A stretch of DNA of 64,000 nt from an uncultured delta proteobacterium (GTDB lineage Bacteria; Desulfobacterota; Binatia; Binatales; Binataceae): contig CAWEEQ010000004.1 in NCBI GenBank assembly GCA_963808235.1, forward strand, positions 781,084-845,083. The letters are read 5' to 3'. Shown one piece after another: positions 1 through 64,000 of the stretch (positions are counted from its first letter, which is position 1; the number at the start of each line of letters is the position of its first letter). A program made the translations under genes and the position numbers. The notes under the pieces are model-generated. The model searched no databases and was not told the DNA's origin. It saw only the letters and a list, made by a program, of their open reading frames with translations.

Positions 1-1
1 C

Positions 2-325
2 AATGCGATCAAATACACTCCGCGCGAAGGACACGTCACCGTCGAGGCGCATGAAGCGATGAGCGCCAACGGTACTGCGCCGACGCCGGGCGTGGCGCTG
101 GTGGTCTCCGACACCGGAGAAGGAATTCCCGCGCCCGACATCCCGCGCCTGACGGAGCGATTCTATCGCGTCGATCGTGCGCGCTCGCGCGAACTCGGCG
201 GCACCGGCCTGGGCCTCGCGATCGTCAAACACATCGTGCAACTCCATCACGGAGCGCTTCGCATCGAGAGCAAAGTGCGCGAGGGCACAACAGTCACAGT
301 CTGGATCCCCGCCGCCCCGCAGTGA
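2..325 (+). CDS. sensor histidine kinase, C-terminal HATPase_c fragment (PhoR-like); 5' end outside window
   Basis: Frame is open from base 2. NAIKYTP...VSDTGEGIPAPDIPRLTERFYRVDRARSRELGGTGLGLAIVKHIV carries the N, G1 and G2 boxes of GHKL kinases. LTERFYRVD.ARSR is typical of PhoR-type kinases. Confidence 0.85.
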   Translation, partial: NAIKYTPREGHVTVEAHEAMSANGTAPTPGVALVVSDTGEGIPAPDIPRLTERFYRVDRARSRELGGTGLGLAIVKHIVQLHHGALRIESKVREGTTVTVWIPAAPQ

Positions 326-432
326 TTCCTTCTTATCCGCGCCACAAATTGCACGAATCGAGCACTTTCCGCCCTATTCGTCGCGCGGCTTGCTCGCGCG
401 CGCTCGATATGAAAATTTCTAGGGTTCCGGTG

Positions 433-508
433 CGCCCATAGCTCAGTGGATTAGAGCGGATGACTACGGATCATCAGGTCGGGGGTTCAAGTCCCTCTGG
501 GCGCACCA
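433..508 (+). tRNA. tRNA-Arg (anticodon ACG)
   Basis: Cloverleaf folded by hand: acceptor GCGCCCA/TGGGCGC, D stem GCTC/GAGC, anticodon stem GATGA/TCATC with loop CTACGGA, T stem GGGGG/CCCTC with loop TTCAAGT, discriminator A, encoded CCA; 76 nt. Confidence 0.93.
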
Positions 509-556
509 AATCTTTTTTTCAGATCGGCTAATTCCGAAAACGAGGAGCCAGCCGAG

Positions 557-1444
557 ATGAGAACGGCTCGCGACATCTCTATTCCCTATCGCATCGAGGA
601 TGGCGCCAAGTTCCGCCTGAAAGACTTCGATCCCGCCGACGCCGGTCGCATAAAATCGAAGAAGCACGCCGAAGAGGAGTTGCAGCACGGGGTTCAGCTA
701 CTGAGCGAATTGCAAGACAAACTCTACGCGCAGAACCGATGGGCCGTGCTGTTGATCTTTCAAGCGATGGACGCCGCCGGCAAGGACGGCGCTATCAAGC
801 ACGTGTTGTCGGGCGTCAATCCGCAAGGATGCGAGGTCTTCTCGTTCAAGCAACCATCGGTCGAAGAACTCAGTCACGACTTCATGTGGCGGACTTCGAA
901 GCGCGTCCCCGAGCGCGGGAAAATCGGAATCTTCAATCGCTCTTATTACGAGGAAGTTCTGGTGACGCGGGTCCACAAGGATTTGCTCGAGCGTGAGCGC
1001 ATCCCGCCGTCACTGATCAGCAAAGACCTCTGGAAAGAGCGCTTCGCGGATATCAATGCGCACGAACGCTACCTCGCGCACAACGGAATCGTGATTCTGA
1101 AGTTCTTTCTCAACCTGTCGAAAAAGGAACAACGCAAACGCTTTCTGAAAAGACTCGAAGAGCCCGCAAAGAACTGGAAATATTCGGCCGCCGACATCAG
1201 CGAGCGCGGTCTCTGGCGCGACTACATGTCGGCGTACGAACAAATGATCCAGAATACTGCGACCCCGCATGCGCCCTGGTTCGTCGTGCCTGCCGACAAC
1301 AAGTGGTACACGCGCCTTGTGGTCGCCGCGGCTATCGCGCATGCGCTCGAAGAATTGAAGCTCAGCTATCCTAAAGTCGACGCGGCAAAGCGCAAGGAAT
1401 TGAAAGCGGCGCAGATCGCGCTTCAAAATGAGCGCAGTGACTGA
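557..1444 (+). CDS. ppk2: polyphosphate kinase 2 family protein (PPK2)
   Basis: 295 aa; FRLKDFDP...LLIFQAMDAAGKDGAIKHVLSGVNPQGCEVFSFKQPS.EELSHDFMWR...IGIFNRSYYEEVL matches the PPK2 P-loop and lid pattern; GAGGAG 9 nt upstream of the ATG. Confidence 0.88.
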   Translation: MRTARDISIPYRIEDGAKFRLKDFDPADAGRIKSKKHAEEELQHGVQLLSELQDKLYAQNRWAVLLIFQAMDAAGKDGAIKHVLSGVNPQGCEVFSFKQPSVEELSHDFMWRTSKRVPERGKIGIFNRSYYEEVLVTRVHKDLLERERIPPSLISKDLWKERFADINAHERYLAHNGIVILKFFLNLSKKEQRKRFLKRLEEPAKNWKYSAADISERGLWRDYMSAYEQMIQNTATPHAPWFVVPADNKWYTRLVVAAAIAHALEELKLSYPKVDAAKRKELKAAQIALQNERSD

Positions 1445-2675
1445 GCCGCCCGCATTTGCGGCCGCCGCGCCCGCCGATTCTATTTCGCCGCTCGCCGAGT
1501 TCGACTCGCCACGTGCGTGGTGGATGGTTGCGGCCGCATTTGTCGCGATGTTCGCGACGTACAGCGTCGCCTACAGCTTCGGCGCGTTCTTCAAACCGAT
1601 GGCCGCGCAGTTCGGCGCGGATCGCAGCGCCACCTCCGCAATGTTTTCGTTGACCGTGCTGGTCTGGTGCGTGCTCGGCCCAGTCACCGGCCATCTCTCG
1701 GATCGATTCGGTCCACGAATCGTGCTCGCGTCCGGGGCGCTCGTCATGGGGCTGGGTCTCGCGCTTACATCAACGATCGATCGCCTGTGGATTGGCTACC
1801 TGACCTACGGAATCGGCGTCGGCGTCGGAGTCGCGTGCGCGTATGTTCCGATGGTCGCGGTGGTCGGAGGATGGTTTCTGCGCCGGCGCAACACCGCACT
1901 CGGGATCGCGGTGGCCGGAATCGGATTCGGCACGGTGTGCGGCGCGCCGATCGCCGCAGTGTTGATCGCGCCGCTCGGCTGGCGCGCGACCTACCTTGTT
2001 TTCGCGATCGCGACCACCGCGATTCTGCTCGGATGCGCTTTCGTAGCCGAGCGCCCTCCGGTCCACGTCACGCCCTCGCGCGTACGTCTTGGCGACGCGC
2101 TCCGCACTCCGGCCTTCGTACTTTTGTACGCATCGTCGGTTATGGTCTCAACGGCACTGTTCGTGCCGTTCGTCTATCTGCCGTCATTCGCGCACGATCA
2201 TGGCGTGTCCGAATTTTCAAGCGCCGCGCTGGTCGGCGTAATTGGCGGCGCGAGCGTAGCGGGGCGGATGGGACTCGGCGCGCTTGCCGATCGCGCCGGC
2301 GTCGTGCGCCTCTACCAGGCAAGCTTTCTGGTACTCGCGCTCAGCTATGGCATCTGGATGTTTGCGAGTTCGTACTCCGCAATGCTGCTCTTCGCAATCG
2401 TGATGGGCGCCGGCTACGGCGGATACGTCGCGCTATCTCCCGCGGTGATAGCTCACCTGTTCGGGACGCATCGGATGGGCACGATGCTCGGCGCTCTTTA
2501 TACCGCCGGTGGATTTGGCGCGATGGTCGGTCCGCCGATAGTTGGCTTGATCATTGACCGGACCGGCAGCTACCGCGTCGCGATCGCGGCCGCATTCGCA
2601 GTCGCGATGCTTTCCTTCGCGCTGCTGATCCCATTGCGCCGCTACGAACCGGCCAGCCAAACCCTCGTAGATTGA
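1428..2675 (+). CDS. MFS transporter (oxalate/formate antiporter-like)
   Basis: 415 aa with about 12 hydrophobic helices. An MFS loop motif (GHLSDRFGPR) lies between TM2 and TM3. The start overlaps the ppk2 stop by 17 nt. Confidence 0.8.
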   Translation: MSAVTEPPAFAAAAPADSISPLAEFDSPRAWWMVAAAFVAMFATYSVAYSFGAFFKPMAAQFGADRSATSAMFSLTVLVWCVLGPVTGHLSDRFGPRIVLASGALVMGLGLALTSTIDRLWIGYLTYGIGVGVGVACAYVPMVAVVGGWFLRRRNTALGIAVAGIGFGTVCGAPIAAVLIAPLGWRATYLVFAIATTAILLGCAFVAERPPVHVTPSRVRLGDALRTPAFVLLYASSVMVSTALFVPFVYLPSFAHDHGVSEFSSAALVGVIGGASVAGRMGLGALADRAGVVRLYQASFLVLALSYGIWMFASSYSAMLLFAIVMGAGYGGYVALSPAVIAHLFGTHRMGTMLGALYTAGGFGAMVGPPIVGLIIDRTGSYRVAIAAAFAVAMLSFALLIPLRRYEPASQTLVD

Positions 2676-2708
2676 AAGTAGTCACAATATGAACTACATT
2701 GAAGTTCG

Positions 2709-3008
2709 ATGCCGAAGCGTTCTGTTAAGCTCGGCCCCGATGCGATCCGTCACTTCAGGGCGCTCCGCGCGGCCGAACGCGCGCGGCTTGCGGCGGCGAT
2801 GCAGGCCGGGCTCGGTGAAGATGATGCAACCGTTGAGAACAAAAACCGCTTCCGTTTGCGACGTCCCTCCGGGCAGTCCGAGTTCGAGTTCCGGAAAGGA
2901 GATTTGCGCGTCTTCTATCGCGTTGCAGACGATGAAGTACTGGTCGATGCAATCGGACGCAAGCGCGGCAACCAACTTTTCATTGGCGGCAGTAAGGTGA
3001 CTCTATGA
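2709..3008 (+). CDS. RelE/ParE-family type II toxin
   Basis: 99 aa; the C-terminal FEFRKGDLRVFYRVADDEVLVDAIGRKRG fits the RelE/ParE core (R.GdyRviY...v.I..ig.R); 4-nt ATGA overlap with the next gene. Confidence 0.65.
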   Translation: MPKRSVKLGPDAIRHFRALRAAERARLAAAMQAGLGEDDATVENKNRFRLRRPSGQSEFEFRKGDLRVFYRVADDEVLVDAIGRKRGNQLFIGGSKVTL

Positions 3009-3247
3009 AAATTGAAAACATTCGCGAGGTTAAGACGCGGTTCAGTCGCTATGTCAACGAGCTGCCCAAAAGTGGCTCGATACTGATCACCAAGAACGGC
3101 CGGCCGTGCGCGGCGTTGATGCCGGTGACAGAAGACACGGACCTTGAAGCCCTGGCGCTGTCCCAGAACAAGCGTTTCTGGAAAATAATCGATGATGCGA
3201 TTGCGCGCGGGAAAAAAGAGGGCTTCGTTGATTTGGCTGATCTCTAG
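3005..3247 (+). CDS. Phd/YefM-family antitoxin
   Basis: 80 aa; MKIENIREVKTRFSRYVNELPKSGSILITKNGRPCAALMPV is the canonical Phd/YefM N-terminal fold signature. Confidence 0.75.
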   Translation: MKIENIREVKTRFSRYVNELPKSGSILITKNGRPCAALMPVTEDTDLEALALSQNKRFWKIIDDAIARGKKEGFVDLADL

Positions 3248-3277
3248 AACACTAGCGGCGCACGCGCTACGAACCGG

Positions 3278-4348
3278 TTACCGAGTCGCCGATTGCGCCG
3301 GGCTGGCCGGCGCCGCGACCGTGAAACTCCACTCGTAGAGCTTGTCGGCTTCCTTCAACGCGACCTTGTAATGACCGGGCGCCAGCGGTTCGCGCGGAAT
3401 GATCACCGCCGCGCCGATCGCTTTGAGACCTTCCTTGCCAGTCGTGGTCTCTTGCGTATCGCGGCCATTATATGACGCCGCCGTGATGAGGCATGTTTCC
3501 AGCTCGACACCATCGCGCGAAACGAGATTCGACGAAACTTCAAGACTGCCATCGGCGCCATATCCTTCGCCAAGTTGAATCGAAATCGGCGCGCCAGTCG
3601 GCGCTTTGTATCCGGGGCACGCCGTCAATGGATCGGGATACTCGCCGCCCGGATACGATTGCCAATCTATAGTGGCGCCGTTGGGCGGAAATTCGACCGC
3701 CGCTTTCAATCGTCCGGTCTCTGCGGGGATTAGCCCAAGCCCCGGATTCCAAAGTCGATCGCTTGCAGGTCCGTCGTAGAGCTCCAGGCGCACCGACTTC
3801 TCCAACCCGTACCGGCCCGGAATCACGATTGCGCATTCTCCAGAATCGCAGTAAGCGCCAAGTCCAACCAGCGAGAACTGCGGGACCATCGCAGTCAGGC
3901 CGCTGAATGGCATCGCCAGCAGGCGATCGACAAATTCGGCCCCGCTCAGATCGATCTGGCGCGCATTCAGGATTACCGATCTCACGCCGGCTGACGCGCC
4001 CCTGTCGCTGTAGAACGGCTTTCCCTTGATCTCAAACTTTGCGGGTTCCTGCCGAACTTGAATCTGCAGCTTCTGTTTGTCGAGAACGATATCGCCGCCG
4101 CCAATCCCATTTTTGACCAGGTAGCGCGCGTGATCATACGCGCCCGCGCTCAGCGCGCTGTCATCGACGACCGGCGGCAGCTTCGCCATCGCGCGATAGT
4201 AGTTCAGCCGCGCGTTGGCACTCGAGGCGAAATCGGCCAGCGCGCCCGACGATGCCGGGTCCGTCTGCGCGACGGCAAGGCTCGTCGCGAAAATCATTGC
4301 GCCACCGGCCAAAACGGCAAACTTGAAGTATCGCATGAAGTATCGCAT
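3278..4348 (-). CDS. secreted protein with N-terminal CAP/SCP-like domain
   Basis: 356 aa; signal peptide FKFAVLAGGAMIFATSLAVAQT; ARLNYYRAMAKLPPVVDDSALSAGAYDHARYLVKNG resembles the CAP (YkwD-like) domain; the C-terminal two thirds could not be assigned. Confidence 0.5.
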   Translation of the reverse strand: MRYFMRYFKFAVLAGGAMIFATSLAVAQTDPASSGALADFASSANARLNYYRAMAKLPPVVDDSALSAGAYDHARYLVKNGIGGGDIVLDKQKLQIQVRQEPAKFEIKGKPFYSDRGASAGVRSVILNARQIDLSGAEFVDRLLAMPFSGLTAMVPQFSLVGLGAYCDSGECAIVIPGRYGLEKSVRLELYDGPASDRLWNPGLGLIPAETGRLKAAVEFPPNGATIDWQSYPGGEYPDPLTACPGYKAPTGAPISIQLGEGYGADGSLEVSSNLVSRDGVELETCLITAASYNGRDTQETTTGKEGLKAIGAAVIIPREPLAPGHYKVALKEADKLYEWSFTVAAPASPAQSATR

Positions 4349-4360
4349 GAAGTATCGCTT
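4325..4360. repeat. 3 x 12-bp tandem repeat (TGAAGTATCGCA) spanning the start codon(s) of the CAP-domain gene
   Basis: Direct reading: cttgaagtatcgc atgaagtatcgc atgaagtatcgc. On the minus strand this gives (K)RYF-MRYF-MRYF. Confidence 0.9.
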
Positions 4361-4760
4361 ACGACTCCGAACAAAGTCCGTGCGCGCGCAGATACTTCAC
4401 ATCGTCGTCAGTAATTTTCGGCCCACTTTTGATTTGTGCCCAGGTTACCGACTGGTTCAACGTGTTGATCCCGCATTCGACCTCGAACATCTCGGCGCCG
4501 TCAGTCCTTTTGATCGGCACGAAGATGTTCGCCGTGCGTACCGAATTCTGCTCGACCATCCGCGGATCGGCCGTCATCCCATTGCTCATCTCGACGCTTT
4601 GCCCGCGAACGCTGTTGCAGATTGGCGCCGGATCGACTTTGCATCCGTTCATGTCGACGACGTTCGTCGAACCCGTGCTGCCGCTCGGCGCAGGTTGTGA
4701 CGCGCATGCCGCGACCGCCATCGATACAAACAGAGCTGGAATCAGCAAACCTCGCCGCAT
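4359..4760 (-). CDS. lipoprotein, unknown function
   Basis: 133 aa; MRRGLLIPALFVSMAVAAC has a lipobox (AVAAC); four further Cys. Confidence 0.6.
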   Translation of the reverse strand: MRRGLLIPALFVSMAVAACASQPAPSGSTGSTNVVDMNGCKVDPAPICNSVRGQSVEMSNGMTADPRMVEQNSVRTANIFVPIKRTDGAEMFEVECGINTLNQSVTWAQIKSGPKITDDDVKYLRAHGLCSES

Positions 4761-4982
4761 GTCGGAACCCCTTTATCGAGACGGATTAAAGATCTCACCG
4801 GAAAGTAACAGTGCGCCAACTCTTTGACAACAAAACCGGTTCCGCGGATTACCAAGTCGCGGGAATTCATGTGCGCACTTCCACGCCTTCACGAGTTGAG
4901 TTGTTAAATCGAGGATGGTGCTGCTAGTTTCGAAAAATGAATTGCCCGCGGCTTGGGGCTGCGCGCTTAGGGGATATTTTCG

Positions 4983-5231
4983 ATGCGTAAAATCATAATG
5001 TCCGGTCTCTTTGCGATTGCGGTAGTCGGGCTCGCGTTCGCGGCCGATAGGGATCGCCACGCGAGCTTCAACGATCCGAAGACGCCGGCCGCAGTCGCGC
5101 AGTGCAAGGGCTTCTACGGGACGGACGACAATCTGACGGCGTGCAACGATTTCTGCGGCCAGTGGCGGACTGCCAACGCGGGCGGCACCTGCGCCTGCGA
5201 CGACGGCAGGTGTCCCGCCGACGACCATTAG
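4983..5231 (+). CDS. small secreted Cys-rich protein, unknown function
   Basis: 82 aa; signal peptide MRKIIMSGLFAIAVVGLAFAA; six Cys in the roughly 60-aa mature part; GGGGA 8 nt upstream of the ATG. Confidence 0.5.
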   Translation: MRKIIMSGLFAIAVVGLAFAADRDRHASFNDPKTPAAVAQCKGFYGTDDNLTACNDFCGQWRTANAGGTCACDDGRCPADDH

Positions 5232-5256
5232 GATTCAGTTCGCGCGCGCAGCGCCG

Positions 5257-5850
5257 CTAAGCTGCGTCGTGAAAGATCACGCCCATCGCATAGCGCACGC
5301 CGGATGTAACCGTGCTCACGCCGTGGCGCATGTTCACGCGATGAAATCCGCGCGCGCCCGCGACCGGGCGATAGCGGTTCGCGAAGATAATTCCTTCGCC
5401 TTCATTCAGCGCGATCGCTTCGCCGCGCGATTGCGCCCGCGGCCGCTGCTCGACCAGTAGCAATTCGCCGCCTTCGAAATCGCGCCCGCGCCGGTTGAGC
5501 GCGCACGTGAACTGAACCGGGAACGCAATCTCGCCGTACAAGTCCTGATGCAGGCAGTTGTATCCGCCGGTCTCGTAACGAAGGATTAGCGGGGTCGGCC
5601 TGGTCTGGCCACGCGCCGCGCACATCTTCAGAAAAGCCGAGAGCGTTTCGGGATACGAGTCGCGACTGCGCAATCGCGCGGCCCACCTGTCGGCGGTACC
5701 GACCAGCTTGCGATACAGCTCGGTTCGAAGCCGTTCGACGATCTCCGGCATCGGGCGCGCGAAGTACTTATACTCTCCGACGCCGTAACGGTGCCGCTCC
5801 ATCACGATGCGGCTTCGAAACCGCTCGCGATTCGGATAGAGCGCGATCAA
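5257..5850 (-). CDS. 2OG-Fe(II) oxygenase (PF09859-like); the true start is probably upstream of 5850
   Basis: FRSRIVMERHRYGVGEYKYF...YNCLHQDLYGEIAFPVQFTCAL...GGELLLVEQ...RHGVSTVTSGVRYAMGVIFHDA carries the HxD...H facial triad pattern. The frame stays open and homologous-looking up to 6000. Confidence 0.7.
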   Translation of the reverse strand: MIALYPNRERFRSRIVMERHRYGVGEYKYFARPMPEIVERLRTELYRKLVGTADRWAARLRSRDSYPETLSAFLKMCAARGQTRPTPLILRYETGGYNCLHQDLYGEIAFPVQFTCALNRRGRDFEGGELLLVEQRPRAQSRGEAIALNEGEGIIFANRYRPVAGARGFHRVNMRHGVSTVTSGVRYAMGVIFHDAA

Positions 5851-5971
5851 GTCGGCGCATTCGCTCGAGCGCAGGAACTTTCCGGTCGTCGCGTAACCGC
5901 GCGCGTCGAGATCGCGCTCGATTCGATCCCAGTCGAGCCGCGCAATACGATCGGCGATGCTCGCTCCAATC

Positions 5972-6862
5972 TTACTCGGCGTTGGCGCGGATGAACTCTC
6001 CTATCTTCTCGATCGCCTGCTGCCCCTCATCGAGCATCGGTGCGAAAATTTGCCATACGTGGATCATGTTCTCCCACGGCTCCAGCGTAACCTTCACTCC
6101 CGCTTTGCGCGCGCGCTCTGCGAGCCGGGTCGAGTCATCGAGCAAAGTTTCCGCAGTGCCGACCTGGATCAACAACGGCGGAAGTCCTGCGAGGTCTGCA
6201 TAGAGCGGCGCTGCGAGCGGCGTGCGCGGATCCTTGCCCGCAAGATAAGCCGCCGCCATTTCGATCAGGCCGTCCTTTTGGACCATCGGATCCGCAGCCG
6301 CCTTCGACTTCATCGAATCGCCGAGCCCTTCGAGATCGACCCACGGCGACATACACACGCCGGCGCCCGGAAGCGCGAGCTTCGCATCGCGAATCGCGAC
6401 CAGCGTCGCGACCGTCAGCCCGCCGCCTGCGGAGTCGCCGGCGACGGCGATGCGCGCAGGCTTCAGTCCCGTCGAGATCATCCAGCGATACGCGGCGACC
6501 GAATCGTCGACAGCCGCGGGAAATGGATGCTCCGGCGCGAGCCGGTACTCGATCACCAGCACTCGCGCTTTCGACGCGCGCGAAAGTCTCGCCGCGAGCG
6601 AGCGATGAGTATTGATCGAGCCGATAACGTACCCGCCACCGTGCAGGTAAAGGATCGCGCGCCCCGTGTCTGCCCCCGGCGCCGTCACCCACTCGGCCTT
6701 GATTCCGCCAGCATTCACCGGCTCGCACTTGACGTCCGCATCGACCGGAAAGAGTCCAGCCATCTGCTCAAATCCCGCGCGCGTCTCCTCGACTGACGGC
6801 TTGCCCGCGATCGGCTGCGCCTTGAGCATTTGGACGATTTGTTGAAGCTGTTGTTGTGACAT
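5972..6862 (-). CDS. alpha/beta hydrolase, hormone-sensitive-lipase (family IV) type esterase
   Basis: HGGGY oxyanion motif and GDSAGG nucleophile elbow. The ATG at 6862 (MSQQQLQQ) is preferred because GGAGG lies 7 nt upstream; the ORF is open to 6949. Confidence 0.88.
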   Translation of the reverse strand: MSQQQLQQIVQMLKAQPIAGKPSVEETRAGFEQMAGLFPVDADVKCEPVNAGGIKAEWVTAPGADTGRAILYLHGGGYVIGSINTHRSLAARLSRASKARVLVIEYRLAPEHPFPAAVDDSVAAYRWMISTGLKPARIAVAGDSAGGGLTVATLVAIRDAKLALPGAGVCMSPWVDLEGLGDSMKSKAAADPMVQKDGLIEMAAAYLAGKDPRTPLAAPLYADLAGLPPLLIQVGTAETLLDDSTRLAERARKAGVKVTLEPWENMIHVWQIFAPMLDEGQQAIEKIGEFIRANAE

Positions 6863-6963
6863 CGAATACCTCCGGTTTCCTGGTGCGGCGCCGAGTATAG
6901 CGCCGCTCGTTTGCACCCTGCAAAGACGCGTTCGGTTCGCGCCGCGCATGGCATAATCACCGC

Positions 6964-7392
6964 ATGGCGATCGAGTACACGATCCTCGCCGACGCGATCG
7001 TCATCGTCCACGCGGCATACGTAGCGTTCGTCGTGGGCGGACTCGTCGCGATTCTGATCGGCGGTGCGACGGGATGGCGATGGACCCGAAGCTTCGCGTT
7101 TCGAGTCGCGCACCTCGCCGCGATTACGCTCGTATGCATCGAGTCAGTCGTCGGCGTGATGTGTCCGCTGACTTCGCTCGAAGACTGGATGCGCGCGCGT
7201 GGCGGAGCCGCGCGGTATCGCGGTGACTTCGTCGGCTACTGGGCGCATCGCCTGATTTTCTACAACTTCCCGCCGTGGGCATTCGCGATCGTGTACTTCA
7301 CATTCGCGGCTCTGGTCGTCATCACATTCATTCTTCTACCGCCACGATGGCCCACCCGCACGCATCGTGCGCACACTAGCGATCCGCTCTGA
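6964..7392 (+). CDS. small membrane protein (DUF2784-like)
   Basis: 142 aa, 4 predicted helices, with a MCPLTSLEDWMR motif that I recall from DUF2784. Confidence 0.5.
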   Translation: MAIEYTILADAIVIVHAAYVAFVVGGLVAILIGGATGWRWTRSFAFRVAHLAAITLVCIESVVGVMCPLTSLEDWMRARGGAARYRGDFVGYWAHRLIFYNFPPWAFAIVYFTFAALVVITFILLPPRWPTRTHRAHTSDPL

Positions 7393-7405
7393 GAGGAAGA
7401 CGCGG

Positions 7406-10400
7406 CTATGCGTTGAGTTCGTCGAGGAGCGCCTTGGCGTCCATCAGGTCGGCAGTGTCGAAGCCCTCAGAGAACCAGTTGTAGATGTCGGCGAGCATCG
7501 CGCACGCCTCGTCGCGGCGGTCGGTACTCATCAGTATTCGCGCGAGCGAGGTCGTCGCGCGCAGTTCGAGCGATTTCGCCCCCTGCTGTCGGGCCTTCTT
7601 GATCGCGTGCTCGACCGACGCTCTCGCCAGAGCCGGATCGGAAGGACTCTGACCCAGGAGCAACTCGCCGCGAAGGCGATTAATTTCCGCTTCCCAGAAA
7701 CATTCGCCGCTGCGACGGACCAGGTCCAGGGCGTCGCCGATCGCCTTCAAACCATGCTCGATGCGTCCGGCTCTCAGGCACGAGTCGGCGAGAGTCGCGA
7801 GACTGAGCGTGAGCCACAACTCCTCTCGGTTGGCCGAAAGTGCATCGGTTTCTTCGCGTATCTGCCTTATTCCCTCCTCCGCTCTTCCAAGCTCGGTTAA
7901 GGCCCACCCTTTGACAACGCGCGCATGGCGCAGAACGTAGAGGAACCCCACGTCCTCCGCTGCGTTTATCGCGGCCCCGGCGATTTCCAGCGCAAGCTTC
8001 GGTTCCAGCATCATGCGATGAACCAGTGCCTTCTCGTACAAGGCGAAAGCTGCCGAGATGGCGTCTCCAAGTTCATTCGCAAGTGAAACGGCCCGTTCCG
8101 CGCATCGCCGCGCCGCATCGGGACGACCGCGCAGCCATGACAGCTGCGCGTCCCATGCATAGCCGCACACGGCCGGATGATGAGCGGTGTAGAGCGGGAC
8201 GGCAGCCGAACGAAGCTTCGACTCGAACAGCTTGAGCCCCCGCTCGACATGGCGTTGCGAGGCCTCCAGTTCACCTGCGGAAAGCGCCACCGACCAGTCA
8301 TGATGGATCGCCTCGAGAAGGAAAACCGGATCGGGGTGGCGATCGACGAAATCCCAGATCGGCTTCTGCCGTTCGCGGGCTCCCCTCAAGTTGCCGCCGA
8401 CGTAGAGCAGTCCAAACAATCCAACCAGTAGCGCGAACTGCTGCTCGGGTGTGGCTCCTGTCTCAGCAAGCCGCTCGGCGCGAAGATAGGCCCTCTCGGT
8501 TTCCGGCGCCGCCCACCCTTTGGTGGCCATCAGCGCGGGACCAAGGCTGGTTTGGAGCGCGAATTCGCGCCGGTCCCGCTCGGGGCTAGATGGCGTGCGT
8601 TCAAGTAATTCCAAAGCGGCGGTTAGGTTCCGCATCGCCTCGCCGTACGCCAGTCGCCGAACGGCTCGGAGACCTGCGCTTTCGAGATAGTCGAGTGCCT
8701 TCGCGGAATTTCCGCTGCGGCTGTAATGATGGGCCAGTTCGTCGAGGTAGTCGTCGATTGAATTTGCGTAGAGCCTCTCGAGAGCCGCACCGATTCGTCC
8801 ATGAAGTTGTCTGCGCCGTTCCATCAGTGCCGAGTTGTACGAGACCTCCAGTGTCAGCGCGTGCTTGAAGGTGTATTCAGAATCGCCGATGGCCGGCTGC
8901 TCGTAGATGAACTCGCCGAGCTGGAGGACATCGAGCAGCCGCCTGGTCTCGTCATCCGGGATCGAGACCACCGCGCGAATCAGCGACAGCGGAAATTCGC
9001 GGCCAATCACCGCCAGCGTCTGTAACAGGTCTTTGGCATCCTGCGGCAGGCGGTCGATGCGCGCGGCGAGAATCGCCTGAACTGTCGGCGGAATCTTCAA
9101 CGCCGCCAACGACCGCGTGAGCTTCACCGCCCCGCCGTCACGCACCAGCGCGTTCTCGTCGAACAGGACCTGCACCGTCTCTTCCATGAAGAACGGATTG
9201 CCCTCGGTCTTCTCGACAATCAGCCGCTTGAGCGGCGCGAGTTCGGTACCGTCGCCGAGCAGCGCGGACAACATCTCCTCGGCAGATTCTTTGCCCAGCG
9301 GGTCCAAGCGTAACTGAATGTAGTAGGTCTTGCTGTTCCACTGATGCGAGTACTCGGGGCGATAATTGACCAGCAGCAGGATCTTCGCCGTGCCGATGGA
9401 TTCTGCCAGCAGGTTCAAAAAGCCTTGCGTCTCCTCGTCGATCCAGTGCAGGTCCTCGAAAATCACCATCAGCGGCTGATTCATCGACTCTCGCAGCAGG
9501 ATGCGCTTGATCGCGTCGAGCGTGCGCCGCCTGCGCACCTCCCCGTCCATTTGCGCCAGCGGATCGTCGCCCTCGATAATGCCCAGCAATACGAAAAGGT
9601 ACGGCAACGTATCTTCAAGCGAACGATCGAGCGTCAAGACCTTGCCGTTGACTTTCTCGCGCCGCGTGCGCACGTCGTCATCCGAGGTGATGCGGAAGTA
9701 GCCGTGTAGCAACTCGATTGTGGGCAGATACGCAGACGCTTTCCCGTGAGAGACGGAAAAGGTCTCCAGCACCATCCAGCCCGACTGGTGCTTGGCCTTG
9801 AACTCAAAGAACAGGCGCGATTTGCCGGTGCCGGCCTCGGCCATCGCGGCGACAATCTGTCCGCGTCCAACGCGCGTGAGTTCCGACGCGTTGCGCATCG
9901 CCTCCATCTCGCGCTCGCGCCCGACGAACTTGGTAAGCCCCCGCCCCGCCGAGCGTTGCAGCCGTGTGCGCAACGGCCCGAGCCCGGTCACCTCGTAAAC
10001 ATTGACCGGCTCGGTGACTCCTTTTACTTTGGTCGGACCCAGCGGCTTGAGCTGGAAATATCCCTCGACCAGTTTGCTCGTCTGCTCACTGATCGCGATC
10101 GAGCCGGTTGGCGCGACGGCCTGCATCCGCGACGCCAGGTTGGTGGTGTGCCCAATCGGCGTGTATTCAACGTGGCCGCTGCCGGTTGAGATCGAGCGCA
10201 CGACGACTTCGCCGGTGTTCGCGCCGATGCGCGCCTCGATCGGCCTTCCACCCTCGGCCACCAGTTTGGCCGAGTAGCGTTTCAGCTCCTCCTGCATCCG
10301 CAGGCCAGCGTACAGAGCGCGCTGCGGATGGTCCTCGTGCGCAAGCGGTGCGCCGAACAGCGCGAAAATCCCGTCGCCGGTGGACTGCACGATGTATCCG

Positions 10401-10843
10401 TCGTAGCGGCGGACGGCGTCGATCATCAGCTTGAGTGCCGGATCGACGATCGCGCGAGCCTCTTCGGGATCCAAGTCCTGCTCCAACTCCGTCGATCCCT
10501 TGATGTCGGCGAACAGCGCCGTGATCGTCTTGCGCTCGCCCTCCAGATTTTCAGGGGCTGGTGTCTCAGCTACTAGAATCGGTGAGTCATTCGCTTTCTT
10601 TGCCGGGGCAGTGCCCGCGGGCGCTCCGAGCGCCGTGCCGCATTCGCCACAAAAGCGTTTGTCCGCTGGATTATCGGCGCCGCACTTCGGACAAAGATTC
10701 GCGAGCGCCGCGCCGCAATCACCGCAGAACTTCTTGCCGGCCGGATTTTCAGCTTTGCAATTCGAGCAGCGCATCGGCTTTGTCAGAAAAGATGAGCGAC
10801 TTGCCTCGTATATCACCGAGCGCGTTGAGGGACTAGCCGACAA
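7406..10843 (-). CDS. double zinc-ribbon / class III adenylate-guanylate cyclase / AAA (STAND) ATPase / TPR multidomain protein
   Basis: 1145 aa. N-terminus: CSNCKAENPAGKKFCGDCG...CPKCGADNPADKRFCGECG. Cyclase core: ERKTITALFADIKGSTEL...GDGIFALFGAP...RIGANTGEVVV. Walker A: AEAGTGKSRL. C-terminal half: TPR-like repeats. The real start may be the MRCSNCK Met at 10774. Confidence 0.85.
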   Translation of the reverse strand: MSASPSTRSVIYEASRSSFLTKPMRCSNCKAENPAGKKFCGDCGAALANLCPKCGADNPADKRFCGECGTALGAPAGTAPAKKANDSPILVAETPAPENLEGERKTITALFADIKGSTELEQDLDPEEARAIVDPALKLMIDAVRRYDGYIVQSTGDGIFALFGAPLAHEDHPQRALYAGLRMQEELKRYSAKLVAEGGRPIEARIGANTGEVVVRSISTGSGHVEYTPIGHTTNLASRMQAVAPTGSIAISEQTSKLVEGYFQLKPLGPTKVKGVTEPVNVYEVTGLGPLRTRLQRSAGRGLTKFVGREREMEAMRNASELTRVGRGQIVAAMAEAGTGKSRLFFEFKAKHQSGWMVLETFSVSHGKASAYLPTIELLHGYFRITSDDDVRTRREKVNGKVLTLDRSLEDTLPYLFVLLGIIEGDDPLAQMDGEVRRRRTLDAIKRILLRESMNQPLMVIFEDLHWIDEETQGFLNLLAESIGTAKILLLVNYRPEYSHQWNSKTYYIQLRLDPLGKESAEEMLSALLGDGTELAPLKRLIVEKTEGNPFFMEETVQVLFDENALVRDGGAVKLTRSLAALKIPPTVQAILAARIDRLPQDAKDLLQTLAVIGREFPLSLIRAVVSIPDDETRRLLDVLQLGEFIYEQPAIGDSEYTFKHALTLEVSYNSALMERRRQLHGRIGAALERLYANSIDDYLDELAHHYSRSGNSAKALDYLESAGLRAVRRLAYGEAMRNLTAALELLERTPSSPERDRREFALQTSLGPALMATKGWAAPETERAYLRAERLAETGATPEQQFALLVGLFGLLYVGGNLRGARERQKPIWDFVDRHPDPVFLLEAIHHDWSVALSAGELEASQRHVERGLKLFESKLRSAAVPLYTAHHPAVCGYAWDAQLSWLRGRPDAARRCAERAVSLANELGDAISAAFALYEKALVHRMMLEPKLALEIAGAAINAAEDVGFLYVLRHARVVKGWALTELGRAEEGIRQIREETDALSANREELWLTLSLATLADSCLRAGRIEHGLKAIGDALDLVRRSGECFWEAEINRLRGELLLGQSPSDPALARASVEHAIKKARQQGAKSLELRATTSLARILMSTDRRDEACAMLADIYNWFSEGFDTADLMDAKALLDELNA

Positions 10844-11035
10844 CGCGAGAACGATCGCAATACGTCGCCTGCTATGTCCGGATCGAGCGCATGCTGATGG
10901 AACAGCTCAACTACAACTTCGTTTGCCGTCTTCGCGGGTGAGGGCGCTCACATCGAGCACAGCTACGCGCTCGTGCTGGAACTTTGCTAGCATCGCGAAC
11001 GCGACCCGGAGCGAAAGGGAAAGGAAAAGACAGCC

Positions 11036-11809
11036 ATGGTTAAGATCGTGTACGTACTGGCGCGGCGCGCCGATGTGCCTGCCGAAAAGTTTTACGACTA
11101 TTGGCTCAATTCGCACGGGCCGCGAGTGCGCGGTCATGCAAAAGCGATCCACGCGCGCAAGTACATCCAGAGCCACCTGATCGACACTCCTCTTAACCGC
11201 GAATTTCAGGAACCGCGCGGAATGCTGGACCCGATGGCTGGCATCACCGAAGTCTGGTGGGACTCTGTTGCCGACTTCGAGCGCCGTGACAATGATCCGA
11301 CGCGCGCCGCGGCAACCCGCGACCTGGCGGAAGACGAGGCCAAGTTCATCGACATCGCGCGCTCGCAAGTGTTTCTGACCGAGGAGCATACGATCTTTGA
11401 CTACACCGCCGGCGCCAAGCTCGGCCGCGATGCGATCAAAGTCACCTATCTGCTCAGCAAGCGCGATTCGTTGTCGGTCGCGGATTGCCACAAGACCTGG
11501 CTGAGGGATCATGGGCCGCTGGTAACCAGCTTCGCGAAAGATGTTCGCGCGGCGAAGTATATCCAGAGCCACACCATCGCACCGGAGTTCAACGCAGCGG
11601 TTGTGAAGAGCCGCGGCTTTGCCAAGCCGCTCGACGGAATCACCGAGGTATGGTGGAAATCGATCGATGACCTGACCGCTGGTTCCGCTACACCGGCAGC
11701 GGCGCAAGCGTATGCGAAGCTCATCGAGGACGAACGCCGCTTCGTCGAGATGTCGCGCTCGCGATGCTTCCTGACCAAAGAGCACGTCATCTTCGATTAC
11801 ACGAGTTAG
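11036..11809 (+). CDS. tandem EthD-domain protein
   Basis: 257 aa made of two colinear EthD-like halves (VKIVYVLARRADV...GITEVWWDSVADFE and IKVTYLLSKRDSL...GITEVWWKSIDDL). Confidence 0.7.
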   Translation: MVKIVYVLARRADVPAEKFYDYWLNSHGPRVRGHAKAIHARKYIQSHLIDTPLNREFQEPRGMLDPMAGITEVWWDSVADFERRDNDPTRAAATRDLAEDEAKFIDIARSQVFLTEEHTIFDYTAGAKLGRDAIKVTYLLSKRDSLSVADCHKTWLRDHGPLVTSFAKDVRAAKYIQSHTIAPEFNAAVVKSRGFAKPLDGITEVWWKSIDDLTAGSATPAAAQAYAKLIEDERRFVEMSRSRCFLTKEHVIFDYTS

Positions 11810-11843
11810 GTCTCGAGCCGCACGCGCGCGCAGAGAGGTGAAT

Positions 11844-13007
11844 ATGAAAGTTTCGCTCTTCTACCTGCCTTCGGTCGGCAGCAAGGCCGACATCGAAAAA
11901 GGCCAAGCCGGATTGCGGGGTCATCTCTACGATCAAATGCTCCACGACATCACCGGCCAGGCCAAGCTCGCCGACGATCTCGGCTACGACTCGATCAGCT
12001 TCACCGAGCATCACTTTCACGTCGAGGGTTTCGAGCTGTCGAACAACCCCGTCCTGCTCGACTTGTACATCGCGATGCAAACCAAGCGGCTGCGCGTCGG
12101 CCAGCTCGGCATCGTGCTGCCGTCGCAGAATCCGCTACGCGTCGCCGAGGATATCGCGATGCTCGATCATATGTCCGGTGGTCGCGCCAACGCCGGCTTC
12201 GCGCGCGGCTATCAGCGCCGATGGGTCGACATCATGGCCCAGCAGACGCATGGGATTCACGGCGCGCTGCCGCATCAGCACGACGAGATCGACAACGCAA
12301 ATCGCGCCGCCTTCGAAGAAAACTTCCGCATCATCAAAAAGGCGTGGACCGAAGACTTCCTTTCATACGATGGCAAGTACTGGAGCGTACCGCCCGGCGA
12401 GACGCCGTGGACTCTCGACGCGACCGCGAAGTGGGGCGGCGGCATAGACAACGGCATCGTACGCATGGTCTCGGTGGTGCCGAAGCCGGTGCAGAAACCG
12501 CATCCGCCGATATTCCAGCCGTTCGCGTCGTCCGAGCGCAGCATCAGATGGTGCGCGCAGGAGGGCGTCACCGCGATCCTGCCGCCGCTCCATCCGTCGC
12601 TCGAGCATCAGCTCTGCGAGGTTTATGGCGAGGTCTCGCACAAGCCGCTCGGCGAAGGGATGGGCGTGTTGCGCGACATCGTGATCGCCGACAGCGACGA
12701 TGAAGCGCGCGCAATCTGGCGCGAGAGCGGCTACTTCTGCGGCCACGAATGGTTCGAGCCGTTCGGATTTTCCAAGGGCCTCGACGATCCAAAAACCGGC
12801 GAACCGGCCGACCTTTGGACCAACGGCCTCGCGTTCGTCGGAACCGTCGACACGGTGACGCGCCAGGTCGAGCATCTGCTCAAACGCCTGCCGATTAGAT
12901 GGATCTTCGCGTGGATGTACAATGGCCTGATGCCGCACGATCGCTTGATGAAAACGATCGAACTCTTCTGGACCAAAGTGCTGCCCCGCGTTTCGGATCT
13001 GCGCTAA
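11844..13007 (+). CDS. LLM-class flavin-dependent oxidoreductase (luciferase-like monooxygenase)
   Basis: MKVSLFYLP...LGYDSISFTEHHF...GRANAGFARGY. The ATG at 11844 is preferred (GAGAGG upstream); a GTG at 11838 is also possible. Confidence 0.8.
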   Translation: MKVSLFYLPSVGSKADIEKGQAGLRGHLYDQMLHDITGQAKLADDLGYDSISFTEHHFHVEGFELSNNPVLLDLYIAMQTKRLRVGQLGIVLPSQNPLRVAEDIAMLDHMSGGRANAGFARGYQRRWVDIMAQQTHGIHGALPHQHDEIDNANRAAFEENFRIIKKAWTEDFLSYDGKYWSVPPGETPWTLDATAKWGGGIDNGIVRMVSVVPKPVQKPHPPIFQPFASSERSIRWCAQEGVTAILPPLHPSLEHQLCEVYGEVSHKPLGEGMGVLRDIVIADSDDEARAIWRESGYFCGHEWFEPFGFSKGLDDPKTGEPADLWTNGLAFVGTVDTVTRQVEHLLKRLPIRWIFAWMYNGLMPHDRLMKTIELFWTKVLPRVSDLR

Positions 13008-13031
13008 CTGCGCATCATCTCTGACTCCGAA

Positions 13032-15086
13032 GTGCCGATACTCGCCTCACACACGGTTCTCGAAGACCTCGCAATGGTGCTATGCGTCGCCGCAATCACC
13101 ACCGTTATCTTTCAGAAAATCCGCCAACCGGTCGTCGTCGGTTACTTGCTCGCGGGAGTAATCGTCGGTCCTTATGTCACGATTTTTCCGCTGCTCGCCG
13201 ATTCCGAGCGCATCCACACCCTCTCCGAACTCGGCGTGATCCTCTTGATGTTTGCGCTGGGGCTGGAGTTCCGGCTGAGCCGGCTGATCCGCCTAGGCCC
13301 GACCTCCGGCTTCATCACCGCGCTTCAAGTCGGCTTCATGATCTGGCTGGGCTACATATGCGGCCGCGCACTCGGATGGACTCCGCTCGAGTCCATTTTC
13401 ACCGGCGCGATACTTTCCATCTCGAGCACCACGATCGTTGCCAAGGCCTATGAGGAGACGCCGGTCGCCCCGACTTTGCGCGAACTCGCGTTTGGCATCC
13501 TGCTCGCTGAGGATCTGACCGCGGTCGTCGAACTCGCCGTGCTGACCACGCTCGCATCGGGCGCCGGCGTGTCGGCGCCGATGATGACTGTCACGATCGG
13601 CCGCCTCATCTTGTTTCTCGTCGCGTTCGTAGGAATCGGATTTATCGTCGTGCCGCCGCTCGTGAGGATAGTGGTGAGCCTCGACCGGCCCGAGACCACC
13701 CTGGTCGCGAGCGTCGGTATCTGTTTCGCGTTCGCGCTCATCGCGGAGCACTCAGGTTACTCGGTCGCACTCGGCGCGTTTCTGGCCGGCTCGCTGGTCG
13801 CGGAGTCGGGTAAGGCCGATCAGATCGAACGCCTTGTCGCGCCGGTCCGCGATATCTTCGGCGCGGTATTCTTCGTCTCGGTCGGCATGATGATCGATCC
13901 TCAGCTAATCGCGCAGCATTGGATCGCGCTGATCGTGCTGACCGTGGCTGTGATCGCCGGGAAATTCATCGGCGTCACCTTCGCGTCGATTTTGAGCGGC
14001 GTCGGCACCAGGACGTCGATCCAGGCGGGCATGAGTCTCGCGCAAATCGGCGAGTTCTCGTTCATCATAGCGGGCGCCGGAATGAAAACCGGCGCGACCC
14101 GCGATTTTCTTTATTCGATTGCCGTTGCCGTCTCTGTAATCACAACATTCCTGACTCCATATCTGATTCGATCGTCCGGGCCATGCGCTGACTTCGTATC
14201 CCGCCATCTGCCACGTCCGCTCAAGGTACTCGAATCGCTCTACGACTCGTGGTTCGAGCGAATTCGTCAAGCCGCGGCGCCAACTGAAGACAGCCGTTCG
14301 ATCGGATGGCCCATCGCGACCATCGTGTCCAGCGCGAGTCTAATCGGCGCGATTCTCATCATCAACGAACGCGACCCCTTCGACGTGACGACGATCGTCG
14401 CTAAGCTGGAGCGCCTACCGTATTTTTCCGCCGGCCTGTTCGTGGACGCATTCGCGTTGCTGCTGTGCGTGGGGCCTGCGGCCGGTCTTTATTTCGGCGC
14501 GCATCGTCTTGCGACCGCGCTTGCATCACGAGCGTTTCCGGATTTGACCACAGAAGAAATCAGCGCGGGAAAAGCGATGATCGAATTGCTGCACGTAACC
14601 ATCCTGCTGGTCGCCGCGGTGCCGCTCCTGGCGGTAGTTCAGCCCTTCATGGCGCCGGTGGAAGGAATCGCAGTTATGGTCATCTCGATCCTGCTGATGA
14701 TCATAGTAGTTGCTCGAAATGTTGGCCGGATACAAAACCAGATGCGCGACGCGGTGCATTTTATCGCCAATACGATGCGCGGCTCGCGTGCCGAAGGCCG
14801 CTCGTACGAAGTTCCCGGCATCGGGACGCTGACCCCGGTCAGCGTGCAGGCAGGCAGCAGCGGAATCGGAAAACGCCTCTCCGAAATCGATCTGCACACG
14901 CAGAGTGGCGCCGTGGTAGTAGCAATAGGACGCGGCGGCTCGGACGTGATAATTCCCACCGGCGACGAAGTCCTCCGCCCCGGCGACATCCTCGAACTAG
15001 CGGGCTCAACCGACGCAGTAGCAACCGCAATCCGCCTCCTGAACCTTCCGCGACCAACTTCGGCCACCGCCGAAGCCTCGCTCTAA
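13032..15086 (+). CDS. cation:proton antiporter (CPA2/Kef-type) with C-terminal TrkA-C domain
   Basis: 684 aa; QPVVVGYLLAGVIVGPY and many TM helices; the C-terminal segment LTPVSVQAGSSGIGKRLSEIDL...GAVVVAIGRG...GDEVLRPGDILELAG is a TrkA-C fold. Confidence 0.82.
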   Translation: MPILASHTVLEDLAMVLCVAAITTVIFQKIRQPVVVGYLLAGVIVGPYVTIFPLLADSERIHTLSELGVILLMFALGLEFRLSRLIRLGPTSGFITALQVGFMIWLGYICGRALGWTPLESIFTGAILSISSTTIVAKAYEETPVAPTLRELAFGILLAEDLTAVVELAVLTTLASGAGVSAPMMTVTIGRLILFLVAFVGIGFIVVPPLVRIVVSLDRPETTLVASVGICFAFALIAEHSGYSVALGAFLAGSLVAESGKADQIERLVAPVRDIFGAVFFVSVGMMIDPQLIAQHWIALIVLTVAVIAGKFIGVTFASILSGVGTRTSIQAGMSLAQIGEFSFIIAGAGMKTGATRDFLYSIAVAVSVITTFLTPYLIRSSGPCADFVSRHLPRPLKVLESLYDSWFERIRQAAAPTEDSRSIGWPIATIVSSASLIGAILIINERDPFDVTTIVAKLERLPYFSAGLFVDAFALLLCVGPAAGLYFGAHRLATALASRAFPDLTTEEISAGKAMIELLHVTILLVAAVPLLAVVQPFMAPVEGIAVMVISILLMIIVVARNVGRIQNQMRDAVHFIANTMRGSRAEGRSYEVPGIGTLTPVSVQAGSSGIGKRLSEIDLHTQSGAVVVAIGRGGSDVIIPTGDEVLRPGDILELAGSTDAVATAIRLLNLPRPTSATAEASL

Positions 15087-15190
15087 TATTTGTTCCCCTT
15101 CCCAGATGGGAAGCGGCTATGGGGTTAGGTCGCTCGGTTGCATCATCGGATCTTCGGTCGTAACGTCTCGATAATTTCTGCGAGGTTGAT

Positions 15191-15958
15191 ATGAATCTGA
15201 AAAACGCAATTGCGATAGTCACCGGCGGAGGCTCAGGACTCGGCGAGGCCACAATCCGCGAGTTCGCTTCCGCCGGCGCGAAAGTCGCGATTCTCGATCT
15301 ACCGTCGTCACCCGGCGCCAAAGTCGCCGAATCGCTCGGTGACAACGCGCTATTCGTGGTCGCCGACGTCGCCTCCGCCGATCAGGCCGCCGACGCCGTT
15401 GCAAAGACAGTTGCGAAGTTCGGCGCGGTTCATATCGCCGTGAACTGCGCCGGCATCGGCCGCGCGATGCGCACGATTACCAAGGACGGTCCGCACTCGC
15501 TCGATTTGTTTAGCAAAGTGATCGCGGTGAATCTCATCGGCACGTTCAACGTCACGCGCCTGGCCGCGGCGGCGATGGCGAAGAATCAGCCGAGTGCCGA
15601 CGGCGAGCGCGGCGTGATCATCAATACCGCTTCGGTCGCGGCCTACGATGGACAGATCGGGCAGGCCGCATACTCCGCATCGAAGGGCGGCGTAGTCGCG
15701 ATGACGCTGCCGATCGCGCGCGACCTCGCATCACTGGGGATCCGCGTCTGCACGATCGCGCCGGGAACTTTCGAAACCCCGATGCTCGCGGGACTCCCCG
15801 ATCCAGCGCGCAAAGCCCTCGCTGCGCAAATCCCATTCCCGCAGCGCCTCGGCAAACCAACCGAGTACGCCGCCTTGGCGCGTCACATAGTAGAAAACGA
15901 AATGTTGAACGGTGAAACAATCCGCCTCGACGGCGCGCTGCGCATGCCTCCGCGCTGA
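15191..15958 (+). CDS. SDR-family oxidoreductase (3-hydroxyacyl-CoA dehydrogenase type II-like)
   Basis: TGGGSGLG cofactor motif, NCAG, and the YSASK catalytic motif. Confidence 0.85.
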
Positions 15959-15979
15959 ATCCTGAAGAGGTGATAGAAG

Positions 15980-16867
15980 ATGATCATCGCGCAAATCACG
16001 GACCTTCACGTGGTAGCGAAAGGTCGCCTGTGTTACCGCAGAGTGCCGACCAACACACAGCTCGCGCAGTCCGTCGCGCACATCAACGGTCTTGATCCCA
16101 AGCCGACCGCGGTCATCGCTTCGGGCGATCTGACCGATCACGGGCGCCCGGAAGAATACGATTTGCTGCGTGAGATCCTGTCAGAGTTGATTCCTCCCGT
16201 GTTCGTGATTCCGGGAAATCACGACCGGCGCGAGGTCCTCTTGAAGGCATTTGCCGCCGAGGAGTACATGCCGACGCCTGATTCGCCGTTCGTGAACTAT
16301 GCGATCGATAAGTATCCCGTCCGGCTGGTTGGACTCGATACCTCCGTGCCGGGACACCATCATGGGATGATGTGCGAAGAACGGCTGCGATGGCTCGACG
16401 CTACGCTTGGCGCGCGGCCCGATTCTCCGACGCTGATTTTCATGCATCACCCGCCGTTTCGCTCCGGGGTGCAATGGATGGATGCGTCGGGCCTGCATGG
16501 TGGCCGGATGATGGAGGACATTGTGCGGCGGCATCGACAGGTCGTGCGAGTCGCGTGCGGTCATATACATCGGCCAATCCACGTGGCGTGGGGTGGCACG
16601 ATTGCGTCCACGTCACCGAGCACTTGTCATCAGGTTTCGCTCGACTTGGCCGGGCGAGACGGATTCGAATTCACGATGGAGCCGCGAGCGGTGCAGCTTC
16701 ATGTATGGGACGAGAATTACGGATTGGTTTCGCATCTCAGCTACGTTCCTGCCGGCTACGAGGAAGTAGCGATGCTCAGTGGTCTGACCGATGAGGCCCG
16801 CGTGAAACTGCTCGCGCAGAACCGGCGAGACTATCAGGAGCTCTGCAAGAGCGAGTACGACAGATGA
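15980..16867 (+). CDS. metallophosphoesterase / phosphodiesterase (CpdA/GpdQ-like)
   Basis: ITDLH, GDLTDHG, GNHD, MHHPP and GHIH motifs in the calcineurin-like order. Confidence 0.82.
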   Translation: MIIAQITDLHVVAKGRLCYRRVPTNTQLAQSVAHINGLDPKPTAVIASGDLTDHGRPEEYDLLREILSELIPPVFVIPGNHDRREVLLKAFAAEEYMPTPDSPFVNYAIDKYPVRLVGLDTSVPGHHHGMMCEERLRWLDATLGARPDSPTLIFMHHPPFRSGVQWMDASGLHGGRMMEDIVRRHRQVVRVACGHIHRPIHVAWGGTIASTSPSTCHQVSLDLAGRDGFEFTMEPRAVQLHVWDENYGLVSHLSYVPAGYEEVAMLSGLTDEARVKLLAQNRRDYQELCKSEYDR

Positions 16868-17656
16868 TCAAATCGTCGAGGCGTTTCGCGCGACGCGCGT
16901 TGCCAGGATGAACGTGAACGCCGCGAAGGCGATCGCGATACACACTGACGACGCCATCGGCATCGTGGCGCCGCTGGCGGCGGGCTCGGCGAGGTAGAGT
17001 GCGTGGCGGAGCGCCTCGGTCCCATAGGTCACGGGATTCAGGCGCGTGGTCCATTGAAACCACATTGGCGCGCCGGCGACCGGGAAGACCGCCCCCGACA
17101 GCATCCAGATCGGAAGCAGCAGCATATTCATGAACCCATGGAAGCCCTGGGTAGTGTCGATTCGCCACGCCATCATCAGTCCGATGCTGGTCATCGCGAA
17201 CGCGACAATCGCCATCATCGCGATCGACACCACGAAAGCTTCGAGACTCAAGTGGATTCCCGCCAGCGGCGCCAGCGCGAGGAAGATAACTCCCTGCATC
17301 AGCGCCAGCGTGGTGCCGCCGAGCGCCTGTCCGAGCACGATTGTTGAGCGTGAGATCGGCGCGACCAGCACTCCTTGAAGGAAGCCTTCGCGGCGATCGT
17401 CGACGGTCGAGGCGGTCGCGAAGATCGCCGTGAAGAGGAGCATCAGCACGATCACGCCGGGGTAGAAGTATTGCACGTAGTTGCTGCCCGCCGGCATCCC
17501 GCTCGGCTTGAATGACGCTTGCAGGCCGGTGCCGAGCAGCAGCCAGAAAACCAGCGGAGTCAGGATCGCGCTCATCACGCGGATCGGCTGGCGGATGAAG
17601 CGCACGATCTCCCGCTCCCAGAGCGTCTCGGCCTGAAGAAAAATTTCGCGCATCAC
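16868..17656 (-). CDS. ABC-2 type transporter permease
   Basis: 262 aa, 6 TM helices; sits immediately downstream of the ABC ATPase with a 3-nt gap. Confidence 0.8.
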   Translation of the reverse strand: MMREIFLQAETLWEREIVRFIRQPIRVMSAILTPLVFWLLLGTGLQASFKPSGMPAGSNYVQYFYPGVIVLMLLFTAIFATASTVDDRREGFLQGVLVAPISRSTIVLGQALGGTTLALMQGVIFLALAPLAGIHLSLEAFVVSIAMMAIVAFAMTSIGLMMAWRIDTTQGFHGFMNMLLLPIWMLSGAVFPVAGAPMWFQWTTRLNPVTYGTEALRHALYLAEPAASGATMPMASSVCIAIAFAAFTFILATRVARNASTI

Positions 17657-17659
17657 TTT

Positions 17660-18655
17660 CTATTCTTCCGCCGGAGCATTTGCGAAGAACTGATGCCCGG
17701 TCAGATGCACGAACACGTCTTCGAGGGTGGGTTTGCCGAATGAGACTGATTCGACCTCATCGCCAAATGCGTCGACAAGATCGCGAACCAGTTCGTGCCC
17801 GCGAAGGCGTTCAATCCGAATCGTCCCATCGACCAATTGGCTCTTGAGCTTGAAGCGTTGGAGAATTTTTCGCTGCAGAACTTCAGACGCCTCGGTGCGG
17901 ATCACGATCACGTCGCCGCCGACTTCCGACTTGAGTTCCGCGGGCGGTGCGATTGCGACCAGCTTCCCCTGGTGGAGAATTCCGATTCGATCGCATCGCT
18001 CGGCCTCTTCCATAAAGTGTGTCGTCAGCACCACGGTCACGCCGTCATGCTCGCGCAGGTAGCCGAGGTAATTGAAAAACTCGCGGCGCGCCGCCGGATC
18101 GAGACCGGTGCTCGGCTCATCGAGCAGCAACAGTTCCGGCTCGTGCAGGAGCGCCTTGGCGAGCTCGACGCGCCGCTGAAGTCCGCCCGACAGCGTCTCG
18201 ACCAGGTCGCGTGCGCGTGGTGAGAGCCCGAGCCGCTCGAGCATCGCGGCAGTGCGCTCGCGCAGGCGCTTTCCGGTGATTCCATATAGATGTGCGTGAG
18301 CGGCAAGGTTCTCTGCCACGGTCAGCTTGCCGTCGAGACTCGGATGCTGAAACACGACTCCGAGCTGGCGCCGCACCGAACTCGTTTCACCAGCGAGATC
18401 ATGCCCGAGCATCCGCACGATCCCGGACTGAATCGGCACCAGCGTCGAGAGCAACTTGAAAAGCGTCGTCTTGCCGCCGCCATTCGGACCGAGAAAGCTG
18501 AAAATTTCGCCGCGCGCAACCGTGAAACTTACGTCTGAGAGCGCCGCCCGCTCGCCGTAGCGAAAACCAACCGCGCTCGCGTCGATCGCGGACGAACTGC
18601 CACCTGCGGCGTGTTCAGCAGGTTCTGATCGATTAGAAATTGTCGAGGCGCCCAT
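17660..18655 (-). CDS. ABC transporter ATP-binding protein (DrrA-like)
   Basis: Walker A GPNGGGKTT, signature LSGGLQRR, Walker B LLLLDEP. Confidence 0.9.
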   Translation of the reverse strand: MGASTISNRSEPAEHAAGGSSSAIDASAVGFRYGERAALSDVSFTVARGEIFSFLGPNGGGKTTLFKLLSTLVPIQSGIVRMLGHDLAGETSSVRRQLGVVFQHPSLDGKLTVAENLAAHAHLYGITGKRLRERTAAMLERLGLSPRARDLVETLSGGLQRRVELAKALLHEPELLLLDEPSTGLDPAARREFFNYLGYLREHDGVTVVLTTHFMEEAERCDRIGILHQGKLVAIAPPAELKSEVGGDVIVIRTEASEVLQRKILQRFKLKSQLVDGTIRIERLRGHELVRDLVDAFGDEVESVSFGKPTLEDVFVHLTGHQFFANAPAEE

Positions 18656-18751
18656 GGTCAGAGATTAGGATTGATTATCATCTGCCGGTGCTCCCGCCGC
18701 AAACGGCGAAGCAGTCACCAGCCGTGACAACCAGCCGCCGGAGATAAACCT

Positions 18752-19468
18752 TTACGGCTCGCCGAGTCCGCCCGCCGGCCGCGAGCCTTGCTCGGGCAGC
18801 CCGACTTCTGCGCGGTGCCATCCGTCCTGAAATGCGGTGGTGCGCTCCGCGCCGTTGCCGTGACCGGAGGCATGGCCGACGAAGTCGTCGCCGGTCATCA
18901 GGTAGTAGCGCGTAATTTCGTCCGGATCGAGCCGCCTGATCCCAAGCCGCGCGAGCGAGTAGCCGGAGAACTGATCGGCGGCAAGCTCCTTGTTTTTCAC
19001 CGGGACGTTGTCCTGGCTGGGAGCGAAGTCGTCGTGCGCGAGATGGCCGATTTCGTGCGCGAAGATCGCATACAGCATCGGACGAACCGCGTCCTGATCG
19101 TCGATCCGCATCCACTTTCCCATCAGGCTGTCGAGGAACTCGCGGTTGTAAAAAATGCATCCGCCAGCATGCGCATGAGGCGAGACCGCGCTCACCGATT
19201 CATACAGCGGAAAATTAGTTCCCCACATATCGTTGAGCTGCGCGACGATCGACTTGTAGGGTTCCTGCGCCGGGCGCGCGGGCTCGCCGCATGGCTCGAC
19301 GTTGTTGCCGGCTTTCGCCGCCGGGGCCTCCCTGGTTTCCGCCGGCGCGCTGGTGGTATGCCGCTCGATCACGTGCCAGTCGTCCTGAGCGCGGACCGAT
19401 TCGGGTAATGCGACACTCGCGACAAACGCAAGTGCAAGTAGCGCCGATATGATGTTCGATCTTCTCAA
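18752..19468 (-). CDS. secreted putative zinc metallopeptidase (HExxH)
   Basis: Signal peptide [27 protein letters not shown]; [12 protein letters not shown] motif. The TTG start overlaps the ilvD stop (cattga). Confidence 0.55.
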
Positions 19469-21153
19469 TGCGTTACGGCGCCGCGTGAGGACGACGATAC
19501 CTGGTGCGCATACTTCGCCATCACGCCGCTCTTGTAGTGTGGCTCGGGTGACTTCCAGTCTTTGAGCCGCGCCTTGATCTCCGCATCGGTGAGTTCAACG
19601 TCGAGGCGGCGCTTCGCTACGTCGAACGTGATCGTGTCACCGTCGCGAAGCGCCGCGATCGGTCCGCCGACGAATGCCTCAGGCGCGATATGTCCCGCCA
19701 TCAGACCGTGCGTCGCGCCTGAAAAACGTCCGTCAGTCATCAGCGCCACCGAGTCGCCAAGTCCCTCTCCCACCAGTGCCGCCGTGACGCCGAGCATTTC
19801 CGGCATCCCGGGCGCGCCCTTGGGACCCTCGTAGCGAATCACCATCACGTCGCCGGCTTTGATCTGCCGCTTCGAGACCGCTCGGAACGCATCGTCTTCC
19901 GAGTTGAACACGCGTGCGGGCCCCCGGTGCTTCATCAGCTCGTGCCCGGCGACTTTGACCACGCATCCTTCCGGCGCAAGGTTGCCTTTCAGAATCACCA
20001 GCCCGCCGGTTTCTTTCAGGGGATTCTTGAGCGCGCGGACGACCTCTTGTCCCGCCGTTTCGCGCGCGGCGTCGGCCTCTACGCCGATCGTCTTGCCGGT
20101 GACTGTCATTTCGTTTTGATGCAGCAAACCGGCTTCCTTCAGCCGTTTCGCGACGAGCGGAATTCCACCCGCCTTGTACATGTCGGTGGCCATGAAGCGG
20201 CCGCCCGGCTTCAGGTCGGCGAGCAGCGGAGTGCGCGAGCTGATGCGATCGAAATCGTCGATATCCAGCGCGATTCCCGCTTCCGTCGCAATCGCGAGAA
20301 GGTGCAGCACCGCATTGGTCGAGCCGCCGGTCATCGCGACCGCCGCGATCGCATTCTCAATCGCCTTCTTGGTGATTATCTGGCTCGGCCGCAAGTTCCT
20401 CTTCAGCAAATCGACCGCGAGTCGCCCGGCATCGAACGCGCTCTCAGGCTTTTTCGGATCGGTCGCCGGGATACTGTTCGACCCCATCGGTGAGATGCCG
20501 AGAAGTTCAGTCGCAGTCGCCATCGTGTTGGCCGTGAACTGGCCGCCGCATGCGCCAACTCCCGGACACGCAACGTCTTCGAGGCGCTTCAGATCCTCGA
20601 GCTTCATCTTGCCGGCCGAATGCGCGCCGACCGCCTCGAACACATCCTGAATCGAAACGTCCTGATCGCCGAAGCGTCCCGGCTGAATCGATCCGCCGTA
20701 GATCATCAGCGAGGGCAGGTCGAGTCGGAGCAGTGCCATCACCGTCGCGGGGATTGTTTTGTCGCACCCCGACATCGCAACGACGCCGTCGAACAGATGC
20801 CCTCGCACAGTGAGTTCGATCGAGTCCGCGATTACCTCGCGGCTGATCAGCGACGCACGCATTCCATGGGTGCCCATCGAGATTCCGTCGCAAACCGCAA
20901 TCGTGTTGAACTCTATCGGCGTCGCGCCGGCGTCGCGAATTCCGCGTTTCACGTGCTCGGCCAAATCGCGCAGATGCGCGGTGCATGGCATGATCTCGAT
21001 CCACGTATGGGCGACGCCTATGAGCGGCTTGCTCAAGTCCTCGTCGGTGAAGCCGACCGCTTTGAACATCGCTCGCGCAGGCGCCCGCGAGGGTCCATCG
21101 ACCAGGATGCTGCTATTTGATCTCAGCGAATGGTTGTTGTCGTGGTCTGCCAT
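19465..21153 (-). CDS. ilvD: dihydroxy-acid dehydratase (IlvD/Edd family)
   Basis: [14 protein letters not shown]...[11 protein letters not shown]...MSGCDKTIP...TDGRFSG. The start is set at the MADHDNN Met (21153, AAGGA upstream); the ORF is open to 21279. Confidence 0.88.
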
Positions 21154-21224
21154 CCTTGCATTTGTATAACAGCGCGCGCTTTCGCGAAATCCCGGCAGAG
21201 GCCAGCCCCTGTCGCGCTTGCCGA

Positions 21225-21698
21225 TCAGCCCTTTGCGGCGAGGTTGTTGCGCAGTCGCGCCTTGCTCTCCGGCGACCACACCTTATCGATGCTATAAGCG
21301 GTTTCGAACGCGCGCGCTCCCTCTGGGAGCCGCAGCCAGGGCACTTTGCTGCGGGTGAAGATGTGCACGTCGGGAGTGACGGCGTCGGGCGTGTCGAGTG
21401 TCCCAGCGCGAACGAAAAGCGCATCGCCGGGCGCGACGTGATAGCGGCTCCATACGTAGGTGCCGCAGTTGTCGCAGAAGAACACCTCGTGATCCTTTCC
21501 GGTGCCGCCCTTGAGCGTGAACGACTTCGGAGTCGCGCCCGTTCTTTCCACGAACTTGCTCTCGATCCATATGTTGATCACAAAGCCGCTGCCGGTAACA
21601 CGCTGACAATCACGGCAGTGACAGGCGTGCACAATCAGCGGGCTCGAGGTCAATTTGTATCGGATCGATCCGCAAGAACATCCACCTTCCAGATTCAT
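21225..21698 (-). CDS. GFA-family (CENP-V/glutathione-dependent formaldehyde-activating) protein
   Basis: CSCGSIRY...[14 protein letters not shown]...FCDNCGT zinc-binding Cys pattern. Confidence 0.82.
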
Positions 21699-21770
21699 AA
21701 GAAATCTCCGTATGAGGAAAAAGATTGCCCCGATCGGATGCGCACCGATCGGGGCAGCGCCGTGCGTTAG

Positions 21771-22133
21771 CTATTCTTCCTGATGGCAGACGGCCTCGAT
21801 GTTGTTGCCGTCGGGATCCTTCACGAAACCGCCGTAGTAGTTGGCGTGATACTGGGGCCTGAGGCCGGGCTCTCCATTGTCCTTGCCGCCGGCGGGCAGA
21901 GCCGCGCCATAGAATTTCCTGACACTGGCCCGGTCTTTCGCCGTGAATGCGACATGCACGGATCCCTTTGACTCACCCTTGCTCAGCCATAGGGCAGGTG
22001 CGTCTTTGGGTCCGAAGCCGACCACGCCGTCGTCCTCGTACTGGACGCTGAAGCCCAGGGGAGCCAAAGCGGCCGTGTAGAAACGCTTGCTCGCATTGAT
22101 GTCCTTCACCTTCAACATGATGTGATCAAACAT
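21771..22133 (-). CDS. VOC-family (glyoxalase/bleomycin-resistance fold) protein
   Basis: 120 aa; MFDHIMLKVKDINASKRFY...VHVAF...DPDGNNIEAV. Confidence 0.8.
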   Translation of the reverse strand: MFDHIMLKVKDINASKRFYTAALAPLGFSVQYEDDGVVGFGPKDAPALWLSKGESKGSVHVAFTAKDRASVRKFYGAALPAGGKDNGEPGLRPQYHANYYGGFVKDPDGNNIEAVCHQEE

Positions 22134-22181
22134 AACTCTCTCCTTCTCCTTGAATTTTTCGTTCGCAGATCGTTTCTGGTT

Positions 22182-22436
22182 TCAGTGCTGTCCGCGCCAT
22201 GCAGGCATGTCAGCCAGCAGATCGCGCGCGAGACGCTTCGCCGCTTCCGGCGTCACTCCCTGGCTCTGCTCGTAGATGCGCGCGTTGCAGTCGAGCACCT
22301 GCTCGTATGGCAGCAGCTCGCCCCGCGCATCGGTGCAGTAGCTGCAGTAGGGACGGGTCACGTCACCGAGCGCGAAGTCCTCGGGCTTCTCCATAGGCAT
22401 TCCACATGAACCACACGAGATACATTTTTCGGCCAT
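22182..22436 (-). CDS. zinc-ribbon domain protein
   Basis: 84 aa; CISCGSCGMP...YCSYCTD. Confidence 0.6.
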   Translation of the reverse strand: MAEKCISCGSCGMPMEKPEDFALGDVTRPYCSYCTDARGELLPYEQVLDCNARIYEQSQGVTPEAAKRLARDLLADMPAWRGQH

Positions 22437-22451
22437 ATCGTTGCCTCCTTT

Positions 22452-23039
22452 TCAGGGTTTCACCAGCGTCATAAAATGCTGCACCAGAGCCTCTCCATGT
22501 TCCGCGATCACCGAGCCTCCGTTCGCGAACATGTCTCGATTCACCAGGTAATGATGGACCAGGCCGATCCACGTGTTGAACAGCAGCGGCCGCTCAATCT
22601 TGCGCGCGCGGCCGAGTTTGCGTTCCCGCTCCAGCGCCATAAAGAGCCGTTGCGAAATGGCCGCATGAAGCATCAGCAAGGTGCTGCGCACCTTTGGCGG
22701 CAGCATCGGCGCTTCGATCACCAGGCGCGAGTAGAAGGGCTCGAACTCGGCGAGCACCTTAAGATGCGCTCGCAGCACCGCCCGCAGTCCAAGATCCTTT
22801 TCGAGGACCTGGCGAAACTCGACTTGCAGCCGGCGCCCGAACTCGTCGATCACGGCGATCACCAGGTCGTCGCGCTTGGGGAAATGAACGAACACGTTGC
22901 CGTGCGACATGCGGATCGACCTGGCGATGTCGGCGGTGGTGGTCTCGGCGATTCCGTTGCGCGCAAATAGCGCCATCGCCGCGTTGACCAGCCGTCCTCG
23001 GGTCGCAACCTTCTGTTCTTGCCGGGTCGCCGCCTGCAT
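22452..23039 (-). CDS. TetR/AcrR-family transcriptional regulator
   Basis: N-terminal HTH RLVNAAMALFARNGIAETTTADIARSIRMSHGNVFVHFPKRDDLV. Confidence 0.88.
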   Translation of the reverse strand: MQAATRQEQKVATRGRLVNAAMALFARNGIAETTTADIARSIRMSHGNVFVHFPKRDDLVIAVIDEFGRRLQVEFRQVLEKDLGLRAVLRAHLKVLAEFEPFYSRLVIEAPMLPPKVRSTLLMLHAAISQRLFMALERERKLGRARKIERPLLFNTWIGLVHHYLVNRDMFANGGSVIAEHGEALVQHFMTLVKP

Positions 23040-23200
23040 CTTCCTTCCCCGGAATAACTGAGTGAAGACTCAGTGAGTCCATACTCACCATACGAGCCGG
23101 GCGCTTCTATGTCAAGGGGTCAAACGCCGCCATCCTTTGAGCATTCAGATGATGCTGTTAGAATCTGCCCGACTCGAATGATTTGCTGTCGCAGAACGGC

Positions 23201-23277
23201 GCCCCCTTAGCTCAGATGGATAGAGCACAGGATTCCTAATCCTGGGGCCGTGGGTTCGAATCCCGCAGGGGGCACCA
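23201..23277 (+). tRNA. tRNA-Arg (anticodon CCT)
   Basis: Hand fold: acceptor GCCCCCT/AGGGGGC, D stem GCTC/GAGC, anticodon stem CAGGA/TCCTG with loop TTCCTAA, T stem GTGGG/CCCGC with loop TTCGAAT, discriminator A, encoded CCA; 77 nt. Confidence 0.92.
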
Positions 23278-23304
23278 GGTTTTTCGCGACAGCAGGCAGC
23301 GGCG

Positions 23305-23757
23305 TTAAACAGACCCCGCCGGCGCAACCGTTCCGCGTATTACCAGCACCGGGCAGGCAGCTTCCCGAATGACATGCTCAGTGACGCTTCCCAGAACGAA
23401 ATGTCCGAGGCCCTTGCGCCCATGCGTAGCCATCACGATCAAGTCCACGCCGAGCTCCTGAGCAGCCCGCACGATATCAGTATCAGGCACGCCCGTTCTG
23501 ACATCGATCACATATTTCACAGCGGCCTTCACGGTCTTTCGGACTATTCGCGCGAGCCTCGCTTTCGCTTCCTTCTCCCACCGTGGCTCGGCGTCAAATG
23601 GTAGTGGCACGTCCATATCCTGGGTAGGCACTCTGGCAATGTGCAGTATGTAGAGAGTGGCATTGCTTTCTTTTGCGAGCGAGGTCGCCAAAGACAACGC
23701 AACGGTCGTATTTTCATCGAATTCGAAGGCACATAATATCTTGCTGTAATTCAGCAT
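23305..23757 (-). CDS. universal stress protein (UspA family)
   Basis: 150 aa; ILCAFEF...LYILHI...DLIVMATHGRKGLGHFVLGSVTEHVIREAACPVLVI. Confidence 0.88.
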   Translation of the reverse strand: MLNYSKILCAFEFDENTTVALSLATSLAKESNATLYILHIARVPTQDMDVPLPFDAEPRWEKEAKARLARIVRKTVKAAVKYVIDVRTGVPDTDIVRAAQELGVDLIVMATHGRKGLGHFVLGSVTEHVIREAACPVLVIRGTVAPAGSV

Positions 23758-23792
23758 AGGTTCGGATTCGCCATTCCGGGCGGAAGCCGCCG

Positions 23793-25325
23793 CTAGAATT
23801 CCGCGAGCGATCGACCGGCCGCTCTATCGACCGCTGCCTTGGTCATGGAAAATCCGTAGAGGGCATCGGCGTACGCAGCATCGTCAAAAGTGTAGCTGCG
23901 CTGCGCATCTTCCAGTTCGATAATGCTTGTCAGGCCTGCTTCATAGCGCTTCTCCGCGAGTTCCAGTTCCGCATGTGAAGCAGCAAGCGTCCTTTCCGCG
24001 CGGGAGATGCGCTGAAGAGAAGCCTGCCAATTGAGAAACGCAGTACGGACCTGCAAGTTTATTTCTTGCCGCAGATCTTCGATCGCGCGCAGGATCGCGT
24101 GTTGCCGAAACCTCGTCTCCGCAATCTGGTCGGTAGTTAGAAAGCTGTTGAAGATTGGCCATGTGATCACGATCCCGACATTGAAATTATTCGCGGCAGG
24201 AGTTCCGGTCCCGAGCGCTGAGTAACCGCCCACCGCACTGGCGGTGGGATAGTAGTCACTCTGATACTCGACGATTTTCGCACCCATGGCTTTCGCCTGA
24301 TCCTGCAGCGCCTTCAAATCCGGTCTGGTTCGAAAAGCCGCGTCAAGCAACCCATTTAATGAGTCGTTGATCGGATGGTAGGTCAGGATGTCTGCTGGTT
24401 CAAACGCGGGTGCCGAGTCACTGAGACCCAGAGCATTGTCCAGCGCAACCTTTGCGTCTTCGTCATCATTACGGGCGTCGACGAGATGCAATTGAGCTCG
24501 CTCAACTTCGGCTTGCGTAACATAAGTATCGAGCTGTGGGCGCAGACCGGCGTTAGCCTTAACCTGAGCCTCGTGCAGATGATATTGACGCTGCTCCAGT
24601 GCCTTCTCGTAAACCTCGATCAGTCGTTTCGCTTGCAGCAACGCGAAGTATCGTTGCGAGACCTCGAAGATCAAATCAAGCTCAGTGAGCTGCTGATCGG
24701 CAGCCACGGCAGCAGCTTCAAACTGTCGCTCCGAAACAAATCCATGTCGGCGGCCGAAATCGACAAGAAACTGGGAGAGGCTCACGCCTCCCATGTAGTT
24801 ATTGCTGGTGTCCCAACCTTGCGAAGTATCATTCGCCGGGAGGTTGTGATTGGTTCCACTTATTCGCGGAAACGCTCCGTCCGGATTGTAGTAGCTCGCA
24901 TTGCCGATGCCATTGTCGGTGCTGCGCAAATATTGCGCGGCACCAAATAGTTGCGGACCCAGGTACGATCGCGCCTGGCCGATTTGCTCCTGAGCGGCGC
25001 TGGTGTTGTCCGCCGCTTCCTGGAGTCTCGGGTGATATTTCAGAGCGATCGCGATTGCTTCCTTGAGTGTCAATTGCGAGCCCGGCAGAATTGGTCCGGC
25101 GCTTGAGCCGGTCGGCTCGGATCGGGCCGTTTGGCTGGAAGTTGACGAGTTGATAGTTGACGCCGTCCCTAGCGACCAGCTGGTTCCTGGCCCCGGCGTT
25201 CCCGTAGCCGACGCCGCAGTTTGCGTTTCACCGAGTAGTACCTCCGCGGGGCCCGCGGCGTTAGCGACGCCATGAGCTGAGAGAAGGAGGTATGCGACAA
25301 GAAGCAGGATTCGCGAAGATTCCAT
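23793..25325 (-). CDS. TolC-family outer-membrane efflux protein
   Basis: 510 aa; signal peptide; LTLKEAIAIALKYHPRL start and two coiled-coil/beta-barrel repeats typical of OEP proteins. Confidence 0.85.
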   Translation of the reverse strand: MESSRILLLVAYLLLSAHGVANAAGPAEVLLGETQTAASATGTPGPGTSWSLGTASTINSSTSSQTARSEPTGSSAGPILPGSQLTLKEAIAIALKYHPRLQEAADNTSAAQEQIGQARSYLGPQLFGAAQYLRSTDNGIGNASYYNPDGAFPRISGTNHNLPANDTSQGWDTSNNYMGGVSLSQFLVDFGRRHGFVSERQFEAAAVAADQQLTELDLIFEVSQRYFALLQAKRLIEVYEKALEQRQYHLHEAQVKANAGLRPQLDTYVTQAEVERAQLHLVDARNDDEDAKVALDNALGLSDSAPAFEPADILTYHPINDSLNGLLDAAFRTRPDLKALQDQAKAMGAKIVEYQSDYYPTASAVGGYSALGTGTPAANNFNVGIVITWPIFNSFLTTDQIAETRFRQHAILRAIEDLRQEINLQVRTAFLNWQASLQRISRAERTLAASHAELELAEKRYEAGLTSIIELEDAQRSYTFDDAAYADALYGFSMTKAAVDRAAGRSLAEF

Positions 25326-25385
25326 TGTTAGCTCACCCGCCTGTTCGGCGATCTATTTCGTGTTGACCCCCTTGGCTAGTTCAGA

Positions 25386-26594
25386 TCAGTCGGAGCTTTG
25401 AACTGGCGCCGACTTAGTCTGCACATCCCGGTTCTCTATCCTACAATCAACTGGGACTCCCGGAGTGAGAGTGCTGCTATAGGTCGTCACTACCAGCGAC
25501 TTCGCCGACACCCCCGAGGTTACCTCTACATAAGCGCCGTTGTTGATCCCCGTTTTAGCCGGAACTTCGGCAAGACGGCCGTTGTCTACAATCAATAGGC
25601 GCGCTGAGCCTCCCGATCCCTGAATCGCTGAGGCCGGTACACTCAGAGCGTCAGGATGCCGGATCAGTTCGATGCTGACGTGCGCATAGCTTCTCGGATA
25701 GATCAGGCGGTTCGGATTATCTATGTCGACCTCAGTCAGCATTGTGCGAGTTGCGAGATCGAGCGACGACGCATACCTGGCGACGATGCCATTGAAGACT
25801 CGGCCAGGAAATTCGTCGAAGTGCAGCATCGCCGGGGTGCCACGATGGATGAACGGATATGAAGCCTCCGGAACGTAGATATAGACTCGTAATTTATCTA
25901 TGTCGGCGAGCGTCAGGATCGGGCCGCCACCCTCGCGATGCCCTCCGGCGCCCTCAGTAGCTCCTGGGGAAATCAACCCCGAGGTTTCGTCAACTCCAAG
26001 GTCACCGCCGCCGGCGCGGATCAGAGCCCCGGGATCGGCGAATCGCCCAGTGATTACTCCATCGAAGGGCGCGATGATTTTTGTATATGAGAACATAGTC
26101 TGCAGGGTTGCAACCGCGGCTTGAGCCTCACGATACTTGGCATAAGCCATGTCGACGTCTTGCTGCGATATCAGCCGTGAGTCACTCTGCTGGACCTTCT
26201 TCAAACGATCATAAGTTATGCGCTCGATTTCGAGGCTAGCCTGCGAGCGCGTTAGGTTCGATTGCAGTTCCGGTACTTCGATTTCGGCCAGCACCTGACC
26301 GGTCTTGACCGAGTCGCCCTTGTCCACGCTGATACTCTTCAAGTATCCGGTGACTTTCGAATGAAGAGCAGCCTCGTAGAAGCCCACAACGTCGCCTGGG
26401 AGTTCGATACTTTTGTCTATTTCTCCACGGCGTGGATATACAACGTTCACTATCGGTCGTTGAGTCGTAGTCATGGGCGTGACAGGCGTGTCGCAGCCGC
26501 TCGTGCATAAAACGACGATCGATAAGATAGTCGTTACTGCCCAGCCTAAACCCCTCACTGTCGTTTGCTCCCCGGGAACTAGTAGCATGGACAT
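25386..26594 (-). CDS. efflux RND periplasmic adaptor (membrane fusion protein)
   Basis: 402 aa; lipobox LCTSGC; biotinyl-lipoyl-like GDSVKTGQVLAEIEVPEL plus hairpin and beta-barrel segments. The ATG shares one base with the RND stop (ctgATG). Confidence 0.85.
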   Translation of the reverse strand: MSMLLVPGEQTTVRGLGWAVTTILSIVVLCTSGCDTPVTPMTTTQRPIVNVVYPRRGEIDKSIELPGDVVGFYEAALHSKVTGYLKSISVDKGDSVKTGQVLAEIEVPELQSNLTRSQASLEIERITYDRLKKVQQSDSRLISQQDVDMAYAKYREAQAAVATLQTMFSYTKIIAPFDGVITGRFADPGALIRAGGGDLGVDETSGLISPGATEGAGGHREGGGPILTLADIDKLRVYIYVPEASYPFIHRGTPAMLHFDEFPGRVFNGIVARYASSLDLATRTMLTEVDIDNPNRLIYPRSYAHVSIELIRHPDALSVPASAIQGSGGSARLLIVDNGRLAEVPAKTGINNGAYVEVTSGVSAKSLVVTTYSSTLTPGVPVDCRIENRDVQTKSAPVQSSD

Positions 26595-29500
26595 CAGCCT
26601 CGGTCCTCATTCGGCGTCTGCACGGCCGCTGCCCGTTCGATCCGCCGATAGAAGAACTCGTAAATGCAAGGGACGAGAAACAATGTAAGTACGGTGGACA
26701 CCGCAAGACCGCCCACCGCGGCCCTTGCCAGGGGAGCCGAAGCTTCTGATCCCTCGCCGAGCTTCAACGCGATCGGCATAAGACCAGCCACCGTGGCCAA
26801 GGCGGTCATCAGGATTGGCCGCATTCTTATGCGGGCGGAATCGATCGCCGCGCGTCTTAGCTCATGTCCCTGGCGGCGTCGTTCATTGGCGAAGTCGACG
26901 AGCAAAATCGAATTCGACACAACGATACCGACCATCACGATGATCCCCATGAACGATTCTATGTTGAGTGTGGTTCCTGTCGCCCACAACGTCCAGATGA
27001 CGCCTATCAATCCCATCGGGACCGCGAACATGATGATGAAGGGGTCCAGGAAAGACCGAAATTGAGCCACCATCACCAGGTAAAGTAGAACGACCGCCAG
27101 CGAGAGACCGAAGCCGAAGCTCGAGAAAGATTTCTGCATCGAGCTTACGGCGCCGCGGTACCTGACGGAGACGCCCGGAGGGAGAGTCATCTTGCTCACC
27201 TCGCGCTGGATTTTCTCCTGCGTGCCACCCAGATCCTGGGTGCTGGGTGCGACGAGCAGATCGACAATCCGCTGAATGCTGTAATGATCTGCTTCGGAAG
27301 GGTGGGATTCGGGAGCAATAGACGCCACATCACGCAGCAAAAGGCTCTGCGCGTGTCCCGTTTCCTTGTTCACAGTCTCGATAGGGATGTTTTGCAGCAC
27401 CTCCAGAGAATCAAAGCCATTCTGGGCGCCTAGGTACTGCACCGTCAGAAAGTAGTCGTCCTTGTTTGCGCGATCGATCCAGATCGATGGTTTAATGTAC
27501 AGGTTTGAATCGAGCGCGGTGATGACGTTCTGAATGACTTCCTGCTGCGCTACGCCCAAACGCGCCGCTCTCACGCGGTCGACCTTGATGTTTAGTGTCG
27601 GATAGTCCAATTCCTGGGCGATGAAGCTCTGCGAAACTTGAGAGAGGGCGTTGATTCTCGCTTGAAGTTCCTTCGCCGCATTATGCAACTCGGTAAAGCT
27701 ACTACCGGCAAATTCGACATCGATGGGAGCTATCTTCCCGAGATTGAGAACGGAGTCGATTATGCTGCCTGAGGAAAACAGGGTACGGGCGTTCGGCAGT
27801 TGTATAGGGAGCAGTTGCTTCAACCGGGCTACATAGTATTGGGTCGGATGTCGGTGACCGGACTTGAGCGCCACCTGCATGAAACCTGAATCCTGGGCCG
27901 AGTTAGGCGAGTAAATCGCCGATATGCTGGGGGCAATTCCGATATTCGAAACGACCATGTCGAGCTCGTCCGGCGGAATCACCTTTCTGACAAGGTCTTC
28001 GATTCGACGCGCCATATCGGTGGTCAGTTCAATACGAGTACCGGCTGGCGCGCGAAAATTGATCGTGAACATTCCCGCATCGGTCTCCGGAAACAACTCG
28101 GTACCGAGACGTGGATACATCGCGAGACTTACGACGAACAGAATCGTAACCCCCACGATGACCACAGACTTGTGGTCCAGCGCATTTTCAAGAAGACGCT
28201 CGTAAGCGGAGGCAAAGCGCTCATACGCGCGATTGAAGATCGCGAACACCCCGGAAGATTCGCCGTGCTCCGCCGCGAGCGCCTGTTCGCGGGTGAGAAA
28301 ACGAGCACAGTAGATCGGTATTACGCTCATCGCGACCAGATACGACGCGGCCATCGATAGCACCACCGCCAGCGCCAGCGCACTAAACAGGTACTTCGAG
28401 ACTCCAAACAGAAACATGACCGGGAAGAAGACGATGCAGGTGGTAACGGTCGACGCCAGAACCGGTAGCGCGACCTCCTCGGCCCCATCACGTGCTGCAG
28501 CGTGCGGTTCCTTGCCTTCGGCAAGATGACGGTTGATGTTCTCGAGGACAACCACCGAGTCATCGACTAGTCGGCCGATCGCAAGCGCGAAGCCTCCAAG
28601 GGTCATGATGTTCAGCGTCGAGCCATTGAAGTATAGACCGAATGCCCCTGCCAGAATGGAAAGTGGAATCGAAAGAAAAATCGCAAAGGTCGATCGGAAG
28701 CTGCCGAGAAATATAAGAATCATGAGCGAGGCCAGAACTGCACCGGATATGGCCTCATGTTCGAGACTATCTACCGCCTGTCTGACGTAGATGGACTGGT
28801 CTAGTATGGTCTTCAGTTTCATCCCGGCTGGCAGGCCGAAAACGTTTGGAATCAGTTGCTTGACGCCATCCACCACCGAAATGGTATTGGCGCCGGCTTG
28901 GCGAAGAACCGGGATGTATACCGACGGTTGCCCGTTAATCAGCACCGTATTGTATTGAATCTGAGCAGAGTCTGTGACCTTACCGACATCATCCATCAGC
29001 ACGGGGGCCTGACCACGTCCTATCTTCACTGGCACCTGGTTAATATCGGGCACCTTTTCGATCAAGCTGTTCGAATAGATGTAGTAATCCTTGGATCCGA
29101 TCTTGACGTCGCCTGCGGGCAAGATGACGTTGGACGTGTCGAGCGCACTGACAACGTCCATTAGCGACAGGCCACGCGCTTGCAGCGCTTGCGGATTTGC
29201 GTATGCCATCACCTGTCGAAACTTGCCGCCGAAGGGAATCGGTACCGACGCGCCCGGCACCGTCGCCAGCTGATTGCGAACGTTGTAGCGGGCTTGATCC
29301 TCGAGTTGCGTCTCGTTGTAACCTTTACCTCCGAGCGTGACCAACACCACCGGCAGAGATGATGCGTCGTACTGCAGCACCAGCGGCGGGAGCGTCCCCG
29401 GCGGCAGAACCCCGAGATCGGCCTCCGCCAAGGTTCCCATCTGCGCGGCGGCAGCCGCAACGTCGGTGCCCGGCTGAAAGAACACTTTGATGATGCTCAC

Positions 29501-29755
29501 ACCCGACAGCGAACGCGACTCGATATGCTCAATGTTGCTGCCCAACGTAAAGAATCGCTCGTAGCGAAAGGTGATGTTGTCTTCCATGTCGAGCGGCGGC
29601 ATGCCCTGGTAAAAGGTAGCCACCACAACCGCTGGGATTTTAATGTCCGGAAAGATGTCCACCGGCATCTGCGTAAACGCCGTTGCACCCAGAATCACGA
29701 TGATCAGCGCTCCGACAATGATTAGGTACGGATTGCGCAGCGAGAAACTTGGCAC
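26594..29755 (-). CDS. efflux RND transporter permease (AcrB/CzcA superfamily)
   Basis: 1053 aa; 12-TM, two-large-loop organisation; GGFALAIGRLVDDSVVVLENI motif. Confidence 0.92.
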   Translation of the reverse strand: MPSFSLRNPYLIIVGALIIVILGATAFTQMPVDIFPDIKIPAVVVATFYQGMPPLDMEDNITFRYERFFTLGSNIEHIESRSLSGVSIIKVFFQPGTDVAAAAAQMGTLAEADLGVLPPGTLPPLVLQYDASSLPVVLVTLGGKGYNETQLEDQARYNVRNQLATVPGASVPIPFGGKFRQVMAYANPQALQARGLSLMDVVSALDTSNVILPAGDVKIGSKDYYIYSNSLIEKVPDINQVPVKIGRGQAPVLMDDVGKVTDSAQIQYNTVLINGQPSVYIPVLRQAGANTISVVDGVKQLIPNVFGLPAGMKLKTILDQSIYVRQAVDSLEHEAISGAVLASLMILIFLGSFRSTFAIFLSIPLSILAGAFGLYFNGSTLNIMTLGGFALAIGRLVDDSVVVLENINRHLAEGKEPHAAARDGAEEVALPVLASTVTTCIVFFPVMFLFGVSKYLFSALALAVVLSMAASYLVAMSVIPIYCARFLTREQALAAEHGESSGVFAIFNRAYERFASAYERLLENALDHKSVVIVGVTILFVVSLAMYPRLGTELFPETDAGMFTINFRAPAGTRIELTTDMARRIEDLVRKVIPPDELDMVVSNIGIAPSISAIYSPNSAQDSGFMQVALKSGHRHPTQYYVARLKQLLPIQLPNARTLFSSGSIIDSVLNLGKIAPIDVEFAGSSFTELHNAAKELQARINALSQVSQSFIAQELDYPTLNIKVDRVRAARLGVAQQEVIQNVITALDSNLYIKPSIWIDRANKDDYFLTVQYLGAQNGFDSLEVLQNIPIETVNKETGHAQSLLLRDVASIAPESHPSEADHYSIQRIVDLLVAPSTQDLGGTQEKIQREVSKMTLPPGVSVRYRGAVSSMQKSFSSFGFGLSLAVVLLYLVMVAQFRSFLDPFIIMFAVPMGLIGVIWTLWATGTTLNIESFMGIIVMVGIVVSNSILLVDFANERRRQGHELRRAAIDSARIRMRPILMTALATVAGLMPIALKLGEGSEASAPLARAAVGGLAVSTVLTLFLVPCIYEFFYRRIERAAAVQTPNEDRG

Positions 29756-29859
29756 GATGCAAACTCCCTGTCACCGGCGAAGTGATTACGCCGGTGGACT
29801 TTGACTTGACTATAACCGCCCGCGAATATCGGGCGCGTGTTAGCGAATCTGAAGTTTGC

Positions 29860-30225
29860 TTACAGCGGGTCTTGGCTTTCCGCGCGCGAGGGGAGCAATT
29901 TGAATCGTCTTATGAATGGCTGTACGGAAGGAGTCGCGAATCTGAACCTCGGTAAGGGCCTCACGGCCAGGTTGTCCGATACCGACGTCAAGTACTTCGG
30001 GAATGAAACATCAAGCGCTTGAGAGCCGGAATCGAGGTCGGGCTGACTTGACGAGGCCTTGGTGAATCTCTGTGCACCGCTAAGCCTATTCTGCTCGCAC
30101 GATCCGCAAGACACGCGAAAGTGTGGAACCTGCAATCGAGGGGTGAAGGCCACGATGCTCGTCACGATGAGAACCGCGGCAACCAGTTGCAGATGTAGAC
30201 GAGAAAACATTACTCCGACGCTCAT
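29860..30225 (-). CDS. hypothetical small exported protein upstream of the RND gene (weak call)
   Basis: The ORF is open to 30303. The internal Met at 30225 gives MSVGVMFSRLHLQLVAAVLIVTSIVAF (signal/anchor-like). No recognisable domain and a weak RBS. Confidence 0.25.
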   Translation of the reverse strand: MSVGVMFSRLHLQLVAAVLIVTSIVAFTPRLQVPHFRVSCGSCEQNRLSGAQRFTKASSSQPDLDSGSQALDVSFPKYLTSVSDNLAVRPLPRFRFATPSVQPFIRRFKLLPSRAESQDPL

Positions 30226-30419
30226 CTTATCGTTCCGCATTTTCGAATGCAAAGCGGAAGAATCTTTCCGCGTCTCGCGAAGATTTCCGCATTCGGCAGA
30301 CAACGTTTATTGCAGTCTGCCCTCTCGTTCAATCACGCCAGGAGCAGGTGCCAACTTTGCGGCGTATGATGTATACGTCGTGAAGCTTTTCAGAGACGCG
30401 AGTCCGAGCGCTGGGCCGG

Positions 30420-30875
30420 ATGCCCTTATTCAAGAAAATTCTTTGTCCTCTCGATTTCGATCAGAATTCGCTTCTGGCGCTCCAGGTTGCGACCGAACTG
30501 GCGCGGGAACGCAAAGCGACCCTCGATTTGCTGCACGTCGTCTCGATACCTTCCGGACCCGAGGTTGCGTTACCCTTCGCCAAAATGGAGAAGGCCGCAC
30601 GAACCAGGCTTGAGCGGCTGGCGGGCCAAAAAATAGGCAGCAAAGTCTCCCATCGCGTCGACGTATCGATGGGCGATCCGGCCGCCGAGATCATTCATAC
30701 CGCGAAAAAGTTGGATACCGATCTTATTGTGATGGCAACCCACGGACGGAAAGGACTCCGTCACCTTGTGCTGGGAAGCGTAGCCGAACGCGTGGTGCGG
30801 GAAGCCCCGTGCCCGGTGCTCGCGATCAAGTCGAAAGCTCCGGCCGCGAAGATCAAAAGACCTCGATCGAAATAA
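30420..30875 (+). CDS. universal stress protein (UspA family)
   Basis: 151 aa; ILCPLDF...DLLHVV...DLIVMATHGRKGLRHLVLGSVAERVVREAPCPVLAI; paralog of 23305-23757. Confidence 0.88.
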   Translation: MPLFKKILCPLDFDQNSLLALQVATELARERKATLDLLHVVSIPSGPEVALPFAKMEKAARTRLERLAGQKIGSKVSHRVDVSMGDPAAEIIHTAKKLDTDLIVMATHGRKGLRHLVLGSVAERVVREAPCPVLAIKSKAPAAKIKRPRSK

Positions 30876-31153
30876 TTCGCTGTATGACGTCACAGCTCAA
30901 ACGGTCGAAATCCTCGCGGTCGTCGCGAAATCAGAACTGTCGCGCTTTCCGCGGTTGGCAGAGAGGGCCAGGGGATCGAAATCTGGTTAAATTCAAGCCA
31001 TGAGCGGTGATGAAGGGAATATGGGGATCCGCCAAAAGGGTTTCACTGATACAAGAGCAATAATGAGGCTGCTTAAGGCTTGACTAATTTCTTGTCTTGC
31101 TCCATAGTGATGCTGCCACCGAAAGGGCGGGCAAAAACGGGGAAGGTAGGATA

Positions 31154-31399
31154 ATGCAACGATCACGAGAAAATGATGAGACTCAGCCGGAATTCTATAC
31201 TGTCGGCCAGCTCGCGGACTTGCTCCAACTGACGCCGATGACGATATACCGGATGGTCAGACGCGGCGAGCTCGCCTGTCATGCGATCGGGCGAATCAAA
31301 CGCTTTCGCCGCGGCGACGTAGAGACGTTCCTCGAGAATTCCAGGCAGCCGGCCTCGGAAGCCACCGCGGCTCCGGCTCCTCGCCGTCTCGATGGCTGA
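31154..31399 (+). CDS. excisionase-family (HTH_17, MerR-superfamily) DNA-binding protein, paralog 1
   Basis: 81 aa from the ATG at 31154 (AGGTAGG upstream); FYTVGQLADLLQLTPMTIYRMVRRGELACHAIGRIKRFRRGDVETFL. Confidence 0.8.
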   Translation: MQRSRENDETQPEFYTVGQLADLLQLTPMTIYRMVRRGELACHAIGRIKRFRRGDVETFLENSRQPASEATAAPAPRRLDG

Positions 31400-31663
31400 A
31401 GACTCTCGGCGAATAAGTTCCAGCAGCCCCTGAGATTACCGCTACTTCCTGAGCGCTCGCGGGTCAGTACGCGTTCGTGCCCGGCGGTAATTTTTCCCCC
31501 AGCTCTTTCCTCAAAACAGATTCTGCGAACGAGTGTAACCACCAGTACAAACTGGTTGCAGGGAAGAGTCGCGTCTATAGAAGATGGAGGGCGAGCATTG
31601 TAGAAGCTTGACAGGAGCGTTGCATTCCCAAAGGATAGCGCAGCAGTCGATTACGGGGGAAAA

Positions 31664-31882
31664 ATGCAACGCTCACGTCCGAAAGAAGACGCCCAGCCCG
31701 AGTTCTACACCGTTGGACAACTTGCCGATTTGCTGCAACTCACACCCATGACCATTTACCGCATGGTCAGGCGCGGCGAGTTGGCTTGTCACGCGATCGG
31801 TCGCATCAAGCGTTTCAGACGCGGCGATGTCGAGGCTTTTTTACAAAGCTCGAGGAAACCAGCGGCAAGCGCACCAAGCTAA
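31664..31882 (+). CDS. excisionase-family (HTH_17) DNA-binding protein, paralog 2
   Basis: 72 aa. The core is identical in protein sequence to paralog 1 except for one residue. Confidence 0.8.
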   Translation: MQRSRPKEDAQPEFYTVGQLADLLQLTPMTIYRMVRRGELACHAIGRIKRFRRGDVEAFLQSSRKPAASAPS

Positions 31883-32115
31883 GACTTGCTCGTCTTACGC
31901 TCGGCGCCTGAATCGCCGTTGGTTTGGTGTTCCGGTTCCCTGGCTACGCTCCCGCCCGCCGCGACCCATTGATCGACGACTGGCACTTCAAAGCGCAGAT
32001 CCCGTCCAACTCTAATAGCCCGCAACTGGCCTCTTCGCACCAGCCTGCGAACGGTAGCCGGATTGACATGCAGGTAGTCGGAAACCTCACGCAATGTGAG
32101 CATCCTTGCTGGCAT
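31879..32115 (-). CDS. excisionase-family (HTH_17) DNA-binding protein, third copy, convergent
   Basis: MLTLREVSDYLHVNPATVRRLVRRGQLRAIRVGRDLRFEVPVVDQWV. The start is uncertain (32115, 32103 or 32160). Its stop codon overlaps the stop of 31664-31882. Confidence 0.7.
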   Translation of the reverse strand: MPARMLTLREVSDYLHVNPATVRRLVRRGQLRAIRVGRDLRFEVPVVDQWVAAGGSVAREPEHQTNGDSGAERKTSKS

Positions 32116-32355
32116 ATGCTCGCCCCTGGCTGACTCCATTCGACCCGGATTCATCCGCAAGCTCGCAAAAGTCTCATCAGGTTTGTCCTCGCCGTTTCGG
32201 TGACCGGAGGTGGCCGGAGGTCTCTAAATCTATTTGACTGTCTAATGCGCATTATCATTCAAATTACTTGACGACGACTCATCTATTGCTTGATGACCAT
32301 CATCTGCTTTCTCAAACGTAGCAAGATTTCAAAGACTAATCAAGCCATGAAAATA

Positions 32356-32384
32356 TTGTCAAGTTAAGATAAAGCTGTTAGAAT
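32356..32384 (+). promoter_or_regulatory. candidate sigma70 promoter of the EPS locus
   Basis: TTGTCA (32356-61), 17-nt spacer, TAGAAT (32379-84), inside a 360-bp AT-rich tract about 140 nt upstream of the Wza-like ATG. Confidence 0.4.
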
Positions 32385-32526
32385 TCTAAAGCGTGGCATC
32401 TTTATTTACTTTATTTTATGTCTCATTGCTTTGTTTATTCTTTTATGGTACAGTCTTACATAGCGTGCATCCCTTACGATTCATGCGTCGAATCGCGTAC
32501 TGACCTGAGCAGTGAGAAAAAAAACC

Positions 32527-33252
32527 ATGAAACGAAAACTATTGGTCATAGCTCTTCTGTGTTGTGCGCAGCTTCTGTTCGGATGCTCCGCGAAGGACCC
32601 GGAGGCTACCGATATCAAGGGTGTGTCGATGGCGCCGGTGTCGCCTGCCTGCCAATTCACTTCGGTCGACGACCAGTTTCGATCATACCGGATTCAGCCG
32701 GGCGACCAGCTCGACATCAGTTTTTATATGAGCCCCGAGTTTGACCAGGACCTGACCGTACGACCCGACGGCGACATCTCGATGCCGGTGGTCGGCAATA
32801 TTCACGTGCAGGGACTAACCCCGGTCGGGCTCGAGAAGAATCTCAATCAGCTCTATTCGCAGGAGTTGAAAGATCCGAAGACCACGGTCCGCATCGACAA
32901 GAGTCCAAGCCAGGTCGTGTACGTCGAGGGCCAGGTTGGCAAACCCGGCGCGGTGCCGCTGCAGCCCGGGATGACCGCGATCCAGGCGATCGCCGCGTCG
33001 GGCGGAATGAACGATAACGCCGGACCGAGCCGGGTGATTCTCATAAGACGCGACGCGTGCGGGAACGCGCACGGGCAGCCTCTCAAGCTCGACAAAGTGC
33101 TGAACCAGAAAAATAACGAAGAAGATGTGGCGCTGCTGCCTTCGGACATCGTGGTCGTACCGCGCAGCGGGATTGCCCAATTCGATCTCGACGTGAAGCA
33201 GTACGTGCGCGACGCGATGCCGGTCGAAGTCTACGCCGCGCCGCCATTTTGA
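32527..33252 (+). CDS. polysaccharide export outer-membrane lipoprotein (Wza/OPX family)
   Basis: MKRKLLVIALLCCAQLLFGCS lipobox. Poly_export motif: YRIQPGDQLDISFY...VRPDGDISMPVVGNIHVQGLT. SLBB-like: VYVEGQVGKPGAVPL. Confidence 0.85.
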   Translation: MKRKLLVIALLCCAQLLFGCSAKDPEATDIKGVSMAPVSPACQFTSVDDQFRSYRIQPGDQLDISFYMSPEFDQDLTVRPDGDISMPVVGNIHVQGLTPVGLEKNLNQLYSQELKDPKTTVRIDKSPSQVVYVEGQVGKPGAVPLQPGMTAIQAIAASGGMNDNAGPSRVILIRRDACGNAHGQPLKLDKVLNQKNNEEDVALLPSDIVVVPRSGIAQFDLDVKQYVRDAMPVEVYAAPPF

Positions 33253-33262
33253 GCCGAGTGGG

Positions 33263-34786
33263 ATGAATCAGATGAACAACGAAGCTGTAATGCAGTGGAT
33301 AGAGAAGATATTCCGGCGCCGGGCGTTGGCGCTCCGGATAGGCCTGCTGGTCTTCGGCGTAATCGCGCTGGGCTCGATCATGTGGCCCCCGAGCTACGCG
33401 TCGTCGTCGAAAATCCTGGTTCAATCCAACCGCGCGCAACTGCTGGTCTCGCCCGGGCTGAAGGAAGACGCCGCCAATCAATCGACCCAAACGGTTCCGG
33501 TGGCGGAGCAGGACCTCAACTCGGAGGTCGAGCTGCTGACCAGTCCGTTCCTTATTAAGCAGGCGCTCGCGGGGATGAAGCTCAATCAACGCAAGGGCGG
33601 CGTGATCGCGGGAATGCGAAACATTGTCGACGCGGTCGTCAGCGTCCCGACAGACGTGTACACGGTGCTGCACGGAGGCCCCAGCGCGACTGCGAACCAG
33701 GACGAGATTCAGAAAATCGTGAATCATCTCAGCGCGGACGTGATCAAGCGCTCGAATGTTATCGAGGTTTCGATTGTCTCGCACGATCCCGCGTGGGCGA
33801 AAGCGTTTCTCTCGCAATTGATGACTTCATACCTGAACCTGCACGGGCAGTTGTCGCAGAATCCGCAGGCGCAGGCATTTTTCCAGCAGCAGCGCGCGCT
33901 GCTCGATCAGCGCCTCCAGGACTCAGAGAAGGAGTTGCGCGCGGCGCAACTGCAGACCGGAATCGCTCAATTCAGCGAGCAGCAGCAGGCGCTCATCAAC
34001 CAGGTGTCCGCCGCCGAGGCGAACTATCGCACCACCAGCGCCTCTCTGGATTCCAAGCTGCAGCAGATCAGGAGCCAGGAAGCCGAGTTGAAGCAGACTC
34101 CGCAGCGTCAGACCAAGGAATCGAAGTCGGTCCAGAACATGGCGCTCAGCCAGTTGAAGCCGCAGATGCTTCAACTCGAAACCGAGCGTGCCGAGTTGTT
34201 GAGCCGCTATCAGCCCACCAGCGAGAGAATCCGTGCGATCGACGCCAAGCTGAAAGCCGGCCAAATCATCCTGAGCCGCGAAGATAAGACCAACGTCCAG
34301 GAAACCACCACCGATGTGAATCCGACCTGGCAGGCGCTCGATGCCGATTTGGCCAAAGCGCGGGCCGAAGCCGCGTCGGATAAGGCGGCGCAGACCACTG
34401 AAGCGGCGCAAGTCGCAACGTTACAGAATCAGCTCAAACAGATGACCACGGATGGAGTCGAGATCGAACGCCTGCAGCGCAAAGTCGATAGCGACAAGGA
34501 AGCGTACATGTCGTACGTGCGCAAGGGCGAGGAGGCCCGCGCGGCCGAGGCTCTTAACCAAAGCCGGATCCTGAACGTGAGCGTGGTGCAGGATCCGACC
34601 ACTCCGATCGATCCGGTGTCGCCGCGAATCCGGTTGAATCTGATCGCCGGGCTCCTGTTTGCCCTGATGCTGGCGGTCGCCGCGGCGCACTGGACCGAGG
34701 AATACGATCCCAAGATTTGTTCGACCGCGTCGATATTCAAGGACACCGGGCTCAGCACGGTCGCGATCCTCGACGACAGGTTGTAG
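33263..34786 (+). CDS. polysaccharide chain-length determinant (PCP/GumC-like, no kinase domain)
   Basis: 507 aa; N-terminal TM followed by YASSSKILVQ (Wzz-type), a long Gln/Ala-rich coiled coil, and a C-terminal TM (LNLIAGLLFALMLAVAAA). Confidence 0.8.
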   Translation: MNQMNNEAVMQWIEKIFRRRALALRIGLLVFGVIALGSIMWPPSYASSSKILVQSNRAQLLVSPGLKEDAANQSTQTVPVAEQDLNSEVELLTSPFLIKQALAGMKLNQRKGGVIAGMRNIVDAVVSVPTDVYTVLHGGPSATANQDEIQKIVNHLSADVIKRSNVIEVSIVSHDPAWAKAFLSQLMTSYLNLHGQLSQNPQAQAFFQQQRALLDQRLQDSEKELRAAQLQTGIAQFSEQQQALINQVSAAEANYRTTSASLDSKLQQIRSQEAELKQTPQRQTKESKSVQNMALSQLKPQMLQLETERAELLSRYQPTSERIRAIDAKLKAGQIILSREDKTNVQETTTDVNPTWQALDADLAKARAEAASDKAAQTTEAAQVATLQNQLKQMTTDGVEIERLQRKVDSDKEAYMSYVRKGEEARAAEALNQSRILNVSVVQDPTTPIDPVSPRIRLNLIAGLLFALMLAVAAAHWTEEYDPKICSTASIFKDTGLSTVAILDDRL

Positions 34787-34791
34787 CCGAT

Positions 34792-36375
34792 ATGTATTAC
34801 GAACACTTCAGACTTAGCGGCGCTCCCTTCGAGTTCAATCCCTCGGCGTCGGTGCTCTTCATGAGCGCGGGGCATCGCGAAGGATTGGCGGCGCTCGAGT
34901 GGGGACTGTCCGAGCCGAGCGGATTCACGATGCTGGTCGGCGAGATCGGGACCGGCAAGACCACGCTCATCTACTCGCTGCTCGCGACGCGGCATCAGGG
35001 CGTCCGGACCGCGTGGGTGGCGAATCCGCGCTTAAGCTTCGAAGACATGATGCGCCAGATTTTGGGCCAGCTGGGCGCAGTTGCGCCGGAGACGTCGGGC
35101 AAGCTCGCGCTGCTGCAGGCGTTCGACGCGCAGCTCGCGAGCCATGGGCTCGAAGAGTGCGTGGCGGTGATTGTCGACGAGGCGCAGGACCTGAGCGACG
35201 ACGCGCTGGAAGATCTGCGCCTGTTGACCAACTTTCAATCGCTCGAGCGCAGACGCCTGCAAATAGTGCTGGTCGGTCAGCTCGATCTCGCCAGAAGGCT
35301 GGGGCGGCCGCAACTGCGCCAACTGAATCAGCGAATCGGTGCGCGCGCGCTGTTGCCGACTCTGCAGGACCGGGAGATTTACGACTACGTCGAATACCGG
35401 CTGCGCTCGCGCGGCGGAGATATCGAGAACCTGTTCACGCGGAGCGCGATGCGGGAGCTCGCGCGCGCGAGCGGCGGAATCCCGCGGCGGATCAACATGC
35501 TTTGCCACAACGCGATGCTGCAGGCATACGCGGACGGCGAGCAATTCGTCGCCGAAAAGCATGTGCGTGCCGCCGCCAGCGACTACGATAATTTGCTGGT
35601 CGGCAAAGATTCGGCGTCCGCGAAGATGGCCGCATCGGCGAGCGCGGCGATGCAATCCGCGAGCACAAAGATACGGTCGGCGAGCGCGTCGATGCATTCA
35701 TCGGCGGTCTCGATGGCGCCGGCGATGCGTTCGGGCGCGACCAAGGCGGTTCGCGCGTTGAGCGCGGCGGCAACATTCGGGGCGCTGAGCTTGCTCGGCG
35801 TAGCGGTAGTCGGATTTTGCGAGATGCAGCCGGTGCACAATGATCTTTCCGCGCTGGTCAGGAAATTCGAATCGAAAGCGGCGAGTTTCAGAAGGCCAAT
35901 CGTGGTGCAGCGGGCGCCGGCGCAGTTCGTGACCGGTTCGTCCCCGGCGACCGTTCCGGCGCCGAACACAATTGGTTCGGCTCCAGCGGCCGTTCATGAC
36001 AGCACCGCCCCGGGCGCCCACGAATTGAGTACGCGCGGACACCTCAGGGGTCTTTCGGCGACTGGCCGGCGGGTTCCAGTCAAGCCGCAACCTGAAGCGA
36101 GCGCCGTTCCCAATATTTTGCCGGTGACGTTGTCGCCGGTCGGAAATATTTCCGCATCTCCGGATTCTTCGACGAAACCAGATGACGGCGCCTTGCGCAC
36201 CGACTCGACCATTTTGGTCAGGGCGGGCGACTCGCTCAGCAAGATAGCGATGAGAATCTATGGTTCGTTCGGAGCCGATGAAGTTAAGCGATTGACCGCG
36301 GCGAATCCGCAAATCAAGGACGCGAACGTGATCTATCCCGGTCAGTCTATTCACGTGCAGCAAGCTACCAAATGA
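34792..36375 (+). CDS. ExeA/GspA-like AAA ATPase with TM segment and C-terminal LysM domain
   Basis: MYYEHFRLSGAPFEFNP...GFTMLVGEIGTGKTTL (Walker A), VIVDEAQ (Walker B), TM AATFGALSLLGVAVVGF, LysM ILVRAGDSLSKIAMRIYG...NPQIKDANVIYPGQSIHV. Confidence 0.8.
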   Translation: MYYEHFRLSGAPFEFNPSASVLFMSAGHREGLAALEWGLSEPSGFTMLVGEIGTGKTTLIYSLLATRHQGVRTAWVANPRLSFEDMMRQILGQLGAVAPETSGKLALLQAFDAQLASHGLEECVAVIVDEAQDLSDDALEDLRLLTNFQSLERRRLQIVLVGQLDLARRLGRPQLRQLNQRIGARALLPTLQDREIYDYVEYRLRSRGGDIENLFTRSAMRELARASGGIPRRINMLCHNAMLQAYADGEQFVAEKHVRAAASDYDNLLVGKDSASAKMAASASAAMQSASTKIRSASASMHSSAVSMAPAMRSGATKAVRALSAAATFGALSLLGVAVVGFCEMQPVHNDLSALVRKFESKAASFRRPIVVQRAPAQFVTGSSPATVPAPNTIGSAPAAVHDSTAPGAHELSTRGHLRGLSATGRRVPVKPQPEASAVPNILPVTLSPVGNISASPDSSTKPDDGALRTDSTILVRAGDSLSKIAMRIYGSFGADEVKRLTAANPQIKDANVIYPGQSIHVQQATK

Positions 36376-36393
36376 CGAACTTAGGTGTGACCC

Positions 36394-37254
36394 ATGAGTA
36401 GATACTTTCAGGCAATGGAACGCCGCAAGAACGGAATGGTTCCGTTAACTGATTCCAGGATAGGTGATGCGAGAATCGCTGATTCCAACTTCGCTGATTC
36501 GAAGGTCGTTGAGTCGAAGATCATCGATTCCAAGATCATCGAGACCAAGACCAAGCCGTTCTCACACTCACAGGCTGTAGCGCGAACTCAGCCGATGGCG
36601 CTTCCGTCTGTTTCGGAGCCGCAAGGGTTGCTCGATACGCTCGCATGCTGCCATTCGATGCGCAGCTTGAGCGAGCAGCTGGCGGCGGCGAGCGCGCACA
36701 ATGGCCCTGCGCGAATACTCATGACCGGATGCCGGCCGGGCGACGGCGTATCCACCGTGGCTGCGGCGATGGCGCTCGACATAAGTCAGCGCCTGGCGGC
36801 GCGGACAGTGCTGGTAGAAGGACAGCCGCGAGTCACGATGATGCATCCGTTCTTCGCGCGCTCTTGCGCGCCAACTCCCGCGACGATCACGAGCGCGTCG
36901 ATCGCCGTGCAAGGAACCGGATATCCGCGGCTCGAGACGGCGCGGCCGGAGCAGTTGGCGCTAGCGGACCAACCGGCACGGCTGGTGGAAGATCTGGACG
37001 AATTACTTATGCGCTATCGCCTGGCGGTTATAGATCTCGGCGTAGTGCGTTTGGACCCACGAATGTTAGCGCTGGCGCGGCCCACCGATCCGATCCTGAT
37101 TGTGGCCCGACATCTGCATACAGATCGAGCGGAAATGATCGCGACGGCAAACATCCTGCGCTCTACCGGACATCCCGTAGCTGGGGTGATTCTGAATGGA
37201 TACAAGTCGCCGTTGCCATCGCTGGTTCGCCGCCTTGTTGGAATGGAGGAATAA
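36394..37254 (+). CDS. BY-kinase/MinD-like P-loop protein with degenerate Walker motifs
   Basis: ARILMTGCRPGDGVSTVAAAMALDISQ aligns to the S..PGEGKST Walker A of CpsD/EpsG-type kinases, but the Lys is replaced by Val. The A' box DxD is replaced (VLVEGQPR). There is no C-terminal Tyr cluster. Confidence 0.6.
   Translation: MSRYFQAMERRKNGMVPLTDSRIGDARIADSNFADSKVVESKIIDSKIIETKTKPFSHSQAVARTQPMALPSVSEPQGLLDTLACCHSMRSLSEQLAAASAHNGPARILMTGCRPGDGVSTVAAAMALDISQRLAARTVLVEGQPRVTMMHPFFARSCAPTPATITSASIAVQGTGYPRLETARPEQLALADQPARLVEDLDELLMRYRLAVIDLGVVRLDPRMLALARPTDPILIVARHLHTDRAEMIATANILRSTGHPVAGVILNGYKSPLPSLVRRLVGMEE
36451..36555 (+). repeat. 7 x 15-bp in-frame tandem repeat (pentapeptide DSKII-type)
   Basis: gattccaggataggt / gatgcgagaatcgct / gattccaacttcgct / gattcgaaggtcgtt / gagtcgaagatcatc / gattccaagatcatc / gagaccaagaccaag encodes DSRIG DARIA DSNFA DSKVV ESKII DSKII ETKTK. 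Confidence 0.9.
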
Positions 37255-37257
37255 GCA

Positions 37258-38379
37258 ATGGAAGATCTTATCTCGCACAATGGTACTCTAGCCGGTTCAC
37301 ACAACGGCATTCACGCGCCATCAAGTGTGCCTACCTACTCAACTCGGCGCCAAATGCGCGGGATTGCGATTGTTGGGCTCGGCTACTGGGGGCCCAACTG
37401 GGTGAGAAATTTTTCCCAGATACAGGGAATCGACCATGTCGTGTGCTGTGACTTCAGCCGCCCGCGGCTCGATCACATCAAGGGACGTTACCCATCGGTA
37501 GTCATTACCGACCAGCTAGACCGGGTGCTCACCGATCCCGCGATCGACGCGGTCGTAGTTGCTACGCCGGTTAACACTCACTTTGAGATAGCAAGTCGAT
37601 GCCTGAAGGCAGGTAAGTCGACGCTGGTCGAGAAGCCACTGGCTACCTCATGCGACCAGGCAGAGCTTCTAATAAAGATGGCGCGCGAGCGCGATCTGAC
37701 GCTTATGGCGGGCCACACCTTCGAGTACAGCGCGCCGGTGGTGAAGATTCGCGAGCTGATCGACAGCGGCGAGCTCGGCGATATTTTCTACATCAGCTCG
37801 GTGCGCGCGAATCTCGGGCTCTTTCGCCGCGACGTCAACGTGGCCTGGGATCTGGCTACGCACGACATCTCGATCATCCTGATGCTGCTGGGCGAGATGC
37901 CGCTTGAGGTGACTTGCCAGGGCGAGAGCCACTATCACGATCACGTCGAAGACGTTGCGCTGCTCACGCTTCGCTTTGCCAACAACGTGATCGCTTTCGT
38001 GCACGTTAGCTGGCTCGATCCGAACAAGATTCGGCGCACAACTATAGTAGGTTCGCGCAAGATGCTGGTGTACGACGACACGGCGTTGCAGGAAAAAGTC
38101 CGCGTCTACGATAAGGGCGTCACCAAGCATCCTTACTACGACACTTATGGAGACTTTCAGCTTTCATATCGTTACGGCGACGTGAATATCCCGCGGATCG
38201 ACGACCCGGAGCCGCTCAAGGTGGAATGCGATCACTTTATTGAATGCATCAAGAGCGGGATTGCACCGAACAGCGACGGACTGAGCGGACTTAGAGTAGT
38301 GAAGGTGCTGGAAGCAGCCGACCGTTCGCTCAAGAGTCACGGAAGGCCGATAGCGCTTACTCCAACCAGGGTGAACTAG
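37258..38379 (+). CDS. Gfo/Idh/MocA-family sugar-nucleotide oxidoreductase (WbpB-like)
   Basis: IAIVGLGYWGPNWVRN Rossmann start, EKPLA motif, GGAGG RBS. Confidence 0.8.
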   Translation: MEDLISHNGTLAGSHNGIHAPSSVPTYSTRRQMRGIAIVGLGYWGPNWVRNFSQIQGIDHVVCCDFSRPRLDHIKGRYPSVVITDQLDRVLTDPAIDAVVVATPVNTHFEIASRCLKAGKSTLVEKPLATSCDQAELLIKMARERDLTLMAGHTFEYSAPVVKIRELIDSGELGDIFYISSVRANLGLFRRDVNVAWDLATHDISIILMLLGEMPLEVTCQGESHYHDHVEDVALLTLRFANNVIAFVHVSWLDPNKIRRTTIVGSRKMLVYDDTALQEKVRVYDKGVTKHPYYDTYGDFQLSYRYGDVNIPRIDDPEPLKVECDHFIECIKSGIAPNSDGLSGLRVVKVLEAADRSLKSHGRPIALTPTRVN

Positions 38380-38423
38380 CACACACCACTTAGATGTAGC
38401 ACTGAAAGAATGTGAGAACTGAG

Positions 38424-38924
38424 ATGTCACCGCACGAACTACCACCCAACGTATGCGCCTCGGCCGACGTGATCCTGGGCGAGGAGGTCCAATTAGCACC
38501 TTTCGTAAATCTATACGGATGCAGCGTCGGAGACGCGTCGCGAATCGGCGCCTTCGTGGAAGTTCAGCGCGACGCGCACATCGGCAAGCGCTGCAAGATA
38601 TCGAGTCACACTTTCATTTGTTCCGGCGTCACTATTGAAGATGAGGTTTTCATCGGTCACGGGGTGCTGTTCATCAACGATCGGCATCCACGCGCGACCA
38701 ACCCCGACGGCACCTCCAAGACCCCGGACGATTGGGTGATGGAGCGCACTTACGTGCGGCGCGGCGCCTCGATTGGGAGCGGTGCGATCATCATGTGCGG
38801 CGTCGAGATTGGCGCGAGATCGATGGTCGCAGCCGGTGCGCTAGTGACCAGTGACGTTCCCGCGCGAGCAACTGTCCTAGGTATACCGGCACGTCTATAT
38901 ACCGGCCAGCGCCGGTCCGCATAG
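38424..38924 (+). CDS. left-handed beta-helix N-acetyltransferase (WbpD-like)
   Basis: Hexapeptide repeats IGAFVEV...IGKRCKI...IGHGVLF...IGSGAIIMCGVEIG...; a GTG at 38412 is an alternative start. Confidence 0.78.
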   Translation: MSPHELPPNVCASADVILGEEVQLAPFVNLYGCSVGDASRIGAFVEVQRDAHIGKRCKISSHTFICSGVTIEDEVFIGHGVLFINDRHPRATNPDGTSKTPDDWVMERTYVRRGASIGSGAIIMCGVEIGARSMVAAGALVTSDVPARATVLGIPARLYTGQRRSA

Positions 38925-38941
38925 ATCAGGAGTCGAACGAG

Positions 38942-40078
38942 ATGCCAATCAAATTTTTGGACCTCGCGGCACAGAACCGCGAAATCATGCCACAAGTCGA
39001 GCGCGGCTTCGCGGAAATCCACGAGAAGACTTCGTACGTTGGAGGCCCACAGGTGGCGGCGTTCGAAGAGGAATTTGCGAACTTCCTGGGCGCCCGCCAG
39101 GTGATCAGCGTGGCGAGCGGGACCGACGCGCTAAGACTCGCGCTGCTCGCGATCGGAATCGGGCCGGGCGACGAAGTGATCACGACTCCGATGACGTTCA
39201 TCGCGACTGCCGAAGCGATCGTGCAGACCGGCGCGCGGCCCTCGTTTGTGGATATCGATCCGAACACCGGAAATATGAGTGTTCCGGAAATCTCGCGCTA
39301 CCTCGAGCGGGGACGCTTCACAGCGCCCAACGGCCCGCGCGCGATCGTCCCGGTTCATCTCTACGGAATGCCGGCGCCGATGATCGAAATGCGCGATCTC
39401 GCGCAGGCGTGCAACCTTAAACTGATCGAGGACGCATGCCAGGCGCATGGCGCGCGCATCACTCACGACGGCCAATCGCAATATGCCGGCACGATCGGCG
39501 CGGCCGGTTGCTTCAGTTTTTATCCCGGTAAGAATCTGGGCGCGTGGGGCGAAGGCGGGGCCGTGGCGACCAATGACGAGGAGCTGGCGGCGCAGATCCG
39601 TACGTTACGCGACCACGGACGCCTTTCGCACTACGCGCACAGTGCATATGGATACAATGCGCGGCTCGACACGATGCAGGCGGCGGTACTCCGTCCGAAG
39701 CTCGAGCGCCTGGCGGAGTGGAATGCACGACGCCGGCACTTCGCGGCGCTTTATCGTGAAACTCTGCCTCACGAGGTGGAGCTGCTGTCCGAGCCCGAGG
39801 GTATCGAGTCGTGCTACCACCTGTTCGTCATCCGCAGCGAGCGGCGAGACGCGATCAGAACCGCGCTGCTGCAAAACCAGATCGAGTGCGGGATCCATTA
39901 CCCGGTTCCGCTTCATCTACAGCCGGCATGCCGCGACCTCGGATATGCGCAAGGAGATTTTCCGCACGCCGAGACGATGGCTGACACCGTGCTGTCATTG
40001 CCGATGCATCCCTTTCTGACCGAGCGCGAAGTTAAGACGGTCAGCCAGGCAGTCAAGCGCGCATTAACCACAGGTTGA
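38942..40078 (+). CDS. DegT/DnrJ/EryC1/StrS-family sugar aminotransferase (WbpE-like)
   Basis: 378 aa; SGTDALRLAL, FIATAEAI, SFYPGKNLGAWGEGGAV (PLP-Lys region). Confidence 0.88.
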   Translation: MPIKFLDLAAQNREIMPQVERGFAEIHEKTSYVGGPQVAAFEEEFANFLGARQVISVASGTDALRLALLAIGIGPGDEVITTPMTFIATAEAIVQTGARPSFVDIDPNTGNMSVPEISRYLERGRFTAPNGPRAIVPVHLYGMPAPMIEMRDLAQACNLKLIEDACQAHGARITHDGQSQYAGTIGAAGCFSFYPGKNLGAWGEGGAVATNDEELAAQIRTLRDHGRLSHYAHSAYGYNARLDTMQAAVLRPKLERLAEWNARRRHFAALYRETLPHEVELLSEPEGIESCYHLFVIRSERRDAIRTALLQNQIECGIHYPVPLHLQPACRDLGYAQGDFPHAETMADTVLSLPMHPFLTEREVKTVSQAVKRALTTG

Positions 40079-40085
40079 TAATGTT

Positions 40086-41600
40086 GTGTTAGGCGGGGAA
40101 TTACAGCGTCAGAAGGCGCTACTTGCGGCCACCGACGCGCTAGCAGTCGTCGGCGCGTGTGCACTGTCGCAAGCCATCAGGAACCACGATTTATACCCCC
40201 TGGACCCAGGCAACTGGGGCGAGGCGCTGGCGGGCATGGCGATGCTGGGTGTGATCTGGATACTGGTCGCGCGCGCGGTCGGGCTGTATCGAAACGGGCG
40301 GCGGCACGAAGTCAAGTCGATCGTGAAGGCGAGTTGCGCGGCGTGGTTCACGATGGTGTCGATCAGCTTTTTCCTGCATCTGGCGCCATCGCGGCTGGTG
40401 GTAGGCATCGGACTGGCGCTGACGATTGGTTTTGTCGTAACGGCGCGGATGCTGGTCCGCCGCTGCATCAAGTTTTTTTATTCGCGCCCCGAGTTCGCGG
40501 TGCCGCTGGTCATCGTTGGGGTCAATTCGTTCGGTGTTTACCTGCGTGATCGAATCAAGGAAGAGCTCACGCAGTACGAATTCCTGGGCTTTGTAGATGA
40601 AAACCCGGTCCCGCTCGCATCCAACGGTGTGAACGGGCACAGCGGCACCAACGGACACGACGACGCGAATCGGCACAACGGGCATTCCAAAACGAACGGA
40701 CATTTTGGATCGACCGGGCTCGCCACTCCGGCGCCGGTAATCGGAAGCCTCGAACGCATCGCGAGTCTCGCAATCGTACATCCCAACCTTGAGGCGGTGA
40801 TAGTTCTTCCCGAGCGCGACCACAGCCAGGTCGAGCGTATCATTAAGCTTTGCGAGCGTTATCGAGTTCGCTGGCGGATGATGCCGCGAGTTGCGGAATC
40901 GATGGCTCTGACGGTGGAGATGGTCGGCGCGATTCCGCTGATTGGGCCTCCGGGATCGAACATCGAAGGGCTCAACTGCGTGGTAAAGCGCGGCTTCGAT
41001 GTCGTGGTGGCGAGCCTCCTGCTGCTGCTTGCGTCGCCGCTCTTGATGTTCGCGGCGATTGCGATCTGGCTCACCGACGGACATCCGTTGCTGTTTCGCC
41101 AGACCAGGGTCGGTATCCACGGCACGCCGTTCGAACTGCTGAAATTTCGCACGATGCGCACCGAGTGCTCCGACACGGTGCATCGCGAGTACGTCAAAGA
41201 ATGGATTCAGCGCAATGCGGCCGAGGGGTCGGAGCCCAACGGCGCCAAGGTTTATAAGATCGGCAGCGATCCGCGGATTACGCCGATCGGACGATGGCTG
41301 CGGCGCTTCAGCATCGACGAGCTGCCGCAACTGATCAACGTCCTTTACGGGAACATGAGTCTCATCGGACCGCGGCCCGCGATGCCGTACGAGCTCGAGC
41401 TGTACCAGGAATGGCATCGGCATCGGCTCGACGCGCCGCCGGGAATCACCGGGCTGTGGCAGGTCAGCGGACGCAATCGTCTGTCGTTCGACGAAATGGT
41501 GCAGCTCGACATCGAATATATCGAAGACTGGTCGCTCGCGGGCGACATGGGAATCCTGCTGCGGACGCTGCCCGCGATGCTGCAAGGGAATGGAATGTGA
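40086..41600 (+). CDS. polyprenyl-phosphate glycosyl-phosphotransferase (WbaP/EpsB-type priming sugar transferase)
   Basis: N-terminal TM helices and a central nucleotide-binding-like domain. C-terminal Bac_transf core: KRGFDVVVASLLLLLASPLL...LKFRTM...DPRITPIGRWLRRFSIDELPQLINVL.GNMSLIGPRP. Confidence 0.88.
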   Translation: MLGGELQRQKALLAATDALAVVGACALSQAIRNHDLYPLDPGNWGEALAGMAMLGVIWILVARAVGLYRNGRRHEVKSIVKASCAAWFTMVSISFFLHLAPSRLVVGIGLALTIGFVVTARMLVRRCIKFFYSRPEFAVPLVIVGVNSFGVYLRDRIKEELTQYEFLGFVDENPVPLASNGVNGHSGTNGHDDANRHNGHSKTNGHFGSTGLATPAPVIGSLERIASLAIVHPNLEAVIVLPERDHSQVERIIKLCERYRVRWRMMPRVAESMALTVEMVGAIPLIGPPGSNIEGLNCVVKRGFDVVVASLLLLLASPLLMFAAIAIWLTDGHPLLFRQTRVGIHGTPFELLKFRTMRTECSDTVHREYVKEWIQRNAAEGSEPNGAKVYKIGSDPRITPIGRWLRRFSIDELPQLINVLYGNMSLIGPRPAMPYELELYQEWHRHRLDAPPGITGLWQVSGRNRLSFDEMVQLDIEYIEDWSLAGDMGILLRTLPAMLQGNGM

Positions 41601-43114
41601 TGGCGGCGCCGGGTGACATCAGCTCCGTAGCGAACGTCGAGGGTTGGCATTCGCCGGCCTTCGCGCGGGGCGTGCGTGACAACGTTATTGGCGAGGTCGG
41701 TCTGCAGGCAGTGCGGATCGGCGGATTGGTGGTGCTCGCGCGCGCGCTGGCGCCTTCGGACTTCGGACTGTTCAGAGTCCTGATCACGATTAGCGCAATC
41801 ATAATGATGGTCAATGATTTGGCGATGCCCGACACGCTCGTGCAGCGCCAGGAGCTCAGCAGCGCGCACGAGAGCTCTGCGTGGTGGGCGACGATCGCGG
41901 TATCGGCGTTGAGCTGCGCGGTGATCTACCTGGTCGCACCGTTGATTGCGCAAGCGATGGCGATGCCGACGATTACGGGCGCGCTGCGCCTGCTATGCAT
42001 CCCGATTCTGCTCGAAGGCTCGGTGACCGTACCGATCGCGAGGCTCACGCGCAAATTGCAATTCCGCACCCTTGCGATCGCCGAGGTCGTTGGCGAGCTG
42101 GCGTTCCTGGGCGTTGCGATCGCGCTGCTCGTGATGGGTCATCCTAGACTGAGCCTGGTCGGTGGCCTGTGTGCGCGGATGGGCGCGCATGCACTGCTTC
42201 TCTGGTGCGCTGAGCCGTACATCCCGCGAGTAGGACCAAGCCGCAAGGCGCTGCTCGAGCTGCGAGGCTTCGCGAGTGGCGCGATGGGCGGCCAAATCTT
42301 TCACGCGATTTCCTGCAACATCGACTACCTGCTGGTGGGACGCACGCTCGGAAGTTCCGCGCTTGGGTTTTACGGGATGGCGTGGGACCTGCTTCGTTTC
42401 GTTCCCGACCGGCTCTACAAAATCGCTGGCCGCGTGACGGTTCCCGCGTTCGCCCGCATGCAACATCAGCCCGAGCAACTGCGGCGCGCCTACTTGAGCT
42501 TTCTCGATTACATGTGCCGGCTGATCGTGCCGCCGCTCGTATGTATTGCGATCGCGGCGCCCGAACTGTTGCGCCAGATTTACGGACCGCAGTGGATTGC
42601 GGCCGCGCTTCCGCTGCGCATCCTGAGCTTCGGAATAATTACTATCGGGCTACGTTCGGGAATGGGCGCGGTTTTCTATTCGCTGGGACGCCCGGTATTC
42701 GAAATGTATCTGTATGCTATCCGATTCGTGCTGATCGCAGTAGCGGTGTTGGTCTCGGCATCGAGTGGATTGCTGTGGGTCTGCGCCGCTGTCAGCGCGG
42801 TCGAGGGCGCGTGCACCGTTATCGGCCAGCTGGCCGCATGCCGCCTGCTGGACGTCGGCCTCGTAAAAGTATCGCGCGCGCTCATTTCCGGATTCACGAC
42901 TGCGGCAGGCTGCGCGGCTGCGACCGTAGGCGGCAGAATGCTGGCGAACAATCTCGGTATCGGCGGCCTGTTGGAACTGTCGATGATGGTTGCGCTTCCG
43001 GCGCTCGCGTTCCTTCTAATCGAAGCTCGCACCGTTCGCGAGATGCTCAGCAGCGCGCTCGGCTCCGTAAGCGTCGACAGTCCACTTCCCGAAACCGGCC
43101 AGGAGCGGGCCTAG
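41600..43114 (+). CDS. polysaccharide flippase (Wzx/MOP-family lipopolysaccharide biosynthesis protein)
   Basis: About 504 aa with about 12 TM helices. The ATG at 41600 overlaps the preceding TGA. The ORF track's extension to 41294 lies inside the previous gene. Confidence 0.75.
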   Translation: MAAPGDISSVANVEGWHSPAFARGVRDNVIGEVGLQAVRIGGLVVLARALAPSDFGLFRVLITISAIIMMVNDLAMPDTLVQRQELSSAHESSAWWATIAVSALSCAVIYLVAPLIAQAMAMPTITGALRLLCIPILLEGSVTVPIARLTRKLQFRTLAIAEVVGELAFLGVAIALLVMGHPRLSLVGGLCARMGAHALLLWCAEPYIPRVGPSRKALLELRGFASGAMGGQIFHAISCNIDYLLVGRTLGSSALGFYGMAWDLLRFVPDRLYKIAGRVTVPAFARMQHQPEQLRRAYLSFLDYMCRLIVPPLVCIAIAAPELLRQIYGPQWIAAALPLRILSFGIITIGLRSGMGAVFYSLGRPVFEMYLYAIRFVLIAVAVLVSASSGLLWVCAAVSAVEGACTVIGQLAACRLLDVGLVKVSRALISGFTTAAGCAAATVGGRMLANNLGIGGLLELSMMVALPALAFLLIEARTVREMLSSALGSVSVDSPLPETGQERA

Positions 43115-43115
43115 C

Positions 43116-44291
43116 ATGGCGCGAGTACTAATAATCGCGTACACGGCCTACGCGCGCGACGGACGCGTCAAGCGGCAGGCCGAAGCATTGACCAGCCGCG
43201 GCGATCGGGTTGACGCGATCTGCCTTGCCGACGGCAATGTCGCCGACACGCACGGAGTCAACGTCACCGGACTCAGGCTTCCGCGCTATCGTGGCGCAAG
43301 CAGAATTAACTACCTGCGAAGCTATATAAACTTCTTCGCCCGCGCGGCTGCGCTTGCGGTTCGACGCAGCATGAAGGAGCGCTACGATATAGTGATCGCC
43401 TGTACGATGCCCGATGCGGCAATACTAAGTGCATTACCATGTCGGTTGTTTGGATCGAAGTTAGTACTCGATGTCCACGATACCATGCCGGAGCTGTATC
43501 TCGACAAGTTTGGCGGCCGGCTGGGGCGAATCGGCGCGCGGATGCTGATGCTTCAGGAGCGCTTGAGCGCGCGACTCGCGGACCAGGTGCTGGCAGTGCA
43601 CGATTTGCACGCTGAACGCCTGCATCAATCCGGGATACCGGAACGCAAGCTGGTGGTGATTACCAACTCGCCCGATCCGCGAATTTTCCCGGTCGCGGAT
43701 TCGAATCAGCCGCGCCGAATCCGGCCGAACGATGAACCATTTTCGATCATCTGCCATGGAACAATTACCCGCAGGCTCGGGCTGGATACTGCTCTGGCGG
43801 CGTTAGCCCTGCTGCACGAGCGATTTCCTCTCATCCGGCTCAAGGTTATAGGCGCCGGCGATCATTTGAACGAGGTCAAGACTCTCAGCCGGCAACTCGG
43901 CGTCGAGTCCGCGGTCAGTTTCGAACCTCCAGTTCCGATTCAGGAACTGGCCTGCAAAATCGGCGAGGCTCACGTCGGACTGGTTCCCAACCATGCCTCG
44001 AGCGCGACGCATCTGATGCTGCCGGTCAAGCTGCTTGAATATGTGGCGGTCGGAATCCCGGTGATATGTGCTCGTTTACGAACCGTCGAGCATTACTTCG
44101 ACGAAAGATCGGTGCGTTATTTTTCTCCGAACAACGCATCGCAACTGGCGCACGCGATCGAGGATTTGTACCTCGATCCGGCGCTACGAGATAGCCTTTC
44201 GAATTCCGCGGCAAAAGTGGTTAAGAGCTTCAGCTGGCCCGTCCATAGCCAGCGCTTCTGCAATGCGGTCGATTCGCTACTCAACGTTTAG
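43116..44291 (+). CDS. glycosyltransferase family 4 (GT-B)
   Basis: 391 aa; MARVLIIAYTAYARDGRVKRQAEAL N-terminus; C-terminal E..G.P region (LLEYVAVGIPVICAR). Confidence 0.8.
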   Translation: MARVLIIAYTAYARDGRVKRQAEALTSRGDRVDAICLADGNVADTHGVNVTGLRLPRYRGASRINYLRSYINFFARAAALAVRRSMKERYDIVIACTMPDAAILSALPCRLFGSKLVLDVHDTMPELYLDKFGGRLGRIGARMLMLQERLSARLADQVLAVHDLHAERLHQSGIPERKLVVITNSPDPRIFPVADSNQPRRIRPNDEPFSIICHGTITRRLGLDTALAALALLHERFPLIRLKVIGAGDHLNEVKTLSRQLGVESAVSFEPPVPIQELACKIGEAHVGLVPNHASSATHLMLPVKLLEYVAVGIPVICARLRTVEHYFDERSVRYFSPNNASQLAHAIEDLYLDPALRDSLSNSAAKVVKSFSWPVHSQRFCNAVDSLLNV

Positions 44292-44304
44292 GAGGAGTTA
44301 TCAA

Positions 44305-45120
44305 GTGCGCAGCGCAATACCATTGGTAGTAGGCTTGGGCGAAGTCGGAAGCGCCTTGTCGCAAGTGCTGAAGGGCGACGGCCGGCGCATCCTCGAGCAC
44401 GACATCGAAAGACGCGAGTTCGACGAACCGATCAGCGTGATGCATCTGTGTTTTCCATTCACCCGGCAGGATGCTTTCGAAGCTATCGCGCTTTCCTATA
44501 TCAAGCGGTTCAAGCCGGAACTGACTATCATCAACAGCACTGTAGTTCCCGGAACCAGCCGGTCGATAGCTGAAAAAGCGTCGGCGCCGGTTGCCTATAG
44601 TCCGGTGCGCGGCAAACACATCCGAATGGCGCAGGACCTGCTGAAGTACCGCAAGTTCGTCGCTGGCACCGATGATGAGACCACGAATCGAGCTGTCGAG
44701 CATTTTCGCGAAGCCGGAATGACTACTCAGTGCATTAGCAAGTTGGAGACTCTCGAGCTTGCCAAGCTCGGTGAGACTACCTACTTCGGCGTGCTGATCG
44801 CCTTCGCACAGGAGCTCAACCGTTACGCTAATCGGGTCGATGCTGACTATGTGGAAGCGCTGGACCTGTTCGAGGAAGTCGATTTTCTGCCGCCCACGAA
44901 ATACTACCCGGGCTTCATCGGCGGTCACTGTGTGATTCCAAATATACAATTGCTGCGCACGATTGCGTCGTCGCCACTGCTCGAGGCGGTCCTCGAATCC
45001 AACCGGATGCGCGCGGGCGAGTTGGCCAACGAAGCCAAGATGGCCCTCACGCCCGAACTCAAGCCGGGCGCTGCCGCCAACGGACACAAAACGGAGTCGC
45101 AGGCTCAGCTGCGTCGCTGA
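44305..45120 (+). CDS. short NAD-binding protein related to UDP-glucose/GDP-mannose dehydrogenases
   Basis: GTG start with AGGAGG 9 nt upstream; VVGLGEVG Rossmann; LELAKLGETTYFGVLIAFAQELN and GFIGGHCVIPN resemble the central domain and catalytic Cys. The C-terminal UDP-binding domain is missing. Confidence 0.45.
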   Translation: MRSAIPLVVGLGEVGSALSQVLKGDGRRILEHDIERREFDEPISVMHLCFPFTRQDAFEAIALSYIKRFKPELTIINSTVVPGTSRSIAEKASAPVAYSPVRGKHIRMAQDLLKYRKFVAGTDDETTNRAVEHFREAGMTTQCISKLETLELAKLGETTYFGVLIAFAQELNRYANRVDADYVEALDLFEEVDFLPPTKYYPGFIGGHCVIPNIQLLRTIASSPLLEAVLESNRMRAGELANEAKMALTPELKPGAAANGHKTESQAQLRR

Positions 45121-45139
45121 CGGCAGCCAAGAAGTGAAA

Positions 45140-46570
45140 ATGGAACTCGTGCAGACAGCCAGAGTATCCAAACCGCCGGCCGCCGCGATGCTGGCCGGTG
45201 TGGCGGGGCTTGGCCTGCTCGGCTTGCTGATGCTCAACTATCCGAGCCTCGCGGCCGGCGCGGTGGTCCTTGCCGGCGGAGTCGCGGTCATTTGGGCGGC
45301 CCAGATGGTGCAGGGCAACACTGGCTACCTGCTTTGCTCGCTCCTGGTTATTGAAGAGCTGAGCGGGGCAAACTTTATCCCGCTCACACCCGATCAGCTC
45401 TACCTGGTCCGTTATCCATTGCTGGTTGCATTTTGCGGAGCCTCCGTGTGGAAGGCGCTCCATGACAAAGAGATATGGCGGGGCGGATTCCTTGATTACC
45501 TGATCTATCTTGGTTTTGGCGTTATAAGTATTTCCTATTCACTATTGCCTGGCTATTCGACCGCCAGGATTGCAGCTGCAATTCTGATGTTCATGACGAT
45601 AGTCAGAATTGCCCAAGCAGTAGCTAATCGCGAAGATATCGAGAAGCTACTCAATTGGTATCTGATCGGAACCGGAATCGTCTGGCTGGTGATACTGATC
45701 TGCTCGCTGACCATGTCTTACGATCTGATCTGGGACGTGGAAGACATGACCGGCATTGTTCGCCTGCGCGGCATCTACGGTTCTCCGAATCTGATTGGCG
45801 AAATCGCACTCCCCACCATGGGCGTGGCGGCGGTCATGTGGAACTCGGCCAGCGGATGGAAACGGGCGCTGCTCGCCGCGGAGATAATGCTGGCGGTCAC
45901 GCTCGCGATGCTGGCCGATTCGCGATCGCCATTCATCGGTTTCGGACTCGGCGGGCTCCTCTATTTGATTTGGAGATACCGGTTCCGCGCGGTGCCGATC
46001 ATTCTCGCGCTCGGAGTGGTGGGCTTCGGCCTAATTAGTCAGCTCAATCCCGAGTATCTCAGTCGTGGCGACGTTACCAGTCTCACCGGACGCACCGACA
46101 TCTGGAAGTTTGCGATCGAGAAAATCGAGCAACGTCCGCTGATCGGATATGGCTTCGAGGTCGAAGGCGAAATCATGAAGGCCCACGACTTTCCGATCTG
46201 GTGGGGACCGTGGGAGGAAGGCCCGCGCAGTTCCATCCACAGTGATTATCTGTCGAAGGCGGTCAGCCTCGGCGTCCCGGCGCTGATATTTTGGGTATTT
46301 TTCATCATCCGTCCGTGGCTCGCGCTGCTCCGGCGCAAGGACGATCCGTGGAATCTGAAACCGCTCTTGTTTCTCGTTGTCATTCCGATCCTGATTCTAG
46401 ATTTCACTGAGGCCACCGGCGACTGCCGTTATGCAGTAGGGACGATCGCGACGCTTGGTTGGGCGCTGGCGGAAAGGCAACGACTCGCGAACTTGCGCCG
46501 CCGTCCCGCGGCGCTCCAGCCGGCAGAGCCGATCAACCCGGCGACACCGCTGCTGCGGCGAGTAGGTTAA
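45140..46570 (+). CDS. O-antigen ligase/polymerase-like membrane protein (Wzy_C)
   Basis: About 476 aa from the MELVQTAR Met; more than 10 TM helices; a large loop with ADSRSPFIGFGLGGL typical of Wzy_C. Confidence 0.72.
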   Translation: MELVQTARVSKPPAAAMLAGVAGLGLLGLLMLNYPSLAAGAVVLAGGVAVIWAAQMVQGNTGYLLCSLLVIEELSGANFIPLTPDQLYLVRYPLLVAFCGASVWKALHDKEIWRGGFLDYLIYLGFGVISISYSLLPGYSTARIAAAILMFMTIVRIAQAVANREDIEKLLNWYLIGTGIVWLVILICSLTMSYDLIWDVEDMTGIVRLRGIYGSPNLIGEIALPTMGVAAVMWNSASGWKRALLAAEIMLAVTLAMLADSRSPFIGFGLGGLLYLIWRYRFRAVPIILALGVVGFGLISQLNPEYLSRGDVTSLTGRTDIWKFAIEKIEQRPLIGYGFEVEGEIMKAHDFPIWWGPWEEGPRSSIHSDYLSKAVSLGVPALIFWVFFIIRPWLALLRRKDDPWNLKPLLFLVVIPILILDFTEATGDCRYAVGTIATLGWALAERQRLANLRRRPAALQPAEPINPATPLLRRVG

Positions 46571-46584
46571 CGGATGTGGGCGAC

Positions 46585-47385
46585 ATGAGGCAGAGGACTA
46601 ATAATCTTCCGATACTGATGTATCACGCGATCTGGTCGGGCGCGGACGGTGCGATCCCCAGGACGTCGAGCATCGAGCACGCTGTAAAGGATCGTGACTT
46701 CCGCGCGCAACTCGATGCGATCGTCAGTGGCGCGTTTCACACCATCAAGCTCGCCGACCTCGAGCATCCGGTTGATGCGCCGAAGCCGCTGTTGATCACC
46801 TTCGATGACGGCCATGAAAGCGACTTCACCATCGCCGCGCCCGAGCTCGCGCGGCGAAATCTGCACGCAATCTTTTTTGTCGTATGGTCCTACCTCGGAC
46901 AGCCCGGCTATCTGAGTCGAGAACAAGTGCTCGCGTTGCGTGAGCAAGGATTCGAAATCGGTTCGCATGGACTGACCCACGTCCCGCTCAGCAAGATAAG
47001 TCCGGCGCAAGCGTCGAACGAAATCCTCGAATCGAAGCACAGACTGGAAGACTTGCTCCAGCAGCCAATCGCAGGGCTTGCGCTTCCGTTCGGCCATTAC
47101 AACGATGCGGTGCTGAAAGCCGCGTGGGCCGCCGGCTATCGCCGGGTGATGACCTCGGACTTCAGGATTGCCAATCGGGAGCATCGGATCATGCCGCGGA
47201 TGGGACCGATGGCTGAGCATACGCTGGAGGATTTCAAGTGGATGCTCGAAGCGAGTCGTGCAGCCGCGATTCGTCATCGCACGATTGAGGCGATTGGTGA
47301 GCGGTTGAAACGCTTTATCAGCTATGGAGAGGCGCTGCTGATGCGCGCCCAGAATGGGGAGGTTCTAGCCAAGCCCGAGAAATAG
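46585..47385 (+). CDS. polysaccharide deacetylase (NodB homology domain)
   Basis: LPILMYHAI, ITFDDGHESD, GFEIGSHGLTH motifs. Confidence 0.82.
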   Translation: MRQRTNNLPILMYHAIWSGADGAIPRTSSIEHAVKDRDFRAQLDAIVSGAFHTIKLADLEHPVDAPKPLLITFDDGHESDFTIAAPELARRNLHAIFFVVWSYLGQPGYLSREQVLALREQGFEIGSHGLTHVPLSKISPAQASNEILESKHRLEDLLQQPIAGLALPFGHYNDAVLKAAWAAGYRRVMTSDFRIANREHRIMPRMGPMAEHTLEDFKWMLEASRAAAIRHRTIEAIGERLKRFISYGEALLMRAQNGEVLAKPEK

Positions 47386-47410
47386 TCGGCGCTGACTGAA
47401 AACAAATAAA

Positions 47411-48277
47411 ATGCGTGAACACGAAATGGCCGAATTCTTTCGAGCGCTGGGGCACAAGATCGTCCAGACCCGGAGCTGTTTCTGGTACAGCTCGCAGCGC
47501 TTCCTCTACAAGAACCTGCCGATTCATCGCAACGTCGACCCCTCGCAGTCCGAACTCGCCAAGGTGATGTTCCGCGGGACCGCATTGGCAATTCGTTATC
47601 CGGAAACCGCCGGCGAATCGACCCCGGACGGCGGGATTTACGTTTGCGCGGACCGGAATTACGACTTCGCGTCGCTTACCGCCAATGCTCGCAGCCATAC
47701 CCGGCGTGGACTTGCGCGCAACATCGTCGAACAGGTCGATTTCAATGATCTCGCGAACAAGGCTTACCCGCTAATCCAGGAAACCAACCTGCGCCAGACC
47801 GGAAAACAGCCGATGCGCAGCGAGTCGCATTGGAGATCGTTTTGCGAACTCTCACGCCGAACGCCCGGGCTGGAGGCTTGGGCCGCGTTCGTTGACGGTG
47901 AGCTGGCCGCGTTTATCGTCGCGATGATGGCCGAGGATTGTTACTACCTTCACCTGCAAAAGAGCGCGTCGGCCCTGCTCAAGCACTATTCCAACAACGC
48001 CTTGCTGTTCACCGTGATGAAAGCGGCGCTCGCACGTCCCGAAGTCGGCTGGGTTTCCAACGGACAGATCGCGCTGGCCGCGAAAGAGGGTCTTTACCAT
48101 TTCAAGACCAGCATGGGCTTCGACATCCATCCGTTTAAAGAGCGGCTGGTTTTCAATCCGCTGATCAAGCCTGGTCTGTGGGCGGGCAGGGCGCTGACCA
48201 GCCGGCTCACGAAGGTCAATCCGGAAAATCTTTTCTGGCGGAGAGCTTCACGGGCATTCGACCTGGCGGGGGATTGA
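47411..48277 (+). CDS. FemAB/BioF2-like GNAT acyltransferase
   Basis: 288 aa; AAFVDGELAAFIVAMMAEDCYYLHLQKSASALLKHYSNNALLFTVMK...YHFKTSMGF resembles PF13480-type acyltransferases found in EPS loci. Confidence 0.5.
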   Translation: MREHEMAEFFRALGHKIVQTRSCFWYSSQRFLYKNLPIHRNVDPSQSELAKVMFRGTALAIRYPETAGESTPDGGIYVCADRNYDFASLTANARSHTRRGLARNIVEQVDFNDLANKAYPLIQETNLRQTGKQPMRSESHWRSFCELSRRTPGLEAWAAFVDGELAAFIVAMMAEDCYYLHLQKSASALLKHYSNNALLFTVMKAALARPEVGWVSNGQIALAAKEGLYHFKTSMGFDIHPFKERLVFNPLIKPGLWAGRALTSRLTKVNPENLFWRRASRAFDLAGD

Positions 48278-48439
48278 GGGCCAGTGAAGACGCATCAAAT
48301 GTCACTGGAAGGTTTGCTCGGAGTCGACGAGACGCAACACGGCCCCTGCAGGAATAGGGCGTTCGGATCAGGCACCGGTATCGTCGGTTGTGAAGGGCCC
48401 TGTATCGGAAATTATCTGAGTCCGGAGGGAACTGGCAGA

Positions 48440-48715
48440 TCAGGCTTCGACTTCCGCGGGCAGGTCTCGAAGGCATTTGCCGCAAAGCGCGTAGCACTCT
48501 TCCGGATCATCGCTCATGGCAAGAATTGCTACCACCCACGAATTGAGATCCGCGCACCGATGACAAACGAGCAAGCCACCTTCGGATCGAATCTTGAACC
48601 AGCACTCGGCGATTGTCACCGGATCTTCGATCAATTCGACGCGTACGCAACTGTCTTCAGGTTCCAAGGACGGTTCCATGACTTCTGGTGCTACGAATTT
48701 GGTGCGGCTGTTCAT
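48440..48715 (-). CDS. small hypothetical protein with CxxC...CxxC pattern, opposite strand to the EPS operon
   Basis: 91 aa from the ATG at 48715 (GAGGGG upstream); CHRC ... CGKC. Confidence 0.4.
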   Translation of the reverse strand: MNSRTKFVAPEVMEPSLEPEDSCVRVELIEDPVTIAECWFKIRSEGGLLVCHRCADLNSWVVAILAMSDDPEECYALCGKCLRDLPAEVEA

Positions 48716-48872
48716 AGTTAAACCCCTCAGCAAGGTCGCATCGAGCCCTAATCGAGCAACCATCATGCCAGTCAACCGCTTCCTTTCGCCCCGATTAAGG
48801 ACGGCAATTTGATAAGGATTGTGGGCATTGGGAAGGAAATGCCCGGTCGGCGCCAATTCGGGAGGTTTGTCG

Positions 48873-49745
48873 ATGCTGTTGGAGTCTAAAGAGGTGAAAA
48901 ATTTACGGGATTACCGGATTGAGCCTGATACGGCAATTCCGTTAAGGGTTGTTCGTCCAAGTAGAGTCAGGGAACTAACGATGTTCGAGGGAATATCGAG
49001 AGCGCCGTCTGATCATGGACCAGACGATGAACATGGGAATAGACTCCGCGGCCACCTGAAACGACGGGCCATCGATGAGATCGAACGGCTTTTCGGTTGG
49101 CTGAACAAACGCCAGCGAATCGAACCATCGGCACAACTGGTCAAGGTGAACCTGGGCAGCGGACTCTTCGTGGCTCCGGGATGGATCAACCTGGATGCCA
49201 GCGTAAAAACCGTGTTCGCGAGGCTCCCGCGTTTCGCGCTGCGCTGGACCTATCCGCTGGCGAACGTCCGGAACACGCACTCGCGCGATGAATTCGTCGC
49301 CTTGCTGCGGGATAATCGGTTTATTTTCCACAATTTGAAATATGGAATCCCGCTTCGAGATTCTTCGGTTGATTTCATTTATGCCTCCCACATGTTGCAT
49401 CACCTCTATCGTGACGACGCTTTGAAACTTCTTCGGGAGGCAATCCGGGTGCTCAAGCCAGGCGGCACCATGAGAATTGCGGTGCCAGATCTCGAACTTA
49501 TCGTCCGGCTATATCTGGAAGGGAGACGCGAGCAGGCACTGGGATATTTTTTCTATTTGCGGAGTCCAAGGAGCAACTTGAGCAGGCGCTACTATCAGTA
49601 CGATTTCACGCTCTTGAAGGTTCTTATGGAAGAAGCCGGAGCGCGGAACGTCCGACGTTGCAAGTTTCGGGAGGGCAGGGTCCCTGACCTCGAGCAGCTC
49701 GACCGGTTGTCCGAGGAGACCCTGTTCGTGGAAGGGGAACGTTAA
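48873..49745 (+). CDS. class I SAM-dependent methyltransferase
   Basis: VNLGSGLFVAPGWINLD (motif I), LKPGGTMRIAVPD. The ATG at 48873 has GGAGG 7 nt upstream. Confidence 0.78.
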   Translation: MLLESKEVKNLRDYRIEPDTAIPLRVVRPSRVRELTMFEGISRAPSDHGPDDEHGNRLRGHLKRRAIDEIERLFGWLNKRQRIEPSAQLVKVNLGSGLFVAPGWINLDASVKTVFARLPRFALRWTYPLANVRNTHSRDEFVALLRDNRFIFHNLKYGIPLRDSSVDFIYASHMLHHLYRDDALKLLREAIRVLKPGGTMRIAVPDLELIVRLYLEGRREQALGYFFYLRSPRSNLSRRYYQYDFTLLKVLMEEAGARNVRRCKFREGRVPDLEQLDRLSEETLFVEGER

Positions 49746-49817
49746 TCTCCCGATCTAAAAAAACTATACATATAAGGATTATATGCTTCAAATATCATCA
49801 AATAGTACTAAGAATCA

Positions 49818-49847
49818 TGGACAGTAATGAAGTCACCATGGTATAAT
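49818..49847 (+). promoter_or_regulatory. candidate strong sigma70 promoter with extended -10
   Basis: TGGACA (49818-23), 18-nt spacer ending in TG (49839-40), perfect TATAAT (49842-47), in an AT-rich 130-bp gap upstream of the Crp-family gene. Confidence 0.5.
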
Positions 49848-49884
49848 AAGGTACAGCAAGGGGTTTTCGACCCCTGAAGCTATC

Positions 49885-50718
49885 ATGAAGCGGCTCAGAC
49901 GCCCAAGAAAGCGAATTTTGGATGCTTCCGCCAGTCCGCCGGTGGAAAAGCCCTTGGAAATTCAGGCCCTTTTGAAGCTCTTTCCGACCCTCGAATCCGA
50001 AAAACTCAAACGGCTGGCCGGCGAGATGTCGTTGGTGCGATTCAAACGAGGCGATCGCATTCGCGTCGACACCCAGTCATCGACGGACGTACTGGTGGTT
50101 TTGAAGGGAGCGATCGCGATCACCTGGCAGCACGACAGCCGCCATCAGGTGCTGGTCACGATGCTCGCGCCGGGAGAAATGTACGCGGTTTCCACGCTGC
50201 TACCCGAGATGGCGCAAGGCCTGAAAGGCTGCGCATTCACCAGCAGCCTGGTAGCGACGATCGATTCGAAGAGGCTGGTGGAGATAGTTCTCGGCGTCGG
50301 GCTGGGAGCGTTCAAATCAGCGATGGAAATGACGGTTGGATGGTCGGCCGAAACGCTCATGCGATACATCAAGATGTTTCACATGGCGCCGCGCGATCGT
50401 CTAGTCATTGCGCTGATCGAGATGGGCGCAAAGTTCGGCGTGCGTGACTCGAGAGGCCTCATTCTGAATTTGCCGATGACTCAGAAGGACCTGGCCAACC
50501 TGCTGGGCGCATCGCGGCAAAAGGTCAACGCATACCTGGGCGAACTGGTGCGCATGGGAGCGGTGATCAATCTGAGCCGGCAGATCGTTCTGGTTCCGGA
50601 CAAGCTATTCGCGTTGGTCGGCGATCCCGATGTCCATTACTACAGCGCGCCGCACAAGCATTCGGTTGCCAAACCGCACGACCTCTCGTCGCATTCAAGA
50701 CGCGAGATGCATCTCTAA
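49885..50718 (+). CDS. Crp/Fnr-family transcriptional regulator
   Basis: cNMP-binding-like beta-roll (FKRGDRI...VLKGAIAI) and C-terminal HTH TQKDLANLLGASRQKVNAYLGELVRMGAV. Confidence 0.8.
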   Translation: MKRLRRPRKRILDASASPPVEKPLEIQALLKLFPTLESEKLKRLAGEMSLVRFKRGDRIRVDTQSSTDVLVVLKGAIAITWQHDSRHQVLVTMLAPGEMYAVSTLLPEMAQGLKGCAFTSSLVATIDSKRLVEIVLGVGLGAFKSAMEMTVGWSAETLMRYIKMFHMAPRDRLVIALIEMGAKFGVRDSRGLILNLPMTQKDLANLLGASRQKVNAYLGELVRMGAVINLSRQIVLVPDKLFALVGDPDVHYYSAPHKHSVAKPHDLSSHSRREMHL

Positions 50719-50844
50719 AAAGTTTGTTGCCGCGATCCGCGTGGAAATACTGCAACCGCGGGATCGCTTGACAGAACCTTGGCGCGCAATGTACTTTGCA
50801 TTGCAAAGCTATTTGCCGAATGGGCTCCTGGAATCGCCGACTAT

Positions 50845-51465
50845 ATGAAAGACCTGAACGAAGCGCTCACCGAGATCTCGGCGATTCGCGCGCAGATCGT
50901 ACGTACCGCGGAGTTTCGCGGCTATGGACCCGTGACTGTCGCGATGACCAGTCTCGTCGCGATCGCGGCTGCCGTGGTCCAGGCCCGATTCTTCACCGTC
51001 GCGGCGCATGACGTACGGATCTACCTGGCCGTATGGATCTCGACCGCCGCGATCGCGACCGGCCTTATTGGGTTCGAAATGGTGACTCGGTCGCGAACGA
51101 TCCATTCGGGTCTCGCCCAGGAGATGATCTTTCACGCCGTTGAGCAGCTCGTTCCATCGCTAATGGCCGGGGTCCTGATAATGGCCGTGCTAATCAGGGT
51201 CGCTCCTGAAGCCGTCTGGATGCTTCCCGGCCTGTGGCAGATCATCTTCAGCCTTGGCGTATTCGCCTCAGCGCGATTTCTGCCGCGAGCGGTGTTCGCG
51301 GTCGCGGCCTGGTATCTTGTCGCCGGCCTTGTTTGCCTCTCATGGGCTGCGGCCGAGCGCACGCTGTCGCCGTGGATGATGGGAATTCCATTCGGCGTCG
51401 GCCAGTTGCTGGCCGCGTCGATTCTGCAATGGAGTGAAACAGGTATCGATGGCTCAACCGAGTAA
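50845..51465 (+). CDS. integral membrane protein, unknown function
   Basis: About 206 aa; an amphipathic N-terminus followed by about 5 TM helices. Its 3' end overlaps the next gene. Confidence 0.5.
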   Translation: MKDLNEALTEISAIRAQIVRTAEFRGYGPVTVAMTSLVAIAAAVVQARFFTVAAHDVRIYLAVWISTAAIATGLIGFEMVTRSRTIHSGLAQEMIFHAVEQLVPSLMAGVLIMAVLIRVAPEAVWMLPGLWQIIFSLGVFASARFLPRAVFAVAAWYLVAGLVCLSWAAAERTLSPWMMGIPFGVGQLLAASILQWSETGIDGSTE

Positions 51466-51835
51466 AGACAAGCCGCGCGCGGGCCGCTTTTCATACGAAG
51501 GTCTCGACCGCGTGATCCACGAGCGGGCCCGGCTCAGCATTCTGACGTCTCTAATCGCCAACAAGCACGGTCTTTTGTTTGCCGATTTGAAGCGGCTCTG
51601 CGCGCTCAGCGACGGTAACCTGAGCCGCCATCTTCAGGTTCTTCAGGAGGCGAAATTGATCGCGGTATCCAAGGGCTTTGAAAAGAATCGGCCGCAGACG
51701 GCATGCCGGATCACCGCGCTGGGACGCGCACGCTACCTCGAATACCTCGAAGTTCTCGAGCAAGTGGTGCGCGATGCGGCGGCGGGGTTGAACGAACAGC
51801 CGCGTGGCGTAGCGGAGCGCCTAGCGCCGACCTGA
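51449..51835 (+). CDS. winged-helix transcriptional regulator (HTH_34-like)
   Basis: [57 protein letters not shown]; a GTG at 51434 is an alternative start. Confidence 0.7.
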
Positions 51836-51860
51836 GATTTTTTTAATTGGTTACTCTACG

Positions 51861-52622
51861 ATGCCAAGTACTCTACAATGCAATGCTAACCTTCACGTCG
51901 CAATTATCATGGATGGCAACGGACGCTGGGCCACCAGCCGCCGTCTGCCGCGCTCCGCTGGCCATCGCGCAGGCATCCAGGCGGTGCGCGCAGCGGTCGA
52001 GGCGGCGTTCGACTTCGGTATCAAAACGCTCACCCTGTTCGCCTTTTCCTCCGACAACTGGCTGCGACCTCGGGACGAGGTCAAGTCGCTGATGTGGATG
52101 CTTCGCGGCTACCTCCGCAGCGACACGCGCCGCTTCATCGAGAGTGGCTCGCGCGTGGTCGTGATCGGCCGCCGCGACCGCTTGCCGGCGTCCATCCGCG
52201 CGGAGATCCGTCGAATCGAACGCGCGACTGCGCACGGCCGACGCCTTACGGTGCGAGTCGCAATCGACTACTCCTCGCGGGATTCCATACTGCGGGCCGC
52301 ATCGAGGCTGCCCGCGGGGCGACTCTGGTCGCGCGAGGATTTCGCGCGCTTCCTGGTCGAGCCGCCTGCAATCGCCGATACCCGTCCGCCGCTCGATAGC
52401 GAGGTTGACCTGCTTATCCGAACCGGTGGCGAGCAGCGGCTTTCCGATTTCATGCTGTGGGAATCGGCGTACGCGGAACTGCTTTTCAGCGATCTGATGT
52501 GGCCCGAGTTCGGAGCCAACGAGCTCAAGTCGGCGGTTGAAGAGTTTCATCGCCGCGAGCGGCGCTTCGGAACCCTCATAATTTCCAAACCCAACGCGGC
52601 CTTCGCGCCAGGAGAATCATGA
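51861..52622 (+). CDS. uppS: isoprenyl transferase (undecaprenyl-diphosphate synthase)
   Basis: [55 protein letters not shown] are the cis-prenyltransferase signatures. Confidence 0.92.
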
Positions 52623-53434
52623 ATCGATCAACGCAGGATTGGGTGGATCACTTTCGCTGGAACGGTTCGGTTGCGATGCGCATCCCATGGCATATCGGTC
52701 CCGATTTGAGCGATGAGGAACGGGCTGCGATCTCTCATTCAATCCAGATGTTCCAGCTCGGAGAGAACTCGGAGGGTCGGCATCTGATGCGCTACGCGAA
52801 AGAGTGGGCCGCCCGCACCGGCGACATCGCCTACCCGGAGGCGATCAGGATGCTGATCGTCGAAGAACAGCGCCACGCCGGTGTGCTGGGCCGCTTCATG
52901 GAGGTCAATGGAATTGCGCGCGTCAAAGGCGGCTGCACCGACGGAGTTTTCCGACGGGTGCGAAATATGTTCGGCACGCTGGAGATCTCGATCAGTGTCC
53001 TGGTGACGGCCGAGATCATCGCGAAGATTTACTATCCGGCATTGAGCGAGGCGACCGCGTCGATCGTCCTGCGCGAAATTTGCAAGCAGATTTATCGTGA
53101 GGAAATTGCGCACGTGGAGTTCCAAACCGAGCAACTGGCGCGCATCCGGGCCGGGCGGAATGCGTCGGGCATGTGGGCGACCCGCTTTTTTCACCGCGCG
53201 CTCTTCTATCCGACCGTCATCGTAGTCGGCGCGTCTCATCAGATGACGTTGCGCCGCGGCGGTTTATCGCTGCGGCAGTTCTTCTCGCGATGCCACCGGC
53301 AATTCGTGCGCGACCTTGCCGCGATGGAACCGGACCGGAACTCGCGCCGGAGCGAAGGGCGCGCTATCGAGACCCGAGGAAAAGTGCCTATCGAGGATCT
53401 TCCGTCAACTGCGATTCACAACATTCAGTCATAA
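52619..53434 (+). CDS. ferritin-like (diiron-carboxylate type) protein, unknown function
   Basis: 271 aa. Two ExxH motifs ([16 protein letters not shown]) sit about 95 residues apart in predicted helices. ATGA overlap with uppS. Confidence 0.5.
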
Positions 53435-53852
53435 TTCTATGACATATAGTTAGCACCAATCCGCGCCACCGAGTCGTAAGGATCCTCGCGATCGATCACC
53501 CCAATAGCTGGATTCGCGAACATCAGCGCGTCCTCGCGGGTATCGCCGGCAGGGCGCTGAAGCCCTGAGCCATGGCGACGCGCTCCGTCGTACCATTAGC
53601 TACGCCGCGTTTCGATTGCTCGATAGAAAGCCCGATCGCCAATCCAGTCAATATCGTTGAGTGTCAACGCGGCGACACTTTCTAGCTTTTCTTAATTTTT
53701 AGGTACAGGATTAATTGAAATCCACCCTTCCCCTTGTGTACCTACTTCACCCAAGACATTTCGAGAATTCGACTGCGGATTGTGTCCTTAGCGCGTTGAC
53801 CTGTTGACCGGTGCCGGCGTGTGTAGGGCGAGAGCTGGGGAGTAGCTCTGGT

Positions 53853-55274
53853 ATGGCAGATCGGTCGCGATGGCAGATTCCGGTTACAACGGTACCCGCA
53901 ATCGTACTTGTGTTGCTTGGTTACGATGGCTTGAACTCGCTCATTGGGGGAGCGCAGGCGATCGTTCCAACGCTGACTTACGTTTCAACATCGAATGGCG
54001 CGACCTTTTTCGTATCTCTTGATGGCAGAGATTCGGGGGCGGGTAGCTCGGGTTCTCCGTGGCGGACGATTCAAAAAGCGGCCGACACGTTGCAGCCCGG
54101 GCAGACCGCGATAGTAGCGGCCGGCAACTACGGCGAGCGGGTGGAGATTTCGCATTCGGGGACGCGGACGGCTCGGATCACATTACGAGCCGCGAGCGGT
54201 GCGGACGTTCAGCTCCTGGGCTTCGATCTTACCGGAAGCAACTGGGTGCTGAGCGGGTTTGATATCTCCACCCGCAGGAACGGGCGCCAGGGCTATGGGA
54301 TCCACGTGTCCGGTTCGGCCTCGCACGACATTATTCAGAACAACTACATCCATGAACTTTGCCGCGAGGGGATTTTCATGGAGTCGGGAGTCTCGTACAT
54401 TTCGGTTCTCAACAACCGCATCTGGCGGGCCGAGATGGCGGGTGCGCAGGTCGACGGCACCGACGACCTGATCGAAGGCAACGAAGTCTGGGGAACTCAG
54501 CAGGAGCCGGTCCGGGCCGGTGGAATCTATTCGGGATGCGTAACGCCCGACGGCGCCGACGCGGACGCGTTCCGCTTCTTCGGGCAGCATAACGTGTTCC
54601 GATCCAACTACGCGCACGACGTCTACACCGCGTTGCCGACCAACCCCGATCCGCATACCGACTGCTTTCAGACCTGGGGCAGCACCGCGATGAAGGTGGA
54701 CGACATCCTCATCGAGCGAAACGTCTGCCGCTGGCCGGTCGCGTCGACCAAGGTGGACGCGTCGACCGCGATGATCGAGGGAATCGACGGGCCGGTGGGA
54801 ACAGTGACCTTCCAGAACAACCAACTGTCGAATATGCGGCAGGGGATTGTCGTCGGGAATAAGGTCGAGGCGCTGAAGATCTACAACAACACCTGGGACC
54901 ACATCGTGGAAGAAGCGCTGATCTTCAACGACACGAGATCTCCTGCCGACGAGATCATCAACAATATTTTCTATGACGTCGGCGCTGGCGGCGATGCTTA
55001 CGCGTCGGTTCCGAGCGGCAGCCCGCTCTTCCGGAGCAACGTCTTCTACATGCCGGGCGGTGCCAGCGTTGGCACTTATCCGAGCGTGGAGCCCTATACA
55101 AGCGTCGATCCGAGGTTCGCCAACCCCGGCGACTCGACCGGTGCCGGCGCCGATCTGCATCTCCAGGAAAGCTCGCCGCTCAAGCGCTCCGGGGTAACGC
55201 TTCCCCAGGTTACCGATGACTACTACGGAACCAGCCGCGCCGGTGCGGCGTACTCAGTGGGTGCCGCGCGATGA
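53853..55274 (+). CDS. secreted right-handed parallel beta-helix protein (module-family gene A)
   Basis: Signal/anchor VTTVPAIVLVLLGY. FFVSLDGRDSGAGSSGSPWRTIQKAADTLQPGQTAIVAAGNYGE is a DUF1565/pectate-lyase-fold entry. Repeated N..I....G turns follow. A GTG at 53811 is an alternative start. Confidence 0.72.
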   Translation: MADRSRWQIPVTTVPAIVLVLLGYDGLNSLIGGAQAIVPTLTYVSTSNGATFFVSLDGRDSGAGSSGSPWRTIQKAADTLQPGQTAIVAAGNYGERVEISHSGTRTARITLRAASGADVQLLGFDLTGSNWVLSGFDISTRRNGRQGYGIHVSGSASHDIIQNNYIHELCREGIFMESGVSYISVLNNRIWRAEMAGAQVDGTDDLIEGNEVWGTQQEPVRAGGIYSGCVTPDGADADAFRFFGQHNVFRSNYAHDVYTALPTNPDPHTDCFQTWGSTAMKVDDILIERNVCRWPVASTKVDASTAMIEGIDGPVGTVTFQNNQLSNMRQGIVVGNKVEALKIYNNTWDHIVEEALIFNDTRSPADEIINNIFYDVGAGGDAYASVPSGSPLFRSNVFYMPGGASVGTYPSVEPYTSVDPRFANPGDSTGAGADLHLQESSPLKRSGVTLPQVTDDYYGTSRAGAAYSVGAAR

Positions 55275-55508
55275 TTGTCACTATGGGGACACCGTCGCGC
55301 GCAGTCGGCCGTGGACGGGCAGACCGGTTGCGCGATCCCTCATGTGTCAGGGGCGTAGCCTCTCTGCGACAGTTTGTTGCACCTTCCGCAAACAAGGAAC
55401 CAGTTGTCTTAGTGAGTTGTAGCGAATCACTACAACGCGCAACGGCACATTTCGTGCTCCGCAGACTTGTTGGATTCTCGCGTCGCTTTAGGTTGATCGG
55501 GTTCGCAT

Positions 55509-55583
55509 CGGAGCGTTGCTGTCGCTCCGGTGCGGACCAATTCAAAGCTCCAGCCGGAGCGTTGCTGTCGTTCCGGCGCGGAC
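55509..55583 (+). repeat. two copies of a 29-bp hairpin-forming direct repeat
   Basis: cggagcgttgctgtcgctccggtgcggac (55509-55537) and cggagcgttgctgtcgttccggcgcggac (55555-55583). Each folds as CGGAGCG-TTGCTGT-CG(C/T)TCCG. Confidence 0.85.
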
Positions 55584-55721
55584 GGAAACAAACGGAGCGC
55601 GCCGGCAAATGCCCCGCGCTCAGGGGAAAAGGAGTGCGACACTGATGTATCGGTAACTTGCGATGGAGTGCTGTCCATCGCAGGTACCGATCCCACATTG
55701 CACCAAAGCGTTTTTAAGTCA

Positions 55722-55755
55722 GGCGCCACGTGTTGCCTTTAGTGATCGTGGCGTC
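55722..55755 (+). promoter_or_regulatory. conserved 5'-UTR stem-loop upstream of gene B (second copy at 58031-58064 upstream of gene C)
   Basis: GGCGCCACG-[tgttgcctttagtgat]-CGTGGCGTC versus GGCACCGCG-[tgttgcctttagtggt]-CGTGGTGCC: a 9-bp stem kept by a compensatory G-C to A-T change and wobble swaps. GGGGGAG RBS follows. Confidence 0.55.
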
Positions 55756-55772
55756 GGGCTTGGGGGAGAAAA

Positions 55773-57860
55773 ATGGCAACAGAAAAGGCCTTGGGCCTGC
55801 GCAGGCTAATCCTTGTCGCGGCGATCGGATTTCTTCTGATCCTGCTCGGTCACAGCCGGGCATACGCTGCGAGTCCCATCCACATTAACAAACCGGCACC
55901 CGACTCGGTCGTCTCCGACTTGGTGACCACGCTGGTTCGGGTCAAGCCGAAGGTCGCCAAGATAGTTTTCATGCTCGATGGCAACCCGCTGTCGACCACT
56001 ACCTCAACCAGCTTCACCTGGAATTCGGCGACGGTTGCGAACGGGATGCATACCATCGCCGCCAGCGCCTACTCTTCATCCAACCAGTTGCTGAAGACGG
56101 TCACCGAGCAAATCAGAGTTGCGAACAAAAAACCTCCTCCGCCGACTCGTACTCCGACGCCAACCTCCACGCCGACGGCCACCCCGGTGCTTTCGTTCGT
56201 GTCTCCGACCAGCGGGCAGACGCTCAGCGGATCGATAAGCGTCGCGCTGTCATTCTCGAGCCCACCATCGCAAACCAACCCTGGCGCGGTTTGGTGGACC
56301 GAATTGTCCGTCGACGGTGCACCGGTGGTTTCCGGATACAACAATTTGCCCTGGGACACGACCACGGTCGGCAACGGATCGCATACCTTGCGCGTGGATG
56401 GTTACGCGTACAACGGGACAACTTCGATCGGCAATGCGACCATCAACGTGACGGTCAACAACTCGGGCGTAACCGCAACTCCGACGGCTTCATCGACGCC
56501 CACGATCGGCCCGACGCCGACCGTGACCGCTACACACACGGGCACCCCAACCACCGCTCCGACGCCGACTGCGACACGAACGGCGACTCCGACTCTCGGC
56601 GCGACACCGACTGCGACGTCCACCCTGCACGCGACCCCGACTGCGACGTCAACGCCGGGCGGATGCGTCAGCATCACGGCACCGGCTCCCAGCGCGACCG
56701 TCAATGGCATCGTGGCCATCAACACTAACGACACTTGCTCAGGCGCCTGGTTTGAATCGCTCTACGTCGACGGCGCGCATGTTTCCGACTTTCCGGTCGG
56801 ACAGATCATGTTCACGAGCACTAGCTACGCCAACGGGATGCACACCATCCAGGTGACCAGCCAGAGCACCAATCCGGGTTCGGTCCAGCTTGGCAGCGCG
56901 TCCGAAGCGTTGAACGTGCAGGCGGGTTCGGCGACCAAGACAGCCACCGCGACGCCTACCACGAAGCCGAGCGCGACGCCGACGCCGGGAGGGGGCCATT
57001 ACTCAATGATGGGACCCGGAGCGTCTCTGCCGAGCGAAGCGGCTTGCGTCAGCGCGGTGAACGCGTCGCCTATTCCGGAGAACGCGCCGTGGAACCAGGA
57101 CGACGGCACCGGCTTTAACTCGAATCTGCCTCCATCCGGCGGTGTGCCGGCGTACTTCTACGCCAACGCGCCGTGCTGCAACGAATTGCCGCATGCGGAT
57201 TTTGCCAACGTCGACGGAAACTATTCGGGCTCCACAGATGACCTCATCCGAATCACCGCCTGCAAGTGGGGTATCGACGAAGACTACGTGCGCTCGCAGG
57301 CGTGGATCGAATCCGATTGGCATCAGGACTGCTCCGCGGCGCATGGCGGCTCCGACTGTCAGGAAGGCGGCGATATGGACAGCCCGAGCGGCGATCCGTC
57401 AGGCCTGGCGGTCACTTCGATATCGCCGGGAGGCGTATTCAGCGCCTTCAACGGATTTGGAAATCCCGGCGGCCCAACCGATCACTGGGATTCGTGGAGC
57501 ATCGTTCAGACCAAGGTGTACTACGAGTGGATGACGTGGCCGATGATGGAGGAGTCCACGCCTTTCGGGCTCGATTTTCGCTACGCGGAGATGCGCGGTT
57601 GCGTCAACGGCGATCAATATAGCTACTACAATAGCCAGTCATCCGCGCAGGGCACTGACTATCAGAATGCCGTCAATGCCGCCCGCAACAATCCGAACGG
57701 AGCATCGGCAGTCACAGGCTGGACCAACCTTCAGTACCTTTCGTACGGATGCATCGACACCCACTTTTCCGGCGACTGGTTCAACGGCACAGCCGACAGC
57801 TATCTGAACGAGTTCCTGAACAGGTTGGCAACCGCACCGTGGCCGGGCGGTCTGCAGTAG
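55773..57860 (+). CDS. secreted multidomain protein: 3 Ig-like modules, Thr/Pro linkers, Cys/Trp-rich C-terminal domain (gene B)
   Basis: Signal peptide ...LLILLGHSRAYAA. Three roughly 90-aa modules end in ...NGMHTI/NGSHTL... Linkers are TPTPTSTPTATP-type. The C-terminal roughly 310 aa contains AWIESDW ... WSIVQT and is otherwise unassigned. Confidence 0.7.
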   Translation: MATEKALGLRRLILVAAIGFLLILLGHSRAYAASPIHINKPAPDSVVSDLVTTLVRVKPKVAKIVFMLDGNPLSTTTSTSFTWNSATVANGMHTIAASAYSSSNQLLKTVTEQIRVANKKPPPPTRTPTPTSTPTATPVLSFVSPTSGQTLSGSISVALSFSSPPSQTNPGAVWWTELSVDGAPVVSGYNNLPWDTTTVGNGSHTLRVDGYAYNGTTSIGNATINVTVNNSGVTATPTASSTPTIGPTPTVTATHTGTPTTAPTPTATRTATPTLGATPTATSTLHATPTATSTPGGCVSITAPAPSATVNGIVAINTNDTCSGAWFESLYVDGAHVSDFPVGQIMFTSTSYANGMHTIQVTSQSTNPGSVQLGSASEALNVQAGSATKTATATPTTKPSATPTPGGGHYSMMGPGASLPSEAACVSAVNASPIPENAPWNQDDGTGFNSNLPPSGGVPAYFYANAPCCNELPHADFANVDGNYSGSTDDLIRITACKWGIDEDYVRSQAWIESDWHQDCSAAHGGSDCQEGGDMDSPSGDPSGLAVTSISPGGVFSAFNGFGNPGGPTDHWDSWSIVQTKVYYEWMTWPMMEESTPFGLDFRYAEMRGCVNGDQYSYYNSQSSAQGTDYQNAVNAARNNPNGASAVTGWTNLQYLSYGCIDTHFSGDWFNGTADSYLNEFLNRLATAPWPGGLQ

Positions 57861-57877
57861 TCGGCGAAAACGAAACA

Positions 57878-57914
57878 GTTGGGGGCGACTGGATACTCAG
57901 TCAGCGCCCCCAAC
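57878..57914 (+). terminator. GC-rich hairpin after gene B (candidate terminator, no U-tract on + strand)
   Basis: gttgggggcgact-ggatactc-agtc(ag)cgcccccaac, 18 nt after the stop. A second hairpin aaatgtc-actgtgga-gacattt lies at 57914-57935. Confidence 0.45.
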
Positions 57915-58082
57915 AAATGTCACTGTGGAGACATTTAGATAGTCAATAACGATAGTCAGAACCAGGCTGGAACGAGGTCCGATAGTAGGCGCTGGCTGTA
58001 GATTGCCGGGGAATTGGGTTTTTTAAGCCAGGCACCGCGTGTTGCCTTTAGTGGTCGTGGTGCCGGGCTTGGGGGAGAAAAA

Positions 58083-60323
58083 ATGGCAACGGAAAAGGCC
58101 TTGGGCCTGCGCGGGCTGCCGCTTGTCGCGACGGTCGGACTGTTTCTTATGCTGCTCGGTCACGGCCAGGCTTACGCGGCGGGTCCCATCCACATTAATG
58201 CGCCGGCCCCGGACGCGGTCGTCTCCGACATGGTGACGACATTGGTTCGGATCAAGCCGCAGGTCGCTCGGGTAGTTTTCCTGCTTGACGGCAACCTGTT
58301 GGCGTCGACTTCGTCCACCAGCTACACGTGGGATTCGGCGACGGTTGCGAACGGTATGCATACCATCGCGGCCAGCGCCTATACTTCATCCAATCAGTTG
58401 CTGCGCACTGTCTCCGAGCGAATCAGGATTGCGAACAAGCATAAACCGACTCCAACCCCCACTCCGACCACCACGCCGACTGTTACTGCCACTGCCACGA
58501 CCAACCCCACACCGACCGCGACTGCCACCTCGACACGGACGAGGACTCCAACTGTCACCGCGACGACGACCGCGAGTGCCACTGCGACACGAACGGCGAC
58601 TGCGACTGGGACACGAACGGCGAGCCCGACCCCGACTGCGACGTCAACGCCGGGCGGATGCGTCAGCATCACGGCACCGGCTCCCAGCGCGACCGTCAAT
58701 GGCATCGTGGCCATCAACACCAACGACACTTGCTCAAGCGCCTGGTTTGAATCGCTCTACGTCGACGGTGCGCATGTTGCCGATTTTCCGGTCGGACAGA
58801 TCATGTTCACGAGTACGAACTACGCCAATGGAATGCATACCATCCAAGTGACCAGCCAGAGCACCAATCCGGGTTCGGTCCAGCTTGGCAGCGCGTCCGA
58901 AGCGTTGAACGTGCAGCCGGGCGCCACGGCCACGCCGACATCAACCGCGACGCCAACGGCGACCTCCACATCGACTTCGTCGGTCCAGCCGACCCCGACG
59001 GCCACGTCGACGCCCAACGGCTCGACGTTCTACGTATCGCCAACCGGTAGCGACTCGGCGTCTGGCAGTTCGGGCTCACCATGGCGCACGATTCAGAAGG
59101 CAGCGGACACGCTGCTGGCGGGACAGACTGCGATCGTATCGGCAGGCAACTACGGCGAGCGCGTCTCGATCTCGCGCTCCGGCACGTCGTCCAGTCCGAT
59201 CACCTTGCAGGTCGCAAGCGGTGCGGATGCCCAACTCCTCGGCTTCGATCTCACAGGCAGCAACTGGGTTCTGGACGGCTTTGACATCTCGACCCAGACC
59301 AATGGCAGCGAAGGGTACGGGATCCACGTAGACGGTTCGGCCTCGTATGACACGATTCAGAACACCTATATCCATGAACTCTGCCACGAGGGCATTTTCA
59401 TGGAGTCAGGGGTCTCGCACATCTCGGTGCTGAACAACCGCATCTGGCGGGCCGAGATGGCAGGTGTGCAGGCCGATGGCGTGTACGATCTGATCGAGGG
59501 CAACGAAGTCTGGGACACTCAGCAGTATGCGATGAATGCGGGTGGAATTTACTCGGTGTGCACGATTGCCGGCGGCGCCGATGCGGACGCGTTCCGCTTC
59601 TTCGGCCAACATAATGAGTTCCGTTCTAACTACGCACACGACATTTACCACGATATGCCAGGCGATCCGCATCCTACCAATCCCAATCCTCACACCGATT
59701 GCTTCCAAACTTGGGGGAACTCTGCAATGACGGTGAGCGATATTCTATTTGATCGCAACCTTTGTCGCTGGCCAGGAACTAATCAATTTCAGCTTGCAAA
59801 TATAAATTCTACAACGCTTGCAAACATTGGGGTTAATGAAGGCGCAGTAACTAACTTAACCTTTCAAAACAACATACTCTCCAATTCAGGACAGGGAATA
59901 GATATTGAAGGTGGCGTTGGTCCAGTAAACGCTTATAACAATACTTTTGTTCATATAGCGCAGGAAGGATTAGTTTGTAATGGCGCTCGTACATCAGCGG
60001 ACCAGATCATGAACAACATTTTCTACGATGTTGGCGATGGTGGTGATTCGTACACTTCAGGCTGTCAGAATTCAACATTCAATAATAATGACTTCTACAT
60101 GCCGGGCGGCGTCAGCGTCGGCACCTATCCGAACGTCGAGCCGTACCTGAGCCTCGATCCGTTGTTCGTCAACTTCGGCGACGCGACCGGCGGCGGCGGG
60201 GATTTCCATCTGCAGTCCGGCTCGCCGCTAAAAGGCGCCGGGACCACGGTCTCGACCGTCACCAATGACTACTACGGCACCAGCCGGGTGGGGGCAGCAT
60301 ACTCAGTCGGCGCCGCTCAATGA
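58083..60323 (+). CDS. secreted multidomain protein: 2 Ig-like modules, Thr/Pro linkers, beta-helix domain (gene C)
   Basis: The N-terminus is colinear with gene B (MATEKALGLR...). The second Ig-like module is nearly identical to module 3 of gene B. The C-terminal roughly 440 aa is colinear with gene A (STFYVSPTGSDSASGSSGSPWRTIQKAADTL...). Confidence 0.75.
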   Translation: MATEKALGLRGLPLVATVGLFLMLLGHGQAYAAGPIHINAPAPDAVVSDMVTTLVRIKPQVARVVFLLDGNLLASTSSTSYTWDSATVANGMHTIAASAYTSSNQLLRTVSERIRIANKHKPTPTPTPTTTPTVTATATTNPTPTATATSTRTRTPTVTATTTASATATRTATATGTRTASPTPTATSTPGGCVSITAPAPSATVNGIVAINTNDTCSSAWFESLYVDGAHVADFPVGQIMFTSTNYANGMHTIQVTSQSTNPGSVQLGSASEALNVQPGATATPTSTATPTATSTSTSSVQPTPTATSTPNGSTFYVSPTGSDSASGSSGSPWRTIQKAADTLLAGQTAIVSAGNYGERVSISRSGTSSSPITLQVASGADAQLLGFDLTGSNWVLDGFDISTQTNGSEGYGIHVDGSASYDTIQNTYIHELCHEGIFMESGVSHISVLNNRIWRAEMAGVQADGVYDLIEGNEVWDTQQYAMNAGGIYSVCTIAGGADADAFRFFGQHNEFRSNYAHDIYHDMPGDPHPTNPNPHTDCFQTWGNSAMTVSDILFDRNLCRWPGTNQFQLANINSTTLANIGVNEGAVTNLTFQNNILSNSGQGIDIEGGVGPVNAYNNTFVHIAQEGLVCNGARTSADQIMNNIFYDVGDGGDSYTSGCQNSTFNNNDFYMPGGVSVGTYPNVEPYLSLDPLFVNFGDATGGGGDFHLQSGSPLKGAGTTVSTVTNDYYGTSRVGAAYSVGAAQ

Positions 60324-60372
60324 TGGGCGCGGAGGAGATCGAAGATAGTCAATAGCTATAGTCAGAATCAGT

Positions 60373-61695
60373 TCAGAGCGACGTCCGGTAATAGTGAATC
60401 GATTGCCGCAACCCGCCTCCGAGGCGGGTGCGGATGTACCCCAGCATCTCATTCGTCAGCAGGTACTTGGGGCGCAGATAAACGCCGCCATTGTTGAGCG
60501 AGAACAGGATGCGGTGGAATTTCCAGTTGTTGAAATTGCGCAGCAGCCGGAACCGCGCCGATACTCCCAGCGTCTGTATCCCGAAAGGGAACTTGAAGCC
60601 AAACCAAAGCGGCTGAGAATTGATCGCCAGGTCGGGCTCGGTCGAATTGTCTATTTCCTCGAGCGAACCCTCCGCCAACCTGAACCTGACCGTCTTGTCG
60701 AGGTCGGGTATCTGAATAGTCACTGGACGGAGCATCCGTAGCAGGAGCATCGAGTATTTGTCGCGCATCTGCGCGGCAAGACCGTCGTAAGCGGCAACAA
60801 TTTCAGGCATCGATTTGCTCTCGACCGGATCGTACGTGCGCTCATCGACGCTCGGCAGTTGATCGAATCGCGTCAGCGCATCCGACGAATCGTGTTCGGC
60901 GCCAACTTCGTAGATATCCCCCGGATACAGCACCACTGCGCGCTGACCTTGGCGGCTTAAATAATTGGCGGCGTCGCGCGCGGAATTCGCAAAATTATTG
61001 ACGTACTTGTTGTCGAGGCTCGAAAAGTAGATGAAGCTCGCAAACGGGATTGTCGCTTTCGCATCCAGGCCGCGATGCACTGAAGATACATTTTCGAGAA
61101 TCTGCGCAGCTCGCTGCGGCAGAAATTTCTCATGCGGCTCAAAGCCGGCGTAGGCGGCCAGCGAGAACTGATTAAGGAGAACATCGACGCGTCCGATGTC
61201 GTGCAGGATGCCCTTGCATTCGCCGGCGCTGATGCGTGCGTCGTTGGCGTTGAAGATGACTTGTCCTTTACTCAGTACCGCCAGCGCGGAGTCCATTATC
61301 CCGGCGTGATAGCAATATACTTTCGTCGCATCGGGCTTGCTGCTCAGCGATACGATCATCCGATGCGGCAGCCGCTGAAATCGCTCATAGCCAAGCTTGC
61401 GAAACGCCGCGAACATCTTTGTGTAATCGCGATCCTGAAAGAGGATCGTCACCCGCGCTTTGAAGTCAGCCGGAAATGATCCGAGGGTCGGGAAGTGACA
61501 ATGATCGGGATGCTCGTGCGAGATCCAGATGTACTCGACCTTGTCGAGCACCGCCTGGTCGAACTTTGGTTCCGGCAGCAGAGTCCATGAGTCGTTGAAA
61601 ATTTTTCCGAATAGCCAGGGATCCATCAGGATCGACGTGTCGGCGCATTCCGCGACGATGCATGCATGTCCGACAAAGTGAATTTTCATGAGCAC
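60373..61695 (-). CDS. MBL-fold metallo-hydrolase with long C-terminal extension (paralog 1)
   Basis: 440 aa; KIHFVGHACI...DPW...IWISHEHPDHCH (HxHxDH). The roughly 300-aa C-terminal part has no family I can name. Confidence 0.65.
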   Translation of the reverse strand: MLMKIHFVGHACIVAECADTSILMDPWLFGKIFNDSWTLLPEPKFDQAVLDKVEYIWISHEHPDHCHFPTLGSFPADFKARVTILFQDRDYTKMFAAFRKLGYERFQRLPHRMIVSLSSKPDATKVYCYHAGIMDSALAVLSKGQVIFNANDARISAGECKGILHDIGRVDVLLNQFSLAAYAGFEPHEKFLPQRAAQILENVSSVHRGLDAKATIPFASFIYFSSLDNKYVNNFANSARDAANYLSRQGQRAVVLYPGDIYEVGAEHDSSDALTRFDQLPSVDERTYDPVESKSMPEIVAAYDGLAAQMRDKYSMLLLRMLRPVTIQIPDLDKTVRFRLAEGSLEEIDNSTEPDLAINSQPLWFGFKFPFGIQTLGVSARFRLLRNFNNWKFHRILFSLNNGGVYLRPKYLLTNEMLGYIRTRLGGGLRQSIHYYRTSL

Positions 61696-62109
61696 TCTCC
61701 GGCAGATTCTGGAGGTCTCGCTTGGGCGTCTCTGAGTGTGGTTCCTAGAGCACGCCGCTTGCCCTAAAAGCGTAACATTAAAGTTTAGTCAAGGCAAATC
61801 AGTATAGGTCAATCTATTTAAAGTCACTCTCGATATTGACTAATTCTCAACTCACGTTAATTTAACTAGATTTTTGTTACTTGTGCTAGCTTCTAAAATC
61901 TGTTACTTTGGACCTAAGCCATTTGCAAGGGCCAGTGAGCGAGAAATGGTAAGAGAAACGGGATGTTTCAGGTCAATCTGGCCGTCAGTGTCGCAAACTT
62001 TGAACAAGGAACCGGGCTTGAGCGCTCGCAACATGCTTGAGCCGATAACATCTGTATCCAATGGGAAAGGGGGCGGCGTGGAGGAACACGGCCGCCGGGG
62101 GTTTAACCC

Positions 62110-63513
62110 GTGAAAGTGACCCTGGTTTCGCATGCTTCGGTGATAATTGAGTCACAAGGAGTCAGAATTTGGACTGACCCGTGGCTCACGGGCAAAGTCT
62201 TCAATGAATCGTGGTCGCTGTTTCCGCCGGCGGCATTTGATCCTGCGATGCTTGATTCGATCGACTACCTGTGGATTTCGCACATTCATCCGGATCACTT
62301 CCACATTCCAAGCCTGAATTCGCTTTCCCCGCAGTTCAAACGCCGGGTCAAGGTCCTGTTCCAGGACAATCACGCCGATCAACTTTTCGAAGTGATGAAA
62401 AAGTGCGGATACCAGAACTTCCAGGCGCTGCGGCATCGCCGGATGGAGTCTCTCAGCGAGCACACGTCAGTCTACTCCTACAGCGCCGGGACCCTGGATT
62501 CCTGCCTGGGCGTGATGGAGCCGGAAGGGGGCTTGTTCAACATCAACGACTCGCGGCTGAATGCGACCGATTGTCGTCGTGTGAAGTCGGACATGGGGCG
62601 GATAGACACGGTGCTGAGCCAGTTTTCGCTGGCGGTCTATAATGGTCTTCAACCGCGCGAATCTCATCTGCGCCGCGGCGCGGCGGCGATGTTGGAAAAG
62701 ATTTTCGATAATCACGCGAACCTGGGCGCCCGGATCACGATTCCGTTCGCGAGCATGATGCGTTTTTCGCTGGTCGACAATCGTTACATGAATGCATTTG
62801 CGAACCGTCCGCGCGACGTGTGGGAACATGCCGCCGTACGAGGTCTCGGGGTGGCGATCCTGTTCCCGGGCGACACTTACAATTCATCCACCAGCTACGA
62901 TTCGACCCAGGCGCTTGAAAAATACGACGCGGTCTACGAGACCATCGACCAGTTTCCCTACGACACGCCGGCGGCGGTCCCGCTGCAGCCGATCGAAGAA
63001 GCTTTCCACGAGATGGTACGCCATTTGCGTGAAAAGTATCCCGCGCCGATACTTCGGATGCTGCGCGGGGTGGTGGTGAAGTTGCCCGACCTCGACAAGA
63101 CCGTGGCGTTTTCGATTCCGGCCGACTCCTTCAGCGAAGTCGATTCGTCAGAGTCGCCCGACATCTTGATGTGTTCGCAGGCCCTGCATTTTTGTTTCTT
63201 CCGTCCGTACGGGCTGCAGACGCTCTCGAGCTCGGCGCAGCATACCGTGGTGCGCAACCTGGCGAATTGGCGGATCCATCGCGCGCTGTTCGCGCTGAAC
63301 AATGCGCAGGCATACGGCCGACTCCGCTATCTGCTTCGCCGCGACACCATAAGTTTTTTCGCGAAAAGAATTAGAGCCATGGTCCGTTACACCGACCTCA
63401 CCCACGCCCGGCTCAGATATCCGTACAGCTATAAGCCAAAGCATCACTCCAGCATCCCAACTGAGGCGGGGCAGGTAATGGGTCCGTTGGATCGATCCGG
63501 GCATTCGGAGTGA
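62110..63513 (+). CDS. MBL-fold metallo-hydrolase with long C-terminal extension (paralog 2)
   Basis: 467 aa, GTG start; KVTLVSHASV...DPW...LWISHIHPDHFH. Colinear with 60373-61695 over the whole length (LNQFSLA / LSQFSLA, IPFAS, PDLDKTV). Confidence 0.65.
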   Translation: MKVTLVSHASVIIESQGVRIWTDPWLTGKVFNESWSLFPPAAFDPAMLDSIDYLWISHIHPDHFHIPSLNSLSPQFKRRVKVLFQDNHADQLFEVMKKCGYQNFQALRHRRMESLSEHTSVYSYSAGTLDSCLGVMEPEGGLFNINDSRLNATDCRRVKSDMGRIDTVLSQFSLAVYNGLQPRESHLRRGAAAMLEKIFDNHANLGARITIPFASMMRFSLVDNRYMNAFANRPRDVWEHAAVRGLGVAILFPGDTYNSSTSYDSTQALEKYDAVYETIDQFPYDTPAAVPLQPIEEAFHEMVRHLREKYPAPILRMLRGVVVKLPDLDKTVAFSIPADSFSEVDSSESPDILMCSQALHFCFFRPYGLQTLSSSAQHTVVRNLANWRIHRALFALNNAQAYGRLRYLLRRDTISFFAKRIRAMVRYTDLTHARLRYPYSYKPKHHSSIPTEAGQVMGPLDRSGHSE

Positions 63514-63540
63514 GAAGCCTGAGATGTGAGAGTGACTGAG

Positions 63541-64000
63541 ATGATTGAGAAGAATAGGTACATTGCGATTACCCCGGCCCGCGACGAAGAGCAATTCCTT
63601 CCCGGGCTGATCAGCAGCATGGCGGCGCAAACGCGCTTGCCGCAACGATGGATAGTCATTGACGACGGCTCGGTCGACAGGACCGCGCAAATCCTTGACG
63701 GGGCGGCGCGGCAGTACCACTGGATCGAGCCGGTGCATCTCGCGCGAAATCGTCCCCGGCAAGCCGGCGGCGAATCGGTGATCATGCAGTTCCTGCCGCG
63801 CGAAGCATGGCAGGACGTCGATTTTGTCTTCCGGCTCGACGCCGACTTGAGTTTCGAGCCGCAGTTCGTGGAGCTGATGCTCAGAGAATTCGCCGCGAAT
63901 CCGAAGCTCGGAATCGCCGGCGCTACGCTCTACGAGCCGGCCAACGACAGCTGGCGTGCGGTGCCGGAGTTTCATGCGTTCCACACTCGCGGCGCCACCA
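63541..64000 (+). CDS. glycosyltransferase family 2, 5' fragment (runs off the window)
   Basis: Not in the ORF track because it has no stop. IAITPARDEEQFLPGLISSMAAQT..PQRWIVIDDGSVDRT...FRLDADL (GT-A DxD). GTG 63526 and GTG 63532 are alternative starts. Confidence 0.75.
   Translation, partial: MIEKNRYIAITPARDEEQFLPGLISSMAAQTRLPQRWIVIDDGSVDRTAQILDGAARQYHWIEPVHLARNRPRQAGGESVIMQFLPREAWQDVDFVFRLDADLSFEPQFVELMLREFAANPKLGIAGATLYEPANDSWRAVPEFHAFHTRGAT

What the first reader, a model, noticed from the sequence alone, without database searches (positions are those of the whole stretch)
59590..60100. Intragenic low-GC patch (about 40% GC) inside the beta-helix domain of gene C
From about 59.6 to 60.1 kb the coding sequence switches to A/T-ending codons (aat, tta, ata, gga, caa). 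I counted 71 G+C in the 180 nt of 59761-59940. The flanks of the same gene and the colinear region of gene A (54660-55060) are GC-rich. The reading frame and colinearity with gene A are kept (DCFQTWG...FQNN.LSN...YNNT...NNIFYDVG...FYMPGG), but amino-acid similarity drops inside the patch. High GC and high similarity return right after atgccgggcgg at about 60100. This looks like a recombinational import of the last beta-helix turns from a lower-GC homolog. Those turns would be a plausible substrate-specificity region.
Basis: partly seen in the sequence, partly recalled or inferred. Interest (0 to 1): 0.62.

Follow-up and report, generated by a model that had tools for sequence, protein, structure and literature searches.

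The report
Recombined low-GC segment in beta-helix gene
A roughly 480-base stretch encoding the last coils of a secreted sugar-acting beta-helix protein was swapped in by recombination from an unsampled, apparently AT-richer relative and then spread between related soil bacteria; it is a clean example of a known process, not a new mechanism.

Summary
Inside gene C (58083..60323, +), third-codon-position GC (GC3) falls from 0.76 to 0.38 between 59607 and 60089. This is the most extreme coding stretch in the window (z about -5). Amino-acid identity to the family-standard sequence drops at the same place (59649-60087; 0.85 to 0.51) and there are four in-frame indels.

The patch encodes the last ~5 coils of a Pel9A-like right-handed beta-helix. 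The protein is secreted and sits beside an exopolysaccharide gene cluster in a Binataceae-like soil bacterium.

Positional orthologues in at least five other Binataceae genomes carry the standard patch at normal GC. A small group of metagenome loci carries the variant patch. In eight independent assemblies of the window's subgroup, the tract ~59380-60320 is 97-99% identical, against ~83% in the surrounding DNA (dS 0-0.08 versus 0.46-0.67). Changes since then run 21 AT>GC to 7 GC>AT, against 26:37 in the flanks.

Misassembly, targeted hypermutation and a conserved rare-codon pause are excluded or disfavoured. The best reading is a segment replacement from a lower-GC homologue, a recent spread between lineages, and ongoing drift back to host composition. 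No donor was found, and the role in substrate specificity is untested. This is a mosaic gene, a known kind of event; interest is moderate.

The parts
58083..60323 (+). Gene C coding sequence (746 aa from the ATG; the ORF opens at TTG 58014). It has a signal-peptide-like N-terminus, Ig-like modules with Pro/Thr linkers, and a C-terminal right-handed beta-helix domain.
   Evidence: ORF and translation. The exact 746-aa product is on record from an NCBI/ENA 3.85-Mb contig. Pfam Big_7 and Beta_helix hits.
58083..59030 (+). N-terminal module: signal peptide, Big_7 Ig-like domain, PT-rich linkers and a second Ig-like domain. About 81-82% nt identical to parts of gene B.
   Evidence: Pfam; blastn of gene C against the rest of the window. 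The signal peptide is inferred from the sequence (…LLGHGQAYA/AG).
59031..60320 (+). Beta-helix domain (430 aa). AlphaFold2 model with mean pLDDT 91.8. The nearest solved folds are carbohydrate-active beta-helix enzymes.
   Evidence: model; Foldseek PDB: GH136 lacto-N-biosidases, PL9 Pel9A and rhamnogalacturonan lyase, PL6 alginate lyases. PF22842 Pel9A-like_beta_helix is precomputed on homologues.
59607..60089 (+). The low-GC variant ('C-type') patch: 161 codons, GC3 0.38, about 51% aa identity to the family-standard ('A-type') consensus. It covers domain residues ~193-353 and holds the last ~5 coils of the helix.
   Evidence: Change-point fits for GC3 (59607/60089) and for aa identity (59649/60087); GC3 profiles; secondary structure.
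59658..59672 (+). In-frame 5-codon insertion (PGDPH) relative to standard-patch genes, in a loop just upstream of the invariant motif.
   Evidence: Alignments; translation. Present in all variant-patch loci.
59679..59717 (+). NPNPHTDCFQTWG motif, whose N, H, D, C, Q and T are invariant across the 56-sequence family alignment. It is a candidate active-site motif. It lies inside the low-GC tract but is conserved between patch types.
   Evidence: Invariant columns N217, H221, D223, C224, Q226, T227; translation. The catalytic role is inference only.
59784..59819 (+). Most divergent loop of the patch (QFQLANINSTTL). It holds a 4-codon insertion (59784-59795) and a 1-codon insertion (59817-59819) relative to standard-patch genes. 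Model confidence is lowest here (pLDDT ~62).
59381..60320 (+). Tract recently shared among subgroup-C1 lineages. Near-identity starts at ~59381 (against L021) or ~59460 (against L020, L031). It is strongest up to ~60090 and still raised to the stop codon.
   Evidence: Positions of differences; identity profiles; dS by segment; Fisher tests for clustering of differences, p = 3e-14 and 9e-13.
53853..55274 (+). Gene A (473 aa from ATG 53853; ORF from GTG 53811). It is a paralogue made of the beta-helix domain alone, with the standard patch at GC3 0.83. It serves as the internal comparator.
   Evidence: P0141 is identical to its beta-helix domain over all aligned columns and is on record as a 473-aa NCBI/ENA protein from a 3.85-Mb contig.
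55773..57860 (+). Gene B: Ig-like N-terminal modules shared with gene C, plus an unrelated C-terminal domain with no Pfam match.
60373..61695 (-). Convergent metallo-beta-lactamase-fold gene. It is the synteny anchor that identifies positional orthologues of gene C in other genomes.
   Evidence: Pfam; tblastn synteny, 78-88% aa identity in L002, L003, L006, L008, L012; called genes in L024, L026, L031.

Best explanation
Gene C is a mosaic gene. The segment that encodes the last ~5 coils of its beta-helix (about 59607-60089) is not the segment normally found at this locus. It belongs to a divergent 'C-type' class that replaced the family-standard 'A-type' segment by homologous recombination. 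The crossovers fell in the conserved blocks on either side: FRSNYAHD…NPNPHTDCFQTWG at the 5' end and FYMPGG at the 3' end.

The window's version of the patch (subgroup C1) has codon usage foreign to its host (GC3 ~0.35 against 0.72). The simplest explanation is that it spent its recent past in a genome of clearly lower GC, or in a mobile element.

After entering one Binataceae lineage, a somewhat larger tract (~59380-60320) spread by homologous recombination into sister lineages whose genomes are only ~83% identical. It is now drifting back towards host composition.

Shown: the composition step, the mosaic similarity pattern, the standard-patch state of positional orthologues, the near-identical tract across lineages, and the AT>GC bias of later changes.

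Inferred: the low-GC donor, the order of events (import first, then spread), and any selective reason, such as altered recognition of the neighbouring cluster's exopolysaccharide.
For: 1. Composition and similarity break at the same two places: GC3 at 59607/60089 and aa identity at 59649/60087.

2. Divergence from standard-patch genes is far higher in the patch than in the flanks. For C against A, dN is 0.37 in the patch and 0.14-0.20 in the flanks. Within standard-patch genes the same stretch is at most as variable as the flanks (patch dN 0.06-0.155 against 0.13-0.19), so the excess is not due to looser constraint there. There are also four in-frame indels.

3. Genes at the same position (Ig domains + beta-helix, directly upstream of the convergent MBL-fold gene) in L002, L003, L006, L008 and L012 carry the standard patch with GC3 0.72-0.83. 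Their upstream flank is as close to gene C (0.74-0.86 aa identity) as that of subgroup C2 (0.87).

4. In the 3' tail, gene C is closer to standard-patch genes (0.75-0.82) than to C2 (0.68). This marks a second discordance at ~60095.

5. Window against L020, L021, L027 and L030 gives dS 0.46-0.67 at 59031-59380, 0.0 at 59600-59727, 0.05-0.08 in the patch and 0.09-0.15 downstream. Over ~12 kb of synteny, identity is 0.6-0.92 everywhere except 0.975-0.99 at 59600-60000.

6. Polymorphisms among C1 lineages inside 59600-60095 are 21 AT>GC to 7 GC>AT, against 26:37 in the flanks (Fisher p = 0.003).

7. Codon usage in the patch is the most atypical in the window.

8. The same junctions appear in eight independent assemblies from several sample accessions.
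Against: No donor was found.
- The exhaustive HMMER search gave no representative more than 55% identical to the patch, and that best hit is a standard-patch family member.
- Phage, plasmid and viral collections gave nothing.

The variant amino-acid sequence also exists in subgroups C2 and C3 with GC3 of 0.51-0.60.
- C1-C2 divergence in the patch (dS ~1.0, dN 0.11) equals that in the flanks.
- A foreign donor of the C1 version would therefore have to be about as distant as a sister lineage. Alternatively, the low GC arose, or was kept, within the C1 line.

The recently shared tract includes normal-GC sequence on both sides of the patch. The lineage that seeded the spread therefore already carried the GC step.

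Polarising changes by majority rule or three-taxon parsimony is approximate.
Confidence: 0.7

Rival explanations
1. The low GC arose in place. The variant patch is an old, divergent part of this orthologue group. In the C1 line it lost whatever keeps GC3 high elsewhere. One candidate is GC-biased gene conversion with paralogues or orthologues, from which a segment this divergent would be excluded. It then drifted towards the AT-biased mutational equilibrium. The near-identity among C1 lineages is a later, separate recombination event.
For: - C1-C2 divergence in the patch equals that of the flanks (dS ~1.0, dN 0.11).
- All three variant-patch subgroups show some GC3 dip exactly in the divergent segment (0.35, 0.60, 0.51).
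- At shared synonymous sites, 13 are AT only in C1 against 2 that are GC only in C1. C2 and C3 share the same G/C base in 12 of those 13.
- The compositional change is confined to third positions, with no shift in amino-acid composition.
Against: - No known mechanism confines AT drift to ~480 bp while flanks in the same gene stay at GC3 0.76-0.9.
- Single-copy genes in the window keep GC3 0.6-0.84 without any paralogue to convert with.
- Changes since the spread run 3:1 towards GC, so the patch is not at a local AT-rich equilibrium.
- This reading does not explain the excess dN and the indels relative to standard-patch genes at the same locus.
Confidence: 0.12
2. The AT-rich, rare-codon tract is kept by selection. 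It could act as a translational slow-down that helps the beta-helix fold or be secreted, as a way to avoid mRNA structure, or as an embedded promoter, antisense element or binding site for a nucleoid protein.
For: - The patch is enriched in codons that are rare in the host: TTA 2%, ATA 11%, TCT 5%, GCA 12% of their families.
- Synonymous sites are nearly invariant among C1 lineages (dS 0-0.08).
- A GC3 dip at this place is seen in all three variant-patch subgroups.
Against: - All 14 standard-patch and distant-subfamily loci compared, including the positional orthologues, have no dip with the same fold.
- The low dS extends into normal-GC sequence on both sides (59381-59600 and 60095-60320), as expected for a recombination tract rather than a constrained element.
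- Later changes are biased towards GC.
- There is no Rfam match at E<=1, and promoter-like sites are at the chance level (1 found, 1.0 expected).
Confidence: 0.08
3. Targeted hypermutation of this segment, either by a diversity-generating retroelement or by cytosine deamination of one strand.
For: Differences from the standard-patch consensus are enriched for GC>AT (73 against 20) and for transitions (70 of 118).
Against: - The window holds no second (template) copy of the patch; only gene A matches, at 68-79%.
- G>A (30) and C>T (24) are balanced, so there is no strand asymmetry. There are 48 transversions and four in-frame indels.
- The beta-helix repeat motifs are retained and dN/dS between C1 and C2 is ~0.11, which indicates long purifying selection.
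- The sequence is stable across eight assemblies.
Confidence: 0.02
4. Assembly chimera or contamination: reads from a lower-GC organism were joined into gene C.
For: None beyond the composition step itself.
Against: - Identical junctions and an intact reading frame occur in independent assemblies: L020, L021, L024, L026, L027, L030 and L031. They come from several JGI and ENA sample accessions, and L031 is a 215-kb contig.
- The window's gene products are on record from a 3.85-Mb contig.
Confidence: 0.01

Closest known systems
Mosaic genes formed by partial (intragenic) horizontal transfer. Examples are the mosaic penicillin-binding-protein genes of Streptococcus and Neisseria. The general concept and its detection are described in Boc & Makarenkov 2011, PMC3241670 (found; the examples are from my own knowledge).
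   Same: A block inside a conserved gene is replaced by homologous recombination with a diverged homologue. The crossovers lie in conserved sequence. The block is far more divergent than the flanks and is then passed between related species.
   Different: No donor species is known here and the selective agent is unknown. The block is also marked by a strong codon-usage step, which the classic pbp mosaics do not show.
Amelioration of horizontally acquired DNA (Lawrence & Ochman 1997; cited from my own knowledge).
   Same: Atypical third-position composition in a foreign segment, with a directional excess of substitutions towards host composition (21 AT>GC against 7 GC>AT).
   Different: The classic cases are whole genes or islands. 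Here the unit is ~480 bp inside a gene. Sister subgroups differ in how far they have shifted (GC3 0.35, 0.51, 0.60), which a single import with uniform amelioration does not explain.
Exchange of specificity modules in beta-helix glycan-acting proteins, such as phage tailspike or depolymerase domains, and the low-GC O-antigen and capsule loci (from my own knowledge).
   Same: A right-handed beta-helix carbohydrate-active fold next to a Wzx/Wzy-type polysaccharide cluster. The family is modular, with shuffled N-terminal Ig modules and a variable gene array.
   Different: Here only part of the helix was exchanged, not a whole receptor-binding domain. Phage and viral collections gave no match. No change of substrate has been shown.
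PL9 pectate lyase Pel9A and related beta-helix enzymes (PDB 1RU4; GH136 LnbX 5GQC; PL6 alginate lyases).
   Same: Overall fold: Foldseek E 6e-10 to 1e-5 and TM-score 0.5-0.63 on the query. The N-terminal cap motif matches by sequence. Pfam PF22842 and PF13229 are found on homologues.
   Different: Sequence identity is only 13-16%. Sequence alignment to solved structures covers the N-terminal cap only, so the catalytic residues could not be matched. The enzyme class (lyase, hydrolase or epimerase) is undetermined.

Membership tests
Mosaic gene / partial horizontal gene transfer | Similarity or phylogeny disagrees between adjacent segments of one gene | tested here: met
   aa identity of gene C for upstream / patch / downstream: 0.86/0.52/0.76 to L003 and 0.87/0.83/0.68 to L022c. 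dN against gene A is 0.37 in the patch and 0.14-0.20 in the flanks.
Mosaic gene / partial horizontal gene transfer | Statistically supported breakpoints | tested here: met
   Change-point fits: GC3 at 59607/60089 (LLR 39.9; permutation maximum 9.7) and aa identity at 59649/60087 (LLR 27.1). Standard tools (GARD, 3SEQ, RDP) were not run.
Mosaic gene / partial horizontal gene transfer | The ancestral (unreplaced) state is seen at the same locus in relatives | tested here: met
   L002, L003, L006, L008 and L012 have an Ig + beta-helix gene directly upstream of the convergent MBL-fold gene, with the standard patch at normal GC3.
Mosaic gene / partial horizontal gene transfer | An identified donor lineage | tested here: not met
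   No closer relative of the patch than the family itself turned up: best representative 55% in the search of 1.84 billion; nothing in phages, plasmids or viral contigs; only variant-patch orthologues in metagenomes.
Recent inter-lineage homologous recombination (gene-segment sweep) | A tract with much lower synonymous divergence than the genomic background in several lineages | tested here: met
   dS is 0-0.08 in 59600-60095 and 0.46-0.67 in 59031-59380. Identity is 0.975-0.99 there and 0.6-0.92 over 12 kb of synteny. Fisher p = 3e-14 and 9e-13. Whether selection drove the spread was not tested.
Amelioration of foreign DNA | Atypical composition concentrated at synonymous positions | tested here: met
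   GC1/GC2/GC3 is 0.47/0.39/0.35 in the patch and 0.54/0.38/0.83 in gene A. Amino-acid class fractions are unchanged. The codon-usage index is ~5 sd below the host.
Amelioration of foreign DNA | Later substitutions biased towards host composition | tested here: met
   21 AT>GC against 7 GC>AT in the patch and 26 against 37 in the flanks, p = 0.003. Polarity was assigned by majority rule among six sequences.
Pel9A-like / right-handed beta-helix carbohydrate-active enzymes | Pfam Beta_helix or Pel9A-like match, and a parallel beta-helix fold | tested here: met
   PF13229 scores 28.7 bits on gene C (cut-off 25.9). PF22842 is precomputed on close homologues. The AF2 model has pLDDT 91.8. Foldseek hits are GH136, PL9 and PL6 enzymes. 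DUF1565 is below its cut-off on gene C (16.8 < 20.3) but above it on gene A.
Pel9A-like / right-handed beta-helix carbohydrate-active enzymes | Catalytic residues of a defined CAZy family (for example the Ca-binding Asp cluster and catalytic Lys of PL9) | tested here: inconclusive
   Profile search against PDB sequences aligns only the N-terminal cap. An invariant H/D motif (NPNPHTDCFQTWG) exists but could not be equated with known catalytic residues.
Diversity-generating retroelement variable region | A nearby template repeat ~90% identical, with adenine-specific differences, plus a reverse transcriptase | tested here: not met
   The 64-kb window has no second copy of the patch. The substitution spectrum is not adenine-specific. 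The rest of the genome was not available.
Conserved rare-codon cluster (co-translational folding pause) | The cluster is conserved in position across homologues with the same fold | tested here: not met
   All 14 standard-patch and distant-subfamily loci have GC3 of ~0.57-0.95 across this stretch. Only variant-patch genes dip.

The most novel reading that the evidence does not exclude
The last coils of this beta-helix act as an exchangeable specificity cassette for an enzyme that works on the exopolysaccharide made by the adjacent cluster. The AT-rich allele would be a recent adaptive introgression that swept, as a sub-genic unit, through several soil Binataceae species (~83% identical) in widely separated sites. 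It would be a free-living bacterial counterpart of the cassette exchange seen in phage receptor-binding proteins, perhaps driven by glycan diversification or phage pressure.
Probability: 0.25. Interest if true: 0.55.

Novelty: new member of a known kind. Interest (0 to 1): 0.4.

Why it matters
This is an unusually clean natural example of sub-genic horizontal transfer in an uncultured soil lineage. Binatia/Binatota are known only from metagenomes (PMC8262859, found).

Both breakpoints are resolved to within tens of bases. The unreplaced state is preserved at the same locus in relatives. The replaced tract is caught in the act of spreading across species-level boundaries and shifting towards host composition.

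If the exchanged coils set substrate specificity, they would point to the part of this uncharacterised, DUF1565-containing, Pel9A-like family that reads the glycan. They would also offer ready-made chimeras for testing.

There is a practical point as well. In one assembly a 1-bp insertion near the start of the patch splits the gene call, and three others carry similar 104-aa calls whose cause was not checked. Annotation pipelines may therefore mis-handle such steps.

It does not reveal a new mechanism.

Tried and rejected
- Donor search with the patch protein. The word-indexed search found one variant-patch fragment (P0001, 85% identity) among 13 hits; the six next-best, inspected, carry the standard patch. 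The exhaustive HMMER search over 1.84 billion representatives gave a best hit of 55%, which is a standard-patch family member. P0015 and P0016 (47-48%) share a few motifs but are not donors.
- A profile built from six variant patches returned nothing at E<=1e-5, although single-sequence searches had worked. I treat this as a tool limitation, not as evidence.
- Phage, plasmid and viral-contig searches gave no match, so there is no support for a phage or plasmid origin.
- Genome scan: all 14 intact family genes from representative genomes that were translated, mostly Binataceae MAGs, carry the standard or a distant-subfamily patch at normal GC. None is a low-GC relative.
- DGR or template repeat: the window has no second copy.
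- One-strand deaminase signature: rejected because G>A and C>T are balanced and there are transversions and indels.
- RNA family, promoter and terminator scans of 59300-60450 found nothing above chance.
- A shift in amino-acid composition, as a sign of long residence in an AT-rich genome, was not seen (FYMINK 0.33 against 0.31). This is uninformative because the region is already rich in Asn and Ile.
- A3/T3 preference among AT-ending codons, patch against host, is borderline (p = 0.05) and not used.
- Three-taxon parsimony to decide whether the low GC3 of C1 is ancestral or derived is ambiguous without a usable outgroup, because synonymous sites against standard-patch genes are saturated.
- Matching catalytic residues to Pel9A by sequence failed, because only the N-terminal cap aligns.
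- Looking up the source record of gene A's product (P0141) by exact sequence failed. Cluster look-up showed only that genes A and C are on a 3.85-Mb NCBI/ENA contig.
Full report
OBSERVATION

Gene C is the ORF 58014..60323 on the + strand. Its product from ATG 58083 (746 aa) is on record from a 3.85-Mb NCBI/ENA contig.

Sliding windows of 200 nt give 0.395-0.48 GC between 59600 and 60099. The flanks give 0.55-0.675 and the window mean is 0.591. The drop is almost entirely at third codon positions. GC3 falls to 0.2-0.4, while the colinear part of gene A stays at 0.72-0.96. GC2 and the amino-acid class fractions do not move.

A two-change-point likelihood fit on GC3 puts the boundaries at 59607 and 60089. 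GC3 is 0.38 inside and 0.76 outside. The LLR is 39.9, against a maximum of 9.7 in 100 permutations. An independent fit on amino-acid identity to the family consensus puts them at 59649 and 60087, with identity 0.51 inside and 0.85 outside.

The patch has the lowest GC3 of 2284 windows of 123 codons from 33 ORFs (0.35 against 0.723 +/- 0.076). It also has the most atypical codon usage.

WHAT THE GENE IS

Gene C has these parts:
- a signal-peptide-like N-terminus;
- Ig-like (Big_7) modules joined by Pro/Thr linkers, ~81-82% nt identical to gene B;
- a 430-aa right-handed beta-helix domain that is paralogous to gene A.

The AlphaFold2 model of the domain is confident (pLDDT 91.8). The nearest solved folds are GH136 lacto-N-biosidases, the PL9 enzymes Pel9A and rhamnogalacturonan lyase, and PL6 alginate lyases. 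Close homologues carry Pfam Pel9A-like_beta_helix. Sequence alignment to solved structures reaches only the N-terminal cap, so the enzyme class is open.

Upstream lies a Wzx/Wzy-type polysaccharide cluster with a priming sugar transferase, flippase-like protein, GT4, Wzy_C and UppS. The family is found mostly in Binataceae MAGs, so the host is inferred to be a Binataceae-like soil bacterium.

The patch covers domain residues ~193-353. It starts just before an invariant NPNPHTDCFQTWG motif and runs through the last ~5 coils, ending at FYMPGG.

THE PATCH IS A VARIANT CLASS FOUND IN FEW GENES

All 14 intact homologues recovered from representative genomes have GC3 of about 0.57-0.95 across this stretch. 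Eleven of them carry a standard 'A-type' patch sequence and three belong to a distant subfamily.

The variant 'C-type' sequence has +5, +4 and +1 codon insertions and a 1-codon deletion. It was found only in metagenome loci, in three subgroups:

| Subgroup | Members | Patch GC3 |
|---|---|---|
| C1 | window, L020/L024, L021, L026, L027, L030, L031 | ~0.35 |
| C2 | L022, L025, L028, L029 | ~0.60 |
| C3 | L023, L001 | ~0.51 |

Synteny shows that L002, L003, L006, L008 and L012 have an Ig + beta-helix gene at the same position as gene C, directly upstream of the convergent MBL-fold gene. These genes carry the standard patch.

Gene C's upstream flank is as close to these positional orthologues (0.74-0.86 aa identity) as to C2 (0.87). 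Its 3' tail is closer to them (0.69-0.76; 0.82 to P0107) than to C2 (0.68). Its patch is 0.50-0.54 identical to them and 0.83 to C2.

Patch dN against gene A is 0.37, against 0.14-0.20 in the flanks. Within standard-patch genes the same stretch is at most as variable as the flanks (patch dN 0.06-0.155 against 0.13-0.19). The patch therefore has a different history from the rest of the gene. It is a segment replacement.

RECENT MOVEMENT BETWEEN LINEAGES

L020 and L031 are syntenic with the window over ~12 kb, covering genes A, B, C and both MBL-fold genes. Identity is 0.6-0.92 throughout, except for 0.975-0.99 at 59600-60000.

The synonymous divergence between the window and L020, L021, L027 and L030, by segment, is:

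| Segment | dS |
|---|---|
| 59031-59380 | 0.46-0.67 |
| 59380-59600 | 0.04-0.16 |
| 59600-59727 | 0.0 |
| patch | 0.05-0.08 |
| downstream to the stop | 0.09-0.15 |

The 5' edge of near-identity differs between partners: ~59381 for L021 and ~59460 for L020 and L031. The sharp 3' fall is at ~60090 in all of them. The clustering of differences is highly significant (p = 3e-14 and 9e-13).

This is the signature of a recombination tract that spread among lineages long after they diverged. It also rules out misassembly, because the same junctions occur in eight independent assemblies.

DIRECTION OF CHANGE SINCE THEN

Among six C1 sequences, differences inside 59600-60095 are 21 AT>GC against 7 GC>AT. 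In the flanks the counts are 26 against 37 (Fisher p = 0.003). The patch is therefore out of compositional equilibrium and is moving towards host GC. A recent arrival from an AT-richer background would behave this way. A segment held AT-rich by selection or by a local mutational bias would not.

WHAT REMAINS UNRESOLVED

No donor was found.

The variant patches of C2 and C3 differ from the C1 version by no more than their flanks do (dS ~1.0, dN ~0.11), yet they have much higher GC3. One old import followed by uniform amelioration does not explain this.

Two readings remain. In the first, the C1 version spent time in a lower-GC genome and came back, or was imported again. In the second, the subgroups have ameliorated at very different rates.

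Three-taxon parsimony gives 13 sites that are AT only in C1 against 2 that are GC only in C1, and 24 sites that are AT in all three. This fits either a derived AT enrichment in C1 or a shared GC gain in C2 + C3. It cannot be rooted, because synonymous sites against standard-patch genes are saturated.

The tract that spread includes normal-GC sequence on both sides, so the lineage that seeded the spread already had the step. I therefore infer this order of events: replacement by a variant segment; an AT-rich version present in one C1 lineage; spread of ~0.7-0.9 kb to sister lineages; amelioration now under way.

RIVALS

- In-place AT drift: it has no mechanism for a 480-bp limit and is contradicted by the AT>GC bias.
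- Selection for a rare-codon or regulatory tract: absent from the 14 standard-patch and distant-subfamily loci compared; the low dS extends into normal-GC flanks; Rfam and promoter scans found nothing above chance.
- DGR or deaminase hypermutation: no template copy, a strand-symmetric spectrum, transversions and indels.
- Assembly chimera: refuted by the independent assemblies.

COMPARISON AND VERDICT

This is a mosaic gene made by partial horizontal transfer, with later spread between species and amelioration. All of these are established processes. The concept is covered in PMC3241670; the pbp mosaics and Lawrence-Ochman amelioration are cited from my own knowledge. It is a new member of a known kind.

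It is well resolved, and it occurs in an uncultured lineage (Binatota; PMC8262859). Interest is moderate (0.4).

Noticed in passing
window 32200-32500: This is the lowest-GC stretch of the window outside gene C (0.345-0.415). It is non-coding and lies just upstream of ORF 32512..33252, a putative polysaccharide-export (Wza-like) gene by my reading of its sequence; no family scan was run on it. The stretch looks like an ordinary AT-rich promoter or regulatory region.
   Followed up: partly
window 31097..31399 (+), 31664..31882 (+), 31879..32160 (-): Three small ORFs that look like excisionase/MerR-type HTH proteins by my reading; no family scan was run. Two share an almost identical core (PEFYTVGQLADLLQLTPMTIYRMVRRGELACHAIGRIKRFRRGDVE). 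They may be remnants of integrated elements or a small regulator family just upstream of the polysaccharide cluster.
   Followed up: no
window 60373..61695 (-) and 62110..63513 (+), with the intergenic 61700-61950: Two divergently arranged metallo-beta-lactamase-fold (Lactamase_B_3) paralogues, ~43% identical to each other, are conserved next to the beta-helix genes in all related loci. The AT-rich spacer between them is poorly conserved: 0.35-0.48 aligned identity to L020 and L026.
   Followed up: partly
L002-L012, L020, L031 compared with window 53800-61700: The gene array differs between Binataceae genomes. The window, L020 and L031 have A-B-C-MBL. L007, L009 and L011 have A-B-MBL with no gene C. 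L002, L003, L006, L008 and L012 have an Ig + beta-helix gene with the standard patch, followed by MBL. N-terminal Ig modules are also shuffled: C2 genes carry gene-B-like second Ig domains.
   Followed up: partly
L031 4242-6315 (window equivalents 59117, 59190, 59735); P0211-P0214: In the 215-kb contig L031, gene C has three 1-bp indels, one of them at 59735 near the start of the AT-rich patch, and it is called as two genes. L031 and three other assemblies carry 104-aa calls that start at the internal Met at 60009; the cause in those three was not checked. This could be long-read homopolymer error, gene-caller behaviour at the composition step, or real pseudogenisation.
   Followed up: partly
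window 56970-57860 (gene B, C-terminal ~290 aa): The C-terminal domain of gene B has no Pfam match, yet it is 86-88% aa identical in L007, L009 and L011. It is a conserved, uncharacterised secreted domain that shares N-terminal modules with gene C.
   Followed up: no
window ~54580-54700 (gene A, colinear with 59600-59727): Between gene A and its L020 orthologue, dS is only 0.14 in this short stretch, which encodes FRSNYAHD…NPNPHTDCFQTWG. Elsewhere in the gene it is 0.43-1.0. This could mean a synonymous constraint or a recurrent recombination junction at the conserved motif.
   Followed up: no
L001 638-691 compared with window 57811-57864: The sequence just downstream of the variant-patch gene in the C3 contig L001 resembles the 3' end and downstream spacer of gene B in the window (82% over 55 nt). 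This suggests shared intergenic sequence within these tandem arrays, which could serve as a substrate for rearrangement.
   Followed up: no
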